Positions 1 to 64,000 of a stretch of 64,000 nt of DNA are shown here, piece by piece (within the stretch, counting starts at the first letter, position 1; every line of letters begins with the position of its first letter). This DNA comes from a virus (lineage: Duplodnaviria > Caudoviricetes): IMG/VR virus record IMGVR_UViG_3300043021_000113; one strand, 5' to 3'. Under the pieces are notes generated by a model. That model did no database searches. It was not told the DNA's origin and was given only the letters and a program-made list of their open reading frames with translations. Made by a program: the position numbers and the translations under genes.

Positions 1-388
1 TTTTGTTAATTTCACTTAAGGAAAGGTGCATTCTAAATGCAACCTTTCCTGGGTAAGTTTCATTATAAGCTGTTATAAATCTACCTACAATTTGAAACCA
101 CGAATAAAATTCTAATCTTGAAATGTAATTTATAATCCATCCTGCATTATTAGCAACAATGCTTGAAAAAGAACTATCTTCAAACATAAATTCAGCAATT
201 ACATTTTTAGGTTTATCTTTGTTTAACTCTGAATGATGAGAAAACATCCTAAATTGAACTTGATTGTTAGATTCAACAAGAATTAATCTATATTTTAAAT
301 CTTCCAAATCTTCTTCTACAAGTTCAACGTGCCAATCAAACAAAAATAATTTTATTTGATAATCACTTTCGTTATTTGAATAATACAT
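1..388 (-). CDS. hypothetical protein, runs off the window edge (MYYSNNESDYQIKLFLFDWH...)
   Basis: ATG at 388 overlaps the stop of the 388..828 ORF; the frame is open to position 1. Confidence 0.6.
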   Translation of the reverse strand, partial: MYYSNNESDYQIKLFLFDWHVELVEEDLEDLKYRLILVESNNQVQFRMFSHHSELNKDKPKNVIAEFMFEDSSFSSIVANNAGWIINYISRLEFYSWFQIVGRFITAYNETYPGKVAFRMHLSLSEINK

Positions 389-828
389 TACATTTTTAAA
401 TAACTTTCTACTAAACTAGCCATTCTTTCTCCACTGTTTATTTCTTCAATTTCTGCTAATAAATAATCTCTGTGTAAATGCTTTTCAATTTCAGCTATTC
501 TTTCAATACTTGCCGTTAAAACAAACCCCAAAACTTCTTTAGGGTCTACTAACTCCATATACAAAGTTAACAGATAAAAGAAGCTTTGGCGGTTTGACAT
601 GGCAAATTTTCTATAAATAGCATTAGTTCTAGCATGATTTCGTATCCCGGTAGTCTTGTCTTTATAAATAAAACAACCAACACCACCAGGAATGGAATTA
701 AAAATCAACTCAAATCTATCTTTTTTAGGAAAAAAGCTTGTGCAATGATTATTTAAGTATTTAGCAGGAAATTCTAAGTAAAATTCAGTGTAATTTGATA
801 AAAGAATTTCAAGATCGTTAATGTGCAT
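388..828 (-). CDS. hypothetical protein
   Basis: 146 aa ORF, translationally coupled to its neighbours. Confidence 0.6.
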   Translation of the reverse strand: MHINDLEILLSNYTEFYLEFPAKYLNNHCTSFFPKKDRFELIFNSIPGGVGCFIYKDKTTGIRNHARTNAIYRKFAMSNRQSFFYLLTLYMELVDPKEVLGFVLTASIERIAEIEKHLHRDYLLAEIEEINSGERMASLVESYLKM

Positions 829-1423
829 CTTTAAATCTTAAATTTGTTAATACTTTTCCATTATATTTAAAACATCTTGGGCCATTATAATTGTTAGAAT
901 TATTTTTTAAATTTTTAGGTGTAAATTCTTTTGCAAATCCAGACATACTATAAATTTTATCTTTATATTTTATTTTTGATTCATTATAAACTTCTACTTC
1001 TAAATTATTATGAATAAAATTTATTTTATCTCCTGGTTTTAAACCAACCATTGAAAATTTAAAGTCTGAATTTCTTTTTGTTTTTGAATCATAATTTGAA
1101 TTTTTAAATTTGCATTTTTCAATGTAACCATCAGCTGTTAATTCTACAAGTTGTTTTAATAATTCGTAAGCATCTTTTGCTGGATATTTGAAAAACTCCC
1201 TATTTGTTCTTGTTCTTGTATCAGTAAGTTTCGTTAATATATCATGAATTGTTTTTTCTATTTCGTTAAACTTATAAGTATAAGCGTAACCGTAAATTTC
1301 AAAAGGAGTTGGAGTTGATGTATTGTCAAGCTCTTTTACTCGTTCTTCAATAGGTCTTGATGTTTTCCCTATTTTTATATCCTCAAAAGATGGATTAATT
1401 AATATATAAACGTAACCATGCAT
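818..1423 (-). CDS. GIY-YIG-like (T5orf172/MUG113) nuclease domain plus C-terminal RAMA-like domain
   Basis: GYVYILIN...KIGKT...ERVKEL...TPF...NREFF; C-terminal YSMSGFA...NGP..FKYNGKVLTNLR. Confidence 0.7.
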   Translation of the reverse strand: MHGYVYILINPSFEDIKIGKTSRPIEERVKELDNTSTPTPFEIYGYAYTYKFNEIEKTIHDILTKLTDTRTRTNREFFKYPAKDAYELLKQLVELTADGYIEKCKFKNSNYDSKTKRNSDFKFSMVGLKPGDKINFIHNNLEVEVYNESKIKYKDKIYSMSGFAKEFTPKNLKNNSNNYNGPRCFKYNGKVLTNLRFKDAH

Positions 1424-1920
1424 TACTTAAATTTATTAATTAAGTTATTTATTTTTTGTTGTACAATAGGCTTTATTGTTTCGTGCATATATTCAAAATC
1501 AATATCTCCAGATTCTGTAATTGGAAGTGGTATATATTGTTTTTTAAGTCTAGCTAAACCAGCTGCTCTACCATAACAATACCTTGGTACAAGATAACTA
1601 CTCATAATTGCTGCAATATACATTGCGCAATAATCACTAATTATTTTTATTTTAGGTTTTGCAATTACTACATGACAATTAACACCGAATTTGTAATTAT
1701 GCCATCTTGTAACTCCAGGTTTTCCATCTTTTGCAATAGTAAATAAATTTTCTCCAGCTAAATTATCTGTAAAACCACCATGTCCATTGTTAAATTCTGT
1801 TGCAGTTATTTGAGGATATTTTCCTTTTTCTGATATATTACCTGTTCCATTTTTAAGATCAAATAAATCCATTAAAAGAAATAATCCACAAGATCTATTA
1901 TTATATACTATTTTTTTCAC
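1423..1920 (-). CDS. R-M specificity (S) subunit, single target-recognition domain, copy 2
   Basis: LFDLKNG...YPQITAT..NNG...RY.YGR...RLKKQ.IPLP....G.IDFEYM; paralogue of 1901..2458. Confidence 0.8.
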   Translation of the reverse strand: MKKIVYNNRSCGLFLLMDLFDLKNGTGNISEKGKYPQITATEFNNGHGGFTDNLAGENLFTIAKDGKPGVTRWHNYKFGVNCHVVIAKPKIKIISDYCAMYIAAIMSSYLVPRYCYGRAAGLARLKKQYIPLPITESGDIDFEYMHETIKPIVQQKINNLINKFK

Positions 1921-2458
1921 ATTTATTAATATTTATGTTATTTTCATTATTTATAAAATTACAATTTAAACTATTTTTTATTTTATTTATTTTTTCTTGC
2001 ATTAATGGTCGTATTATAGATTCCATATAATCAAAATCTATTTTTTCATTTTCTGTAATTGGTAAAGGAATTTCTTGTTTTTTTAATCTTGCAACATTAG
2101 CAGTTCTACCATAAGAATACCTAGGTTTTAAATAAGAACTAATAATTGCTGCCATATACATTGCTTGATAATTATTATCTATTTTATTTTTAGGAATTAA
2201 AATAACAATATTTGAAGTTGCAGAAAATTTATAATCATGCCAAAAAGTAGCTCCACCATCACCTACTGAAACAACAGTAAAACAATTTTCATAATCTTCA
2301 GAATCAGTTTTACCACCTATTCCATTATTTTTTGTTGTAGCTGTTATTAATGGATATTTTCCTTTATCAGTTATAACTCCTTTTCCCTTTTTAATTTCAA
2401 ATAAACTTGAAATTAAAAATAATCCACAAGCTCTATTATTATATACAATTTTTTTCAT
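1901..2458 (-). CDS. R-M specificity (S) subunit, single target-recognition domain, copy 1
   Basis: LFEIKKG...YPLITATTKNNG...RYSYGR...RLKKQEIPLP...IDFDYME. Confidence 0.8.
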   Translation of the reverse strand: MKKIVYNNRACGLFLISSLFEIKKGKGVITDKGKYPLITATTKNNGIGGKTDSEDYENCFTVVSVGDGGATFWHDYKFSATSNIVILIPKNKIDNNYQAMYMAAIISSYLKPRYSYGRTANVARLKKQEIPLPITENEKIDFDYMESIIRPLMQEKINKIKNSLNCNFINNENNININKCEKNSI

Positions 2459-4305
2459 AAATTAGCGTTTATTTGAGATAAAACGATAATTTCAAGTTCT
2501 TTTTTTAAATCATTTCCTATATCATCTTTTGGTAAATAACACCAATCATCATTTCCAATTTTTCTAAAATTAGATTTATTAGTAATTTTTCTATTATCTA
2601 TTATATCTATTATTTCATCATATAATTTCTGTACATTTTCAGTTGGTTTACGTATATTATCTGAAACATAGAATCCATCGTCACTATAATCAACACAAAA
2701 TACTTGATGGTTAGTTGTTACTGTTTCTCCTACTGTAAATACAAATATAGATGTATTAACAGCTGCACTTGGTTGAAATAAATTATCAGCAACTTTAATT
2801 ATCATATCAAGTCTATTATTCTTTAATATTTCATTTCTAAGTTCACTAACAATTTTATTATCATTAAGACCACAACTCATAGGTACAATTGCTGCCATTT
2901 TAGCTCCTTTTGGAAGATATTTTATAGTTTCAATAACAAAAGACCATTCATGCATTTTCTTGTTTTTAGTTCCTTTCATCATTGAATATGGAGGATTTAA
3001 AATGCCAGCTGTAGGTTGAGTTTTTTTTATCTTATCTCCTACTTCGTAACAATCACCATATATTAAATTATCAGTAGAAATATTATTAAACGAAAAATTT
3101 GCAAATGCTAAAAAATACATATGTTGTAATAATTCAACTGCAATATAACCTTCTTGTAATTTTTCTTCATCTTCTTTTGTTTGACATAAACTTTTTTTAC
3201 GATTAAAAGTTTCTACAGGAAAAGCTCCAGTACCAGTACAAAGATCAAGAATAACATCTTGTGCATTATTTACTACTATATGATTCATTAATCTTGTTAT
3301 ATGATAAGGAGTTAAAACTACTCCACAATCTTTACCATCAGATTTAGTATATCTTAAAAATTCATTATATAAAATACTTGATATATCAATTTTTTTGTCT
3401 TTATATTTATTTTCTAATGGAATTAATATTTCATGTAAAATAAAAGAACAAATAAATTTAGGTAAACTCATTGTATCAATTCCAGTTTCTGAATAATTAC
3501 TCATATATTGTTTATAAGGAACAGTAGCTGAATTATTAATTGATAAACGAGATTGATCAAATCTTGATATTGAACGTTTCACATTTTCTTGAACTTCTAT
3601 TTTATGATAAGCAATTGTTTGTATTATTGCATTATATATATAACGTGAAAAATCAATATCTTTAATTTTTCTATTAACAAGATTGTTTCTGAAATCAATA
3701 CATTGTATTGACATTATACAAGCAGTCAATAAATCTATTTTATCAGATGCTGCAATGCCTGCATGATTTCTTACTCCTTCATGTAATATTCCAATTTTAG
3801 ATTTAATTTCTAACTCTACTATATGATGAATACTATTATTTTTATTAACTTTAGTTTTATTAATTATAACATCTAATGCATAATTTAAATAATCAAGTAT
3901 AGAGTCATTAGTATTTTTCTTATCTATATATTGTATTTCTTCTTCTTCGTCTAAATAAAAACAAGCTATTTCTATTTCTGTTTTACTTAAACCAAAAACA
4001 TTAACACCAAATGGTTTAATTCCAGTTTTTAAAGTTTCTAACATATAATCTTTAAGTTGAGCTTTAGCTAAAGATTTTGTTTTATTGTCATTATCAACTT
4101 TTACTTCAGCTATTAACTGCATAGGCATTTCATCAGATTTAAGACAAACATCAGATATAGAATCTGGACGTTTACCTTTTAAATTTGAAACTTGGCGAGT
4201 ATATCTATTGCCGTTTTCTTGTTTAGCTAATTTTTCCCAAGTATTAATTATTTTAAAGAAATTATCTTCAACTTGAGATTCATTAAATTTATTAATTTTT
4301 GCCAT
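2455..4305 (-). CDS. fused endonuclease / N6-adenine methyltransferase (BcgI-like Type IIB/IIG)
   Basis: N-terminal PD...AEVK; GVVLTPYHIT; motif I ILDLCTGTGAF; motif IV NPPY; IVPMS; adjacent S genes. Confidence 0.85.
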   Translation of the reverse strand: MAKINKFNESQVEDNFFKIINTWEKLAKQENGNRYTRQVSNLKGKRPDSISDVCLKSDEMPMQLIAEVKVDNDNKTKSLAKAQLKDYMLETLKTGIKPFGVNVFGLSKTEIEIACFYLDEEEEIQYIDKKNTNDSILDYLNYALDVIINKTKVNKNNSIHHIVELEIKSKIGILHEGVRNHAGIAASDKIDLLTACIMSIQCIDFRNNLVNRKIKDIDFSRYIYNAIIQTIAYHKIEVQENVKRSISRFDQSRLSINNSATVPYKQYMSNYSETGIDTMSLPKFICSFILHEILIPLENKYKDKKIDISSILYNEFLRYTKSDGKDCGVVLTPYHITRLMNHIVVNNAQDVILDLCTGTGAFPVETFNRKKSLCQTKEDEEKLQEGYIAVELLQHMYFLAFANFSFNNISTDNLIYGDCYEVGDKIKKTQPTAGILNPPYSMMKGTKNKKMHEWSFVIETIKYLPKGAKMAAIVPMSCGLNDNKIVSELRNEILKNNRLDMIIKVADNLFQPSAAVNTSIFVFTVGETVTTNHQVFCVDYSDDGFYVSDNIRKPTENVQKLYDEIIDIIDNRKITNKSNFRKIGNDDWCYLPKDDIGNDLKKELEIIVLSQINANL

Positions 4306-4472
4306 TTTATACTATAAATATTATAATTCTTTTTCATCTTATCTAAAGTTTAATATCTATTTTTAATGACTATCTATAGGTTTTTATATATTAACTAAAT
4401 TTAAAATTAACGTGTTTTCAAGGTATAGATTAAAAAGTAACTAATTATTATTATTTATTTAGATGTTAGAAT

Positions 4473-4988
4473 TTATTTATTATTATAATTAACAAAATTT
4501 TCTGCTTTTATATATTTAGAAGGACATTCAGGACATGCATATATGCAAGCATAAGCTTTATTTGATCCTTCAAATATTAAAGACATCATTGTATTATTTT
4601 TTAATAAAGTATTTAATAATTTAAAATTATTTCCAGTTAAAATCATTTTACCTTTAATTATTTTTGTATTAAATGTATATTCATCATTTGAAATTGGAGT
4701 TTTAATTATTACATTAAAATAATCATTTACTTCTTTTTCTTTATTATTTTTTTCTTTAAATGTTATTTCATAAAATTTATCATAATAACGAATAATTATT
4801 AAACAATCATTTTCTTTTCCATTTCTTTCTATACATGTTCCAGCTATAGGGAAAGATGTTCTTCTTTCATCTGATGGCGAACCATCTTCATTTATTCTTG
4901 CTTCAAATTCCCATTGTAAATCTTTATCTTACGCTTTAACACTAATTATTGTAAACAAAAATAAAGTACTTACTAAAAATTTTTTCAT
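4473..4988 (-). pseudogene. secreted protein with an in-frame TAA straight after the signal peptide
   Basis: MKKFLVSTLFLFTIISVKA*DKDLQWEFEAR...; frame stays open for about 150 more codons. Confidence 0.7.
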
Positions 4989-5025
4989 CTTATCTAATGT
5001 TTTATTATCTATTAATAAATTTTAT

Positions 5026-5559
5026 TTATTGACTAACTTTATTTTCAGTCTGAGTTTTTAAAGTTCTATTTGTAAAATTCACAGAATCTTTAAGTTCTTT
5101 AAGAAGTTTTACTTCTTCAATTGAAGCATGTTCTGATGAATCTTTAACATCACTTAATTTTTGATTCAGATTGAAAATTCCTGTTTTATTTTCTCTTATC
5201 AGCAACTCTAGATCATAAATTCTGTTTGATATATCGTTAAACTCTACTGAATGATCTTTTGTTAATAATTCAATTTTAGATTGACTCATTCCAATTGCTC
5301 TAACATTATTTTTTATTTCGTCAATCTTTCCATAATTATTATCTGTTGCTTTAATATTTTTTAATTCTTCACTTATTAAATAAAGCTTAGAATTAATTTC
5401 AGTTGAGGTGTTGAGTGTTCTTGTGAAACTCAAACTAAGATCATAAAGGTCTAAAGATTGTTTGTCTAATAGACCATTAATTGCTTTTAATTTTTTATTT
5501 ATATAAACAAAAAAGCAAAGACCAGAAAATGCAATCACTGCTAATGTTAAAGATCCCAT
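5026..5559 (-). CDS. membrane-anchored coiled-coil protein
   Basis: N-terminal hydrophobic helix followed by heptad-like sequence. Confidence 0.6.
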   Translation of the reverse strand: MGSLTLAVIAFSGLCFFVYINKKLKAINGLLDKQSLDLYDLSLSFTRTLNTSTEINSKLYLISEELKNIKATDNNYGKIDEIKNNVRAIGMSQSKIELLTKDHSVEFNDISNRIYDLELLIRENKTGIFNLNQKLSDVKDSSEHASIEEVKLLKELKDSVNFTNRTLKTQTENKVSQ

Positions 5560-5974
5560 GTTTTAATTAATTAAAGATTCTTAACTAAACTTTCAAGTAA
5601 TCTGTTAAACATTGCGTCGTGATCATCTAAACGCTCATTTAATTTTTTAAGCTCTAATTCTATTCTATCTAAGGACTCCTTGAGACCTTGAATTTCTGTT
5701 AAACTACTTCTAATCTTCATTATATCTTATCTTTTTTCATCCCAATTTATTTTATCTATTGCATCATCTGGCAATTTAAAAACTCCCATGTTTTCCTCTT
5801 TAGCACCAATGCTAAAGAGAACAAACATGAAACTTCCAATTTGACTGTCTAAATCTTGTTTGTAAATACTACTTATTCTTTTAATTGCTAAATAATCGCT
5901 ATTATCAGAATTTAATTTTACTGTATTATTTACAAAAAGTTTAAAATCAGCTTTATATGGTATGTAATTTTGCA

Positions 5975-6310
5975 TTATTGAGCACTTTTACTTTTTAATT
6001 CTTCTAATTGTTTTTGTAAAATTTCAATTTGCATTTCTTGCATTTCTTGCATTTTCTTTTTACTTTCTTTTTCTTCTAATTTTTCTTGATTATATGTTAA
6101 ATCGAATTGTTCTTCGCCATCCAATACTAATTGGAAAAAATCAATTACTGCCCAAATTAAAATTAAAACTGGGACAAAATATGTCCAACAAAACAAAATA
6201 CTTAAAAAAAGTTTTGTTAAACCAAATCCAATTCTTTTTAAATAAAAATCATGAAATCCAATTATACCAAAAAAGACACATAATAAGATTGCTGTTCCTC
6301 TACTTTTCAT
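5975..6310 (-). CDS. TM2/NINE-domain membrane protein
   Basis: KSRGTAILLCVFFGIIGFHDFYL...G. Confidence 0.8.
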   Translation of the reverse strand: MKSRGTAILLCVFFGIIGFHDFYLKRIGFGLTKLFLSILFCWTYFVPVLILIWAVIDFFQLVLDGEEQFDLTYNQEKLEEKESKKKMQEMQEMQIEILQKQLEELKSKSAQ

Positions 6311-6337
6311 TGCTTAAAATTTATCTGTTTTTAATAA

Positions 6338-6709
6338 TTATTTATTATATTTATTTTTTATGTATTCAGATTCACCGAAACGTTCTTTCGTTTCAAGTAT
6401 AATATCAATAGGAAATTTTTCTTTTAAATCTCCATAATTATCAATATATTTAAAAGTTTTTTCATCTGAAATACATAAATAATAATTCCTAATAATATGA
6501 ATTAAATCATCTAAAACTTGATCTCGAACATGTTCATCCGCTTCTTCTCGTGATGGTTTAGATTTGATTTCTTTTTCTATTGCTTCATATACATTTTTTA
6601 TTGATTCACTCACAGATAATACGGTAGCATAATATTTATCTGATTTTTCTTCAGCATTTATGTTAAAAACAGATAACATCATAGCTGTTATTATTAAAAA
6701 CTTTTTCAT
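6338..6709 (-). CDS. secreted hypothetical protein
   Basis: signal peptide MKKFLIITAMMLSVFNINA. Confidence 0.6.
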   Translation of the reverse strand: MKKFLIITAMMLSVFNINAEEKSDKYYATVLSVSESIKNVYEAIEKEIKSKPSREEADEHVRDQVLDDLIHIIRNYYLCISDEKTFKYIDNYGDLKEKFPIDIILETKERFGESEYIKNKYNK

Positions 6710-6748
6710 TTTATAAATTGTTAAGTGTTAGTAAATTATTTTTTAAAT

Positions 6749-6776
6749 TAAAAAAGCCAGGCTTTCACCTGGCTTT
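6749..6776 (-). terminator. intrinsic terminator
   Basis: AAAGCCAGG-TGAAAG-CCTGGCTTT followed by a U run. Confidence 0.65.
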
Positions 6777-6788
6777 AGACACTGATTT

Positions 6789-7019
6789 TTAATTCAAATT
6801 AGCATTAGAATTTGAGTTTATCCATTCGTTAACTGTTCCAGTAAAACCTATTGGTTGTCTACTTTCCCATTCAGGATTTACTTTTTCTTCAGTTTTATTA
6901 TCAGTGACAATATCATTTATTAAACTATCGTTTATTACTTGTTGTTCTGCTTGTTCAATTATTATATCACTACAAGAACAAGTAGCCAAAACAAAAGTTA
7001 TTAATATAAAATTTTTCAT
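6789..7019 (-). CDS. small lipoprotein
   Basis: lipobox-like ATCSC; C-terminal IGFTGTVNEW. Confidence 0.6.
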   Translation of the reverse strand: MKNFILITFVLATCSCSDIIIEQAEQQVINDSLINDIVTDNKTEEKVNPEWESRQPIGFTGTVNEWINSNSNANLN

Positions 7020-7087
7020 TTTTTTAAATATTAAAATAAAAAAGGGCCAAGCATTAATGCAAGACCCTTTAAATATCGTTTATTTAG

Positions 7088-7591
7088 TTATTCACTAAAT
7101 ACAATGTATTTTCCAATTTTTGTTCCTTTTCCTGGTATATATTCAAAAGTAAATGCTTTTGGTTCTCCTTCTGAAACAACTTTAACTAATCGGCAATAAT
7201 GTTTTACATTTTCGCCTAAAATTTCTCTATATTCTCTTACAATTTCTCTTGCAAGATCCATTGCTGCGTTTTTATGTTCTGCTTTTCCTAGAATTTCTCC
7301 AGTTTCTGAATTTATCAATTCATAAATTGTTTTATATTTTCTTTGTCCAGTTGAAGAAATAGAATTAATTTTATAAGGATTTAATCTTTTATCCTCAGTT
7401 GGTAATTCTTCGATTATATATGCATTTTCAACTTTGTTTTTTTCAAGATAATTTTTAGCGAACTCTTCAAATTCAACACCTATAGGTTTTCCTGCTTTTT
7501 TCCAAGAAAAAGTAGCGTTTTTTGAAAGTTCCAAACCTGTTTCTTCTTTTACATTTTGCAAATTGAATGCCTTTACTTTAACTATTTTCAT
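7088..7591 (-). CDS. hypothetical protein
   Basis: 167 aa ORF downstream of a canonical promoter. Confidence 0.6.
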   Translation of the reverse strand: MKIVKVKAFNLQNVKEETGLELSKNATFSWKKAGKPIGVEFEEFAKNYLEKNKVENAYIIEELPTEDKRLNPYKINSISSTGQRKYKTIYELINSETGEILGKAEHKNAAMDLAREIVREYREILGENVKHYCRLVKVVSEGEPKAFTFEYIPGKGTKIGKYIVFSE

Positions 7592-7638
7592 AAAACAATA
7601 TTTTTAGTTATTAACTATTATTTCTTATTTTTACATTA

Positions 7639-7670
7639 CAAAGATAATTTTTATTTTTTTAACTACCAAA
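7639..7670 (-). promoter_or_regulatory. Bacteroidota housekeeping-sigma promoter (-33/-7)
   Basis: TTTG-N20-TATCTTTG. Confidence 0.75.
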
Positions 7671-7680
7671 TGTTTTTGCA

Positions 7681-8310
7681 TTAAAAAGGTATATAACCTC
7701 TCAAAATTTCATTTACTTTTGCTTTAACATCACTTGCCGCTGTAATTCCAAAATAATTGGGAATTGTAACACCTCCCAGAAACTCGCCAACATAAAGAGC
7801 TAAAGTTTCCTTAAAATTTATCGCTTGTTCATCTGTCATTCCAGCGGTATTTAACGCTTTAAGATCTACTAATTTATTAATTGCATCTATTGGTCCAGCT
7901 TTTGGATCTTTCTTTCTTAAAGATAAAGTAATTGATCCAGTAAGAGCAATTAATAAAAGCTTATTATCTATTGCTTCGCCTAAATTTCCAAGGCTAAATA
8001 AACTTTGAAATACTGCCACTCGTTCATCACTAGATAATGCTTTATAATCTTTTATAACACTAGCAACTGTTGGAGCCAATTTTATTGGTTCAACTTTTAC
8101 TTCTTCGGCAGTCTTGACTAACTCTTGAAGCTTATTAATTTTTAAATTAATTTCACTTTGTGCATTTAAAATATCATTAATTTTTATGCTTAATTCTTCG
8201 TTTATCATTTGATATTTACAATTATACGTTGGTATTATCTCTTCACAAAGACATTTACAATTTGTGCAGTATTCATTCATAAAATAACAAGAGAATTTAA
8301 ACCGCACCAA
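7681..8310 (-). CDS. hypothetical protein
   Basis: ORF; the real start is probably an internal Met. Confidence 0.55.
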   Translation of the reverse strand: MVRFKFSCYFMNEYCTNCKCLCEEIIPTYNCKYQMINEELSIKINDILNAQSEINLKINKLQELVKTAEEVKVEPIKLAPTVASVIKDYKALSSDERVAVFQSLFSLGNLGEAIDNKLLLIALTGSITLSLRKKDPKAGPIDAINKLVDLKALNTAGMTDEQAINFKETLALYVGEFLGGVTIPNYFGITAASDVKAKVNEILRGYIPF

Positions 8311-8506
8311 AAATCAATTATTCCATCTTTAGGAGATAATCCTTTATAAACTATTTCTTGATCACTAAAAATGTAATCTAAAACTAATTTTATACATTCT
8401 GGTTGTTGTTCGTAATTATCTTTAAGTGGTGGCGAACCATTCCAAAATAACGGAAATGGTAAAATTTCTTTGTCGTTAGGTATAAAATACCATAAACATT
8501 TTTTGC

Positions 8507-10766
8507 TCATAAATTCAAATCATCAAAATTCCAATTATCATCGTTTATATCATCAATTCTTGTTTCTTTATTATAACTCCATTCTAAAGTATTTTCATAT
8601 CCGTTGGCTTGATGCCAAGCAACACGCTTTATAAGCTCTAAAAATTCATGCCATCCTAAAATTAATTGATCATTTTTAACATTATAAAGCTTGGATCTTT
8701 TCAATCCTATTGTTTCAACAACAAGCATATTCGCTGTTCCAGAAAATCCTTCTCCATAAGTTTTTTTAATGTATTCTCTTAATAAAAAATAATAACTCTA
8801 TTATGTTCACATACAGTCGCTAATTGTATGCCGGTTTTTATAAAAACCTGCTGTATGTTACCATACAGTCCAGACTATATCATGATCTTCAGCATTATCT
8901 GTTAAGATCCCCTCCATTTCCACTCGCTTGAGTGTACTCTACTCACTTCCAGATTTTTTCTGTGTTTTCGATAGTCGTTGAGCACAAATTTAAATTATGG
9001 TAAATTTTATAAATTTGATTTTTAAAATCATTTATATTATAATCAATTTTCATATAATTGCACATAGGACAACATGACACACAATTTCCAGGTATATATC
9101 CTTTATTTGGATTTATTCTATCAATTCCATTGGTAGGTAAAGCTTCTTCTTTAAATCTTGTTTTAACCCAATCTCTCATTTGTGGTTTATTACCACAATA
9201 ATAGCAATTTCCATTAATGAGATTTTTTACTTCTTCTTTTGATAGTTTAAATTCAATTTCTCCACGTCTTTTTTCTGCTATAATTTTTTTACTATAATCA
9301 TTATAAAATCTAGTATAAAAATCTCCAGCTTTTATGCCTTTTTTCCCTGTACATTTATTACATCCGTCGCCTTTAATATTTAAAATTTGGGCTTTATACT
9401 TCATATGAATATCACCACATTTTTTACATTGAACAACGAATTTTGTATGATTTTTTAATCTTTTACAATCTATAACTTTATAGGCTTTATTTTCATATCC
9501 TACAAATTTTTTTGCTTTTTTTGGTTTTTCTTGCTTAGTTCTTGTTACAACAAGTTTTTTTAAACATCCAGTACAAGATGTTTGCTTGTATTTTTTAATT
9601 TCACCCATACTTTTTACAAATTCTTTACCGCAATAAATGCATTTACATTTATAAGCTGTACTATGGGGTCTTTTTTCTCTTTCTATTTCTAAAACCTCAA
9701 AACAATTAATAATTTTTCCAATATATTGGCTTATAGATTTATTAACTTTCTCCATAATTTAAATTCTTCGCTTATGATTATCTGCAAATATAATAAAATT
9801 TTTTGTAACATTTAAATATTTGCACATTTCCCATAAATTAGAAGGGTTATTCGTGTGTTATTTCTAACACAAGGGCCGTTATTTTTCAGCCATTTGTCTT
9901 GAATAATGAAACTTACTCCAAGAACCGGGCTTTTGAACTATTTTTTCTTCTATTGGATCATATTCTGAAAAACCCATAAAATTTTCAACTGGCGAACCGC
10001 TGGTTTTAAGATCGTTTAGACAAAAAACTTTGTTTTCTTTATTTATCCATCCATGATCAAGTTTCATCTTAAAACCCACAATTTCTGTTATCTTTTCTCC
10101 TTCCAAATTGCCTAAATCCTTTGGAAATGTAATTTTAAAATCTGCTAAAATAGCCATTTCAAATAAACTTCCTTTATGGTTTATTTGATCCATTATTTCT
10201 TTATTTTCTTTTAAATTTTTAATGCAATTAATAGCTCTAATTCTTAGATCACTAGGTAATATTATTTCTTCAATTTCTCTTTTTGGCTTAATAATTGCTT
10301 TGTAATAAGCTAAACTTTCTCTTATTTTGTCCTTTATAAATCCTGGAATTCCTAAAGAACCATTAGATAAAATTCTATTTAAATAATAATCAGCACGAGA
10401 ACAAGCCAAAACTATTGATTCTTCAATAGTTTTACCTTTACTTCTATATTCTTTGAAAGCTTCAACTGCTAAATAAAATTTACCTGTTGGAGCTTCAATT
10501 TCTGATAATTTAAACTCGTTCGGCTGCAATAATGCTTGGTGAATTGCACTTCCGAGCGATAAAGCAACACTATTTGAAGGTTTGAATCCTTCGAAAAATT
10601 TTGTTGGAGAACCACCTTGAGCTGGATTTAATAATCCAAGCTTTGAATTACTAACATATCTTGCATATTTAGAACTAAAATAAACTTCATCTGGTATATC
10701 TAACATTTGCAGACTGTCTGAAATAAGTTCTATTTTAAAATGTTTTAATATTTCGTTAATTTCCAT
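8507..10766 (-). CDS. PD-(D/E)xK exonuclease, spliced (exons 10766-9888 and 8797-8507)
   Basis: GSAIH...KMKLD...LNDLKT; the join restores HYSRQMA|SYYFLL. Confidence 0.8.
8798..9887 (-). mobile_element. group I intron 1 carrying an HNH homing endonuclease
   Basis: 5' exon ends in U with P1 GGCU/GGCC; P10 AAUAAC/GUUAUU; core UCAACGACUA and GAUAUAGUC; terminal G; frame restored. Confidence 0.85.
8943..9755 (-). CDS. intron-encoded HNH homing endonuclease
   Basis: CYYCG...NGIDRINPNKGY...NCVSCCPMCN; Cys-rich N-terminal repeats. Confidence 0.85.
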   Translation of the reverse strand: MEKVNKSISQYIGKIINCFEVLEIEREKRPHSTAYKCKCIYCGKEFVKSMGEIKKYKQTSCTGCLKKLVVTRTKQEKPKKAKKFVGYENKAYKVIDCKRLKNHTKFVVQCKKCGDIHMKYKAQILNIKGDGCNKCTGKKGIKAGDFYTRFYNDYSKKIIAEKRRGEIEFKLSKEEVKNLINGNCYYCGNKPQMRDWVKTRFKEEALPTNGIDRINPNKGYIPGNCVSCCPMCNYMKIDYNINDFKNQIYKIYHNLNLCSTTIENTEKIWK

Positions 10767-10768
10767 TT

Positions 10769-11044
10769 TTAATTGTTGTTATTAAGACAGCTTGTAGATT
10801 TTGGTGGATCGTAATGATCCAGCAATCTGTCTATTGCATTTCTGCATTTGAAATACTCATAACTATCTATTACAGCCGCTTGTAAATCTTGGTTCATTTT
10901 AGGATAGTTATCGTGAAATTCTTTGCTTAAATCATCGTAGCCTTCTTTGATTAGCTCTACTTTCTTTAATAACTCAACCAAGAGCTCATACTCCATATTG
11001 TATAACTTCTTCACATCAGCTACTATTGTATCGAAACTACGCAT
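10769..11044 (-). CDS. hypothetical protein
   Basis: 91 aa ORF within the operon. Confidence 0.5.
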   Translation of the reverse strand: MRSFDTIVADVKKLYNMEYELLVELLKKVELIKEGYDDLSKEFHDNYPKMNQDLQAAVIDSYEYFKCRNAIDRLLDHYDPPKSTSCLNNNN

Positions 11045-11070
11045 AGTTTATAAATAAGAAAAGCCAAAGA

Positions 11071-11472
11071 CTATTCTTTGGCTTTTTGATTTTTTAATAA
11101 TTCATAAAATGCTTTTTTATCAAGCATTACAAATTCGCCCATTGAGACGCATTTTTGTTCTTTTTTTACTTGTGACTTCCAAAAAATAGCAAGTGGCTTA
11201 TCTTTTATTTTACAGGCTGCTTGTAGCTTTGCCGGATTTGGGCAATTTTGGGTACATTTCACTTGAATCAGAAAATTTAAAATATTTTCACGATCTACTA
11301 CATCAACTCCTGCATCATCTAAACGTTTACTTTCAGATCTAGCAGAAACTAAAGAATTAGTATTGTATAGTTCGTTAAGCTCTTTTATAATTTGCAATTC
11401 ATAACGATTCCCCTTTTTTTTCGAATAAGCACCCCTAAATGTTTTTTTATTTTCATTTTTTAATTCAGCCAT
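11071..11472 (-). CDS. Holliday junction resolvase-like PD-(D/E)xK nuclease
   Basis: KKGNRYE...GVDV...IQVK. Confidence 0.7.
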   Translation of the reverse strand: MAELKNENKKTFRGAYSKKKGNRYELQIIKELNELYNTNSLVSARSESKRLDDAGVDVVDRENILNFLIQVKCTQNCPNPAKLQAACKIKDKPLAIFWKSQVKKEQKCVSMGEFVMLDKKAFYELLKNQKAKE

Positions 11473-12487
11473 TCAACCATTTTTTAAGTGTAAATTCTAC
11501 TTTATCTTTGCCATATAGTTTTACAGCGTCACTAATATCTTTTACTTTATATTTGCGAGGAATCCACATGAACTCAAGCTCTGAGTATTTTTTCTTTATA
11601 TGTCGCATATTCCCGATGCCTACAAGATCATTATCAAAAAAAACAATTATTCTTTTAAAACGCCCTTTAATTGTCTTTAACTGGTTTTCATGCATAAAAA
11701 GAGTTTCTGAACAAGGCGCAATAGCTGGAAACCCCATTTCATATAAAACCATAACGTCTTTTAAACTTTTAGTTATAAATAAAACTTCCCCAGTCTTGGG
11801 TAACATGTGGGAACCTTGCATCATATATTTTGTCCAATTACTAATAAATTTGAATTTTTTTTGTCCTGGTCTGTAAATACGCCATAACTCTTCACCATCT
11901 TTCTTTCCTCCATAATAACCATACATGTTACAAGATAATTGAAAGTTAGCAAATAAAGCATTATTTAAAAATACATTTTTACATGAAAAAACCCTAAATT
12001 TATTTAAAGTTTCTTTTGTTATTCCTTGACTTTTCCACCAACGCAATTGATAAGGTGTGAATTCTTGAACCTCAACATTTATTTTCGCTCGTTCTGTCTT
12101 TTCTAAAATTTTATTTGAATAACTAATTTTTGGCGGATTTTTCTTGTGGTTCTTATATTCAACTAAGCCAAAGTCATTTGCAATTATTTTTAATGCTTCA
12201 ACAAATGTTACTTTGTATTTTTCCATTACAACACTAATGAAATTTCCACAGAAACCATTTCCAAAATCTTTCATTAGTAATTCTCCACGGTTATTCTTAT
12301 AGAACGAACACGTAGGAGTTCGGTCTGATCTTAAAGGAGATTTAAACAAACCTTTTCCTACGTGTACGCCTAAATAATGTTCCATGTACTTTTCTTGGCT
12401 ATGCTTTGAAAGTAAAAATTCTTTTGTTATGCGTTCTGCATATACTGGTATAGCGTCTTTCGGTAATTCAAAGCTTAGCTCCGTCAT
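11465..12487 (-). CDS. dnaG: DNA primase (Zn finger plus TOPRIM)
   Basis: SPLRSDRTPTCSF...KDFG; ITKSLKDVM...FDNDLVG...KDISD. Confidence 0.85.
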   Translation of the reverse strand: MTELSFELPKDAIPVYAERITKEFLLSKHSQEKYMEHYLGVHVGKGLFKSPLRSDRTPTCSFYKNNRGELLMKDFGNGFCGNFISVVMEKYKVTFVEALKIIANDFGLVEYKNHKKNPPKISYSNKILEKTERAKINVEVQEFTPYQLRWWKSQGITKETLNKFRVFSCKNVFLNNALFANFQLSCNMYGYYGGKKDGEELWRIYRPGQKKFKFISNWTKYMMQGSHMLPKTGEVLFITKSLKDVMVLYEMGFPAIAPCSETLFMHENQLKTIKGRFKRIIVFFDNDLVGIGNMRHIKKKYSELEFMWIPRKYKVKDISDAVKLYGKDKVEFTLKKWLNG

Positions 12488-12499
12488 GTTTATTTAAAA

Positions 12500-13216
12500 T
12501 TATAGTTCAAAATCCATGTCAATGTCTGATTCTGCAATTGGAGCTGTAGTTTCTGGATCTTCAATTGATAATGAATCAGAGTCTAAATTTGGCATGGTTG
12601 TTGGTTTTGCTGCTTGTTGAACAGCAATTGTTACCATTTCTTTATCAGTAAATTTCAATCCTTGTCCAATAAAATTGCTTCTCATAAAGCAAGAACCGGA
12701 TTTTGTATATCCAACAGGAAAACTTGGAAAAGATGCATAACCCTTGTTATTTGCTACTAGTTTAATTTGAGTTTTTGTATCAATTGCACTATTTACAATT
12801 TGTGCGATATATTTTGCATATTGTATAAAAACAGAATCTTTGCTTTTCGCAGGTGTAAATGGAGCTATTTTTCCAGTCTCCATATCTTTTACTAATTGAG
12901 GATTTACGCCAACCATTAAATGTTTAACGAACATTTGGAAACATTCAAATTTTGACGGATTTTTACCACCAAAGCTGTTAGCTTGTGGTTCCATATCTTT
13001 TGGATTGTTTACATCAAAGCCGAATTCTTTATGTTCAAAGCTTTTCCCATCTTCACTTTCAAATTTAACAACTAAAGCTTCGTAAGTCTCCGTTTTCTTT
13101 GCTTCTGCACCCTTAAATAGTACATCATGAATTTTGTTTTTCTCAAGATAATTACCGCCATTGCCGCTATTTACTGAATAGTTATTACCTGTTAAATTGA
13201 AATTAAAATTTGCCAT
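12500..13216 (-). CDS. probable single-stranded DNA-binding protein
   Basis: position in the replication block; acidic C-tail ESDIDMDFEL. Confidence 0.55.
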   Translation of the reverse strand: MANFNFNLTGNNYSVNSGNGGNYLEKNKIHDVLFKGAEAKKTETYEALVVKFESEDGKSFEHKEFGFDVNNPKDMEPQANSFGGKNPSKFECFQMFVKHLMVGVNPQLVKDMETGKIAPFTPAKSKDSVFIQYAKYIAQIVNSAIDTKTQIKLVANNKGYASFPSFPVGYTKSGSCFMRSNFIGQGLKFTDKEMVTIAVQQAAKPTTMPNLDSDSLSIEDPETTAPIAESDIDMDFEL

Positions 13217-13291
13217 CTTATAAAAAATTAAAATCTAAATTAATAATAAAAATTAAAATCTGTTGTTTTCAAGGTATTTTAAACACTACAA

Positions 13292-13819
13292 TTATAAATC
13301 TAAATTGAAATCAAAAGTTATTATTTCTTCTTCTTCTTTTTTATCTAAAGCTTCCGTTAAATTTTCTGTTTCTTCAACGTCTGCTTCAGTAAGCATTTTT
13401 ACATCAGAATTTCCAATTAATTTGTAAATCATCTTTTCGTGTAATTCAAGCTTGAATTCGTCACCATATATTTTTAACGCTTCAGCTTGTTTGCCTCTAT
13501 AACTAATGGTAAGTTTTTTCGTTAATTTATTACCATTGAGGCTTTGTCCCATGTTTTGTTCTGTTCCTATAACTGGAACGAAAACATCGTTAATTTGAAT
13601 GTATTGCACGCAAATCTTATCGCCTACTTTTGCGCCTATAAGATCTACGGCAGCTTGGTTTAACTCTAAAGAGTTATTGACTAACTTGACGAAAGCTGTT
13701 GAAGGATCACTTGTTTTTTCTACTTTAGGAATAATTCCATTTATTACTTCAAACTTCTTTGTTGTACTTATTAGCACTCCATTTTCGTCAAAAATTTCAG
13801 TTGTTACTATTTGATACAT
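13292..13819 (-). CDS. hypothetical replication-block protein
   Basis: 175 aa ORF with an acidic tail. Confidence 0.55.
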   Translation of the reverse strand: MYQIVTTEIFDENGVLISTTKKFEVINGIIPKVEKTSDPSTAFVKLVNNSLELNQAAVDLIGAKVGDKICVQYIQINDVFVPVIGTEQNMGQSLNGNKLTKKLTISYRGKQAEALKIYGDEFKLELHEKMIYKLIGNSDVKMLTEADVEETENLTEALDKKEEEEIITFDFNLDL

Positions 13820-13831
13820 AATAATTTATAT

Positions 13832-14900
13832 TTAATTATTTTTCAAACTTGGAAACACCCTCGACCAGTGACTGATAAATTCTCCATCTTCTGTTCTTTC
13901 ACAAACAGTAATTACTTTATTTGCCAAATGTTTTGGTCTTGCTCCACACTCTACAGCATCACTTCTAAAATCAATAACAAGATTGCTGTTTTCATCTCTA
14001 AAAATATAGCCTATCGCGTCTGATTGACTAGCAAAATATCTTTTAGCTTGACCTGCTAAATCTAATGATTTTGTAATATCAGTTGCTGTCTCTGTTTCAA
14101 TTTGAGTTAATTTAACATGACCAACAATAATTACATTTTCACAAACACTAGCAAATAACTTAATAACCTTGCTCATAGCTTCTTTTACTAATGTAAAACC
14201 TTTTCCAAATGGCAACAAATCAAGGTTAATGTCCTTTTCGCTTTTTCCTTGAAGTTTTAATTTTGCCAAATACTTTTCGCCATCTTCTGTAATTAAAAAA
14301 TCTTTAATTGCCAAAGGTCTTACCATTTCAGCCAATGCTGTTATCGTATCAAGAACAATAAACTTATAAGGATTGCCAGCATCTTTAATTGCTTTTACTA
14401 ATTCTTGAATTTCTTTAATAGAATTGATTGAAACTTTACATGCTGAAATGAACGTACTGCCTTGTTCCATATCCACGAGCAGCGAGTTGGGTAATTCTGC
14501 CAATAATGTTGTCTTGCCGCAATTTGTTATCATTAGAGCTTTTTATCTCTAATTTCTGGCGGTTTCCCGCTTACTTGGTCCAACATTTAAAACCAAGATA
14601 TTCAGATTTAATCTGACAGTTCAGCGTACATCACACCCTATAATATAGGGGCTGGAGACTCTTGGAGGGATTATTGAACGTTAACCTCACCCTCTACGCG
14701 TTACAAGGGCCTATACGTTTTAGGTCCTCACGATATTGTCATGCGCTAATTTTAGCGTTTAGATTCTTTCGTTTTTCCCCAGTTTCATATATACATTACT
14801 GTATATATGGGCCGTTGACCTTTGGCGAACCGAATAAAATTAAATTCTTTGGATCCTGTGTTTCTGCTGCTACTTTTCCTTTAGGTAATGTTATAGCCAT
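13832..14900 (-). CDS. AAA_24/Sak4-like ATPase, spliced (exons 14900-14818 and 14519-13832)
   Basis: the join restores Walker A FGSPKV|GKTT; Walker B IVLDTIT. Confidence 0.85.
14520..14817 (-). mobile_element. group I intron 2 (298 nt, no endonuclease)
   Basis: exon ends in U and intron ends in G; P7-like GCGUA/UACGC; splits Walker A in frame. Confidence 0.8.
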
Positions 14901-14911
14901 AAATTATACTT

Positions 14912-15997
14912 TTATAATGTAAAACTAAAATCTATCTTTACTTCCTCTTTTTTTTCTTCCTTTAGACTGGAAGTTTTAAGGTTAATTAGCTTTTCGTAAT
15001 CGTCTATGTCTTCTGGTTCTGGGCATTCTTTAAAATAATTTATATTTCCCCAGAAATTTACAACAACATTTTTATCTGATTTTCCAAATCTTGATTTTAA
15101 AATTTGAATTATTCTTACATTATCAGACATTGCTTTAAAGTTGTAACCATCAAGTTTATTTAATTTTTCTCTATGTGGATTATAAACTCCAATTACAAGT
15201 TCTGAAGCTTGAGCTGGACCTGATGAATCACTCATATCTTCAAGACCTAATAATTGATAACTACCACTTCCAGACATTCTACGATCCATTGATTTAAAGC
15301 CTCTATTTGCTTGTTGAATCATAATAAATGTATTTTGACATTTATTTCTATAATAAATAGCAATGTTTGCTTCATCATCAATAGTTGCTTTAGATCCTTT
15401 TCCGTTATCTTTAGCTAATTTTACATGATCTATAATAACAAAATTGTATGATTCTTTATCTTTAAGAATGTAAGCTTCTTGATCATTTTCCATATCCACA
15501 AATCGTCCAAATTTAGAATTCCAATTTCTAATTGTTAAATCCATTTGCATTGGAACAATTGGAGTATCAACTATTGTTAATCTTTGTTCTATTGTTTCTA
15601 ACCAACTTTTAGCATCACAAACTATTTTGTATTTTTCATCATCTATTGCTTTAGTTAAACTTAAGACTTCATCATAAGATATAATTTCACCATATTCTTC
15701 GTAAATATAAATAGTAAGTAATTTTGCTAATAAAACTTCATCTGATAATTCAAAACTGAAATATAAAATATTAACATTAACGTTATTATTTATATATTCC
15801 ATTAATGGCTTATAAACATAAGAAAACAAAGCTTTTGAACTTTTACCACATCCACTATCACCAAAAATAGTGATGACATATCCACGTTGAATGCCATAAG
15901 TTAAAGCATCCAATTTAGGAATTCCAGTTGATAATCCAACATTTTTTCCTTGTTTACCTTTAACAATATTTTTGTAAAGTCTGTCTGTAATACTCAT
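14912..15997 (-). CDS. dnaB: DnaB-like replicative helicase
   Basis: STGIPKLD...GDSGCGKS...SFEL...IIDH...QQANR...KSRFG. Confidence 0.85.
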   Translation of the reverse strand: MSITDRLYKNIVKGKQGKNVGLSTGIPKLDALTYGIQRGYVITIFGDSGCGKSSKALFSYVYKPLMEYINNNVNVNILYFSFELSDEVLLAKLLTIYIYEEYGEIISYDEVLSLTKAIDDEKYKIVCDAKSWLETIEQRLTIVDTPIVPMQMDLTIRNWNSKFGRFVDMENDQEAYILKDKESYNFVIIDHVKLAKDNGKGSKATIDDEANIAIYYRNKCQNTFIMIQQANRGFKSMDRRMSGSGSYQLLGLEDMSDSSGPAQASELVIGVYNPHREKLNKLDGYNFKAMSDNVRIIQILKSRFGKSDKNVVVNFWGNINYFKECPEPEDIDDYEKLINLKTSSLKEEKKEEVKIDFSFTL

Positions 15998-16605
15998 TAC
16001 TCAAAAGTAATTTCTACGCCATAATCTAGCGCTCCATTTTCAAATTCATGCTTTAATATATCCCATCTTTGATTTCCAACATAACTTAATATTCCTTCAT
16101 TTAACATTCCTGCTTTATTGGCTTTTTCTGTTATTTCTAAAACTTCTTTGTGCTTTTCTGGATCAAATTTTATTGATTTACCATAAGCAAAGAAAAATTC
16201 ATCTAAGTTTCTATACCCTACATTTTCTTTGATAATATTTTTCAAGCTCATTGCTCTTCCATTTATTATCATAAAACTTGGGTAAGCTTCCCAAAGTTCT
16301 TTTCCCATTTGTCCAGAATGTTTCAAAAATATTTTAAGAAAAGTTTTGTTAAATTCTACGGAATTAGGACTAAATCTTGCACCTTCTACTGGGATAATAA
16401 AAGACTTTAAAATAACCTCTTTATTTTTAAGACCTATTAAAGAATTTTTGAATATTTCGTGACCATGTATTTTATACCATGTCATCAAATATTTTGGATT
16501 TGCTTCTTCATCTTGAGCCATAAAAATTGCTACGGCCAAGTCAATCTCATTGCTTGTTAAACCGTAATGTTGCATTAATTCAATTTTTCTTTCTATTGTT
16601 AGCAT
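15997..16605 (-). CDS. hypothetical protein (replication block)
   Basis: 202 aa ORF coupled to dnaB. Confidence 0.6.
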   Translation of the reverse strand: MLTIERKIELMQHYGLTSNEIDLAVAIFMAQDEEANPKYLMTWYKIHGHEIFKNSLIGLKNKEVILKSFIIPVEGARFSPNSVEFNKTFLKIFLKHSGQMGKELWEAYPSFMIINGRAMSLKNIIKENVGYRNLDEFFFAYGKSIKFDPEKHKEVLEITEKANKAGMLNEGILSYVGNQRWDILKHEFENGALDYGVEITFE

Positions 16606-16698
16606 TTCTTCATTTTATTTGAGCGTTAATCCGCACCAACGGTTTATTCAGCTTTATTGCGTGTTTAGCGTTGGCTAAAATGCAGAAAATGTATTTAT

Positions 16699-18995
16699 TT
16701 AACCTAAATATAAATTACCTGAATTGTCCCTTTCTCTATTATCTATTGATCCTTGACTTAAAACTATTTCTAAGTCTTCTTCATCAATTGTTATATAATT
16801 TGTATTACGACTTGCGTCATTATACCATTTTTCATCATTAGTTCCTCTAATTACTAAAGAAAAAATTTCAGAAATTTTGCCAGGAACATACCTGGCTGCT
16901 CTTCCTCGTTATGTTAATGAATAATCGCTACTTATTCACCAAGTATTAAAATACTTGCTATATGTTACCATATAGACCAGACTATCTCTTCATTTTTCAA
17001 TGTCTCCTGTTTCGGATTGCTTAATCCTACGCCTTACGGCTAGTCGTTACACCTTCTTATTTCTAAGCTTGGCTCGGTATTCTGCTTGTATTTACCGAAT
17101 TAAAGAGATTTAAAGAGAGCCACGTTTTAATTTATACTCTAACTTCCAGATAAAACCTTTACATGTTTTTTGACCACCAGTAGCTGCAGCTGCAATTTGA
17201 CCACCTTTTGATTTTTCATCAACTACTTTGCTTGCTTCTTTGTATGAATCATATTCAGCAATTTTGTTACCTTTCATATCATATTGTACAACATTACAAA
17301 AATACAAGCTATTTTTGTTAATATCGGATATATCACCCAATTGATCTCCTTTATATCTCCAAATGTAGCCGTGAGCATGTTTTCTTTTACCCTTACAGCA
17401 CATTGTAATTTTACTTCCTGATGATAAACCTTCTGCTCTTACTGCATCTTCTGTTATTGGATATTCTGCAATTTTTTCACCAAAAATGTTATACTGAACA
17501 ACAGCTTTGATATTTTTTCTTTTAAGAACTACTTCTCGATCATATACTCTAAACCCCATATGATCTCCACCAGCAGTTCCATTAGTTAATCTATACTGAT
17601 CCTTATATTTTGCAATATAATCTACTTCAGCTTCTTTAGCTTCTTCTATTGTGTCAAATTCATCTATCTGTTCTATTTTCGGGATTAACCCACCTTTTTG
17701 AAGATGTTTAATCCATGCTATTTTATGATAGTTTAAATCTGGACGTGCTATTACGTCTCTTAAATGACCTCTGAGGCGTTGTTCTAGAGTTCTTGTTGTT
17801 ATTCCAACATATCTGATCTCATCAGTTGTTGGATCTTTTAATACGTATACTTTGCATTTCATAATGAATGCAAAGATACGGAATAATATTTAAACTACCA
17901 AGTCGTTGTATAATTAAAACCAAGCATTAACCCTCTGTGTTTTCTGTATGTTAGAACTATTACCACTTAAAATTATTGCTAAATTAACATCTGGAACATC
18001 AAGTCCAACATCTATAGCTTTACTTGAATTTAACACACCTTTTTTACATGCTTTGAATTCTTCCATAATTTCTCCACGCTTTTTCTTAGTATGTTTACTA
18101 TGGAATGTATAGCCTCGTTGTATTTTTTCTGCTTCTTCTATTGTATGGCTAAATGTAATAGCCTTAGCATTAGGTCTAGCATCTAAAATCTTTTGTGCTA
18201 TTTCAATTTTCTTAGGGTGTTTAGTTACAAATTCTTTTCGTTTTCTCATCGCATAACTCCAAGAATAAGCAATAGCTCTTAATTCTTCATTTATAGTGTG
18301 TATAGTTGCTTTATAATCTTTATGCTCTTTAGGATAAGCACAAAGTTTTTTTGCATATTCTAATCTATATATATAAGATTTAGGCCCTATACTACATTTC
18401 ATGGCCAAATTAAAATCAAAATTAAATGTTGCAAAACTTTTTAAAAATTCTGCATTCCATTTATTATACTCTATCATATCAACATTTAAAAGTACTTTAT
18501 ATTCTCTAACAGGTGATAACCACCCATTATTTACAGCTTCATTAAATGTTATTATATCACAAACTGGAGCATATTTTTTAATTAAAATTTCTTTACCATC
18601 TAATCTTTCTAATGTAGCAGTAAGACATAAAATCAATTTATATTTAACACACTTAAAAATTGTAGAAAACATATTAGAACATACAGCGTGGGCTTCATCT
18701 ATTATCAATAAATCCACGATATGCTCATCTTTAATAATCGTATTAACAATTTTAACAGTTACACTTTTAACTAAATTATTTTTAATGACCATATCTTGCC
18801 ATTGTTTCTGTAATTCATCAGTTGGTACAGAAACAAGAACACTAAGATTTGGATTTTTAGTAAGTAAAGCATCTATTAATAATTTTGCAGTATGTGTTTT
18901 ACCTAACCAAAGCCGGTACTGTAGACACACGTAGCTCTACCTCCGGCTTTTTTCCATTTTCTTATTCCTTCTTTTTGCCGTTCTGTTCTATCCAT
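16699..18995 (-). CDS. superfamily 2 helicase; spliced (intron 16907-17929) and frame-broken at Walker A (18901-18905)
   Basis: MDRTERQ...STGFG / GKTH; IIDEAH; LTAT; GLDVP; the join restores motif VI QRV|GRAAR. Confidence 0.8.
16907..17929 (-). mobile_element. group I intron 3 carrying a GIY-YIG endonuclease
   Basis: core GUAACGACUA and GAGAUAGUC; terminal G; in-frame join in helicase motif VI. Confidence 0.85.
17110..17862 (-). CDS. intron-encoded GIY-YIG homing endonuclease with two NUMOD1-like repeats
   Basis: KVYVL...RYVGIT...RLRGH; VVQY...G..IAEY repeats. Confidence 0.85.
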   Translation of the reverse strand: MKCKVYVLKDPTTDEIRYVGITTRTLEQRLRGHLRDVIARPDLNYHKIAWIKHLQKGGLIPKIEQIDEFDTIEEAKEAEVDYIAKYKDQYRLTNGTAGGDHMGFRVYDREVVLKRKNIKAVVQYNIFGEKIAEYPITEDAVRAEGLSSGSKITMCCKGKRKHAHGYIWRYKGDQLGDISDINKNSLYFCNVVQYDMKGNKIAEYDSYKEASKVVDEKSKGGQIAAAATGGQKTCKGFIWKLEYKLKRGSL

Positions 18996-19003
18996 AAATT
19001 AAG

Positions 19004-19417
19004 TTATTTTTTTACTTTTTTTTGTTCAATTAATTTTTGAATTTTTAATTTGTAAATTGAAAGTTCAATATCTTCTGGGTTCGGGCTTACACCGTAAATT
19101 TCTATTGGTTCATCATTTTCAAGAATTGTATTATTGCTATTACTATAATAAAAATCTATATATTTATATATAGAAGCAGGAATAGCTGTTAAATTCTCCA
19201 AACTCTGCCAACAGTAATTCGCATTTTCAAGAGTTTTCACTCTATTTATAAATAAACTTGGGTTTTTTTCTAATTGACGCTTTAATACATCTTCAATTTT
19301 TACGTCACTATCTAGTACATGACCAGCTACTAGATCAATAATTGGTGCTGGTATTATTCTAACGTTAATCCTCGATATTTCGCTACTGCGTCGATCTGTC
19401 TCATTCTTTCTTCCCAT
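19004..19417 (-). CDS. hypothetical protein
   Basis: ORF; start uncertain. Confidence 0.45.
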   Translation of the reverse strand: MGRKNETDRRSSEISRINVRIIPAPIIDLVAGHVLDSDVKIEDVLKRQLEKNPSLFINRVKTLENANYCWQSLENLTAIPASIYKYIDFYYSNSNNTILENDEPIEIYGVSPNPEDIELSIYKLKIQKLIEQKKVKK

Positions 19418-20184
19418 TGCTTAATATGATTTGAAACTTCTTTTTTAAGGTTAAGTAATATTCTTTCTCTAAGAACCGTTAATTGTTCATCGGTCATCTC
19501 AGAATATTTTTTATTTTTTATTGTAACAATGGCTTTTAGTGCTTGATATGGCACACCTTGTGAACTAATTTTTAATTCTGTATCTTTATATATCCCTAAT
19601 TTTTCTTTTGCTACTTCTAGTGGTTCTTTTCCTTCTTCTTTGAGTTCTTCTAAATCTAATTTAGAAAACCAAATTCCTTTTTTAATAATAAACTTTAGTG
19701 GAGTATGCCTTTTTGAATGAGTACCTAATGCATCCAAACAACCTGCAATTACTAAATTAAGTGGTAAATTTTCAAATTCTACCGGGCAACCTTTGGTTAC
19801 ATCTGAAATTTTAAGAGTCTTTGGATCTACTCCAGAATTTTTGATTTCTTCTTGGAGTTTTTCATATAATGTATATCTTGGAATTCTGTTTTCTGAGTTT
19901 TCAAGACTTCTTAAAAATAATTCTACAGCACATCTGTTGATTTGATCATTTGCTATATCTAAAACTAAATATCGTCCAGGATCTGTTTTTGACGTATTAA
20001 ACAACATTGTTTTGCAATAATTGTTAAACGTGACTAACTGTTCTTGCGAAGCATCAATAAGCTTTATTTTTTCTTGTGTTATTACACCATCAACTTTTAT
20101 TTTTTTACCTTTCCAATAATATTTGGAAATTTCCATTTCAGCTTTTTTATTATCCAATGCTTCTTTCAATCTTTCTTTCAACAT
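19354..20184 (-). CDS. hypothetical protein
   Basis: 276 aa ORF. Confidence 0.65.
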   Translation of the reverse strand: MLKERLKEALDNKKAEMEISKYYWKGKKIKVDGVITQEKIKLIDASQEQLVTFNNYCKTMLFNTSKTDPGRYLVLDIANDQINRCAVELFLRSLENSENRIPRYTLYEKLQEEIKNSGVDPKTLKISDVTKGCPVEFENLPLNLVIAGCLDALGTHSKRHTPLKFIIKKGIWFSKLDLEELKEEGKEPLEVAKEKLGIYKDTELKISSQGVPYQALKAIVTIKNKKYSEMTDEQLTVLRERILLNLKKEVSNHIKQWEERMRQIDAVAKYRGLTLE

Positions 20185-20503
20185 CTTCTAAAGTGTTAAT
20201 TATCCTTTTAATAATCTTATCTAGCGTTTCATTATCTATTTTGTTTTTTACTTCGTAATCGTCATTCCAAGGAATCGTTTTTATATTATTAATTTTTACG
20301 TAACTATCCTTGCTTAACTTTGGGTGTGTAATAGGAATTAGATTTTCACTTCCTAAAGAGTTATTGCTTGTTATAGGTAAAACAAGCCAATTATAAGGCA
20401 CACCTGCCTTATTACAAAAAACTTTAACGCATACATACGGTCTCCGTTTTTCGTTTTCTTGAATAAAAATTAAACTACCTTCTTTTGCATTATATAGCTG
20501 CAT
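20150..20503 (-). CDS. PemK/MazF-like endoribonuclease
   Basis: EKRRPYVCV...LVLPITS...LSKDSYVKINNIKTI. Confidence 0.7.
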   Translation of the reverse strand: MQLYNAKEGSLIFIQENEKRRPYVCVKVFCNKAGVPYNWLVLPITSNNSLGSENLIPITHPKLSKDSYVKINNIKTIPWNDDYEVKNKIDNETLDKIIKRIINTLEDVERKIERSIG

Positions 20504-20813
20504 AAATTAAGAAATTTCCATCGTCAAGATCTTTCGAACTTCTCAGTTTCTCAAGTTCTAGATAGACGGCTGCTCGTTGTTTAAAACAAGCGGTTTTACT
20601 TAATAATGGCAACTGATAATTTGAATTTGGAGTTCTTCTTATATTTAAAATTGTTGGGTTATTGTTTTTTATATTAAAAGTTATTACCCTATTTTTAAAT
20701 ACCACATGATATAAATTATTTCCAGTTTGAATAACAGTTCCTGACTCAAAGATCATTTGCCATTCACTATCTGATACCAAGCATTCTGCTTGATATTTTC
20801 TTAAATCAAACAT
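20490..20813 (-). CDS. hypothetical protein
   Basis: ORF overlapping the start of the MazF-like gene. Confidence 0.5.
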   Translation of the reverse strand: MFDLRKYQAECLVSDSEWQMIFESGTVIQTGNNLYHVVFKNRVITFNIKNNNPTILNIRRTPNSNYQLPLLSKTACFKQRAAVYLELEKLRSSKDLDDGNFLIYAAI

Positions 20814-20826
20814 ATCTTTTAAATTT

Positions 20827-21132
20827 TTACATTATTATTTCATCTTCTGGTCCTTTTGTTTCTTTTATGAATTTTCGAAATGCAATATAAGTATTTTTGT
20901 ATAAATCAGTTTTTCCTGATTTGTAATATTCAGATTTTCCCGCTATTACATATTCAACCTCTATATACCCAGTAGCTCCTTTTTGTGGCAAACACCATTG
21001 CCACCTTGGAAATCTGGTTGTAATGTAAATTTGGTTTGTTTCTAAATCTTTAAATACTAAATAGCTATATTCTGTGGAATAAACACTTTCTAAAACTTCA
21101 CAATGAAAAAACATTAAACCTGGTTGTAACAT
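20827..21132 (-). CDS. hypothetical protein
   Basis: 101 aa ORF. Confidence 0.55.
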   Translation of the reverse strand: MLQPGLMFFHCEVLESVYSTEYSYLVFKDLETNQIYITTRFPRWQWCLPQKGATGYIEVEYVIAGKSEYYKSGKTDLYKNTYIAFRKFIKETKGPEDEIIM

Positions 21133-21218
21133 ATTAAATAAAATTTTAACATTTTAAAATTTCATCTAATACTTATTAATTTTTAACGGCCGGTAAGTAA
21201 GTCAAATCAGCCGCGGAT

Positions 21219-21722
21219 TTAATCCAATAAAGCTAAAATTTTACGCGCACGTTCTAATATTGGCGTATCTTTTAGTTTTATAATATCTAAAGCTGTTCTA
21301 GAAGTACTTTCTTCTTCCGTTTGCTCTTTATAAAGCTTTTCATCAAGCCAAATTCTAGTGAACCCGTCACCTTCTAAAACTGCTTGGTCATAAATTCTTT
21401 TAATAGATGCTGTGGTTTTAATTTCAACATCTACTGTATCTTCAAAAATTTTTATTGTTTCCGAAACACTTTGTTTGATTTTTTCAATTGGTGGAATATC
21501 TATGAAAGCGTCTTGATATCCCATATAAGAAAAAACCCATCCAAAGTGTTCTAATTCTTCAGCAGCTCTTTTTCTGTAATATTCTTTTAAATCATCGATT
21601 CCTTCGACTTCAAAGAAATTTTCCATTGTCTTATACAAATTGTGGTTGTATAATTCATCTTTTAGCTGTTGATTTAATAATTCTTGCATTTTGTCGCTTA
21701 AACGGCATTCTCTAACATTCAT
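21219..21722 (-). CDS. ftnA: ferritin
   Basis: LNQQLKDELYNHNLY...AAEELEH...E...T..I..IY...EQTEEE ferroxidase pattern. Confidence 0.75.
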   Translation of the reverse strand: MNVRECRLSDKMQELLNQQLKDELYNHNLYKTMENFFEVEGIDDLKEYYRKRAAEELEHFGWVFSYMGYQDAFIDIPPIEKIKQSVSETIKIFEDTVDVEIKTTASIKRIYDQAVLEGDGFTRIWLDEKLYKEQTEEESTSRTALDIIKLKDTPILERARKILALLD

Positions 21723-21977
21723 TCTTTAAGAAAATATTTGTTTTTAATAATGTACCATTCAGGAGCGGCTATTAAATCGATATATTTTAAATATCGTTTT
21801 TCACCTTTCTTTATTTGTTCAAACTTTGTTTTAAATTTAAATTCTTTGCTTACTGTTTCTTTATTTTCAATCATCATGCAAAGTCCTTGTTCTATTTCAT
21901 AAACAGTCATTTTGTAAATAAAATCTTTTGACTCAGAAATTGCATGATTATTGTTATTTATATAAAAATTCTTAGGT

Positions 21978-24900
21978 TCAATTACTTTCTTTGCCATATA
22001 ATAAGTCATTAAGCCAAGCTACGGGATTTTCAGATATATTATAATAATTGTCATAATCACTCCATACATTAACAACGTTTAAACGCTTACTAATATAAAC
22101 AGAAACAAGGTTGTTGTTTTTATTATAAAAAGATAAATAAGCTTTTTCTTCTTTATTATTTTTGTACCAACAACCCGGTTTGTGAAATTCGTAACCATTA
22201 TAATTTTTTTTATCCTCAAAATTGGCCATGAAAAATTCATACCAAAATTTAATCATAGTCTAACAAGTCAAGAAGAAAGTTTACTGAATCTCCGTCATAA
22301 TCTGATATTATTTCATTATTTAAAACTTCAATTGTAGTATTTCCTAAATTTAAATCAAGACTAGAAATTACAATAAATTTTCCTTTTCTAAATTTAAAAT
22401 CTACGTATTCTTCATTTTCCGTATGACTTATAAATTCATATCCTTTGTAGCTTTTACCAACTTTAAATTGTGCTATGAAAAACTCAGCCCAAAATTTAAA
22501 CATTGGATCATTTATCTTGTCCATTATTAATTCCTAATAAATTAAAAATATACTCTAACGCTGCATCATCACAGACTGTAACTTTTGAACCTTCAATTAC
22601 TGAAGCATGCAATTTGTCATCTTTACGTTTAATTTCTAAACGTGAAGTTGGACCCATAAATTGTATTTTTTCGTCTATATCTAAACAGACATAATTTCCA
22701 TAAACTTCGCCAATTTCAAATTGCTTTTTGACTAACTCCCAATAGAAATCTTTGTTTTTCTCCCAATCAGTGAAAATTTCTGTCATATTTCAAATTTTAA
22801 TCTATTACAAAATTTCAAAAATATTTTGTAACTATCGTTATAATTTAAACTTGAATTATCAGCATAAGAAATCATCCTTGCTTCTTCTAACCATTTATTA
22901 TCCTTTGTTATCATAAGCGCATATGGCTTATAAGGGAATAAATAATATCTAAAAAGAATTGATGATTTCCAGTATTTAGCACCAGCTTTTCTTGCTTCTT
23001 CCAATAAAAGTAAGTTATAAAACGCACTATTGTTTAAATATTCTTTTTCAGAAATCATAGAATATAAATTATAATTTACAACTTTACAAAATCTAACAAA
23101 TCTTCTATAATAATAAGATTCTTCTTCTTTTTTAAAATAATAACTAGGAGTAAAAATTCTTGATTCTGAAATTACTTTTTCATCTTCTTTTATTATAAAA
23201 GCATAATGAGCTAATGGTAAAGAATAAAAAACGCAATCTTTGGATTTTTTCCAACGTTTACCTCCAATTGATATTATATATTGAAGTAAAAGTTTATTAT
23301 AAAATTTTTTATTTTTTAAATATTTAGTTTTTGAAATCATAATTTAAAATTTCCATTATCTCTTTAAACGCTGAATAATTATGTAACCAATCTTTAGGTA
23401 AATAAACATCTAAATTATCATCCCAAACATGAATTTCAAATTCAATATTTTTTATTTTTCCAAAAAATACTAAAAAATAATCATTATTAGTTACATTTTT
23501 AAATCCTCGTTCAATTAATAAACTACAAATTAAAATATTAAAAAACTTTTGATTTTTTAAATATTCATTTTCAGTTATCATAATTTAGTAATTTAAACAA
23601 TAATTCAATTGTTTAATAATCACTTTTAAAAATTTAATGTTTATTATATCCTAAAAAGCTAGCTAAATATTTAACAGCTGACCAATTATAAAACGCGTCT
23701 TGTTCTTTTGGCCAATTTCTCCAAAGAATAGCTGTTTTATCATTAATGAATAATTCATGTTTCACATTGTCTAAATATCCAGAAAAAGTCAATTTGTCTC
23801 TTTCTATAAGATCCAATGTAAAATTAAGTCTTGTTATTATATATTCAACAAATAATGGAGCAATATCTAAACTTGGAAAAAATTTGTTTTTATGTTTTTT
23901 TGACATATCCTAAATTTTTAGTCATAAAATTTAATGCTTCTTCATTGCTAAAGTCATAATAAAACCAATCTTTACTATCAATTGATAATATCGCATAATG
24001 GTTGCTAACTTCTAAAATATAAGATTTATTGTTTATTTTGCCTTTTAATTTTTTATAAGTGCAAAGTGGACTAGTGTTTTTTTCTTCTATAAAGCCAAAT
24101 CTATTGGCTAAATATAAGAAAAAATCCTTATTATGAACGTACATAATGCATTTTTCGGGTTAAATAATTAATCGCTGCTTCGTCATGATAAATTATGCCA
24201 GCTTCTCTTAATTCAAAATAAGCTCTGTCAATATAGGCAAACATTATTTCATTATTTTTTGTTTTTAAATAAAAATTCTTGTGTTGTTTATTTAAAGAAA
24301 CTTCTGTTTCTAAATAAAAATTTTCATGTTTATTTAAAGAAACTTTTTTTTCTTTAATAACATTTATTTTATTACATAAATAACAAAATAATTCCCTATA
24401 AAAACTCCTTTGTTTTATAAAATCAAGTCTTCCTAACATAACCTAAAAGTCCGCAAAGTTCTTTTATTACTTCACCATTGATTAATGCGGTAGATTCCCA
24501 GCCATCAACAATTAAAAATAATTTTGAATCAACAATTCTTAATTCATAAACTCTTTCATCAAAAACTGCATAATATGTTTTTATACCATTATAAGACCTC
24601 GCATTAGTAAAATTTAATTTCTTAATAGCCCAATAAACAAAACTTAAAAATAATTCAGAATTTTTGACATACTTTTCAAAACTTATCATATCCTAATAAA
24701 TTAGAAAGTTTTTTTATAACTTGAGTGTTTATTAATAATCTATTATCAATTTTTAAATATATTTCTAAAGAATTTTCACTATAAAAAAACCTGTAATATG
24801 TACCATTAATTATTGTTGAATATCCTTTAAAATTATTTGGATCTTTAAGTTTAAACTTAAATCCAAGTCTTTTAATCATATATAAAGATAATTGATAGTA

Positions 24901-27559
24901 AAAATTCTTATTATCGGAATAAAAAAACATTTATCTTGTATAATTAAAAATTTTTAATAAATTAAAAATTGCTTGCTCTCCTGAAAAACAATCTCCATTA
25001 AGAACATAAGATATTTGTTTATCTTTAGAAATATAAATTGAAATGTAATTATTATTTAATTTTCCAAAATACGATTCACTTTCATATATCCATTTTTCAT
25101 AATCTAAATTGAATTTTTTTATTATATAATGGATTAATAAATAATAAAAATCATTTTTGTTCATAATATCCCAAAAGATAAAAAATCTTATTTATTGCAT
25201 CAACATTGAACAAATATTGCACAGAACCATTTTTTCTTTCTTCTCCAAGCCAAATTGAATTATTTTTATATTTTGATTTATGATCATTAAGTATAAATAC
25301 ATAATAAACATCACCAATTGTTCCATTATAAGATAAAAAATAATCATCAGCATTGCTAACTTTGAAATAATCAGAATTTTTGACCATTTCATGAGCCATG
25401 TTTAAATAAAAATCAATGTTCTTTTTGTAATCTTGTTCACTTATCATTATATCCAAATATTTTTGCAATTTCTAAAAATGCTTGATAATTTTTATAAATT
25501 ATCTCTTCTCCAGGAATATTTAATTTTCTATATCTAAGATAAAAGCCATCATGATCAATTACTATTGAGCTACAAACTCTGCAGTTGCTAAAATGCCAAA
25601 CATAATATAAATCGTTTTCGTCTAATTCATAATTATTAGCATATAACCAACTAAAAACTAATTTATTATAAAAACAAATATTTTCGTAATATTCTTTTTT
25701 GCTTATCATATATTGTTAAAATCCCTAAATTATATCTTTAGAAATCCACCTATGGTTATTGTATCCTGCAATATCTGCTAAATAAAAAACAACTTCTTTT
25801 TCTCCATAAAAAATTTCATGGTGATTTTCAAATAAACACCACAAACCACAAGCAATCTTTTTTATTTGATAATTGTTGTTATTAATTCTTTTTTTAAAAA
25901 TTAAATCCCAACTTGTATCATCTTTTTTAAAGCCTGCTTTTTCCGCTAAAACTGGAATTAAACTTCTATAAAAAGCTAATTGTTTTTTATGTTTTTTTAT
26001 AATCATAATCGATTTCCTCTAATAAAATATAAATTATTTGTTCATTAATGGCTGCTAGTTCGTGGTCAGATCTCCACATATAACAGATTTTTCCTACTTC
26101 ATGAAAATTAATGTATACTTTATCGGGATATACATTAATTTTTCCCCTAAAACAAATTGTCCCAAGATCATTTCTTGTACATTCAAAATTTAATCTATTA
26201 CATAAATAAATTCCTAAATCACAATAAAAATCTTTATTTTTTGAAAAATCTTTAATCTCTAGCATATCCAATAAACCTTGTTAAAACATCCAAGACATCT
26301 TCATTTATAGCTACACAATAATTATCTTCTGCTTCATAAACTTTGACATCTCCTGTTTCATATTCAATTATAATTTCGTATACTGTATCATAATTGTTAT
26401 CTACAAAAACGATTTCTTGTTTTACATTATATTTAATAACATAGTTTACTTTTTTACAAATATAAATTGCTAATTGAGAATAAAACGATTTATTTTTGTT
26501 AAAATCATTCTCTGTTATCATAATTTAAAAACTCAAGAATATTTTTGAAAGCATCATATAAAAAAAACTTTTCTTCGTTTTTTTGAAAATACAAAAATAA
26601 TCCGTCTCCGTGACATTCAACAATTGTGTTTTTGTCTATTTCACAATAAAAATCTCTTTCTTCTTCTGTAACTTTATAATTTCTTTCTTCTAATAAACTT
26701 TTAATCAGCGTTTGGTACATGTCCAAATTAGCTGTATATTCCTTTTCTGTTATCATATTTCAATTTTTAATAATTTACAAAATTTCAAAAATACGTCATA
26801 ATCACTTAACCATTCTTCTTCTGGATCATAATTACAACGCATAGTCATTATTTCAATACTTTTTAAGTCATTATAAACAACTAAACCATAAGGCTTATAA
26901 GAAAATAAATAATATTTAGCATATTTTGTATTTTTCCAATATTTAGCGCCTTTCTCTTTTGCTTGTTCTAATAACCAAACATTAAAAAATACTTTATTAG
27001 AATAATATTCTTTACTTGTTATCATAATTTTTTATAACCTATAAAACCAGCAAGAAAAATACATTCTATTTTTAGCTCTTTAAAGCTTAAATATCTTATG
27101 TATAAATTGCACCAATCATCAGTATAAGGAAAATATAAATAATTAAAAACGTATTTATCAAAAATTATTTTATATTTTATGCAGTAATCGTCACGTTCTA
27201 TTTTAGGGTTAAAATATTTTTCTAAAATATATTTAAAAAGTTTTGAATAAAATTTCCAATTATTATCCATAACCTATTTTTTTAGAAAATATAAAACATA
27301 AGTCTTTTATTGCAACCCAATTTAAATAACTTTTCCATTCTCCGTTATAATACCAATCACCAGTTAAGTTTTCAATACCGAAAGAATTTGTACCAGAAAT
27401 TACAGAATCAGGTTTAATTGTATATATAGTGAGAACTGCACAACCTTTATATACTAAAATTTCTTTTTGTTTAACTTCTGGGTTGTAATATTTTTCTAAA
27501 ATATATTTAAAAAGACTTGAAAAAAAGGTATAATTATTTAAAAGATTAAAATTATTCAT
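21978..27559 (-). repeat. tandem run of about 20 small, overlapping, distantly paralogous ORFs (77-185 aa)
   Basis: shared N-terminal MI(S/T)exeYxkNxxFYxxL and C-terminal L/IGY(D/N); most starts overlap the previous ORF's end. Confidence 0.75.
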
Positions 27560-27569
27560 AATTAAAATC

Positions 27570-28046
27570 TTATATTAAAGTTTTACTTTCGCTTGCAAAA
27601 TACTTTGCTTTGTATTTATCCAAAATTTCTTTTGCTTTTTTACTGTCTTTTTGTGTGTTACAATAACAATTAAACATTGTGTAATTATTATTAACGTATG
27701 TGTAGTTATAAGGTATTTTTGCTTCTTCAAGATCTTTTGACATGTTATCTGTATTTAAACTTTTACAAGTTGCTTGAACAAGCCATAATTTGTCTTTTTG
27801 TTTTTTTTCTTCAAATAATTTTACAAAATAAACTCCAACAAGGTTTGATAAGCCAATAATTAAAGCTTTTTTCCAATTGTCCAAACTCTCGTCGCACATG
27901 TAAATTACTATGTAAGTATAAAAACCATAAGCTAAAGCATTTGCAATTGAAGCTGTAATTTTTCCACCTTTAATTGTTGCAATTGATTTTATGGTTTGAA
28001 TTATTACATTAATAACATTTAATATTATAAATCCAGTTAAATTCAT
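27570..28046 (-). CDS. membrane protein (DUF2179/DUF5698-like)
   Basis: three TM segments followed by a small soluble domain. Confidence 0.55.
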   Translation of the reverse strand: MNLTGFIILNVINVIIQTIKSIATIKGGKITASIANALAYGFYTYIVIYMCDESLDNWKKALIIGLSNLVGVYFVKLFEEKKQKDKLWLVQATCKSLNTDNMSKDLEEAKIPYNYTYVNNNYTMFNCYCNTQKDSKKAKEILDKYKAKYFASESKTLI

Positions 28047-28216
28047 AAGTCTAAGTAATTATCAACAATTGTAAATTCTGGATTCACAACCTCAATTACA
28101 AAGCCATTATTTCCTGGATCTTCTATAACTTTAAAATCTGCTTCTTGTGTAATTTCTGTTAGTTCATTATTACAAGCTATCAAAAAAAACGGTGCAAGAA
28201 TTAAAAATCTTTTCAT
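28043..28216 (-). CDS. 57-aa lipoprotein (below the ORF-track cutoff)
   Basis: MKRFLILAPFFLIAC... Confidence 0.6.
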   Translation of the reverse strand: MKRFLILAPFFLIACNNELTEITQEADFKVIEDPGNNGFVIEVVNPEFTIVDNYLDL

Positions 28217-28219
28217 TGT

Positions 28220-28582
28220 TTAATATCTATTTATAATTTCTTTTAATAATTGATTTTGTGTTTGATCATACATTGGGTTTGCATCCTCGATTAACTCCTT
28301 AATTTTAGTCAATTTTAAGCCTTTATAAAGCTTCGAATTTTTAATAAGCCACTTCTTCGGTAGTTGATCGTAAACTTCATAGCCGTCAAAATAAAGGCCT
28401 TTAATAACACATATTACATGGAAAACATCTTGAGGATCATTAGCGAATCCATAATAAACAAAATCTACATCATCATTGAATCTTTCTTTAATAAATAAAG
28501 CCAAAAAACCACAGCCTCCATTATATAAATTTTTAATGTTAGCTTTGATTTCTTGACTCATTTTCTTTAATTTTTCAATCAT
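28220..28582 (-). CDS. hypothetical protein
   Basis: NGGC...FHV...FDG motif. Confidence 0.5.
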   Translation of the reverse strand: MIEKLKKMSQEIKANIKNLYNGGCGFLALFIKERFNDDVDFVYYGFANDPQDVFHVICVIKGLYFDGYEVYDQLPKKWLIKNSKLYKGLKLTKIKELIEDANPMYDQTQNQLLKEIINRY

Positions 28583-28986
28583 AAATAACCACCAGCCATA
28601 ACTGCGAAAATATCTGCTATTTCGTTTCCATATAAACCCTTATGGCCTTTTATATGTGTAAGGATTATTTGGTCTTTTACTTCTTCATAAAGAGGAATTA
28701 AAATATCCCAAAGATCATTATTAGCATTTCTTGACCAATTTTTAGTAAGAGTTCCTATGCAATACATGCTATCGCTAAAAACTTCGCAGTTAATCTTAAG
28801 TTTTTTTATGTATCTAAAGGCAGCAACCAACCCGAACATCTCTGCTCGTTGGTTGGTCGCATTTTCTAAAGGTTGAGCATAGAAAGCTTTTAACTTTCCA
28901 TCCTCTATCAATATAAAGCTATAGCCGCCTTTTTGTTTACTTTGACTGTAAGCTCCGTCAGTGTAAATTTCAACGCGTTTTAACAC
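28579..28986 (-). CDS. rnhA: ribonuclease HI (likely GTG start at 28986)
   Basis: IYTDGA...TNQRAEM...SDSMY...HIKGH...NEIAD. Confidence 0.9.
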   Translation of the reverse strand: MLKRVEIYTDGAYSQSKQKGGYSFILIEDGKLKAFYAQPLENATNQRAEMFGLVAAFRYIKKLKINCEVFSDSMYCIGTLTKNWSRNANNDLWDILIPLYEEVKDQIILTHIKGHKGLYGNEIADIFAVMAGGYL

Positions 28987-29083
28987 TGCCTGGTCTTGTG
29001 TGAGCTTTCTGATAATCTCCTGGTTGAGTATCAAACCAACGTTGTCTTCCTTCTAATTTTTTAACTTTCTTTGCGTACTTCAT
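28970..29083 (-). CDS. 37-aa basic peptide
   Basis: MKYAKKVKKLEGRQRWFDTQPGDYQKAHTRPGSVKTR fills the gap between MoxR and RNase H. Confidence 0.55.
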   Translation of the reverse strand: MKYAKKVKKLEGRQRWFDTQPGDYQKAHTRPGSVKTR

Positions 29084-29103
29084 GATTTTTGATTTTTTAT
29101 AAA

Positions 29104-30321
29104 TTAAAGAATGATTCTCTTTATTACATCTTTATTTGTAATTAACTTTTTAACTCTTGCTGGATATTTAACAGTAAGTGTTTTTATCATATTAAATATT
29201 AAATCTTCACTTAAAAGTTTTTTACTCTTATTCTTGTCATCTATAATCTCAAGAATTCTTGTTACTATAGGATCACTCTTAGTTCCTTTTTGAGCAAATA
29301 AACTTTCAATATGATTTATAAATCTAATTGATAATATGCTTGCAATGTCTGCTCTGTAAATATCTTCAGTTCCTCGTTTTTCATAAACGCATTCTTCAAG
29401 CTTCTTAGAAGCCTTTTCCCATTCAAGATTTAATAATTCTTCAGGAGTAATTAACTTGTGAAGTTTATTATTAATAAATGTTGTAAACATATTGCCAACT
29501 GTGTTTTTGTCATCATCAAAACAACCATTAGCAATATTTAAAATTAACGCTAAAGATTCAGGAGTTGACCAATCTTTAATTCCAGAAATAGTATTAAAGA
29601 AAGTTGTCATAGATCTCGCGTTAATAGTTAAATTTTCTTTCTTTGTTATAAGCTCAGGTGCCCATAAAAGAAAATTTATTGCCTCATCTCTTAATCCGTA
29701 TTCACCAGCCCATTTTGACCATATTTTAACGTCAAATTCAACATCAAAAGTAATATATCTTGACTTCATCGCAGCATCAAGAGATACTCCCAACGTATAA
29801 TCTGCATTATCTGGATTTTCTGACAAGATAATTGTTGAACCTTTAGGTAGAGACCAAGAAGTAAACGCTTGAAGATTTATAATCTCCATTACGGCTTGCA
29901 TAAGCATTGGGCTGCAACGCGTAAAATCGTCCATTAGAAGGACGACAGGCTCGTTTGCTTGAGGAACCCATGAAGGGATAGAATAACCCATCCTATGGTT
30001 TCCTGTAACTGTAGCTCCAGCTTTGATATATTCTGGTAAAATATCTTTAGCTATCCACTCACAGTTGCCATTTATACACACTTCATATTCTTTTAAGGGA
30101 AATCCCAGAAGATCTCCTGTCTCCTCTAATTGACTTAGACGTAAAGTTTGAAATGGCATGTTTAATTCTTGCGCTAATTGCTCTATTGCAGACGTTTTCC
30201 CTAATCCCGCGTCACCACGCAATGATACAGCAACTGCTTTCTTATTTTGTGCTGCTAATTCTTTATTATTGTTGATTATATAAGTTAAAACTTCCTTGAT
30301 CTCTTGTATATTATATTTCAT
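29104..30321 (-). CDS. MoxR-like AAA+ ATPase
   Basis: GDAGLGKT; LLMDDFTR; ENP; LDAAMKSR. Confidence 0.8.
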   Translation of the reverse strand: MKYNIQEIKEVLTYIINNNKELAAQNKKAVAVSLRGDAGLGKTSAIEQLAQELNMPFQTLRLSQLEETGDLLGFPLKEYEVCINGNCEWIAKDILPEYIKAGATVTGNHRMGYSIPSWVPQANEPVVLLMDDFTRCSPMLMQAVMEIINLQAFTSWSLPKGSTIILSENPDNADYTLGVSLDAAMKSRYITFDVEFDVKIWSKWAGEYGLRDEAINFLLWAPELITKKENLTINARSMTTFFNTISGIKDWSTPESLALILNIANGCFDDDKNTVGNMFTTFINNKLHKLITPEELLNLEWEKASKKLEECVYEKRGTEDIYRADIASILSIRFINHIESLFAQKGTKSDPIVTRILEIIDDKNKSKKLLSEDLIFNMIKTLTVKYPARVKKLITNKDVIKRIIL

Positions 30322-30326
30322 CTTTA

Positions 30327-32658
30327 TTACTTTTTATTTTTTGGAATTAAAATTGTTTTACCTGGATATTCTGATTTGTGATCTCCATCTGAAGATATAA
30401 GCCAAATCCAATGTAATTTTTCAGCTGGCTTTTTATCTAAATAACCATCGGTAAAATAAACTGTAGTTGTATAAACACCTTTTCTTTCTTCTAAATATTC
30501 AACAATAGGTACACAAGAAGTACCGCCACCACCTGTTATTTTACAATCTGGCTTACCTTTATATTCATAAACACGGCCTATGTGGCAATCGCATTCTAAA
30601 ATATCAATAGCAACACCTGATTTGTACATATGGTGAACTTCAGTGAAAAAGTCTTTTAAATCTTCATCATTAATTGATCCTGACGTATCAATTGCAACTA
30701 AGATTTTTTGTTTGAATTTAATTTGAGTTTTTGAAAAATCCTCAAATCTTCTTGACTCTCTCTTTCTGTTTTTCTTCTGAAACATTTGTGTTGAATTACC
30801 AACAACTCGTTTAAAATAATTTTTCCAATTAAAAACCGGAGGTTCAGGTTTTAATAATTTTTCAATTAAACTCCTTAATTCTGCCGGAATAGAACCAATA
30901 CCACTTGCTGAGCTCTTCATCGTTTCCTCTGCTGCACTCTTCAATTGATGTTCAATTTGATTCTTGACTAACTGCTTTTGAGAATCTGGAAGACTGTCAA
31001 AATCTTTCCATAACTTATGAGATCCAACATTTTCTCCTTGTTGTGGTGCATCTTGACCTTCAAGTTCTCTGTAAAGCTCTTTGTAATAATAATTAGTACC
31101 TGCTCTTGGATCTAAAGATTTACCAACAATCTCATTTAACGATTCAAGAGTTACTCCATCACCTGGTAAACACGTATCTTTATCTTTAAGCTCTGCATTG
31201 TTAATTATAATCTGGTTAACTTCACAATCCGCAGCTATGTTAAATAATTCTGCATTATCAAACATTGTACGCATTGTAAGGTGTCCTAGTGCTATATGAA
31301 GCTTTAATACCTCAATTTTCATTGAGGAGTAGACTATCCCTTAACCCGGTCTGGGTTGTCTATTATAGTCGTTGAACGTCTTTCTTGTAAATAATTATTA
31401 AAAATATTATATTTTCTTAATAAATAAATTGTAGCATTTTTATAAATATATTCTGAAAATTTAATAGAATCTTTAACTGAAAATTAAAGTTGATATAGAA
31501 TAGAAGGGTCGCCATTTTGAGTTTTTCTATGCCTTTCATAAATTTTAATATTTTTCAAATTTAAATATTTAATTAATTTCTGCATAAATTTTAATGATCC
31601 ACAACACATACCACTTCTAATAGTTTTAATGGTTTTAATTTTATTGCTGTTATTATAAACACCAACTGTTCCATCGCCATCAAAATATCCTCTAATAAAA
31701 TGATTTATTAAATTTTTAGGTAATATATTTTCACCTGGAAATTCAATTGTTAATGATTTTCTTTCAGTACATCCACAATTTATAAGATCTTGCGCTAGTT
31801 TATTGTCTGATATATTCAATTTAAAACATTCTTTATTAAACTTTTTATGATATTCTCTATATATAAGCCCTGTATATTCAATGTGCTCTTTAAATTTATC
31901 GAGCCATTCAATATCTTTAGATATTAGAGTTACACTATAAGAATTTTTATTATTTCTAACGCATCCGTCAGCATATAAAGCACCAAGCCAATATGCTTTT
32001 TCTTCAGTATCAATTTTTTCAAAAAAATTAGAATTACAAGTATACTTTCGATTAGTTCCTTGAGCTCTTGTTATTCCTAATTTTTTTAAAATTTTCAATA
32101 CTGTATTTTCACCAAAATTGAATTGTTTTCCAATATTTTTGGCAGAAAACTTTTCGTTTAAATATAAATTTTTAATAATTTCTAATTGTTCTTCTGTTAC
32201 ATTATCAACTTTATTATACATAATACATGAATTTTAATGAAAAATATCATGTACAAATATAATAAATTAAAACATAGAACACAAGAAATTTCGCTGCGGA
32301 TTTCCCAATTCTTTAACTTTTTACTGTCTCGTTGTGATTAGCAACGCCCTTATATATATTACTATTATAAGTTAGTATTAAAGACTTTAGGGGGTTCCCG
32401 CAATTTAAGACTTTCTACTGTATATTCCTATACAGCGGGTCCTTCAATTTGAACCTCATGAAGCAATATATTTACCTGTTGAATATCTGTGAGTGAATCC
32501 CAGAATTCTTGGTTAATATATAAGATCGTATTTATACCTCTAAGTCCCACAGCCAATGTTGGGATGCTCTTTGAAACTTCTTTTTGAATTCCAGAAAGAA
32601 ACAACCCATAAAATGGCTCTGAGATTATCAATTTACGGCAAGCCTTTTCTATTGTCAT
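30327..32658 (-). CDS. HExxH metallopeptidase-like plus vWA domain protein, spliced (exons 32658-32452 and 31301-30327)
   Basis: the join restores LLHEV|LHIALGH; NIAADCEVN; MIDAS DTSGS, GGGT, FTDG. Confidence 0.85.
31302..32451 (-). mobile_element. group I intron 4 carrying a LAGLIDADG endonuclease
   Basis: P1 GGUU/GACC; P10 UGAAG/CUUCA; UCAACGACUA and GGAUAGUCU core; terminal G. Confidence 0.85.
31484..32221 (-). CDS. intron-encoded LAGLIDADG endonuclease (premature TAA near the C-terminus)
   Basis: AYWLGALYADG; HFIRGYFDGDG; homologous tail IYKNATIYLLRKY continues after the stop. Confidence 0.8.
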   Translation of the reverse strand: MYNKVDNVTEEQLEIIKNLYLNEKFSAKNIGKQFNFGENTVLKILKKLGITRAQGTNRKYTCNSNFFEKIDTEEKAYWLGALYADGCVRNNKNSYSVTLISKDIEWLDKFKEHIEYTGLIYREYHKKFNKECFKLNISDNKLAQDLINCGCTERKSLTIEFPGENILPKNLINHFIRGYFDGDGTVGVYNNSNKIKTIKTIRSGMCCGSLKFMQKLIKYLNLKNIKIYERHRKTQNGDPSILYQL

Positions 32659-33298
32659 ATTCTGTTATTTAACTCTGTAATATAAACTATTTCCAAGCTA
32701 TCCATTCCCAAACGATACTCCTGGAAATTACCTGAGTGATAATTTACCCTATAAATAAGCCCTGTTTCATCTAACATGACAACAGATTTTACGCGCTCTT
32801 GTATTTTATTAGCATAATTTCTAATGGCCATTACAGCCAAAAAATATTTTTTGTTCATCTTATCAATAAATAAATAATAATTACAGTTGAAATTGTGGCA
32901 TAAATTGCCAATGAAATTAAGTTTGTTTTAGCTTTGCAAAGTTGTTGGTAGTAATTTATACGCCAAGAACTTTCGGTTTCCATTCTGTATGATACGTAAT
33001 TATAATCATACATTAACTTTTCGTAATCTTCAGAAAGTTTTTTATAATCTTTCGATAAAGATTCTGTAGCTTCTTTTTGAGAATCTAATTCTTCATTAAG
33101 CCATTTTATCTCACGTTTTCTTGTCATCTTTTTTTCCTGCATTTCTCACTAATAGACTTGTAAATTTGTATTATCTAAAAATTTTTGTTTATATAGTTAA
33201 ATAGATAATCCAAACTCTTTTCTAAATGATCCAATTTTACCAAAGCATTCTTGCAATTTTTTTTAAAACTGCAAGAATCTTTAGTTTTAGCATTGAAT

Positions 33299-33931
33299 TC
33301 ATGTGAGCCCTTCAATTTCTCCATTTACCTTTTCTTTTAACTTTTCCTTACGTACTAAGCCTTTAAGCTTACATGTGTAACTTTCGTCTTCCGCATAGCC
33401 GATTTTATCTAACCATGCGTAGTAATCACCTTTTGTATATCTATATTGAACCGTGTTTTCATATGCTTTTACACTTTCTGTCCAATGTTCGAACTTAAAA
33501 TAAGTCTTTTTCTTTGAGTTATAAAGTCCAAAAAGATTGTTGTTTTTTGTACATTGCTCAGATTTAAACCATCCTGTTTCTAAAATAGCTTGAGCAATCA
33601 CTATTTCAGGGTATTTGATCTCATAATGTTTTACAACAAAAATTAAATTTTCTAAATTTAATTCTAGGTTTTCAATTGAATTTACATTTGTAGGAATTAC
33701 TAATTCTTGTTCGTGCACATTACTTGTTACACCCATTGCTTCTACTACAAGAAGAAAAGCTGAAATACAAATCAATCTGTTATACTGTCGTTTCTTTGAT
33801 GTAAGCATTCGTTTCGCCATCCGTAAAATAACCTCCCACGGCCTCGAAACCAACTTCCAATAAAAAATTAAATACCTCTTGAACTGTCTCATAGCTTGTC
33901 TCTGAAATGCGCGTGCCATGCGGCATTTCAT
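33299..33931 (-). CDS. glucosaminidase (GH73-like) cell-wall hydrolase with N-terminal membrane segment; start probably near 33808
   Basis: AQAILETGW...NNLFG...GYAED. Confidence 0.8.
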   Translation of the reverse strand: MKCRMARAFQRQAMRQFKRYLIFYWKLVSRPWEVILRMAKRMLTSKKRQYNRLICISAFLLVVEAMGVTSNVHEQELVIPTNVNSIENLELNLENLIFVVKHYEIKYPEIVIAQAILETGWFKSEQCTKNNNLFGLYNSKKKTYFKFEHWTESVKAYENTVQYRYTKGDYYAWLDKIGYAEDESYTCKLKGLVRKEKLKEKVNGEIEGLT

Positions 33932-34150
33932 AGCGTATCCTAAACATTATCTAAATAAATAAAATCTAAAATTAAAAAATAGTTATGTAGTCTCTATCTT
34001 TGTTTTTATCCCAAAATGGCGTGTACCATAATATAATATCATAGTGACCATTGCTTCTTTCCAGATAGTCCAAGTTGGGGTTCAAATAATAAAAAATAAC
34101 AACCAAAATTGCTGTAATTAATAAAAACCCTATCATACACAAATAATTTT

Positions 34151-34618
34151 TTAATTTAACCCAGTAGAATTAAAACCTCCTTCTCCTCGTTCAGTTTCCG
34201 ATAATTCATCAGAAATCACAAACTCGGCGTCTTCGGCTTTAATTATCAATAGTTGTGCAATTCTTGTATGTTTTGGAACATAAAAATCGAAAGAATCGTT
34301 GTTCCTTTGAATTACAGATACATTGCCCCTAAAGCTTGAATCTATAATACCATCTTTAACGTCACAATCGTACCTATGTTCAAAATTACATTCAGAATCG
34401 CTGCAGCCTGCATATCCCTTTAGTTCAAAACCAGATCTTGGTTTTATAATTCCCACATATCCTTTAGGAATTTCTAAAGCAATATCCAGAGGCAGTTTAT
34501 GCCTTCCAGGACTAATTGCATACTCTCGCGGAGTGTATAAATCAAATCCAGCTGCTCCATCATCAGCTCTTGTTGGCACCCTTGCACCATCACTTAAAAG
34601 TTTAATCTTGATTTGCAT
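34151..34618 (-). CDS. dut: dUTPase
   Basis: AAGFDL, PRSG, GIIDSSFRG, RIAQL, RGEGGFNSTG. Confidence 0.95.
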   Translation of the reverse strand: MQIKIKLLSDGARVPTRADDGAAGFDLYTPREYAISPGRHKLPLDIALEIPKGYVGIIKPRSGFELKGYAGCSDSECNFEHRYDCDVKDGIIDSSFRGNVSVIQRNNDSFDFYVPKHTRIAQLLIIKAEDAEFVISDELSETERGEGGFNSTGLN

Positions 34619-35042
34619 TGCTTAAAACATTTATGCGTTTATTTAAAATTTCCACGTATTGTTTCATAATGGATAATTGATCCATTAATAAATATCCATG
34701 GTCACATTTTTCATCCTTGTCTATAAAAGCTTTTAATTTAGAGATTTTGTCTTCTAAATCTGTTTTTTCTATTAACAATTTAGCTTTTATTTCTTTACAT
34801 TTACTCATAACTTAGTTTATTTTATCGTGAAAGTTTAAATAATCTTTAAGAAAGTTTATGCACTCAAGTTCAGCAAAGCTCAATGAAAGCATTTTAGGGT
34901 TTCCATCGCCTCTTTGAATTATTACATCCCAGCCTTCGCCATTTGACCATTCGCAAAGTTCAATGAAATCGTGTTCTTTGGCACTATAATCAACACCTTT
35001 AAGTTTCATTGAAGCTGAATTTCTACTTTCTATTTTCATAAT

Positions 35043-35843
35043 TTACGCAAAATTAATTTCTGCAATTCTACTTACTGGAACATATCCAGGACCATTTAGG
35101 TTTGTACTTCCAGCAATAGTTACAGCTTTAATTGTTTTTAAGCAAAGTTCATTTTTGTAATGAGTAAATAACGGTTTATGTAAATAATAAACATTGTTTT
35201 CTGTTGTTTTTACAATGTAACTTTTACCATAAACATAAGGCATCGGACGTTCTATTTTATCGTTAAAGATGAAATCTTCCAAAGAATAAGCTGCTATTGT
35301 GTCATTTTCTGTTAATTCATCTTTTTTGTCTATTTCCTCCAAAAAGCCTTCTATAATATATGCTATCGTTTCCTCGTCATAATTTTTGGAAAGCTCTTCT
35401 ATTGCATCTTTTATCTCATCAATAGCGATATTTAGTTTGTCCAATACCTCTAGTTCTTTCTCATCATTAACATCTACGAATTCTTCTTCATTCTCGTTAG
35501 AATCGTTTTGAATATTATTCAAAACATTTTCTACTTCATTAAGTTTGCATTCTGTTTCATAATCAATCGTGTTTCCATCGTCATTTGTAAACTTAATCTT
35601 GATGTTTACTTTTTCTTTTTCTTCCTCTTCTTGTATTTTTGGTTCTTCTACTTCATCATCAGTTCCTCTGTTTACTAGTTCATCACTAACAACTTTTGAA
35701 GCTACATTAAGAGTTTTGAAAATTTCAAGTAATTTTGAATCTGTAATGTCACATAACGCATTATCGCTTACAAACTCAAGCATATTATCAAGGTTTACCA
35801 TTGCGTCTACAAATTCAGCACACAAACATTTTTTAGAATTCAT
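35043..35843 (-). CDS. acidic hypothetical protein
   Basis: 266 aa ORF. Confidence 0.55.
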   Translation of the reverse strand: MNSKKCLCAEFVDAMVNLDNMLEFVSDNALCDITDSKLLEIFKTLNVASKVVSDELVNRGTDDEVEEPKIQEEEEKEKVNIKIKFTNDDGNTIDYETECKLNEVENVLNNIQNDSNENEEEFVDVNDEKELEVLDKLNIAIDEIKDAIEELSKNYDEETIAYIIEGFLEEIDKKDELTENDTIAAYSLEDFIFNDKIERPMPYVYGKSYIVKTTENNVYYLHKPLFTHYKNELCLKTIKAVTIAGSTNLNGPGYVPVSRIAEINFA

Positions 35844-35919
35844 AATTTAAAATTAAAAAGTTAAACTGTTAAAATATTATTTAATTATATATGTAATTAA
35901 TAGATTTTATTTGTTCATT

Positions 35920-38540
35920 TTAAATCAATAAAAATTTGTTAATATCGAAAAAATCCTTTGATGTATAATAATTGCTCATTGTTTCACAAGCTTTTTCAAA
36001 CTCTTTTAAAACTTTATTTTCAATTATCATATCATTTGTTAAACTATCATTAGTTATTATTCCACCAATAGTTCTACATCTAGACAAAGCAACGTATAAT
36101 TGCCCAGAAGAAAAAATGTTTTTTATATTAAGCTTTACTGTATCAAAAGTTAAACCTTGGCTCTTGTGTATTGTAACAGCCCAAGCTAAACGTAAAGGAA
36201 ATTGTGTTATTTTTCCCAATTCTTCTTGGGTTATTTCTTCTCCTTCTAATTTATACTTTTTGCTTATCCATTGATAAGGCTTAATATTTACTATTTCTCC
36301 ATTGTCTAGTTTAACGGTTATTACATCCTCTCCAAAGCCTGTAATTTCCCCTGTAGAACCATTAAAAAATCTTCCGTTAGAATCATTAATAATGGTCATT
36401 ACACGCGCTCCTAAGCGTAAAACAAGCTCTTTTTCGCAAGGTATAGAAGCTTCGTTAAACTCACCTTCTATTTTAGCTTTTGCTCTAATTAATTTTGAGC
36501 GTCCTAATTTAGCTAAATTTATTTTATCGGCTAAGTACTTATGCGTACAAAGTTCGACAAAATCAGAAGAATTAGTTTTATTCGAATTTTCTTTAAAATA
36601 TTTTATATCTGATTTTGTAAGTTTATACTTTCTTACATTATTAAGAAGTTTTATAAATTCAGGGTCTTTCTGTCTAAAAATTTTGTTTAATTCTAAAATA
36701 TGAAAACCTGTATTATTCCAAACTTTAGCATTAAAAAAGTAAAAATCATTATAAAAATTTTTAAGAATGTTTGCTTCTTCTTCTTTAACAACTGGTGGTA
36801 ATTGGTAAAGATCACCAAACATGACTAACTGAACACCTCCAAATGGTTTTGAATCTTTATGCGCCCATCTTAAAATCTTATCTATATAATCCAAAACATC
36901 AGCTCTTACCATTGAAATTTCATCAATAAATAAAACGTCAATAGCTCTTAGCATTTTTTGCTTGAATTTTAATTTTGAATAAGATATAGTACCATTTGGT
37001 GTTATAGGACCAAATGGTATTTGAAAAAGACTATGTAAAGTTGAACCTCCAACGTTAACTGCTGCTACTCCTGTTGGAGCTGCTACAATAACGTTTTTAT
37101 TCTCTATAAGATTTAATAGATAATTTAATAAAACCGTTTTCGTTATGTTATCTTATAGGCTTTTTATCCTATAATTCTATAAGTTATTAATTCCTTATAG
37201 TCCAGCATACATTTTCACCCTTGACTTAACCATTAGGGTGTTGGGCACTCTTGGAGATATTATATTTATTCAATCTCTATGCGTTACACTGTTTCAGAAC
37301 CTATACGAAATTTCTGAAATTAGCACGGTATTAGCATTCCAGCCTTCACCGTTTTTACCCAATAATAATCTTTATGATTTCTCATAAAGACGGCAATATT
37401 CTAAATATCGTTCATACTTGCGATCTAAGTATATAGTTGCGTTTTTGTATATTTGAGTTAAAAATTTATAACCTTTTAAATTTGAATAATAAATTTCTTT
37501 AGTTATGTTATTATTACTTCTTGGATTAGCATTAGTTTTTGCTTCTTTAAATGGTATATCTTCTATGTAGTCTTGCATTTTTTCTAAAAAATTTTTAGTT
37601 CCTAATAAAGAACAAGTCATTTTTGTATGTTCCTTGTTTTGATAACTAATACAACCATCCCCGTCAAAATAACCTCTAATAAAATGAAGTATAAGATCTT
37701 GTGATTTAAAAATTGAAATATCTGGAAATGTTAAAATTAAAGATTTTCTAGGTACAACACCCAAATTATTTAATGCAGTCCAAATAGTTTTGTTATTACA
37801 ACCCCATCTGCAACGTTCGCATTCTTTGTCTCCACATTTAACCTTGCTAATCCTAACTCTTTCAGAATCAGTGCATTTTATAAATTTATTAAATTTTTCT
37901 AAATGTCCAGCATCTGAACCCTTTAGTGATATTTCAAAATCATAACAATCTTTTCCAACATAACCGTCAGCATAAATAAAACCTAACCAATAAGCTTTTT
38001 CTTCAGTATCAATTGTATTAAATACATTTTCATTAAAACGTGGTCTATTTTGATAATTAATTATTTTTATACCCATTTTCTTTAATCTTCTAATTAAAGC
38101 GTCACGAGTCAGACCATATTTTACAGCAATTTTAGTAGCGCTTGGCTCTTGATTATTATTTAATGCTTCTATATATTCATCTTGTGCATGTTTAAATGCT
38201 ATAATTTGCTTAAGGTTTATTCCACCTTGTGCAAGATAACCTCTACGCTTTAATTCATCATCAAGCGTGCGGTCTTTTAATTTTAACTCTTTTTTTACAG
38301 CTCTTACAGGACCAAATCCTGATAAGTACAACTCTATTCCTTTTTCTATTATTTCTTGATTCATACATTTGTATTATAAAATACAAATATATAAAATAAA
38401 TAATAGAAACGCAAGTTATGGAAACTTTATTATTTACTACCACTTCCAGCTTTGCCTGTCAAGAATAAATGCTCTCCTTTATCTATCACAATACTTACAG
38501 CCTTTTTCATTTCATCTGTAATTATTATTTCTTGTTGCAT
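35920..38540 (-). CDS. Pif1/RecD-like SF1B helicase, spliced (exons 38540-38439 and 37140-35920)
   Basis: the join restores TGKAGSG|KT; APTGVAA; IDEISM; GDLYQLPP; TIHKSQG; YVALSR. Confidence 0.9.
37141..38438 (-). mobile_element. group I intron 5 carrying a LAGLIDADG endonuclease
   Basis: P3 UUGGGUA/UGCCCAA; P7 GCAUA/UAUGC; ends CAUAACG; splits Walker A in frame. Confidence 0.85.
37372..38364 (-). CDS. intron-encoded LAGLIDADG endonuclease
   Basis: AYWLGFIYADG; HFIRGYFDGDG. Confidence 0.85.
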   Translation of the reverse strand: MNQEIIEKGIELYLSGFGPVRAVKKELKLKDRTLDDELKRRGYLAQGGINLKQIIAFKHAQDEYIEALNNNQEPSATKIAVKYGLTRDALIRRLKKMGIKIINYQNRPRFNENVFNTIDTEEKAYWLGFIYADGYVGKDCYDFEISLKGSDAGHLEKFNKFIKCTDSERVRISKVKCGDKECERCRWGCNNKTIWTALNNLGVVPRKSLILTFPDISIFKSQDLILHFIRGYFDGDGCISYQNKEHTKMTCSLLGTKNFLEKMQDYIEDIPFKEAKTNANPRSNNNITKEIYYSNLKGYKFLTQIYKNATIYLDRKYERYLEYCRLYEKS

Positions 38541-38552
38541 AATTAAAATTTT

Positions 38553-40763
38553 TTAAGAGCATTTAGACCAGCCGCAATTTTGACATTGAGAGCAACCACC
38601 TTGTGCTACAATACCTTTTGTTTTGCATTCTGGACAAAAACCAAGCTCTAATTCATCTTTAATATAAGTTAAATCAATTTGAGGTTTTTTAATTACTATT
38701 TCTTCTTTGTTTGCTTGTGCCATAATGTCTTTTATAGCATTAGCAATTGCTGATGGACAACAAGCACCAGGGCTTGTGTCTTTCTTTGTGGCACGTCTAA
38801 CTGCATAAGAAGGACACGTACCGCAACTTATCAATTGATCAAGTATTGCTTCAGTAGAAATTCCACCTCTAGCAGCTAACGAAACCATACGTGACAGAGA
38901 CACCATAAAGTTTTGGCAGCCACCAGTTGATCCTTTAGATAAATAAATTTCTTTTAATTGTTTTGTTGCTTTATCTACATATACGTTTACATGTAAAGTT
39001 CCACAACCAGTCATAATTGTTCTTTTTAACCCTAAATAATCATCGCTTGGACGTTCAATTTCTCCTCGCTTTAATTCTTTAATATCAGAAGATTTTTGTT
39101 CTTTTTCTTTATTAATCGATAAAATAGGATCTCTTGATCCTTCAACATATATTGTCTGTCCTTTTAAACCTTCAGACCAACTTTTAATATAAAGTTTCTT
39201 TACTTCTTCAAGAGTAATTGTACTTTTTAAATTAATAGTTGTTGAAATTCCAGTGTCTGTTGCATCCTGTAAAGCAGCTTGCATTGCTATTTTATCTTTC
39301 CAGCTTATATCTTGAGCTGTAACAAAATAATTTGGTAATTCTCCTTTTGGATGAACTTTTCTGTATTCTTTAACAATTCCAGCTTGTACCTTATAAACTT
39401 TTTCTTCATTATTTAACGATTTTGTTTTTCTGTTAAATTCTAAAGCAAAGTTAACTTCTACACCCGTAGAAACTCCAATCATGGTTCCAATTGACCCAGT
39501 TGGCGCAACAGATAACAAACTACAGTTTCTCAATCTATTTGTTTTCTTAAAATAAGTTATCTTTTCTCCATCTACATTTCTTCTTATAATGTCAGAATCC
39601 CAAACTTCTTTAGTATAACCAGGAAAACTTCCACGATCAAGTCCTAAGTTTACACTAGCCATTAAAACTTCATTAAAAATGAAATTTTGAAGTCTTTTAG
39701 CAAATCTTACTGCATCATTTGAACCATAAGTCATGCCAAGCTTAATTAAAGCATCAGCTAAACCCATAATTCCAATGCCTATATTTCTAAACTTACGTGA
39801 AGCTTCCCTTTGTTCTGGTAAAGGATGTCTTCTCATTCCTTCTTCTAATACATCATCCATTGCTAGAGTCATTACTGGAATATCAGCTGCTAACTCTTTA
39901 AAATTAAACCATGAATTATTAGTAAATGGATTTTTAACATAAGCTGAAACATTAATTGAAGATAAATTGCACGAAGAATTTTTGTGAAGAGGTTGTTCCC
40001 CGCATGGATTTGTGGTTTCTATGTTATAAGAAGCTACATGCTGCATTATATTATAATTTCGCATTCTTTCTGTAAACAAAACTCCAGGTTCTGCAGATCT
40101 AATCGCTGATTCACAAATCTTGGTAAATATAAATGGAGCATCTATTTCATAAGTTAAACCAAAGTTTTTAACTTTTAATTTTTTATTATCAACTACAGCT
40201 TGCATGAATTCATCGCTAAGCTCTACTGATAAATTAGCATTAAGAATCTTTGTTTTATCTTCTTTTATTGTTATAAAATCTAAAATTTGTGGATGCATAG
40301 CATCAAGAGACATTAGCAAAGCTCCTTTTCTTGATCCACCTTGAGATATACTAGCTGTTGTTTGATTAAATAACTCCATAAAAGGAATTATTCCGTCTGA
40401 TTCATAACGTCCATTAATTAAAGCACCTTTAGGTCTAATTTTTGATAAACTCAATCCTTGGCCACCTTGTGCTTTATAAGTTAAAGCAATATTTTTGTTC
40501 ACTTGCATTATATCTTCCAAGCTATCTTTTACATAGCCAGAAGAATAACAATTACTTAAACTCGACCCATCGTTTACTCCTCTATTACTTAAAGTTCTAC
40601 CACCAAATAGAAACTTTTTATTAATAATTAGGTTTTTAACTTCTGAATTACCTTGACTTACTCTTTCGAGCCATTGTTCGAAACTTTCGTTATTATAACA
40701 ATATTTTTTCGTCCAAATATCAATTCCTAATTGATCGTTGTTTAACCATTCATTAATAGTCAT
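38553..40763 (-). CDS. nrdJ: class II (B12-dependent) ribonucleotide reductase; start at 40763 (MTINEWL)
   Basis: SLSNC, TNPCGE, CNLSS, APTGS, C-terminal TSCPD-like domain and Zn ribbon; no beta-subunit gene nearby. Confidence 0.85.
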   Translation of the reverse strand: MTINEWLNNDQLGIDIWTKKYCYNNESFEQWLERVSQGNSEVKNLIINKKFLFGGRTLSNRGVNDGSSLSNCYSSGYVKDSLEDIMQVNKNIALTYKAQGGQGLSLSKIRPKGALINGRYESDGIIPFMELFNQTTASISQGGSRKGALLMSLDAMHPQILDFITIKEDKTKILNANLSVELSDEFMQAVVDNKKLKVKNFGLTYEIDAPFIFTKICESAIRSAEPGVLFTERMRNYNIMQHVASYNIETTNPCGEQPLHKNSSCNLSSINVSAYVKNPFTNNSWFNFKELAADIPVMTLAMDDVLEEGMRRHPLPEQREASRKFRNIGIGIMGLADALIKLGMTYGSNDAVRFAKRLQNFIFNEVLMASVNLGLDRGSFPGYTKEVWDSDIIRRNVDGEKITYFKKTNRLRNCSLLSVAPTGSIGTMIGVSTGVEVNFALEFNRKTKSLNNEEKVYKVQAGIVKEYRKVHPKGELPNYFVTAQDISWKDKIAMQAALQDATDTGISTTINLKSTITLEEVKKLYIKSWSEGLKGQTIYVEGSRDPILSINKEKEQKSSDIKELKRGEIERPSDDYLGLKRTIMTGCGTLHVNVYVDKATKQLKEIYLSKGSTGGCQNFMVSLSRMVSLAARGGISTEAILDQLISCGTCPSYAVRRATKKDTSPGACCPSAIANAIKDIMAQANKEEIVIKKPQIDLTYIKDELELGFCPECKTKGIVAQGGCSQCQNCGWSKCS

Positions 40764-40789
40764 TTTTAAATTAGTTTTAAATATTAAAG

Positions 40790-40828
40790 AAAAAAAAAGA
40801 GGGCCCAGAATCACTTCTGAACCCTCCC
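40790..40828 (-). terminator. intrinsic terminator upstream of nrdJ
   Basis: GAGGGTTCAGAA-GTGA-TTCTGGGCCCTC followed by a U run. Confidence 0.75.
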
Positions 40829-41144
40829 GAATTAATAACCACATAAATAAAACACAAAAGCTCTTTCCCTATAATAAGCGTTTAGACAATAATTAAAACA
40901 AGAACTAAGACCACCACACCAACAATGACCAGGACAAAGGAAAATTTGGGGTGCAGTGCGAAAATACATATTTAACTATAGAGTGAAAATGACTTATTAA
41001 GGGAACAAAGGAAAAGCAAAAATCTTGATCGTTTATTATGTAAACAATAAAAAATAAAAGGAGATATTAATTTTTAAACTTTTAAATTAAGAATTAAAAA
41101 TCATCGATAAAATTTTTAACATTTCCTTTGGCTTTTGTGCTTAT

Positions 41145-41984
41145 TTAAGCCAGAGTAATCAAGAATTGATAAATTAATTTTAAATTCTCTGGAATGGTTA
41201 TTTTCTGTTTTGAAAGATTACTTAGCATGTTTACTTTGTATTCTTCACAAGCTGTATGTAAATTTTCTCTTATATTTGAAAATTCATCAAAAGCTCGATT
41301 ATAATCTTCTAAACGTTTCACAGTTTCTACTGTTACTTTATCGTTAATTTTACTTTTTAAATAATTAAGTTTCTTTTGAGATTCTCTGTATTCTTCGTTT
41401 ATTTCAAAGAAAAATGCGTTAAAATCTGTTTCCTTAATTACTAAAGATCTTTTATTTACTATTACATCTCTTCCGGTTCCTTCTATATTACAAGGATTTT
41501 GTTTAACAGACGTTATTTGTCCTTTTAAATCGTTAATAAATCCTGAATGTAAAGCTTTTCCCAAATGAGCTGTTCTAGCTTCTAATCCGTAAAACTCCGC
41601 TTTTTCTTCTTCTGACATTTCAGAAATTGCGTCTTCTTCTGTATAAGATACAAATTGAGGACCAACTGGTTTTTCTTTACCTGTTATTTCTAAATATTCC
41701 TCTAATTTGATATTACTTATTTTTTCCGCTTCTTTAGTAAGCCGCTTTATTTCTTCTCCAATATATGCTGAAAAACTGTAAAGTTGACATATTCTTTGGA
41801 GGTTTTCTTTTAAACTTTTGAATTCTATTTCGCTACCATTTACTGTTTTATAACTTGAATTTGTGTTAAGCAGTGTCATTGTGTTTTCATAACATTTTAC
41901 ACTGTTAAGCTCTACTAACAAACGATCTGCAACTTCTTTACAAAGGTTTTTTAAATGGTTAGCTTCTGATTTTGTAATTCCCAT
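41145..41984 (-). CDS. coiled-coil hypothetical protein
   Basis: 279 aa helical ORF followed by a ~290-nt untranslated region. Confidence 0.65.
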   Translation of the reverse strand: MGITKSEANHLKNLCKEVADRLLVELNSVKCYENTMTLLNTNSSYKTVNGSEIEFKSLKENLQRICQLYSFSAYIGEEIKRLTKEAEKISNIKLEEYLEITGKEKPVGPQFVSYTEEDAISEMSEEEKAEFYGLEARTAHLGKALHSGFINDLKGQITSVKQNPCNIEGTGRDVIVNKRSLVIKETDFNAFFFEINEEYRESQKKLNYLKSKINDKVTVETVKRLEDYNRAFDEFSNIRENLHTACEEYKVNMLSNLSKQKITIPENLKLIYQFLITLA

Positions 41985-44792
41985 TTTAAATATCTTTTAT
42001 GCTAAGCAAACATAAATCTTTTCTTTATCAATACATTTGCTCATAAGTTCTTTTAATTCTTTAGCATCTTGCAATGTTTGACTGTATTTTCTATGTTCAG
42101 TTGATATTTCTTGCTTAATGCGTTTTATATCAGCACTTATTGCTCTAAGAATTGCTCGTAAGCCATGTGCATCGTCAATTAATCTTAAAACTCTTGGTTT
42201 GTCATAATCAGAAATAAAATGCAATCTAGGATATAATCCTAATTGCTTTTTGTTTATATCTCTAAGCTTAAGAAAATTGCGATATTGTTTCTTTAATTGT
42301 TCGTATTCTTTATAAAGCTTTTTTACCTTTTTCATTTAAATTTTCAATAAAAATTTTTGTTATTACGTCAATATTATTTGTTATTTGCCAATAAATATCA
42401 ATCTTCTTTTCTTTTTCTCCTGTTGGCCAATCTTTAAGTATTATTTCATATTCACATCGAGCCCAAAATTGATATTTTGACCAATGAAGAATAAAATTTT
42501 TGAATTCTTCAAAAGTCTTGGGCTTTTCTTGATTTCTTGAGTAGATATTTAAAAGGTATGGCATAATGTCATACCCTTTAAATTCTCTACTGTTGAAGTC
42601 ATAAATTATACAATTAAAACTTCTAATCATTATTATTAACTTTCTATTTTAAATGTAAAAACTCTGTCTCTATCATTGACTTTGACATTAGAATTTCACC
42701 TTGTAAATGTAAGAATTCATTTATAATACTACGTGAAGTGCTCATTTTGATTTCTGTTGATTCTAGTTCTAACATTAAATCTTCAATCACATTGTACATT
42801 TGGTTTAATTCTTCTTTTACGTTATTTTCAAATTCTATTATTGTCATTATATAAACTCCTAACTTCTTTTATTACACACTCAACACCCATTGCTATTTCT
42901 AGCAACTCATCATCTATTGCTTCATAAGTTTCATCGTCTAGCTCGTCTTCGTCTATTTCATCCAATAACTCGCTAAGCTCTATTAACTCTTCTTTAATTT
43001 CTAGAAGTCTAGCTTCTAACATTTCGTGGTATTCTTTAAATTTCATGGGTAACTTTTTATTTTCTTAACTGTTTTTATACATTTTTTCAAATTGTCTTTT
43101 TCTATCGCAAAAACGATTTTTAACATTGAAGTTTCAATGTTTGAATTCTTAACTTCTGTTTTAGAAAATACTTCCATATCATCTAAAATCAGTTTTAATT
43201 CATTAAGAACTAATATTTTATAGTTAGAAAAAGAAATTCCGTTTTCGTAACATTCAATTTTGAATTCTTCTAATTTGTAATTAGCATTGTTTATACTGTT
43301 AAGTTCATTTTCTATGTCCCATCTTAATTTAACAATAGCACCTTTAATATCAAAAACTCCTTCATAATTATTAGAGTTTACTTCTATAAAAGCAATAGAA
43401 TTTAATTTATCTGTAATTTTTTTTAGCTTTTCTATTATAAGCCTTCTGTATCTTCCGTGTGTTAACATTTAAAATCTCGTTTAGTTCAATAACTGCTGGC
43501 ATAGGCCAAATCTCAACAATACTTCCTCGCATATATTCAAGCTCTGCTTGAACTAAGCGTCGTTTATTTGACAATAACATTTTACCAATCTTCAAGTTCT
43601 CCAAATTGGCTATCTAAGAAATCTTCTGTTTCTTGTTGCCAATCTTCGGAGTCATTAAAATTAGTTTCATTATCGAAAAATTCTGCTAATTCTTCGTAAT
43701 TTTCGAAAATTTCATTATCTAATGTTTCGAAAACTTTTGTTTTCTTCTGTTTCATAATTTATTTTTCTTTTTATATTTGCAATTGTCGCATTTGTGATTA
43801 TGTGGGTGTCCTAAATACCAATCATGACCTAAGCAAGCAAGAGTTAACATTCCAATTGCTACTACGGATCCAATGACAATGAATAATTCCATATAAGATG
43901 TTTTTTTGATCTTTCCCAGTCATTGTTCATTTGGTAAATTAACGCTAAAAGTGCAATCACTATTGCAATAACTGAAAAAATATTTAATAAGTTACTTTTT
44001 ATTTTTTGTTTCACATTTACTTTTTTATAATTCACGAAGTTTAAGCTCTGAAAAAGCAATTAAACCTTTAAAATCTAAAAATTAAGTCCATATATTATCA
44101 AAAACTTTTTCTTTGCATTTCTCGATTTTCTTTAATAAAAGCTCATCAATTGATCCATTCCATAGTTCCACTTGTTCATTTGAAAGCATAGTAGATGGAT
44201 AAATACAAATCATTTCTTCATTTTCGAAATCATAAACTATTACATAAGCAGAAATAAAATCATAGTTATTTATTAATTTATTAATATAATAAAAAACTTC
44301 ATGATCTACTACTTTATAAATTGAACCTAATTTTAATTCTTCCATAATTAAACAGCTTTAAATACTAAATAACCATTAGATTTTAAAAGTTTAATCGCTT
44401 TTTCAATTTCAACCTTTCTCTGAGCGTTCCAATCAGCCGTTTCATCATCTATAACGATAACTTCTGGCTTCTCTTCTTTAGGTCTATTTCTAGCGTAAAT
44501 CTCTTTCGATATATTATACGCTGTTTTATACATGAATTCAACCTTACCCATATAAAGAGGTTCTGTTTGAGTAACAAAATAACTTCTGTCCTCACTGTCT
44601 TCTTTTACAAAGCCAGATTCTTTAATGGCTCTATAAAAATAAGTATTCGAATAAATTTTCGAAATCTCAGTCTTAAACTCACTTTTAAGAAATTTCTTCC
44701 CTCGTAGCTTATTAAGCTGAGTTGTCATTTTTTCTATGTTTACCATAATAAAAATGGCAGTTCACCTATACACTGCCAGGTTTTAAAAATGT

Positions 44793-46391
44793 TTATGATT
44801 CTATATTTATAATTTCATCATTAAGTTTACAATTGATAATTTTTATGTCTTTTGAACTAGAAGCACCAGGTATAAATGTATAATATACATTTTCTCCAAC
44901 AACTGTAAAACATTTTATCATTTCACAATTTACAAATTCACTTCCAGGATTTGCTGTATGAACAAAACCTCCTATATCATTACTACTACTCATGCTACTT
45001 TTAAGTCCCATGCTTTTATCAAATGATATATTATAACATTTTGTATTAGCACCTAAATATCCAGCAAAAAATCCCACATATCGCTGAGCTGTTATTTTAG
45101 AAGAACTACTCTTTGGACTTATTGTTATATTAGAATAACTACAATTATTACCTCCATATCCAATTACACTACCAAAATAATGACCATAAGTAGAATATAA
45201 CTTAAGATCTCCATTAATATTTATATTATTAATTGTAGTATTATTATCTACATATCCAGCAACTATTCCAACATAATAATCAACTTCACCTTTTGTAAGA
45301 TCCAAACTAACATTAGAAAATGTAATATTACTAATTACTCCATTATTAACATTTCCAAAAAAACCCATATAGTTTTTTATTCCCATATAGTTTGTTGCTT
45401 TAAGATTGTTAATAGTATATTTTTGACCATCAAAAGTTCCTTCAAATGGATTATCTACATTACCAATTGGTGTCCAAATTCCTAATTCAATATCAGCTAT
45501 TAATTTAATAACTTTTCCTTTATAACTATTCCCATTATTTACTTCATCACGAAAAGCTTTTAATTCTTCTAAATTTGAAATTTCAAGATCAGCTTTTGCT
45601 TCAATATCACTGGTAAGCTTGTTCCATTCTTTAGAAAGAATAATATTAAATGTTGGATTTGTTCCGCTAAAATCATCAACCCATATTTCAGTAGTTGTGT
45701 TTGGAAGAACTTTTACAGTTTTAACAAATACTTTATTATTAGCAGTAACTTTTACTGTTGCACTTGTTATTGATGAATCAATAAAACCAAATGCTTCAGC
45801 AACTATACTTGATCCTGGAGTATATGTTTTTTTAATATATAATGGATTTTCTTTATCAATAACAACTTTTCCAGTTGAAACATCAAATTTTGTTCCTAAA
45901 CCTTCAATTTCAATTTCTGCTGATTCTGCAACTTTATCAACACCTTGTGATAAAACTTGAATTTTAGCATAAGGTCTTGTTAAAGGAACATCAACAGGAG
46001 CCATTATTTCTGAAACACTAATTGGTGTTGATGCATAAAAAGAATCTTCATTGTCTAAATCTGTAGTATATGTTCCATCAAATTTTGATTTATCACCACC
46101 ACCAGATAACCAAAAATTAAAAGTGTAATCTTGACCAATTACTACTGTTTCATTTATTGTAGCACTATTACCTGAAACTGTAGCATCTTTTACTTCTTTT
46201 GTTTCTTGATTAAAACAATAAAACAACTTGCTTGTATCATTTGCTTTAGTTCCTAAATGGCTAGCATCAAAAGATACATTAAAACTGACTGTTCTTGTTT
46301 CTCCAGTTTCTATTACCTCTTCACTATCTTTAGCACATGAAAACATGGCTAAAGAAGCCATGCTCATTGCTATTAAATTTTTAAGTTTCAT
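44793..46391 (-). CDS. lipoprotein: fimbrial-like N-domain plus GLUG/beta-helix C-domain (paralogue 3)
   Basis: lipobox MFSC; DSFYAS...LTRPYAKI; ELKAFRD.VN.G.SY.GK.IKL..DI; FDGQKYTINNL. Confidence 0.75.
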   Translation of the reverse strand: MKLKNLIAMSMASLAMFSCAKDSEEVIETGETRTVSFNVSFDASHLGTKANDTSKLFYCFNQETKEVKDATVSGNSATINETVVIGQDYTFNFWLSGGGDKSKFDGTYTTDLDNEDSFYASTPISVSEIMAPVDVPLTRPYAKIQVLSQGVDKVAESAEIEIEGLGTKFDVSTGKVVIDKENPLYIKKTYTPGSSIVAEAFGFIDSSITSATVKVTANNKVFVKTVKVLPNTTTEIWVDDFSGTNPTFNIILSKEWNKLTSDIEAKADLEISNLEELKAFRDEVNNGNSYKGKVIKLIADIELGIWTPIGNVDNPFEGTFDGQKYTINNLKATNYMGIKNYMGFFGNVNNGVISNITFSNVSLDLTKGEVDYYVGIVAGYVDNNTTINNININGDLKLYSTYGHYFGSVIGYGGNNCSYSNITISPKSSSSKITAQRYVGFFAGYLGANTKCYNISFDKSMGLKSSMSSSNDIGGFVHTANPGSEFVNCEMIKCFTVVGENVYYTFIPGASSSKDIKIINCKLNDEIINIES

Positions 46392-46407
46392 AATTTAAAA
46401 GATTAAT

Positions 46408-48000
46408 TTATTCAATAATAACATTTCCACTACCATTATAAAATGTCCCAATATCATTAATTGTTACCGGATTATTATTAATTTTACAATTAGTAATAGT
46501 TGTAGTTGTATTTCCCCATTTTTCTATTCTACCAGAAAAAGAACCAACTTCTCTTGTATTATTATTTGAATTTATTTTAATATTGTTTAATTCACAATTA
46601 GAAAATACACCATTAGCTATACCACATGTTAAACCACCAATACGTCCATTTATACTTTCTAATTGAATATTATTAATACTTACACTATTACAAATTATAT
46701 CAGTATTTAAATATCCAGCAAAACCGCCAACAGCATCATCGGTAACTTTTATTAAAGAGTTATCATTGGCTTCTAATTTTATATTCATATATTCAGAATT
46801 TCCAGTTTCACTTCCAATAATTCCACCAGCATATCTATTAGCAGTAATATTAATTAAACCTTTAACAGTTATATTTTGATATTTATTTTCTCTAGATTCA
46901 GCAGAAACAACAGAAACAATTTGATTTCCTATTATAGTTGCATTTTCAAATGTAACATTTTTAATTTCTCCTGAAGAAACATAACCAAAAAATCCAACAC
47001 AACTTTCATTTTCTTTATTAATATTTAAATTTTTAATAGTGTAATTTTGACCATCAAATATTCCAGAAAATGGATTATGATTAGAATAATTACCAATTGG
47101 CTCCCAATTTTCATCTGTTAAATCGATATTAGATGTTAATTTGATAGTTTTTCCAGAATAACTTTCACCAGAATTTACGGCATCTCTAAAAGCTTTTAAT
47201 TCACTTAAATTTGAAATTTCAAGATCTGTTGATTCATAATAAATAGTGTCCCATTCTTTAGAATAACTAATAGTAATTATTGGACTTATAGAATCAAAAT
47301 TATTAACAGTTAAAACAGTATTTGTATTTTCAATAACATCAACTATTTTTGTAATAGTTTTATTATTAATAGTTACTCTTACAACTGCATTTTTTACTGT
47401 CTCATCAACAAAACCAAAAGCTTCAGCAATGAAATTTTCTTTAGGTGTACAATCTTTTGTTATTGTTCCAGTTGCTTTAACTTTTCCTGTTGTAATATCA
47501 AAAGCAACACCCAATCTTTCAATCTCAATTTTTGCTGATTCTGCAACAGTGAGACCATCTTTTGATAAGACTTGAATTTTAGCATAAGGTCTTTTTAAAA
47601 TAATTTTTTTATCAGTTGATTTAGTAACAGTGAATGTTTCTGATGCATAAAATGAATCTTCATGATTTAAATCAGTAACAAAAGTTTCATGAAATGCATC
47701 TTTATTTCCATTACCTGATAACCAAAAATTAAAAGTATAATCTTGACCTATCGTTACGCTTTCACTTATTAAAATATTATCTCCTGAAACATCTTTTGAT
47801 TTTACACCACTACCAAATGAATAAAACAATTTAGCTGTTCCATCTGTTTTAGTTTTTATTTGGTTTGAATCAAAAGACAAATTAAAACTAACTACTGCTT
47901 CTTCTCCATTTTCAACTTCATTTACTACTTCCTCATTTTTACTACATGAAGTTATAGTCAAAGCTGCTAATCCAGTGATTATTAAATTTTTAAAATTCAT
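46408..48000 (-). CDS. lipoprotein: fimbrial-like N-domain plus GLUG/beta-helix C-domain (paralogue 2)
   Basis: lipobox ITSC; same motifs. Confidence 0.75.
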   Translation of the reverse strand: MNFKNLIITGLAALTITSCSKNEEVVNEVENGEEAVVSFNLSFDSNQIKTKTDGTAKLFYSFGSGVKSKDVSGDNILISESVTIGQDYTFNFWLSGNGNKDAFHETFVTDLNHEDSFYASETFTVTKSTDKKIILKRPYAKIQVLSKDGLTVAESAKIEIERLGVAFDITTGKVKATGTITKDCTPKENFIAEAFGFVDETVKNAVVRVTINNKTITKIVDVIENTNTVLTVNNFDSISPIITISYSKEWDTIYYESTDLEISNLSELKAFRDAVNSGESYSGKTIKLTSNIDLTDENWEPIGNYSNHNPFSGIFDGQNYTIKNLNINKENESCVGFFGYVSSGEIKNVTFENATIIGNQIVSVVSAESRENKYQNITVKGLINITANRYAGGIIGSETGNSEYMNIKLEANDNSLIKVTDDAVGGFAGYLNTDIICNSVSINNIQLESINGRIGGLTCGIANGVFSNCELNNIKINSNNNTREVGSFSGRIEKWGNTTTTITNCKINNNPVTINDIGTFYNGSGNVIIE

Positions 48001-48056
48001 AATAGAAAATAAAATTAAACCTGGCAGTGTTTAGCTGCCAGGTTTGGGTTAATTTA

Positions 48057-49769
48057 TTAGTTGTTATTAATGATAAGTTGACCAAGACCTATGTTTTTGT
48101 CTTCATTTACTGTTTCATAAGCAGCACCAAGATCATTTATTTCTACTGGTTTACCATCAATTGTACATCTAGTAAGAGTTACTTTGTAACCTGTTGCATT
48201 ATGCCATGTACCAGAAAATGCTGCTACATCTGAATCTCCATCATAAGTACCATTTGTTTTTACTCTTTTAGCAGTTACATCAACAGTTTTACAGTCTACA
48301 TAATTAGTGCCATAATGAGCAATACCAACAAATCCACCAATATTACGAGTTGAACCAACAACGTCCAAACCTTGAATTAAAATATTAGTCATTGTTAAAC
48401 TATTACTTGAACTTTCACCCATGAATCCAGCGAAACCTCCTACATAAGTTCTATAATCTGTCGTACCATCAAAAGAATTTGCATATACTTTAGAACCTGT
48501 TTCAGCGATTAGTTCAATATTTTCGCAATTTGCATAAACATTCTTACCAAATACACCTCCAACATAAGCGAAACCTTCTACGTTAATTGTACCTTTTACA
48601 GTTATATTTTCATATGTAGAAGTATAAGGACAACCAGCAACAACACCAACATTCAAACGACCTTTAACAGTTGCGTTATTAAAGTTTAGGTTTTTAACTG
48701 ATCCATTCTGAGTATAACCAAAGAAACCAGCATTACTTCTATCTGCAATTTCTACTTTATTTGTTAAATTAATATTTAAATTGCTAATAGTGAAACCTTG
48801 ACCATCAAAGTTGCCTTCAAATTTGTTTGTAGCATTACCAATTGGTTCCCATACTTTATTTTCAAGATCAATATTAGTCATCAATCTTACAGTTCTACCT
48901 TTGTAGCTATCTACACCAGTATTTACTGCATTACGGAAAGCTTCAAGTTCAGCACGATCACGAATGCTCAATTCACCTTTTACTTCATCAGTTTTTGAAC
49001 CTGCCCAATCTGCATAACTTACACTAATAGTTGGAGTTCCACCCATTCCATCGAAACTATCAACAGTTAAAGTGGTAATCATGTTTTGCTGAACTGCAAC
49101 TGTTTTCTTTAAAGTTGCACCTTTAAATGTAACTTCAACTTTTACTGAATCTTCATCTTTATTTGCAAAACCAATAATAGAACCTAAACTTGTAGATTCT
49201 TTAAGGGTAGAATTTGCACTAAGTGGAGTTTCAGATTTTGTCATTTCTCCTGTTGTAACATTGAATTTATCACCTAAACCATCAACTGTAATTGTTGAAT
49301 TTCCCGTAAGCTTACTTGTTGATACAACAACAATTTTAGCATATGGTCTTACAAGTGTAGTTGATATAGTTTGACCCTGAGCTTTGAATTCTTCTGATCC
49401 ATAGAATGAATCTTCATTTTTAAGATCAGAAATTATTTCACCATTTGTAAATGGATTTTCAATTCCAGCTCCTGAATGCCAAAAATTAAACTTATATGTA
49501 TTGCCATTTGTTAATTCTTCAGAAATAAGAGTACTTGAAGCTGGTTTTTGTTCGTCATATGTAAAACCATTATTTTCATTTTGTTCACCTATAACATACC
49601 AAAGCTTAGTTCCTCCAGCTTTTGTCATCATTTGGCTGTCATCAAGAGTTACATTAAAGTTAACCATTGATCTTCCATCAGTAGTTCCGCAGAACTCTTC
49701 ATTGTCATTTACACATGCGGTTAGTGCAAGGGCACCTAAGCCCATAATCGCAAAATTCTTTAGTTTCAT
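48057..49769 (-). CDS. lipoprotein: fimbrial-like N-domain plus GLUG/beta-helix C-domain (paralogue 1)
   Basis: lipobox LTAC; same motifs. Confidence 0.75.
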   Translation of the reverse strand: MKLKNFAIMGLGALALTACVNDNEEFCGTTDGRSMVNFNVTLDDSQMMTKAGGTKLWYVIGEQNENNGFTYDEQKPASSTLISEELTNGNTYKFNFWHSGAGIENPFTNGEIISDLKNEDSFYGSEEFKAQGQTISTTLVRPYAKIVVVSTSKLTGNSTITVDGLGDKFNVTTGEMTKSETPLSANSTLKESTSLGSIIGFANKDEDSVKVEVTFKGATLKKTVAVQQNMITTLTVDSFDGMGGTPTISVSYADWAGSKTDEVKGELSIRDRAELEAFRNAVNTGVDSYKGRTVRLMTNIDLENKVWEPIGNATNKFEGNFDGQGFTISNLNINLTNKVEIADRSNAGFFGYTQNGSVKNLNFNNATVKGRLNVGVVAGCPYTSTYENITVKGTINVEGFAYVGGVFGKNVYANCENIELIAETGSKVYANSFDGTTDYRTYVGGFAGFMGESSSNSLTMTNILIQGLDVVGSTRNIGGFVGIAHYGTNYVDCKTVDVTAKRVKTNGTYDGDSDVAAFSGTWHNATGYKVTLTRCTIDGKPVEINDLGAAYETVNEDKNIGLGQLIINNN

Positions 49770-50210
49770 AAAAAATTTAAAAATTTAAAAAAAATTAAAA
49801 AGTTAATAATTAAGTTAATTTAACCGTTATCCTATACACGGTCAAGGTTTAATATTTTTTAAAACATCTTGAATTATAGATGCTTTCTTTTTTGCTTTTT
49901 CAAACTCTAAAATCCAACTGTTAAGTTCGATTTCATCGCTTATTACTTCTCCAAATAAATTATGAACACAAACTCCGTCATCCTCAACTGTTATTGAAAA
50001 ATCACCGTTTGGTTCTTCTATTTCACAATAAGAATTATTTTTATATTCAGAAAAGCTAGTTTTAAGTGCTAAAATAAAACTATCAATTGATCGTCCTTTT
50101 ACTACAACCCCATTTAAAAACCCACAAATAAGATATCTTATTTCCCAGTCATCTTTGGTTACGTATAATTCAGCACCAGCATTTAATTTGCCTATATAAT
50201 GCATTTTAAT

Positions 50211-50591
50211 TTATCTTTTCTTTATCTTAAGAATTTTTACATTCTTAGGGTTAAAAACTATTGTTATATTTTGCATTAACTCTTGGTTATCATCAATCCC
50301 AACAAATCTTATACTATCGTAACCTTCTAGATATGCTCTGTTTATTTCTCCTGTAAAACTCAAGCCTTGCTTGTGCAAATCTTCTTTGGTTCCTTTAATG
50401 ATTTTTATTGTTTTATAAGATAATTCACAAGTTAATTGAAACTCCCTGTCAAGGATAGTGCCTTTTTTGGGTTTTTCGTTATCAGTAAAGAAAATTGCAT
50501 TTTTAATGCCTTTCTTAAATTCTGAAAAATAATTATTAAAAGAGCCATTGAATTTCTCCAATGGCTCGTTTGAATAATGAAAAACAACCAT
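50211..50591 (-). CDS. ADP-ribosyltransferase-like protein (ART-PolyVal pattern)
   Basis: VVFH.S...F...IFFTD...GYDSI...IVFNPKNVKI. Confidence 0.5.
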   Translation of the reverse strand: MVVFHYSNEPLEKFNGSFNNYFSEFKKGIKNAIFFTDNEKPKKGTILDREFQLTCELSYKTIKIIKGTKEDLHKQGLSFTGEINRAYLEGYDSIRFVGIDDNQELMQNITIVFNPKNVKILKIKKR

Positions 50592-50817
50592 TTTTTAATA
50601 GTCTATAAGCTGAAAACCTCTTCTCTAATTTTAACGATTTTATCTGTTGTTACTTCTAAAATCTTTTTAAAGACATTTGGTTTTATTTGTTGCACAATGT
50701 CTAATTTGTCATTATCTCTCATGTTCTCCTTACAAAATCTTATTGCTTCTGATTTATTAAGAAAAGAACCTAAGTGTGCATCCTCTGAATATATATTGTA
50801 AATTGATACTTGCATAT

Positions 50818-51642
50818 TTAAAATTTGGTTTTGATTTTATGAATAATTATTGATATAATAAAAGCCGCTATGCTTATTCCTAGAACAAACATCGCAGCTA
50901 AAAGTATAATTGCCACTATTCTTTATTTTTATATTTAAAAATAATTAATATTATAGAGCTAATTATAAAAGCACAGATAAAAGATCCTTCAGCACATAAA
51001 GCAATAAGTAGCCATATAATAAAGCCAAGGATAATTACAAAGACAAGAATTGTATTTATAATGTCCAGCATGTTTTATAAAAGTATTTCAAAAATCAAAA
51101 AGAAAAATGAAACTATAATTAGCCAGCCAAAAATTACAAATCCAACTGATTTAAGAATAGGTTTTATCCAATCATCTTTACTCATAACTTATTATTTGCT
51201 AGTTTTACTACACCATGCCATAAATCCGGAAATCAACAATGCTGGAATTCCAATTATAGGACAAGCAAAAATAATCATTATTAAAAGAATAATTCCTAAA
51301 ATTTTCATTTTTAATGATCTTTAAAGTGTATTATAATATTATATAAAACTAATCCCAAAAATAAAACTCCACTTATGATATATAAAATCGGGTTGACTAT
51401 GTCGATATAAGCTATTATGCCAATTATTATTAATATAGACCAACCAAGAACAGAGAAAAATTCTTTCATTATTTACTCTTTAATTGATCCATAACATAAC
51501 AAACAAGCAAAACTAAAACTCCTATACTTATAATTCCCCAGATCCAGGCACCTATAATGTAACCTAAATCACAATCCGCAAAATAAATTGCTAAGTAACT
51601 TGTACCAGCTAATAGTGCAATAATCTTTATTAAATTATCCAT
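50818..51642 (-). CDS. six tandem tiny hydrophobic ORFs (about 30-57 aa)
   Basis: back-to-back starts near 51642, 51469, 51308, 51185, 51072 and 50916; each 1-2 TM helices. Confidence 0.55.
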
Positions 51643-51802
51643 TACTATTTACACTTACTTTCAAGTGTGAAGTTTTATATGTTAATAAATTAAGTTATAT
51701 TATTTTTTAAATAAAATTATTCCATCAGCAGTTAGTTTTAAAAACTAACTACTGACTTCCTCTTACTAATTAACAATAAGAAAAATTAGGAATAATTAAA
51801 GT

Positions 51803-54221
51803 TTAAAGGTTAATAGAACGTAATTGTTTGAGAATATAATTCGCGGTTTCTTTTGTTACTGAAGCATTAATAACAATTGCGCCATCTTTTATGCCATCAA
51901 TTGATACTTTATTTTCTCCTTCAGTAACGTTAATTTCTGCTTTCATGCCATTTGATGCTTTAACTATTGCATTAGCAGAATTGCTCGTAGTTTTGAAATC
52001 TACAAGTTCAAAAGTTATTAATGTTTTATCGCCAACGTTAGCGTAAACTTTGGTTAAATTATCATTAGCTGTTAGTTCTATTGCATTAAAAGAACCTAAA
52101 GTTATTGTGTTATCTACTGGTTTATCAGCTGCAAATGCTTTAATACCAACAGTTATAACAACAAACGTAATAATAAGCCAAAATACAAACTTTCTCATAA
52201 TTTTTTACACTTACTCTCAAGTGTGAAGTTTTAAATAATTAATATTTTATATTATTTTATTAAATAATAAATTATAGCGTAAAGTGATATTAGCAAATAA
52301 ACTGTAAATAATGCTAATGTAACACTTTTTAAAAATCTTTTCATTGTTTTTTGTTTTGATAGACTATGCGTTTATTATCTGGTGAGACAAAAATTACGCT
52401 TGAACTATCTTTGGCTATCTTAATATGTGATAAATTCTTATCTTTGATCACGTAATTTTTAAATTTTCCGTGATCATGCGTTGAGGTGTATTTATATTTC
52501 AAACATTCTCTTTTCTCGTTAAAATATAAAATTACTTTTTCTTTTTCATCAACCCAAAATTCGCTTGGTTCTGTATCATAATAAATCGCATTGTTATTCT
52601 CATAAAAATTTATAAGATCAAAACGATTTACAAACTTAGTCTCTTGGGCATTAGCGCCCAAGAAAACTAAGCATAACAAATAAAAAATATGTTTCATTTA
52701 CTGAAGCCTTATAAAATTAGAGCCGTTTTCTTGATGGATCTCCCAACCTTTATTTATCTTTTCAAAATAACATTTATTATCTGAACATTTAAGTTGGACA
52801 TAATATCTATTTTTATTTTTATTTATTATTTCAAACTCCATCGTTTTTGAAAGCCCTTTCTCTTTATCTCGCATTTCTAAAAAAATTGATTGATCTTTAA
52901 TAATTATTGTTCCGTTAACTTTAAATATATTCTCTGTTTCGGATTCATAATATGTAGAAAAATCAAACTTTTTTTGACTGCAACTTGAAAGTATAAATGA
53001 AAAACTAATTATAATTAAATAAATAAAATTTTTCATTGTAGTTTTATATGATCATAACCATTTTCTTTATAAAGTTCCCAACCATTATTGGTTTTTTCAA
53101 TATAACCTTTAAATATTATAGGTGCACTTTTAGAATGAATATAATATTTATCACCAGTTTTATTTATTATTCTAAATTCTTCACTAGAAAATTCATTGTT
53201 TTCATCTATTATTTCCATAAAAATTGAATAATCATCAATAATTAATTTTCCTTTAATATTACTTGATTTGTTATCACTAAAATCATATACTGAAGAAAAT
53301 TTAATTTCTTTTTGATGATAGCTTGAAAGTATAAATACAAAACTAGCTATAATTAAATAAATAAAATTTTTCATTGTTAAAGCCAAATTAATTTCTTTTT
53401 TATGTTCTTTTTGTATTTTTCCCATTCTTCGTTTAATTTTTCAGGACTTAAAAGATAATCGCTCATAATAACTGGTAAATCTTTACAACCACCAAAAACT
53501 TTTTCGTTATTTTGATAAGCATCATATTTAGTATAAATATATAAACCGTAATCATAAACTTTATTATATATAAAAAAACCACCTCCAAAAGCTACAAATT
53601 CTTTTTTATTTAAAAAATAACCTTTAGTTCCTGTTCTTAAATCATAAACATTTAATGGTATAGCATTAGCATAATGATCAAAACCGTCTCTAAGTCTAAA
53701 ATCTTCTCCTATTTTTATCATCATTAATTACGCTTAACCTATACAGCATTAGGTTTTAAATTATTTTTATTTTATTTTTATAAACATTGAAACCTTATTG
53801 TTTTATCTCCGAATTCTTCTGGAATATATAACATCCATTTTTTATCAGAAAAAATCTTTCTAATGTAATATTTAAAACCAGAATCTTTATTTTCTACAAA
53901 ATATTTATATTCTTTGAATTCTTCATTTTCAATTGTTGTTTCAATATCTAATATTTTAAATTCTATGTAAAACTTAACATCAGTATTTTTATTAATAAAA
54001 TTTAAAATTATTTCTTCTTTTGTTTCAATAACATTTCCGTTTAAATAGTTAAAGTCAGGAATTTTCCCACTATTTATTACTTCTTGGCAATAATCAAGAG
54101 TTAATTTTGGTGTTGTTATTTCTCTATCTTTAAAATCCTTTGTTTTATTATTACAGCTTGAAAATATAACAATAAAACTAGCTATAATTAAATATAGAAT
54201 ATTTCTCATTTTTAATTGCAT
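51803..54221 (-). CDS. cluster of small secreted/lipoprotein genes (51803, 52341, 52698, 53033, 53778) with one interleaved cytoplasmic ORF (53377)
   Basis: signal peptides; shared MKNFIYLIIxSFxFILSS(C/Y). Confidence 0.6.
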
Positions 54222-55289
54222 TTAACCTTTATAATGCTAGGTTTTAATTATTATTATTTATCCATTCTTTCTCCATTTCTTCAAGCTCTAAAACTTTATC
54301 GCTAACAAGAACTGGTATATCATTATTTCCAAAGAATTTCTTTGAATGTTCCCAATCATCAACTTTACAATATATGTGTTTATTGTAAAAATAACCGTCA
54401 GGATGTATGTTTGCTGTATTTTCACCATAAAACATCCATCTATGATCAATCATTATAAAATTATTTTTATTTAAATTTATTCCTTTATCTTTTGTTTTAA
54501 TGTCATAAATATTTACAGGATCAAATTTACTTATAATTTCATTTATCACTTTAAAATACGCTTAGCCTTTACAACGTTAGGTTTATATATTATTTAATCA
54601 ATATTCCAATAATCTATTTCTTCATTTAATATTGCTTCATCCCAAGATAATTCATATCCTGTAGAAGTATAATCATTTTCTCTTAAATATTTAAATTTAC
54701 ATTTAAGCGTAAATTCTTTAGATTTACTAACTAATTTTTTATATTCTTTTTCATCAAAAATAATATTATATATTTTATTATCAGTTAAACACTGTACACA
54801 ATAAAGATTATTTTCAATAGATTTATAATAAATTTGACGAGATTTTATTTTTATTTCTTCATTAGTTAAAGCATTAAATATTTTTAAATAAGAAATATTA
54901 AAAGGAGACCAAGAAGAATATTTAAATATATTTGAAAATTTAAATTTTACTTCTGCTTCAAAATCTTTATAAGTTTCATTCCATTTTTTTTCAATTTCTT
55001 TTATATTTAATTTATATTTAGAATATAAAATTGGAATTTCATTATATTTATTTTTATTATAATTATTTAAATATTCAATTTTACAATAAAAAAAACCATT
55101 CCAACCAATATTTCCCCATTTTACTTCTTCATTATAAATTGTCCATTCATCATTTATTTTTTTAAAAGAATTTTTATTTAAAGAATCAAAATTTAATGAA
55201 TGATAATAACAATTTACAAATTCATTATTATTCATAACAACTCTGCGCTTAATCTACACAACGCCTAGACTTTAAATAAATTAATTAGT

Positions 55290-57198
55290 TCGGTTGAGGG
55301 AATTGAACCCTTCAATGGCAAACCTGCGCAACCGATAAATTGCTGACTTTCACAAGCAAGCAATCCCGCAATTACAAATCATATTAATTCAAAATTATGA
55401 AAACCTTTGTAGCTCTCTAGGAATCGAACCTAGAACTACCCACCAGGAAGCTTGAAACCTAATTTCACAATTAAGTTTGCACTAAAACCAATAAAAATAC
55501 TTAACTTCATGAAAACAAACAATACGTGTGACTTTCCGGGAATTGAACCCGGAATTACCCAAACCAGGAAGTCGCAGCTCTAACTTCACAGCCAAAACTG
55601 ATAAAATCTAACTATTTAACTATTTACCATTTTAAAAAATTATCAAAATGAAAAAAATCACAGAAAATGTGCGGCTCTCTGAGAATTGAACTCAGAATTA
55701 CCCAAAAAACCAGGAAGCCACAAACCCAGTTTCACAACTGAATTTGTAAATAAAAAATCACACAAAAAATATATAAAAAATATTATGTGAGGCTTGCTGG
55801 GAATCGAACCCAGGATCAATCTAACCGTAGACAAGCCGAGAATAAACCTAACTTCACAGTCCAGCTATTCTAAGTGAAAAAAACAAAAATTATGATATAC
55901 AAATGTTGAGGCTTTCCAAGAATTGAACTTGGAATTATCCATACCAGGAAGCCAAATTTTAAAGACGCCGAATTTCACAACCCAGCGTCTTTGTGTAGTG
56001 TGTCTAATTTTTAATGAACTATTGTTTTGTTATTATTAAAGTAAATGTACAAAGATGAAGTGGACTTCTAGGAATTGAACCTAAAATTACCTAAACCAAG
56101 AGTCCATATTTAAAAGAGCCTAATTTCACAATCAAGCTCTTTTTCTTAGCATGTTTTACTAATTCTCTATATTATGAACAAAGTACAATTCTATTCGTGG
56201 CCCGCTGGGAATTGAACCCAGCATTACCTAAACCAAGAGGCCTCAAGCCTAGCTTCACAGTCAAGCTTGTTGTAACAACTTAAATTTTCAAAAAAACATG
56301 ATTATATTATGAGTATGGCGGCCTTTTAGGAATCGAACCTAATTTTAATCCAATAAGGCCAATAAATCTCCAAATTTCACAACTTAGAGATTCAAAAATT
56401 ATTATCAACTAATTCAAAACTATTATTTATAAAAAGCGTGACTACAAATGTAGTGGTCTTTTAGGAATCGAACCTAAATTACGCTAACCTGCAAGACCAA
56501 CCCTTAATTTCACAATTAAAGGGTAACAATAAACTAAAAATAAATATATATGGAAAATCAAACTCTGTGGCTTTTAAGGACTCGAACCTTTATGCACGCC
56601 AAAACACATGTAAAGCCAGTTGTGTTTTTCATGGTTATCAAGTACGATATTATGTGAATATATGTGAATAATACTGCGATATTATAAAAAGAACTGCCGA
56701 ACTTCACAGCCCAGCAGTTCGCGCTTTAATCATATTAATTTAATATAAAAATACATTTCAAAAAGAAACTTTATGCGTGCGGCTTTCGAGGACTTGAACC
56801 TCAATGTATGCCTTTATACATAGAAAGCCAAATAATCTAATTTCACAATTAAATTATTTTTTACCCAACACTAAAAAATTAACATGATATGAAAAACGTT
56901 GAGGCTTCTAAGGATTCGAACCTTAATAGCGCCTAACCGCGAAGCCCAAAATTCCTAATCTCACGATCGAGAATTTAAATTTCAAATAACAAATCTTCAG
57001 GTTATGAAAAAATCATAAGTGCCTGCCTGGGAGTCGAACCCAGGAGTGGGATTTTGTAGACTTTAGTTGTGTATAATCAATTACTATTACCTGTTGAAAC
57101 AAGTGATTTTAACTACATTTAATTTTAATTTTATTGTTAAAAGAAATTTATTGTTTATTTTAAAAAAATAAACAAACCCACTGTCTTCCTTGCCAGGC
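55290..57198 (-). ncRNA. array of 14 anticodon-less tRNA-like elements with GUGA-tetraloop hairpins and unique spacers
   Basis: units at 55290, 55411, 55530, 55673, 55791, 55910, 56062, 56199, 56320, 56455, 56569, 56781, 56903 and 57021; T-loop GTTCRANTC; compensatory stem changes; G-U pairs only on the minus strand. Confidence 0.85.
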
Positions 57199-57344
57199 TC
57201 TGAACCTTAACGCTTTAAGAGTTCAGTTGTTCAAAAGAACTGTAACGCTTTACATGAACCTTGAACTAATAAAAAAAATTCGCCAAATTTTCCGTGATTA
57301 CTCGAAGCACGGACTAAGTGATCATGAAAAAAAGGATCTGACCA

Positions 57345-57677
57345 TTAGTTGAGCCAGTATGGCTTATTACTAACAGCTAATATATCATGGTTTGCGAGTT
57401 TTAACTTTTCAGGATCTGTGTTAAATCTATAGCCAAGTATTTTACGATTCAACCTAAAATAACTTTCGGGACTTTCCTTAGTTATAACAGTGATCACATG
57501 TTGAAAAGTATTTTTATTGTCTACTTCTTCAAACTTGAATCCCTTATAAGCTCTAACTCTAACCGCTGGCTTTGTGATATATAAGCGTATTTTATAAATA
57601 AAACCTAGGTACACGCCGTTTACATCATATTTCCCGCGATTTGGGTCCTTGATATCTGAATACTTCATCTCACCCAT
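57345..57677 (-). CDS. hypothetical protein immediately upstream of the RNA array
   Basis: 110 aa basic ORF. Confidence 0.55.
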   Translation of the reverse strand: MGEMKYSDIKDPNRGKYDVNGVYLGFIYKIRLYITKPAVRVRAYKGFKFEEVDNKNTFQHVITVITKESPESYFRLNRKILGYRFNTDPEKLKLANHDILAVSNKPYWLN

Positions 57678-59181
57678 TTTAAGGTTTCTGAACCTAAAAA
57701 TCGGGTATACTCTAAGAGCTTTCCATTGTTAAGTTCAATTGAGATGATAAGCTTTTTTGTCTCATAATTTCTTATGCTTATATAATTAACATCGCATAAA
57801 ATGCAAGATATTTCTTGATTTAATAATTCTTGTTTAAGACAAACTCGACCATCAGAAAGTATCTTAAAATAACAATTGTTAATTTCAAGTGTTTTGCTTT
57901 TTTTGGAAAGTTTACTAACGTTTATTGATTCCAAGTCTGGACATTTAGCCAGACTTGAAATTACACGTTCTTTCACTTCATCATTGCAAAACAAAATTTC
58001 TTCTCCTGATGTTGTTTTTATTATAAGTTTATATTGTTTCATTTATGAAAAATCACTATGAATAACAACTCCTTTGTTTTTTATTAGATGCAAACCATCT
58101 TTTATGACTATATGGTCAGCTGTACAGGATTTCCAGTATTCACCATACATTCCAGAAAGTTTGTATCTTATAAAACCATTACTTACTACTTCTTGAAAAT
58201 CGTCTTCATAAATAATTTCGTTAAAATCCAAATCTTCGTCTGAATGAACATTAACGGTTATTCCTTTAGGTGCTTTTTCAAGAAATTTTAAAAATTCTTC
58301 TTGATTGAATAAATAAAATCTATCTTTTAATCTAACTTCGTATCTCATTTTTTAAAAAGGCATATCGTCTAATTCTGGTTTCGTTGAGGTATCAAGCATT
58401 TTTTGTGCTTTTTTAATTTCAGTGAAAACTGATGATGCACCAGTCATAGTTGAAGAGTTATAATTAAAACTTAATAATCCAGCTGGAAAACTAGCTTCTG
58501 CATAATATCCGCGGTCATGATAAGTTATCGTAAAAGTTGATAACGTGAACATCGGATAGCCTAAATAGCCAGTTATTAAGTTTTTATTATTATATGGGCC
58601 CCTATCTGTTTTTAGATGTAAACGACCATCTCCTGTTACTATGTAATGAGTACTGGTTATTAATACTTCGTTTTTATCTTTATAATTAACAGCACGGAGT
58701 TTGACATTTTTGTCGAACGCATCAAGTTCAGTGAAAAGATCCAGAGCATCTGCTAAGCTCTGAATCAATTCTATTTTATCTTCATATTCTAATCTGTACA
58801 TATATAACTATAAGTTGAGGTTCCAGAATTCTTGTTATGAGTTATTGTATGCTTTGTTTTATCTTTTAAAGTAAAATTAATGGTTACTTTGTCGTCTTCT
58901 TTTGTAAATATAAGATAAGTTGGAAAAACTCTAAGATCGCTTTTTATGCCGTCTTTATCTATATAATTATTTTTAAAAACTACATGACCATTATTAAAAA
59001 CACGGAATTTATCATCAGAAAATATTTTTGTTTGATCATTCGTCGAATCTACTTCTTGAACTCTAAAATCCCTTATGTCTTTATTATTAATTACTGCTGA
59101 ATTAATAAATTTGTTTAATCCTTCGTTATTTACAAATATTGTTGTTTTATCAAATGTTATTCTATACATAGTTAAATAATC

Positions 59182-59208
59182 ATGGTTAACCTATACACCA
59201 TAAGGTTT
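59182..59208 (-). promoter_or_regulatory. representative copy of the recurrent 5'-leader H-type pseudoknot (10 copies, 44755-60506)
   Basis: AACCT-T-ATGGT-GTAT-AGGTT-A-ACCAT; covariation across copies. Confidence 0.7.
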
Positions 59209-60511
59209 AGATGAATAATTTAATATAATTTAACAATTAATATGTCTTCAAAGCTATTTATAATCATTGCTTCGCCATTTTTCTTTTTGAACATTGCTGC
59301 TCCTGATTCTGTAAATTTTACAAAATAAGCTAAAATGTCAAGATTATTTATTTTTATATAATAAAAAACGTTTGTATCTAGCTTTGTAAATTTGCAGTTT
59401 TTATCTATATAAAGAGAATTATTAGATAATGCGTTATGCATAAATCCTGGAGCTATTGGTTCAGCTTGACGAATGAATTCTTGAATTTTAAAGTGTCGAT
59501 ACTCGCCAATAGATAAAGCAATTGTTACTGTATCATTAGCTATCTCTTTAATAACTCCAAACCAACCTTTAATTCGAACGTAATTTCCGGTTTTTACTTC
59601 TAATTTCTCAAGAGCAAATGATCTGTGTTGATTAAATCCAGATTCATCAAATATCATTCCTAAGCATTTACAAGTTAAATCTTGGTTTATTTGAACATCT
59701 AATGGATCGATTATTACTCTTGAATTATCAAGAGTTCTTCTAAGAATATATACTATCATAAATTAATTGATTTTTAAAACTTGAGAGTATTTAGGATTTG
59801 AGCATTAAATGTTGGTGAGATTTTATTTATTCTTACATCACCAGATAATCTATCAACTTGGCCGTTTATAAGATGAATGGAAATTAAAGTTATGCCGTCA
59901 TTGAGCATTACTTCTACTTCATCTCCTCTGGAAATTACTTTAGTTTCTATATTAGTAACTCCTAAAGCAGCTTTAGTTAAATAGTCAATAGTGAAATTTT
60001 CACTTTTAACAATGCTTAATTGTTCCATGAAGCTTTCTTTTATACTTTGAAAGCTTGAAAATACTTTCTGTTTCATAATTTTTGTGTTTTATTCTTGGTT
60101 TTTCTTTTCAGCACATAAAATGGCAATTATAGCAACATAAACAATGGTTATAAATATAGCTAAAAATACTGGTGCATTTGTAACCATTAAAAGAATAAAT
60201 ACTGCTATAAAAGCAATTAAACTTGCGATTAATTTTAAAATAAAATTTACCATGATTTAATAATTGTTACTGTAACATTCACCCATTATCTCTTTTTTGC
60301 CAGATAAGACATCTGCTGTGTATATATTGGTATATTTACCAACATAATGGAAATCATGTAATGTGTGTACTGTGCCTTGAAGATTTAATGGATTAATTAC
60401 TGTTTCATAAGCTCTCCTATCCCAAGGATTACTTGAAGAATTGTTTTTTAAAATAATTGTTATGTTCATAATTTTTAATGCATTTTACCTTTACAATGCT
60501 AGGTTTGAATT

Positions 60512-60581
60512 AATAATCGCTGTTTCGTCTTAATTTTCAAAGACTCGTCAGAAGCTTTCTAAGCTTGACAGCGAGATTATT
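60512..60581 (-). ncRNA. type III hammerhead ribozyme
   Basis: CGCUGUC|AAGCUU-AGA-AAGCUU-CUGACGA-GUCUU...AAGAC-GAAACAGCG: complete core and three stems. Confidence 0.9.
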
Positions 60582-61314
60582 TAATCATAATCTCGTGTAT
60601 ACATTTCACCATGGATTATGGCGTTTTGTTTGATATCTTCTGTTTGAACATCAACCCAAGCACCTTTCCATGGGAAATCCCAAATAGTAGTTGTTTTTGA
60701 ATTATTTTCTGGAGTAATTTTTATTTTGTATTTTCTGGTTCTTTTAAATGGTTCATAATGTCCAAAAATTCCTAAGACTTCATAACCAGAAAGTAAAATT
60801 ATAACGTCAAAATTTTTCATAAGTTGTTGATTTTCAATAAGTTACGTATAAAAAAGTCGGCACAGCGCCGCTGGCGCGAATTTTGGCCAAAATGCGTAAA
60901 ACGTCAGAAACTGCAGATAGAACGCGTAGAAGTGGGTTGAGAGTAAAATTTTACTTTAATTGTTATTTAGAATCATTCTAAATAATTTTAACCAATCATG
61001 CGCCTTTCTATGTCCAATTCTTTTATCAATTCATCCAAAGTTTCGTTAAACTCGCAATTAAGCTCATATAAAACATTTGTTAAACTGCTTTGTACTTTAG
61101 CGTTACGCTTAAGCTTTTTTAACAATTCATCTACACGTGTATTCTTCTTCATAGAGTGCTTCTAACTGTTCGTCGATATTCTTACACTTGCTTTCGGAGC
61201 GTAGCCATTCTTCGTTAAGAATGGCATTTTCTCCTAATTGCTTATATAAATTGAACTGAAATTCTCTTTCTTTTTCCAGTTCTTGATATAGTTCGTCAAT
61301 TTTTACATTTGTTC

Positions 61315-61980
61315 TCATTGGTTATTACTTTTTAAAACTGAGATCACGCGTTCCATTTCTTTTATATACTGCTTATAGCTCGCGATTTCTTTTTGATAAT
61401 TTTTAACATCTTTTTTGTACTTTTCTTCTAAGTTTGAATAGTTTTCTTTTAAAGATGTATAATAATTATTCCAGTTTTCGTTTAGTTCTTTTTTCTCTTT
61501 ATCGAAATTTTCTTTTAGTTCTTGATATTCTTTAGCTAATGTTAAATATCTAAAACTCCAATATTCGGTATCTTCTTCTAATTCTTTTCTTTCTTTATCG
61601 AAACTTTCTTTTAATGCGTCTATTTCCATTTCATATTCAATTTCTCTATTATGATAAAAATTCCGCAATTCTTCTTCTTTTTCTTTAAGAGTTTCTTTAT
61701 ATTTAATTTCTAAAGCTATATAATCAACACCCCAACTTTCGTTTAATTCTTCTTCTTTTTCTTTAAGAGCTCTTTTTATTCTTTCTTCTATTTCTTGCTC
61801 TTGTTGTTTTCTTATTTCTCTTTTTAAACGACTAATGTTGTTTTGTATTTCTATAGACTCGTCAAACCATTTTTCATATTCTGAACTACTAAAAGATATT
61901 GTTTCAAGCTTTGCGTATGTTTTAATTAAAAAATATTCTTGATCTTTTAGTTGTTGTTCTAAATTATAATTTATGCTCAT
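61315..61980 (-). CDS. coiled-coil protein with internal repeats
   Basis: LKEKEEEL x2; LKE.FDKE.KEL x2. Confidence 0.6.
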   Translation of the reverse strand: MSINYNLEQQLKDQEYFLIKTYAKLETISFSSSEYEKWFDESIEIQNNISRLKREIRKQQEQEIEERIKRALKEKEEELNESWGVDYIALEIKYKETLKEKEEELRNFYHNREIEYEMEIDALKESFDKERKELEEDTEYWSFRYLTLAKEYQELKENFDKEKKELNENWNNYYTSLKENYSNLEEKYKKDVKNYQKEIASYKQYIKEMERVISVLKSNNQ

Positions 61981-62031
61981 TTTTAATTGTTTTTTTATTG
62001 GTTAATAATTAGTTTTCAAATTATGCATAAC

Positions 62032-62700
62032 TAATGCATAACTTGAAACTAATTAAAAATTTTTTGTTATAATACGCGCACGCGCGTACATTATATTATT
62101 GGTTACTTTTAATTTCTTAAAATTAATCCCAATAATCAAAAGAATTATTCAAAGAAAAACACATATGTTTTTTACTTACTTTTTTATTTAATTCTTCGAT
62201 TCCTTCTTCTTTATATTTTGTTTTCATTTTTGTTACACGACAACCTAGCTCATTTCTACGTTCAAAATTGTTTTTGAAAATATCTAATACTTCTTTTTGA
62301 TTGTTTACAATATCGCTATATTCTCTTAAAATCTGCTTTGTTTGTTTGCATCTTTCTCTTAATTCTTCTTCGTATTTATGGCCAAGTTCGAAAAGTTCTA
62401 TTTTATGTTTAAGTTCTCTTTCTTCGTGTGAATACTCTTTTACTACGTCTGCATAACGTTTGCCGTTATATTCTTTGTCTTCTTGGTTTTGGTAAAAATC
62501 GTATATTTTACGAATATATCTTAAACGTTCTTTGAACCCTTCTAATTCTTTTTTGCTTTCTTCGAATTCCCAATCTGTCATCATATCTTTTTAATTTTTA
62601 AGTTGTTTTATTGATTTTTAAATAGTTACGCAAATAATGCATAACTTGAAATTAATTTAATTTTTTTTATTATAATTCGCGCGCGTACATTATATTATTG
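62032..62700. repeat. two ~70-bp direct repeats (62032-62101 and 62635-62700) flanking ORF 62123..62584
   Basis: TAATGCATAACTTGAAA...TTATAAT...CGCGCGTACATTATATTATTG. Confidence 0.8.
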
Positions 62701-63236
62701 CACGAATTAAAGTAAAAAGAGTGTAAGCCGCACATAATATCAGCACGGCTTTAGTGAACTTGTCAAGCTTCATGATTAATACTGTTTAACTCGTCATATA
62801 AAACTTTTAACTTTCTATCTATTTTGTCAAGTTCTATCTCAACTGGCCAACAGTAAAACTCAAGTTCTTCAGAGTCTTTGTAAGACTCTTGGAGATCTTG
62901 AATTTCTTCGATAAGCTCTTTGCGGACTTTATATAAAACATCCATTTCATCTTTTATCTTTTTTGCGTTCATGATTAAATGTTATTATTATTGAACCATT
63001 CTGGACGTTCTCTTAATATATCATACAGCTCATCGTAATTCTCCGAATACCAAGCTTTAGATATATTCGCATTCTCTTCTTCTCTCTTCTTATAAGAAGA
63101 AGAATCTTTGGCTTTATCTCCTAAAGCTGTTTTTAAATCAGCCATTACAGCTAAATTATTATTTATTACCATTTGAGCTGCAAAACCCAAAAGCTTTTCG
63201 TACTTTGTCTTCATTATTTATTTTTTTTTAATTCGC

Positions 63237-63279
63237 GCCCTAAGAAAGAATCGAACTTTCTTTAACTCCAAAGTAAGGC
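63237..63279 (-). ncRNA. solo anticodon-less tRNA-like element
   Basis: GCCTTA-CT-TTGG-AG-TTAA-AGAAAG-TTCGATT-CTTTCT-TAGGGC. Confidence 0.7.
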
Positions 63280-63317
63280 TCACTACATAAATATTCGTGA
63301 ATGAATAACCACTACAT

Positions 63318-63355
63318 AAAAAAAGAGATGAGAGCGCAATTGCGCTCCCATTTTT
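63318..63355 (-). terminator. intrinsic terminator after 63358..63849
   Basis: ATGGGAGCGC-AATT-GCGCTCTCAT followed by CTC and a U run. Confidence 0.7.
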
Positions 63356-63357
63356 AT

Positions 63358-63849
63358 TTATGCGTTTACCCACTCGTTGAATACCGCAGCTTCTTTTCTC
63401 TTATAACCAGTCTCTCTCCAGATAAAGTCAGCTTCTGACATGTCAATTCTTGAACCCCAACCTGTGCATGGCTTAATAGAAGTAATCTTAATCTTACCTC
63501 CAGAAAGAATCTGCAACATCGCTGCATCTGGTTTTTGAATGCTTACTGGTACAACGTCAAACTTAGTCTTAACATCAAGACCTACTGGTGCGAATCTCTC
63601 TACCATATAGTTCTCAAATTCAACAACGTCGCCGTTCTGGTATGTATATACAAGAGTACCAAGAACTCTTCCTTCATCAGAAAGCATCATAGTTCCAGGC
63701 TTAATCTCAATGCAAACTCCGTTCTCTACTCTTGGACCCGAACCATGAGCACGGTCTTTCGCAGTTTGAACCATTTTCTGTATTGCACTTTCTAATTCTA
63801 CGTTATTTGCTCCTTGAGCAAATAAAGCGTTATTAACAATTGTAGACAT
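63358..63849 (-). CDS. hypothetical protein, first gene of the minus-strand block in this window
   Basis: 163 aa ORF, higher GC than its surroundings, own terminator. Confidence 0.65.
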   Translation of the reverse strand: MSTIVNNALFAQGANNVELESAIQKMVQTAKDRAHGSGPRVENGVCIEIKPGTMMLSDEGRVLGTLVYTYQNGDVVEFENYMVERFAPVGLDVKTKFDVVPVSIQKPDAAMLQILSGGKIKITSIKPCTGWGSRIDMSEADFIWRETGYKRKEAAVFNEWVNA

Positions 63850-64000
63850 ATTAAAATATTTTTATTTTTTATTATCAAAAACCGGAGGGGGAATATTATT
63901 GAGAATCAAATTTTATTCAACAAATTTTGAATAAAATTTTTTAGAACTTTATTTTTTTTCTATTATTTTTGAATAAAATTTTTTTGTTATTTAAATTTTT

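Follow-up and report, generated by a model that had tools for sequence, protein, structure and literature searches.

A phage array of anticodon-less tRNA look-alikes interleaved with modules resembling FopS/GibS small RNAs

Introduction

The window analyzed here, 64,000 nucleotides of the IMG/VR virus record IMGVR_UViG_3300043021_000113, carries on its minus strand a 1.8-kb array (55290–57061) of 14 T-arm elements, 13 spacers and 13 GUGA hairpins with no credible ORF. The elements are tRNA look-alikes without an anticodon arm and most likely mark cut sites for host tRNA-trimming enzymes, while the spacers, judged by their sequence, resemble FopS/GibS small RNAs in build. We put at a little under an even chance the reading that cuts at the mini-tRNAs would turn one transcript into a set of small RNAs directed at start codons. 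Three observations are new: an N73-C74 flank common to the elements and to Bacteroides tRNA genes, the FopS/GibS-like spacers, and window genes that lack Shine-Dalgarno sequences.

Results

Organization of the array

The order of the units is constant throughout the array, and the fold of each unit shows an open seed region, then a hairpin, then a mini-tRNA. The combined hairpin-plus-T-loop pattern has eight matches versus none in 100 shuffles. An earlier note, made from the sequence alone, had described 14 anticodon-less mini-tRNAs of mostly 41–49 nt in an ORF-free region; the array is real, with 14 minus-strand elements, and those counts and lengths hold within 1–2 nt. The only ORF of at least 50 aa inside the array is a 58-aa TTG frame spanning two units. 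Plus-strand micro-ORFs read from the mirrored ATGAAAA were rejected, as their peptides (4–35 aa) have nothing in common.

55290–57061, minus strand: whole array, 14 tRNA-like elements, 13 spacers and 13 GUGA hairpins

The next ORF on the downstream side starts at 55235. No terminator lies between mini-tRNA 14 and this ORF, and the array holds a single internal one. Sigma-70-type promoter matches are no commoner in the array than in shuffles (16 versus 13.0 expected), and the Bacteroides TAnnTTTG box is sporadic and does not recur between units. Per-unit promoters are therefore not supported, since no consensus recurs from unit to unit. The 107 ORFs of the window are without Shine-Dalgarno sequences, which fits a Bacteroidota host, and share the start context aaattATGaaa. 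The carrier of the array is a crAss-like gut phage.

Mini-tRNA elements

In a regular-expression scan of the minus strand, 14 TTCRANT loops enclosed by a 5-bp T-stem, perfect or nearly so, came up from 55312 to 57043. A fifteenth match is at 63260, and elsewhere the window showed only scattered matches of four pairs in five. The elements were scored with a mini-tRNA model (R1); all lie on the minus strand.

57020–57061: element 1, degenerate, good T-arm, weak acceptor, no GG D-segment, no preceding hairpin; 14.4 bits, E=0.65
56902–56946: mini-tRNA 2 (6+5 bp); 49.2 bits, and by fold
56780–56829: mini-tRNA 3, longer D-hairpin; 39.2 bits
56568–56617: mini-tRNA 4, no adjacent hairpin, preceded by ACCAUGAAAAACAC; 43.0 bits
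56454–56498: mini-tRNA 5; 49.7 bits
56319–56360: mini-tRNA 6, the sole one with an encoded GCCA end, as the earlier note had said; 48.0 bits
56198–56242: mini-tRNA 7 (5+6 bp); 54.1 bits
56061–56105: mini-tRNA 8; 55.9 bits
55909–55953: mini-tRNA 9; 56.3 bits
55790–55837: mini-tRNA 10; 45.3 bits
55672–55719: mini-tRNA 11; 54.4 bits
55529–55573: mini-tRNA 12, the example of the earlier note; 59.1 bits
55410–55452: mini-tRNA 13; 49.4 bits
55290–55334: mini-tRNA 14 (6+4 bp), last unit; 34.4 bits
63236–63279: single mini-tRNA belonging to this family, behind a strong terminator, in the 5´ UTR 21 nt before the ORF starting at 63214; 34.9 bits, E=4.5e-6

Thirteen of the 14 array elements fold alone into an acceptor stem, a GG-bearing D-like segment and a T-arm (42–50 nt), with only 12–20 nt between acceptor and T-stem and no anticodon arm. 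The acceptor stem and T-arm stack to 11 bp, or 12 bp if a flanking pair is counted; this extra pair, N-1:N73, is possible in 8 of 13 units, no more than chance. The T-loop frame G/TTC.A.T/C is invariant in all 14, and GG in the D-like segment was counted for 14, with the degenerate 57020–57061 listed without it. The elements agree in this with the tRNA elbow, which has about 12 bp of stacked acceptor and T-arm, a G-C-closed TTCRANT loop of 7 nt, and a GG in its D region. They are not canonical cloverleaves, the best RF00005 score being 16.6 bits versus a gathering score of 29. ARAGORN found no tRNA and no tmRNA and the Rfam scan no match at gathering score; this lack of standard calls had been expected.

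The elements have structure in common, not sequence (mean column identity 64%); acceptor stems vary freely and position 3:70 is C-G in 11 of 14. Pairing is kept in 92.8% of cells, with 30 double-change cells versus 8.4 in shuffles, and falls to 61–62% when partners are slid by one column. All of this covariation is between copies within one genome, since no orthologous array was found.

The 3´ flank

C directly follows the discriminator (N73-C74) in 13 of 14 elements, as expected from the claim that most end in N-C, whereas only 10.7% of spacer bases are C. The same N73-C74 stands in each of the 30 distinct tRNA genes that Bacteroides sp. KFT8 yielded, of which only four encode the full CCA, and in 7/7 tRNA genes of other Bacteroidales loci. 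At the sequence level, the 3´ flank of the elements is that of host-type tRNA genes. In Bacteroides tRNA genes C74 is thus encoded and the complete CCA rarely so. The phage elements follow this habit, which offers a simple handle on which enzyme would act on them. The conserved dinucleotide that follows the discriminator in the units is C-A.

GUGA hairpins and the internal terminator

The array contains 13 GUGA hairpins of 8–13 bp. The earlier note had paired all 13 with mini-tRNAs; 12 do adjoin one, ending 0–7 nt ahead of it, and the thirteenth is a terminator 71 nt away. All are on the minus strand.

55455–55478: GUGA hairpin of unit 13, tRNA-adjacent
56949–56976, 56830–56859, 56499–56524, 56363–56394: tRNA-adjacent GUGA hairpins (hairpin scan, as for the next two lines)
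56244–56269, 56112–56143, 55961–55992, 55845–55866: the same
55720–55747, 55575–55600, 55337–55366: the same
56689–56722: the only true intrinsic terminator of the array, a 13-bp GUGA hairpin followed by UUUUU, 71 nt before the next mini-tRNA

The hairpins covary as well (94.4% paired; 36 double changes versus 10.5 in shuffles), so that the claim of stems kept despite sequence change holds strongly, among copies, for both folds. U-G at hairpin pair 6 is kept in 11 of 13. The hairpins contain numerous G-U pairs, which on the opposite strand would read A-C; such pairs fix the minus strand as the transcribed one, as had been proposed. Of the 12 tRNA-adjacent hairpins, 9 abut the acceptor stem (0–2 nt), so that RNase P would find hardly any single-stranded leader there, which speaks against cutting.

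Spacers resemble FopS/GibS small RNAs

The spacers are built of an open 5´ stretch, usually bearing a U-run+CAU anti-start-codon motif, and then the GUGA hairpin. In FopS/GibS RNAs the 5´ seed carries UUUUUCAUAG (their R1). The U-run+CAU motif of the array lies 5–15 nt from the spacer start in strict form in 7 of 13 spacers and in loose form in two, and is absent from four (spacers 3, 5, 8 and 10). It is unpaired in the unit folds, and the sequence after CAUA is different in every unit; the seeds are of low complexity. With at most one mismatch, TTTTTCATA occurs eight times on the minus strand of the ~2-kb array region and about 39 times in the rest of the window. The start context of the window genes is the complement of the spacer seed. 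The modules and seeds, on the minus strand, are as follows.

56112–56182: spacer 7 module, UUUGUUCAUA seed and GUGA hairpin; Rfam BTnc231 25.2 bits, E=0.023; R2 24.7 bits, E=0.0034
55337–55403: spacer 13 module, UUUUCAUA seed and GUGA hairpin; Rfam GibS 21.8 bits; R2 23.3 bits, E=0.0069
56888–56896: exact UUUUUCAUA seed of spacer 2 (motif search)
57003–57012, 56549–56557, 55647–55657, 55508–55519: other strict seeds (motif search)

R2 is a model built from seven bacterial FopS-like genes only and searched against 128 kb. Its best four matches fall within the array, every one of them full-length and in minus-strand orientation (E=0.0016, 0.0034, 0.0069 and 0.11); the best of them (56692–56754) is closed by the terminator at 56689–56722. 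Among sub-threshold Rfam matches, two Bacteroides sRNAs, BTnc231 and GibS, came out best, with alignments that begin at model position 1. Both stay below the curated thresholds (GibS 21.8 of 115 bits, BTnc231 25.2 of 80.4 bits), and RF04319 (FopS) gave no match at E<=10 in the Rfam search.

Pairing with the phage's own start regions

Spacer 7 matches ORF 25164 over 14 nt and spacer 9 matches ORF 60076 over 13 nt, the longest exact antisense matches to start codons of the window; blastn stretches the second to 18 nt with one mismatch. Such lengths are expected by chance in AT-rich DNA. Duplex energies single out only two pairings, that of spacer 6 to ORF 62584 (−24.6 kcal/mol) and that of spacer 2 to ORF 54221 (−22.5), and two among 13 spacers is not significant. 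Seed pairing with the window's own start regions is only modestly above background, and overall the top individual pairs do not reach significance.

Search for relatives

Searches of viral, metagenome and phage collections yielded no orthologous array, and blastn of the array region against phages returned nothing. Neither flanking protein has relatives in viral contigs; the 213-aa neighbor protein matched only itself among 5.8 billion proteins. The neighbor gene is present in sequencing run SRR11794475, and the Logan contig that encodes the protein stops 36 nt upstream of the gene and carries no part of the array. In viral and metagenome contigs, a pattern of one hairpin and two T-loops picked up only ordinary tRNA arrays or tRNA duplications. 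Bacteroides phage BS-TP1 (RNR 43.5% identical) has no R1 match; IMG/VR contig 3300001199_000005, with a primase 37% identical, gave normal tRNAs and R1 matches that were no more than weak. FopS copies in phages (BX-TP2 and gut phage contigs) lack a mini-tRNA, and their promoter and terminator are of the usual kind. Other phages have related mini-tRNAs as single copies, with no FopS-like modules, and viral contig L120 has three mini-tRNA-type copies directly ahead of ORFs.

Discussion

Proposed processing

The mini-tRNAs retain precisely the parts of a tRNA that are recognized by RNase P, RNase Z and the CCA-adding enzyme. We propose that the array is a multi-small-RNA operon of a crAss-like phage infecting Bacteroidota, transcribed from the minus strand jointly with its neighbors, in which each mini-tRNA would offer an acceptor/T-arm elbow and a host-type N73-C74 to the host tRNA maturation enzymes. 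RNase P would cut at the mini-tRNA 5´ end, 0–7 nt behind the GUGA hairpin, and the 3´ tRNA-end pathway just past the mini-tRNA. The released pieces (~70–110 nt) would consist of an open 5´ segment and a stable 3´ hairpin, usually with a U-run+CAU seed between unit-specific flanks. Like FopS and GibS, they may block initiation on host or phage mRNAs by pairing across SD-less start regions (..AUUAUGAAAA..). Both folds, the strand, the tRNA-gene-like 3´ flank and the FopS-like build of the spacers are observed; that the units are co-transcribed, cut at two places and directed at targets is inferred. The internal terminator at 56689–56722 counts against this model since it would split a single transcript.

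The earlier interpretation of the elements as processing signals is partly borne out by the retained tRNA-enzyme parts, the N73-C74 flank, the absence of a recurring promoter and the single terminator, and the likeness of the spacers to known small RNAs provides a plausible job for the cut products. A fuller version is more doubtful, that of a natural minimal tRNA-guide design in which host RNase P and the 3´-end pathway would use 13 mini-tRNAs to free a dozen FopS-like RNAs with different seeds, silencing chosen host mRNAs (for example those of SusC-type outer-membrane transporters, which are nutrient gates or phage receptors) or phage early genes; this would amount to a programmable, multiplexed translational shut-off borrowed from the host regulatory code.

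Alternative explanations

Each unit might instead be its own small-RNA gene that retains the mini-tRNA as a 3´ module, with at most one cut per unit, which we regard as unlikely. The attached module might be CCA-tagged, keep exonucleases off the RNA end or attract proteins that bind tRNA; plant viral RNAs are stabilized by tRNA-like 3´ ends. The constant order of seed, hairpin and mini-tRNA suits this reading, a hairpin abutting the acceptor stem may hinder RNase P, and the C-A after the discriminator could equally be the pyrimidine-purine start site of the next unit. However, neither a sigma-70 nor a Bacteroides TAnnTTTG promoter recurs upstream of the seeds, where the would-be promoter stretch is the covarying mini-tRNA itself, and the clear TTTG..TAnnTTTG promoter of bacterial FopS genes is missing. 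Alternatively, the mini-tRNAs could be the working products, a decoy or sponge that titrates elbow- or acceptor-end-binding proteins (defense nucleases, nucleotidyl-transferase toxins, the CCA enzyme or RNase P), with the spacers as mere linkers. This has a low probability in our assessment. Fourteen copies do suggest a dosage effect, the host-type C74 flank suggests tRNA-like maturation, and the solitary relatives in other phages lack FopS-like modules. The best-known tRNA-cutting defense nucleases, however, attack the anticodon loop, so that an element lacking it does not mimic their target; the freely varying acceptor stems offer no specific identity, and the U-G at pair 6 and the FopS-like seeds are left unexplained. 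The decoy idea, also put forward in the earlier note, found no direct support and fits poorly with the strict one-to-one pairing of mini-tRNA and small-RNA module.

The same element in the 5´ UTR at 63236–63279 and the three copies directly before ORFs in contig L120 would agree with a purely cis-acting punctuation that stabilizes or separates flanking early-mRNA cistrons, the array being an expanded gene-less stretch without trans-acting RNA. We consider this improbable, because a run of 13 signals without any intervening gene would have no cistrons to separate and the spacers possess their own conserved, covarying hairpin and seed motif. That the elements are functionless decaying tRNA genes or attachment-site fragments is very improbable: tRNA arrays and fragments are common in phages (PMC9897764), but decay would have to produce the same clean loss of the anticodon arm in 13 independent copies while compensatory changes kept the stems and GG and the T-loop were retained. 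Covariation already disfavors this reading.

Significance

FopS/GibS RNAs control nutrient uptake in gut Bacteroides, and crAss-like phages are the most abundant gut viruses. If the cutting model is true, the array would be, as far as literature searches show, the first natural tRNA-shaped punctuation in bacteria or phages that mass-produces regulatory small RNAs, and would join two little-studied topics, anticodon-less phage mini-tRNAs and FopS/GibS start-codon-blocking RNAs. It would give crAss-like phages a concrete, testable means of reprogramming host translation, and Bacteroidota research a small, naturally evolved scaffold for expressing several RNAs at once.

Comparison with known systems

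GibS and FopS block start regions via a single-stranded 5´ seed (PMC7366714; PMC11697453), and the FopS family (Rfam RF04319; GibS RF04182) is multicopy, with 14 paralogues in B. thetaiotaomicron (PMC11697453, PMC7366714). The array shares with them a 5´ segment, single-stranded in the predicted folds and in part of the spacers carrying a candidate seed with UUUUUCAUA, the complement of an AUGAAAAA start, followed by a hairpin; Muribaculaceae-type genes have the same UU-GUGA-AA hairpin top, and the model from bacterial members (R2) detects the array with three matches at E<0.01. Unlike the bacterial genes, the array units are in tandem, separated by mini-tRNAs, and have no sigma-ABfr promoter (TTTG..TAnnTTTG) of their own, and 12 of 13 lack a U-tract terminator. 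The ~22-nt 5´ end is invariant in the bacterial genes compared, which was partly forced by the search pattern, whereas the array sequence after CAUA varies per unit.

The CRISPR-like logic suggested in the earlier note stands only as an analogy of layout: CRISPR repeats are near-identical, whereas the repeats here, at 64% mean column identity, share shape rather than sequence. No Cas match was found among the subset of window proteins scanned. The tRNA-like domain of tmRNA (RF00023) also has an acceptor stem, a T-arm and a reduced D-loop without an anticodon arm, and the tmRNA 3´ end gives sub-threshold Rfam matches in the array; the array, however, has no mRNA-like part or pseudoknots, and its 3:70 pair is C-G, not the G-U of alanine identity.

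Plant mitochondrial t-elements and organelle tRNA punctuation likewise place a non-decoding acceptor/T-arm fold at transcript borders, t-elements marking RNA ends made by RNase P and RNase Z (PMC1920247). They flank organelle mRNAs, whereas the phage elements separate small non-coding modules and their cleavage is predicted. In the TMER genes of murine gammaherpesvirus 68, a viral tRNA-like element is joined to hairpin RNAs and the neighbor RNA is freed by tRNA-processing enzymes (PMC4337559). There, however, the tRNA-like element comes first and the hairpins after, transcription is by Pol III, the products are microRNAs and the system is eukaryotic. MascRNA is among the sub-threshold Rfam matches of the array (17.4 and 16.5 bits). 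In MALAT1-mascRNA (Rfam RF01684), also eukaryotic, a cellular tRNA-like element frees the neighboring RNA via tRNA-processing enzymes. Engineered polycistronic tRNA-guide RNA arrays free many short RNAs from one transcript by means of flanking tRNAs; these are man-made and use full tRNAs, whereas the phage array would be a natural minimal version.

Architecture and folding of the mini-tRNA array

A pattern scan of the window revealed 14 copies of a 5-bp stem enclosing a TTCRANT loop in the array (55290-57061, minus strand); outside the array and a further copy at 63260, the scan returned only scattered 4-of-5 chance matches. Thirteen array copies self-fold into mini-tRNAs of 42–50 nt, which comprise an acceptor stem of 5–6 bp, a D-like segment that always bears GG, and a T-arm, and which lack an anticodon arm. 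Thirteen GUGA-loop hairpins are present, as the earlier note described, but only 12 of them adjoin a mini-tRNA, ending 0–7 nt 5´ of it. The 13th is the sole terminator-like site of note in the array. No credible ORF was found in the array on either strand, ARAGORN called no tRNA within it, and Rfam gave no match to it at the gathering score, in agreement with the earlier description of an ORF-free array of 14 mini-tRNA-type elements and with its expectation of no standard tRNA calls.

57020-57061, minus strand: first array element, degenerate (good T-arm, poor acceptor stem)
56689-56722, minus strand: 13th GUGA hairpin, terminator-like (13-bp stem, then UUUUU)
63236-63279, minus strand: solitary mini-tRNA of the array family (T-arm copy at 63260)

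The stems keep their pairing while their sequences differ, as had been claimed. Among 14 good copies, 92.8% of the mini-tRNA stem cells are paired, with 30 double-sided changes versus 8.4 in shuffles, and shifting the partners by one column lowers pairing to ~61%; 94.4% of the hairpin cells are paired, with 36 double changes versus 10.5 expected, and for both elements the covariation derives wholly from copies inside one genome, without orthologues. The sequence-constrained hairpin positions are a U-A at the loop, an R-U at pair 4, a U-G at pair 6 (11/13) and a C-G at pair 7. The numerous hairpin G-U pairs would become A-C mismatches on the plus strand, which places the transcribed RNA on the minus strand and bears out the earlier strand assignment. 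All window genes lie on this same strand.

Likely host group and the tRNA-gene-like 3´ flank

The window has a G+C content of ~27% and contains replication genes, a ribonucleotide reductase (RNR) and many small unknown ORFs; its nearest phage protein match is to Bacteroides phage BS-TP1 (RNR, 43.5% identical). Three tandem paralogues of 530–570 aa at 44793-49769 (minus strand) match solely PHROG 30905 (unknown function), and one of them has a weak GLUG motif. None of the 107 window ORFs has a Shine-Dalgarno sequence, and their starts lie in an aaattATGaaa context, such as has been described for Bacteroidota (PMC7366714).

A C directly follows the discriminator in 13/14 array elements, with C making up just 10.7% of the bases in the spacers between successive mini-tRNAs; the next base is A in eight elements. 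In Bacteroides sp. KFT8, N73-C74 occurs in 30/30 distinct tRNA genes recovered, four of which encode the full CCA, and the others continue with A or T. The same C74 pattern is seen in 7/7 tRNA genes from five other Bacteroidales loci, so that the pooled sample has C74 in 37/37 genes and the full CCA in only 4, which suggests a Bacteroidales 3´-end pathway that leaves or needs C74. The phage elements thus copy the 3´-end-making context of the host group as well as the tRNA elbow. Among the indirect pointers to tRNA maturation enzymes acting on the mini-tRNAs, we rate this flank as the strongest.

Spacers resembling FopS/GibS small RNAs

At a permissive cutoff, an Rfam scan placed the Bacteroides small RNAs BTnc231 (E=0.023) and GibS among the best array matches; both align from model position 1, via a common GUUUUUCAUA start and the GUGA hairpin, and the array scores below the curated thresholds for FopS and GibS (RF04319, RF04182). 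GibS and the 14 paralogues of FopS carry a single-stranded 5´ seed, and its pairing across start codons blocks translation, e.g., of SusC transporters (PMC7366714, PMC11697453). The bacterial FopS-like genes that we fetched have a promoter of the TTTG..TAnnTTTG type, GUGUUUUUCAUAGUAUUAGAUU as an invariant 5´ sequence (an invariance imposed in part by how they were searched for), and a hairpin that serves as terminator. In the Muribaculaceae-type genes, the UU-GUGA-AA hairpin top is identical to that of the phage array hairpins. When seven of these bacterial genes alone were used to train a covariance model, its four best window matches all fell within the array, full-length and on the minus strand (E-values of 0.0016, 0.0034, 0.0069 and 0.11).

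A U-run followed by CAU lies 5–15 nt past the preceding mini-tRNA in seven spacers and in looser form in two, and is absent in four. This motif is enriched on the minus strand in the array and mirrors the aaattATGaaa start context. In the predicted whole-unit folds, an unpaired seed region is followed by the hairpin and then the mini-tRNA. The sequence 3´ of CAUA is different in every unit, and each RNA could therefore address another 5´ UTR. The spacers are non-random, and their build looks like that of FopS/GibS small RNAs.

Several neighboring sites were also observed. The plus strand at 56622-56676 reads GUGUUUUUCAUGG, a near-copy of the invariant FopS 5´ end, and on the transcribed minus strand (56618-56640) this site reads ACCAUGAAAAACAC, 4 nt 5´ of mini-tRNA 4. 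It is start-region-like there and could be bound by host FopS or array seeds, as a possible sponge or self-target; it also opens a 24-codon frame through mini-tRNA 4. Directly after the stop of the upstream gene, 57283-57335 (minus strand) carries a U-run+CAUG motif and a different hairpin (UCCGUG...CACGGA), and may be a 'unit 0' with neither GUGA loop nor mini-tRNA. The induced-prophage record of Bacteroides phage BX-TP2 (L323:930-1040) has an intact FopS gene at its edge, with promoter and terminator of the host type; the gene could belong to adjacent host DNA or be a copy that the phage carries.

Solitary mini-tRNAs

The mini-tRNA at 63236-63279 lacks a GUGA hairpin. A strong terminator ends ~45 nt upstream of it and an ORF begins 21 nt downstream, at 63214, so that it falls within a 5´ UTR. 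Three others occur in one viral contig:

10672-10717, 13033-13077 and 13325-13370, plus strand: mini-tRNAs of L120 (IMGVR_UViG_3300029267_002779)

Their acceptor stems are near-identical (GCCTA/TAGGC), each is directly 5´ of a same-strand ORF, and A-C-T follows. Eight gut viral contigs of 67–126 kb share an identical 42-nt mini-tRNA (6+5 bp) ~20 nt before an ORF start, and related solitary copies precede ORFs in three further viral contigs. These positions point to a role for the element in mRNAs as well. Two neighboring tRNAs of a 239-kb phage contig (L077:3240-3560, minus strand) share a ~55-nt insertion in the anticodon region that looks like an intron-like element.

A model for the array and its alternatives

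No recurring promoter was found between units of the array, and the position of any such promoter would coincide with a covarying mini-tRNA. With a single terminating hairpin and nothing separating the array from the downstream gene, the simplest reading is one of long transcripts cut at the mini-tRNAs. We infer that one or two minus-strand transcripts would span the array. RNase P cleavage at the mini-tRNA 5´ end would yield an RNA with a protective 3´ hairpin, similar to the ends that terminators produce, and cleavage by the tRNA 3´ pathway after N73/C74 would place the next seed near the new 5´ end; the freed RNAs would then act in the manner of FopS. The processing-signal role proposed earlier finds partial support. 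Of the steps in the model, the folds, strand, tRNA-gene flank and FopS-like spacer build were observed, and transcription, cleavage and targets are putative. In most units, the hairpin runs straight into the acceptor stem, a possible obstacle to RNase P. Pairing of the spacers with the window's own start regions, as putative targets, is only slightly above background, and the best pairs (spacer 6-ORF 62584, spacer 2-ORF 54221 and spacer 1-ORF 27025) are not significant as a set. We hold the model as a whole tentatively, at a little below an even chance.

The units might instead be independent genes that retain the mini-tRNA as a 3´ module; with no recurring promoter between them, this is rather unlikely. 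Mini-tRNAs serving as decoys or sponges would leave the conserved hairpin details and the FopS-like seeds unexplained, and we consider this unlikely. Pure cis punctuation of mRNAs recalls the solitary copies in front of ORFs and is improbable for an ORF-free array, and dead tRNA genes are scarcely credible beside stems that covary.

Literature searches turned up no account of phage elements or arrays of this kind, and no orthologous array was found in viral, metagenome or phage sequence collections. The feature that we found nowhere else is the tandem union of mini-tRNAs with FopS-like modules (an open 5´ seed region and a GUGA hairpin). The closest known system for the spacer modules is FopS/GibS, and plant mitochondrial t-elements, gammaherpesvirus TMERs and MALAT1-mascRNA are among the closest for the punctuation logic.

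Follow-up and report, generated by a model that had tools for sequence, protein, structure and literature searches.

The stretch of phage DNA analysed here (64,000 nucleotides, referred to below as the window) belongs to a very AT-rich phage of Bacteroidota and contains an array of 1.9 kb that is free of ORFs. The array consists of 13 cassettes, each made of a U-rich seed and a GUGA hairpin, bracketed by 14 tRNA-like elements, and it is co-directional with all the phage genes. The order along the minus strand, namely, mini-tRNA, U-rich anti-start stretch, GUGA hairpin, and mini-tRNA, had been proposed in a sequence-only reading of this DNA and is supported by covariation. Three helices covary, with 88.9% of the cells paired and double changes in 17 of 21 pairs, values that were equalled in 0 of 500 shuffles, and the G-U pairs are compatible with a minus-strand RNA only. 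The flip of the AT skew within the array, attributed to the spacers in the same reading, was also seen, and the eight plus-strand ATGs that it had quoted all lie where it had placed them.

All features of the region lie on the minus strand. Upstream of the array, immediately following the terminator-like hairpin of ORF 57345..57677, a possible extra cassette can be read from the sequence (57292..57333), in which UUUUUUUCAUGAUCAC is followed by a non-GUGA hairpin (CCGUG...CACGG). The array itself begins with the leader element U1 (57019..57198), which has acceptor, D-like, and T arms and an AU-rich insert of ~120 nt at the position of the anticodon arm. Its T-loop reads GGTTCGACTCC, and the 3' strand of its acceptor ends in ...GGCAC; it scores just 14.9 bits with model R1 because no GUGA hairpin precedes it. 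Cassette 1 (56946..57018) comprises a seed spacer at 56980-57018 (UUUUUUCAUAAC) and a GUGA hairpin at 56946-56979. The mini-tRNA U2 (56901..56945) follows, with an acceptor, a short D hairpin, and a T arm and without an anticodon arm; together with its hairpin, it scores 73.8 bits, and the three helices appear in the minimum-free-energy fold. The 5' end of cassette 2 (56830..56900; seed AACGUUUUUCAUAUCAUG and GUGA hairpin) is similar to the consensus of BTnc231 in Rfam (ACGUUUUUUUCAUAG), and U3 (56779..56829) separates it from cassette 3 (56681..56778), which has the sole GUGA hairpin with a full, terminator-like U-tract after it. A 63-nt insert (56618-56680) lies between cassette 3 and U4 (56567..56617), which scores 23 bits without an adjacent hairpin. 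Beyond cassette 4 (56496..56566; UUUUCCAUAUAUAU and GUGA hairpin) and U5 (56453..56495) lies cassette 5 (56363..56452), whose CAU occurs at UACAUUUG only and whose spacer alone contains a full host-type promoter match (TTG-N-TAGTTTTG). The middle of the array comprises U6 (56318..56362), cassette 6 (56244..56317; CAUACUCAUAAUAUAAUCAUGUUUUUUUG... and GUGA hairpin), U7 (56197..56243), cassette 7 (56112..56196; UUGUUCAUAAUAUAGAGAAUUAG and GUGA hairpin), U8 (56060..56111; 6-nt linker, 82.4 bits), cassette 8 (55961..56059), and U9 (55908..55960). It continues with cassette 9 (55845..55907; UAUAUCAUAAUUUUUG and GUGA hairpin), U10 (55789..55844), cassette 10 (55716..55788; ACAUAAUAUUUUUU...), U11 (55671..55715), cassette 11 (55575..55670; UUUUUUUCAUUUUGAUAAU...), U12 (55528..55574), cassette 12 (55455..55527; ACGUAUUGUUUGUUUUCAUGAAG...), and U13 (55409..55454). 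Cassette 13 (55337..55408; AAAGGUUUUCAUAAUUUUGAAUUAA... and the hairpin GCUUGCUUGUGAAAGUCAGCAA) precedes the last unit, U14 (55288..55336), after which come a pseudoknot-like leader (55241-55273) and ORF 54594..55235.

The mini-tRNAs are predicted to fold into an acceptor and short D and T arms, the D hairpin being separated from the T arm by 4-5 nt only. Their T-loop is invariant and follows the tRNA consensus, the T arm is 98% paired, and the stacked acceptor and T arm reach 10-12 bp; no CCA is encoded. They are not canonical tRNAs, having no anticodon arm and scoring 16.6 bits with the Rfam tRNA model (gathering score 29), and ARAGORN found no tRNA gene and no tmRNA in the window. A circularly permuted or split tRNA was rejected, the acceptor strands being in the normal order. 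The tRNA-like domain of tmRNA was also rejected: there is no G3-U70 and no ARAGORN tmRNA, and the Rfam tmRNA matches cover the T-loop only. YrlA and other bacterial Y RNAs have no Rfam match here, and no TROVE domain was found in the ORFs scanned, which are part of those in the window. No Rfam family matched the window at gathering scores.

The hairpins have a GUGA tetraloop in all 13 cases, closed by U-A or C-G, and their covarying stem is 96.3% paired. The "constant GUGA handle" of the sequence-only reading, thus, holds for the structure and the tetraloop but not for the stems, which vary with compensation. In 12 of the 13 units, the hairpin is followed by the mini-tRNA after 2-10 nt. It was considered whether the hairpin could be a displaced tRNA-His anticodon arm (loop UUGUGAA), but Watson-Crick covariation, including C-G, is seen at what would be positions 32:38 and 33:37, and the loop is therefore a tetraloop. 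Likewise, UUCAUAA does not represent the anticodon loop of tRNA-Met, as the flanking stem cannot form. A CRISPR array was also rejected, since the per-column identity among the repeat units is only 64% and the 50 ORFs scanned showed no Cas domain.

Together, the 13 spacers amount to 632 nt with 80% A+U, and their content is not random. In the RNA sense, CAT (ATG on the plus strand) occurs 21 times, compared with 11.5 +/- 2.4 in dinucleotide shuffles, and a CAU within 30 nt of the upstream mini-tRNA is found in 13 of 13 spacers (6.0 +/- 1.7 expected). Neither value was reached in 5000 shuffles, so the frequency and the placement of ATG, which the earlier reading had proposed to compare with shuffled sequences, both exceed chance. 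Gibbs sampling returned the motif TCATAAT with a log-likelihood of 69.7, compared with 60.7 +/- 2.2 for shuffled spacers. In the minus sense, this motif occurs nine times in the 64-kb window, four times in the 1.9-kb array and five times inside ORFs, and in none of the window's other intergenic regions. (U)UCAUAAU is the reverse complement of ATTATGA, the commonest start context of the phage (16 of 116 genes); together with the CAU enrichment in all 13 spacers, this bears out the proposal that the spacers are antisense to start regions. With a start-site matrix derived from the genes of this phage, the best ATG per spacer scores 5.7 bits on average, real starts 6.9 bits, and other ATGs 2.6-3.1 bits, a spacer score that is partly owed to composition. 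A U-run with a CAUA(A/U)U core is present in about 9 of the 13 spacers, the core being weak in spacers 3, 5, 8, and 10. The core is moderately accessible (unpaired probability 0.4-0.9 in most spacers), and its distance varies from 0 to 23 nt to the mini-tRNA and from 22 to 62 nt to the hairpin.

The anti-start-codon design suggested by the sequence-only reading agrees with that of GibS and FopS, which are experimentally proven sRNAs of Bacteroides (PMC7366714, PMC11697453). In these RNAs, a single-stranded 5' seed (GUGUUUUUCAUAG...; GTGTTTTTCATAGTATTAGA...), with ...UUUUUCAUA(G/A)UAU..., binds adjoining or across start codons and is followed by a G(U/C/G)GA-capped hairpin; compensatory mutations and in vitro translation confirmed this binding (PMC11697453, PMC7366714). 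FopS has 14 paralogues in B. thetaiotaomicron, and one copy has been reported in a Caudovirales phage (PMC11697453, PMC7366714). The phage cassettes are similarly multicopy, 13 in number, and they also have a U-rich, putatively single-stranded 5' seed with start-codon complementarity followed by a GNGA-type capped hairpin. The host hairpin reads GGUUGUC-G(U/C/G)GA-GACAACC, and 20 FopS-like copies from Bacteroidales genomes end in capped hairpins of the GUC-G(U/C/G/A)GA-GAC type, with GUGA as the commonest cap; a GNGA-type capped 3' hairpin like those of the 20 host copies is found in 13 of 13 phage cassettes. The single-stranded seed of the family has the R1 sequence (GUGUUUUUCAUAGUAUUAGA...). 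In local alignment to the FopS seed consensus, R1', the spacers score 18.85, shuffled spacers 16.33 +/- 0.85, and random genome segments 13.9, the 3' half of R1' being unconserved.

There are also differences. Host FopS genes are dispersed, whereas the phage cassettes are in tandem and delimited by tRNA-like elements. Each host gene has its own sigma-ABfr promoter (TTG-N19-21-TAnnTTTG), with transcription starting at the first base of the seed, and a U-tract terminator; the phage cassettes are without promoters of their own, and 12 of the 13 have no U-tract. The Rfam model of GibS (RF04182) gives 21.4 bits on cassette 13, aligning to the seed and the hairpin, below its gathering score of 115, and that of BTnc231 (RF04180) gives 25.2 bits on cassette 7 (E 0.009 for a search of 1 kb), short of the 80.4 that is its gathering score. 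An nhmmer profile of the 20 host FopS-like copies found nothing in the window (array, E <= 10) or in related loci. By models, promoter, and U-tract alike, the cassettes fall outside the formal FopS family, and their likeness to it may be due to convergence.

Similar units were found in five further contigs, four of them viral and one from a Tannerellaceae MAG, and the hairpin and mini-tRNA units of L018, L101, L130, L167, and L217 score 33-40 bits with model R1. Most of the ~250 loci from the pattern scans were ordinary tRNA pairs and were filtered out by the covariance model; L001, from the first scan, was a chance match in an unrelated phage. Two related contigs carry GUGUUUUUCAUG or ACGUUUUUCAU; in L217, GTGTTTTTCATGGT reproduces the first 14 nt of host FopS exactly, and in L167, a hairpin and then a mini-tRNA come after ACGTTTTTCAT. 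In the related arrays, the motif occurs six times (0.42 expected), with two of the six inside mini-tRNAs. The units of L130 have other spacer sequences, so the anti-start seed is not universal in the family. By blastn, the array had no match in 50,697 phage records; the two flanking proteins had none in IMG/VR, and the 213-aa flanking protein matched itself only in a big protein collection. Between two strains, the spacers show 0 differences in 632 nt (11.6 expected), while the flanks differ by 1.8%, and the spacer turnover that had been looked for is, therefore, not seen; the tract of low divergence reaches ~500 nt into ORF 54594..55235 and may thus reflect recombination rather than selection.

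Taking these observations together, we lean towards reading the array as a minus-strand precursor in which anticodon-less tRNA-like elements punctuate 13 anti-start sRNA cassettes. The mini-tRNAs probably act as cutting signals, and the bracketing of 13 cassettes by 14 of them fits release by tRNA-processing enzymes. A single minus-strand precursor RNA would span the 1.9-kb stretch, host RNase P would cut on the 5' side of each mini-tRNA, and RNase Z would cut after the invariant discriminator C. The acceptor stems are often 5-6 bp long with poorly kept outer pairs, so the efficiency of RNase P may drop. The released RNAs, of ~60-100 nt, would each have a single-stranded U-rich 5' stretch with the core (U)UUUCAUA(A/U)U, closed by the GUGA-tetraloop hairpin. 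Bacteroidota are a phylum without Shine-Dalgarno pairing, and the 5' stretch would pair with start regions that are A-rich and have no Shine-Dalgarno sequence (AAAUUAUGAAAA), in host mRNAs, phage mRNAs, or both. Such pairing would block translation initiation, as demonstrated for Bacteroides GibS and FopS. Both a type III hammerhead in the same operon (47.8 bits, E 1e-9) and a lone mini-tRNA at 63235-63279, located 22 nt upstream of the start of ORF 62975..63214, are consistent with dependence of the operon on RNA cleavage.

The mini-tRNAs could instead be the functional products, decoys or sponges that capture factors with affinity for the elbow and acceptor of tRNAs (for example, defence toxins that target tRNAs, the CCA-adding enzyme, SmpB or EF-Tu, or modification enzymes), with the spacers and hairpins only aiding processing and stability. 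Their T-loop and T arm make the mini-tRNAs the best conserved parts of the array, and other large phages (L007/L016, L167, and L217) have elements of this kind, either singly or alongside genuine tRNA genes; one also stands alone in this phage. Additionally, tRNA enzymes are known to act on the tRNA-like domains of bacterial Y RNAs (PMC4201824). Nevertheless, none of the identity elements that were checked is present (at pair 3:70, G-C is found in 9 of 12 units and G-U in none). The spacer motif, the complementarity to start regions, the full conservation of the spacers between strains, and the covarying GUGA hairpin tied to each unit are also left unexplained, and we regard a decoy function as unlikely. 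It is compatible with the sRNA precursor reading and does not exclude it.

In the preferred reading of an sRNA precursor, the spacers should pair with start regions. The duplex energy of the spacers with start regions was -9.65 kcal/mol, compared with -8.69 +/- 0.16 kcal/mol for shuffled spacers (RNAduplex), whereas with internal coding windows, they paired no better than shuffled ones. The enrichment of complementarity at real start codons that the sequence-only reading had called for is, thus, present, with a mean gain of only ~1 kcal/mol. Its figure of about 13 distinct targets is not supported. The spacers share one core seed, and in ATG-anchored identity, they match individual gene starts no better than real starts match each other. 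The sRNA of cassette 6 (sRNA6) is predicted to form a 24-bp duplex of -24.6 kcal/mol with the start region of ORF 62123..62584, an energy matched in 2 of 58 null sets. This pair alone stands out and is a marginal, though the best, specific candidate target.

Proteins were also considered. No Cas, RRM, or other RNA-binding domain was detected by Pfam in the 50 ORFs scanned, which comprise all ORFs of at least 50 aa in the 50-64 kb early region and larger ORFs elsewhere. ORFs 57345..57677 and 54594..55235, both included in the scan, had been put forward as partners of the hairpin, and neither has such a domain; the idea of a CRISPR-like guide with a protein-bound handle, thus, finds no support in the scanned ORFs. 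The cassettes might, instead, be sponges or mimics, with 13 FopS-like, single-stranded and AU-rich 5' regions titrating a host RNA-binding protein, for example, an RRM protein of the RbpB type or ribosomal protein S1, and so rewiring post-transcriptional control in the host. RbpB binds the single-stranded 5' part of FopS and AU-rich sequences around ribosome-binding sites (PMC11697453), and many copies with a common core motif would suit titration. However, a general AU-rich protein site would need less specificity than is seen in the conserved CAU and its agreement with the start context, and no RNA-binding domain was found in the scanned phage ORFs; titration, therefore, appears improbable, somewhat more so than the decoy function.

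The motif was also weighed as a transcription signal. If TCATAAT and the U-rich stretch were a -10-like element or a terminator/antiterminator, the units would be made separately and the likeness to start regions would be incidental. CATAAT does resemble a -10 hexamer, two spacers contain an exact TAnnTTTG, one of them with an upstream TTG, the first cassette of L167 apparently starts at the promoter-like TAGTTTTT, and hairpin 3 is a full terminator, the only one to pass a terminator scan; the others run into the mini-tRNA. However, the host-type promoters of this phage read TTG-N19-21-TAnnTTTG, and of the three TAnnTTTG sites in the array, one has an upstream TTG. One promoter per spacer was rejected, given this single full host-type match and a motif that is not in other intergenic regions. 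Sigma-70-like sites are not enriched (25 vs 18.2 +/- 4.9), the motif outside the array lies inside ORFs only, and its spacing to the mini-tRNA and the hairpin varies as given above; a transcription signal is, thus, very improbable. That these are chance features of AT-rich filler between tRNA-like repeats is barely credible, although short ATG-containing words are frequent at 80% A+U and the start-site matrix is low in information: the counts were never reached by dinucleotide-preserving shuffles, the motif log-likelihood is ~4 sd above the null, the effect is specific to strand and place, and it recurs in unrelated GC-richer phages.

As an sRNA precursor, the array has counterparts in several known systems. 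The tRNA-like elements of the tRNA-miRNA-encoded RNAs (TMERs) of murine gammaherpesvirus 68 cannot be aminoacylated, and their hairpins are released by the host tRNA 3'-processing enzyme. The TMERs form a viral cluster of tRNA-like elements, each linked to regulatory hairpin RNAs (PMC4337559). The joining of viral tRNA-like elements to regulatory RNAs is common to both systems, but the TMERs belong to a eukaryotic virus, have pol III promoters inside the tRNA-like element, and yield miRNAs from hairpins that are Dicer substrates, whereas the phage array belongs to a bacterial host, has a putatively single-stranded seed as its regulatory part, and has tRNA-like elements without the anticodon arm. 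In plant mitochondria, t-elements are tRNA-shaped signals for RNase P and RNase Z that set the ends of neighbouring RNAs (PMC1920247). In tRNA punctuation and synthetic polycistronic tRNA-gRNA arrays, n+1 tRNA-like elements flank n products, as they do here; those products are mRNAs or engineered guide RNAs, while antisense sRNAs are proposed for the phage. The tmRNA and YrlA domains share with the mini-tRNAs an acceptor, a T arm, and a reduced D loop without an anticodon arm, and tRNA enzymes recognise domains of this kind (PMC4201824). The mini-tRNAs differ from them in having no G3-U70, no tag reading frame, and no Ro-binding helix, and the Rsr (TROVE) gene that adjoins YrlA has no equivalent among the phage ORFs scanned. 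No published sRNA array punctuated by tRNA-like elements was found for a phage, and as far as the literature searches reach, natural arrays releasing antisense sRNAs are undescribed in bacteria and phages.

A broader and more tentative possibility is that punctuated arrays are a general, undescribed platform of Bacteroidota phages for batteries of trans-acting sRNAs. In this phage, the platform would carry 13 FopS-seed mimics that, once infection has occurred, shut down the translation of mRNAs with the standard A-rich AUGAAA start, for example, those encoding SusC-like outer-membrane transporters or those of immediate-early genes of the phage itself. A pseudoknot leader might protect the early phage genes that have one from such a block. 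If the cassettes are released and active, the array would be a multicopy, RNA-only phage device directed against translation initiation in a Shine-Dalgarno-less phylum. The phage would, then, imitate the host FopS regulators of SusC-type transporters in logic and perhaps in sequence. It would also mean that sRNAs are made in bacteria through naturally occurring tRNA-like punctuation, a device familiar from organelles and engineered guide-RNA arrays, and the arrays would be a natural counterpart of the engineered tRNA-gRNA arrays. The GUGA hairpin followed by an anticodon-less mini-tRNA provides a searchable signature for such arrays, which are missed by tRNA finders and Rfam. The suggestion that phages spread FopS sRNAs (PMC11697453) also becomes testable.

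Positions 55288–57198 of the window contain no ORF and lie within a block whose genes all run on the minus strand. Fourteen tRNA-like elements can be read from this region in the minus sense; every one has an acceptor stem, a D-like hairpin that is short and contains GG, and a tRNA-type T arm (NGTTCRANTCN). The anticodon arm is missing in all 14, the D hairpin being linked to the T arm by 4–5 nt. ARAGORN called none of them as a tRNA, and the Rfam gathering score was reached nowhere in the window. At its 3' end, every mini-tRNA has seven bases of the acceptor strand and then a C that never varies, after which there is mostly A and not CCA. Each of the 13 intervals between successive mini-tRNAs consists of an AU-rich stretch of 37–70 nt (48% U and 33% A in the RNA sense) followed by a GUGA-capped hairpin of 9–16 bp; the hairpin ends 2–10 nt before the next mini-tRNA in 12 of the 13. 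In an alignment of 12 array units, pairing amounted to 96% in the hairpin, 73% in the acceptor stem and 98% in the T stem, with compensatory changes at 17 of 21 pairs; no shuffle or slid register of the alignment came near these values. U-G and G-U pairs are frequent and would be A-C mismatches on the opposite strand, which indicates that it is the minus-strand RNA that functions. At 57292–57333 (minus), just 5' of the leader unit, a U7-CAU stretch (UUUUUUUCAUGAUCAC) is followed by a non-GUGA hairpin and is possibly a fourteenth seed.

The sequence-only reading had proposed that the 13 spacers look antisense to start-codon regions and are candidate guides able to silence about 13 mRNAs. The ATGs that it quoted were found in place, and the AT skew does flip across the array. 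CAU occurs 21 times in the spacers against 11.5 expected from dinucleotide shuffles, none of 5000 reaching 21, and in 13/13 spacers a CAU lies no more than 30 nt from the mini-tRNA before it (6.0 expected; 0/5000 shuffles). In a Gibbs search, (U)UCAUAAU emerged as the spacer motif, exceeding shuffled spacers by about four standard deviations; ATTATGA, the complement of TCATAAT, is the commonest start context of the phage (16 of 116 genes). No Shine–Dalgarno signal is seen in the phage start regions, which are rich in A at −3 to −5 and at −11 to −14; in Bacteroidetes mRNAs, A is enriched at −3, −6 and −11 to −15 (PMC7366714). The anti-start observation therefore holds, and AT-richness does not account for it.

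When the 13 spacers were paired with 92 phage start regions by RNAduplex, the mean energy was −9.65 kcal/mol, as compared with −8.69 ± 0.16 for shuffled spacers, −8.60 for reversed spacers and −8.86 for internal coding windows, and of 815 duplexes with an energy of −8 kcal/mol or lower, 775 covered the AUG. This gain is small and generic. In an ATG-anchored comparison, the match of spacers to single gene starts did not exceed that of real starts to one another. A single pairing stands out: through 56270–56317, cassette 6 can form 24 bp with the start region of ORF 62123..62584 (62560–62610, minus), spanning −23 to +5, at −24.6 kcal/mol; 2 of 58 shuffled sets reached this energy, and the statistics are marginal. 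The idea of 13 guides for 13 targets is thus unsupported; what the spacer sequences show is one common core seed between flanks that vary.

Three features suggest that this phage, whose contig extends up to 152,878 bp, infects Bacteroidota: host-type promoters (TTG-N19-21-TAnnTTTG) lie upstream of five phage genes, Shine–Dalgarno sequences are absent, and the nearest match to the ribonucleotide reductase comes from a Bacteroides phage (43% identity). Rfam scans with a permissive cut-off placed two Bacteroides sRNA models on whole cassettes, far under threshold: BTnc231 weakly on cassette 7 and GibS weakly on cassette 13. The GibS alignment takes in the hairpin (GCUUGUGA-AAGU) as well as the 5' stretch (GGUUUUCAUAAUUUUGAAU against GUGUUUUUCAUAGUAUUAGAU). 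The 5' end of cassette 2 reads AACGUUUUUCAUAU, and that of the BTnc231 consensus ACGUUUUUUUCAUAG. In GibS and the 14 FopS paralogues, a hairpin follows a 5' seed that is single-stranded (70% consensus GTGTTTTTCATAGTATTAGATTTAAGGTTAACAAA); these sRNAs pair with target mRNAs, including susC BT_3983, across (GibS) or adjacent to (FopS) the start codon. FopS-10 was shown, with compensatory mutations and in vitro translation, to block translation of susC BT_3983 through such pairing, SusC-like transporters are over-represented among the predicted targets, and a Caudovirales phage carries one FopS copy (PMC7366714; PMC11697453).

In 20 FopS-like copies from Bacteroidales genomes, the 5' start GTGTTTTTCAT(A/G)GTATTAGA lies directly downstream of a TAnnTTTG promoter, and the terminal hairpin GGTTGTC-G(T/C/G)GA-GACAACC, whose tetraloop type is shared with the phage hairpins, precedes a U-tract. 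The phage spacers aligned to the seed consensus with a score of 18.85, against 16.33 ± 0.85 for shuffled spacers and 13.9 for random genome segments. Directly behind the predicted RNase Z site, several phage spacers begin in much the way that the host sRNAs do at their transcription start. Unlike FopS/GibS, 12 of the 13 cassettes lack a promoter of their own and a U-tract; an nhmmer profile of the 20 host copies found nothing. By the tests run (promoter, U-tract, Rfam, nhmmer), the array is not a member of the FopS/GibS family. The cassettes do share the capped hairpin, and about 9 of the 13 spacers carry the core of the seed; by analogy, they would work like FopS/GibS. In a Bacteroidales genome (G048, contig 18; locus L280), a genuine tRNA gene lies about 10 nt past the terminator of a FopS-like sRNA gene, so FopS–tRNA adjacency exists in a host genome too.

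A covariance model of the GUGA hairpin and mini-tRNA (R1), run across about 250 loci taken from pattern scans, picked four viral contigs (L018, L167, L217 and L101, the last with a phage-type exonuclease gene) and also L130, a contig binned with a Tannerellaceae genome. ARAGORN called no unit of these arrays as a tRNA; its single call, within the span of the L167 array, is a true tRNA-Gln that sits among the units. Since all five share the grammar of the window array, the hairpin and mini-tRNA module constitutes a family. L217 shows a mini-tRNA, UUUUGUAUCAUAUUG, a GUGA hairpin and a mini-tRNA, with a gene directly after; it also has an array that contains GTGTTTTTCATGGT, exactly the first 14 nt of host FopS, besides GTGTTTTTCATG and GATTCATAATTG. 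In L167, a promoter-like TAGTTTTT is followed by ACGTTTTTCATTTG, a GUGA hairpin and a mini-tRNA. The spacers of L130 have other sequences. The U-run-CAU word occurs 6 times in the related arrays against 0.42 expected (about 14-fold), with 2 of the 6 within mini-tRNAs. Some family members, including that of the window, seem from these sequences to be loaded with FopS-like anti-start seeds. Separately, in two phages of 185–194 kb carrying large tRNA clusters (L007 3300–3440 and L016 2339–2418, minus), ARAGORN reported a "permuted tmRNA" beginning at an anticodon-less mini-tRNA (GAUGU...ACAUCAC), which may be the same kind of element and not tmRNA. Near a tRNA cluster on an unrelated 121-kb phage contig, a region of about 1.1 kb that is rich in GC and poor in ORFs (L001 8300–9400, plus) was rejected as a relative, being a chance pattern match; it may be a large structured RNA.

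The mini-tRNAs themselves may be decoys, which is compatible with the cassettes acting as sRNAs, and the cassettes, for their part, may act as sponges that titrate proteins of the RbpB or S1 type. The spacer motif may also be read as a promoter; this is disfavoured, as TCATAAT occurs nine times in the minus sense of the 64 kb, four times in the array and otherwise confined to ORFs. The reading as a CRISPR array was rejected. In comparison with a second strain (L003; flanks 98.2% identical), the 1911-nt array has 3 differences against 35 expected, and the 632 spacer nt have none against 11.6 expected, which excludes CRISPR-like turnover at this scale. This conservation fits purifying selection on the spacers, although the tract of low divergence continues for about 500 nt into the downstream ORF and may instead be a patch left by recombination. 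The units are not tRNAs, given the missing anticodon arm and ARAGORN calls, and membership tests for tmRNA and Y RNA were negative. Literature searches turned up no account of phage or bacterial sRNA arrays punctuated by tRNA-like elements; the nearest architectures are the tRNA-miRNA units of MHV68, organellar tRNA punctuation and t-elements, and synthetic tRNA-gRNA arrays.

Several other features lie in the window. By eye, a leader of about 30 nt recurs on the minus strand just upstream of early-gene start codons (55241–55273, 59170–59219, 53725–53777, 54560–54590, 44747–44792, 60480–60510, 51650–51680 and 52205–52235); its two complementary blocks covary, as in AAACCUAAUGCUGUAUAGGUUAAGCGU, which makes it a candidate pseudoknot at the Shine–Dalgarno place. 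The upstream regions 61981–62122 and 62585–62762 (minus) have a long repeat in common (AATAATATAATGTACGCGCG...TTTCAAGTTATGCATTA) and may be early promoter or operator regions. Replication genes are broken by long structured gaps and homing-endonuclease ORFs at 36955–38552, 16606–17862 and 14534–14911 (minus), including a LAGLIDADG enzyme (37372..38364, minus) and a GIY-YIG/NUMOD enzyme (17110..17862, minus); the gaps are likely group I introns, with no Rfam match there at gathering scores. An isolated mini-tRNA at 63235–63279 (minus; R1 18.7 bits) has no GUGA hairpin, is preceded by a terminator-like hairpin and is followed, after 22 nt, by the start of ORF 62975..63214; it is possibly an mRNA 5'-end processing signal. 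A type III hammerhead ribozyme at 60517–60574 (minus), between two small ORFs of the early operon, scored 47.8 bits in Rfam, under the gathering score of 48.5 (E 1e-9). Together, these two elements fit an early operon that relies on RNA cleavage.

The structures, the bracketing of n cassettes by n+1 mini-tRNAs, the seed motif, the seed complementarity and the recurrence in other phages are shown by the analysis, and a mechanism can be proposed from them. The smallest substrate that RNase P and RNase Z accept is a stacked acceptor and T arm, and precursors without CCA are cut after the discriminator; the array precursor would therefore be cut, giving 14 mini-tRNAs and 13 seed-hairpin RNAs. Homologues of both enzymes are present in B. 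thetaiotaomicron (PMC7366714). The released seed-hairpin RNAs would then act as FopS does and keep translation from initiating at AUG regions rich in A.
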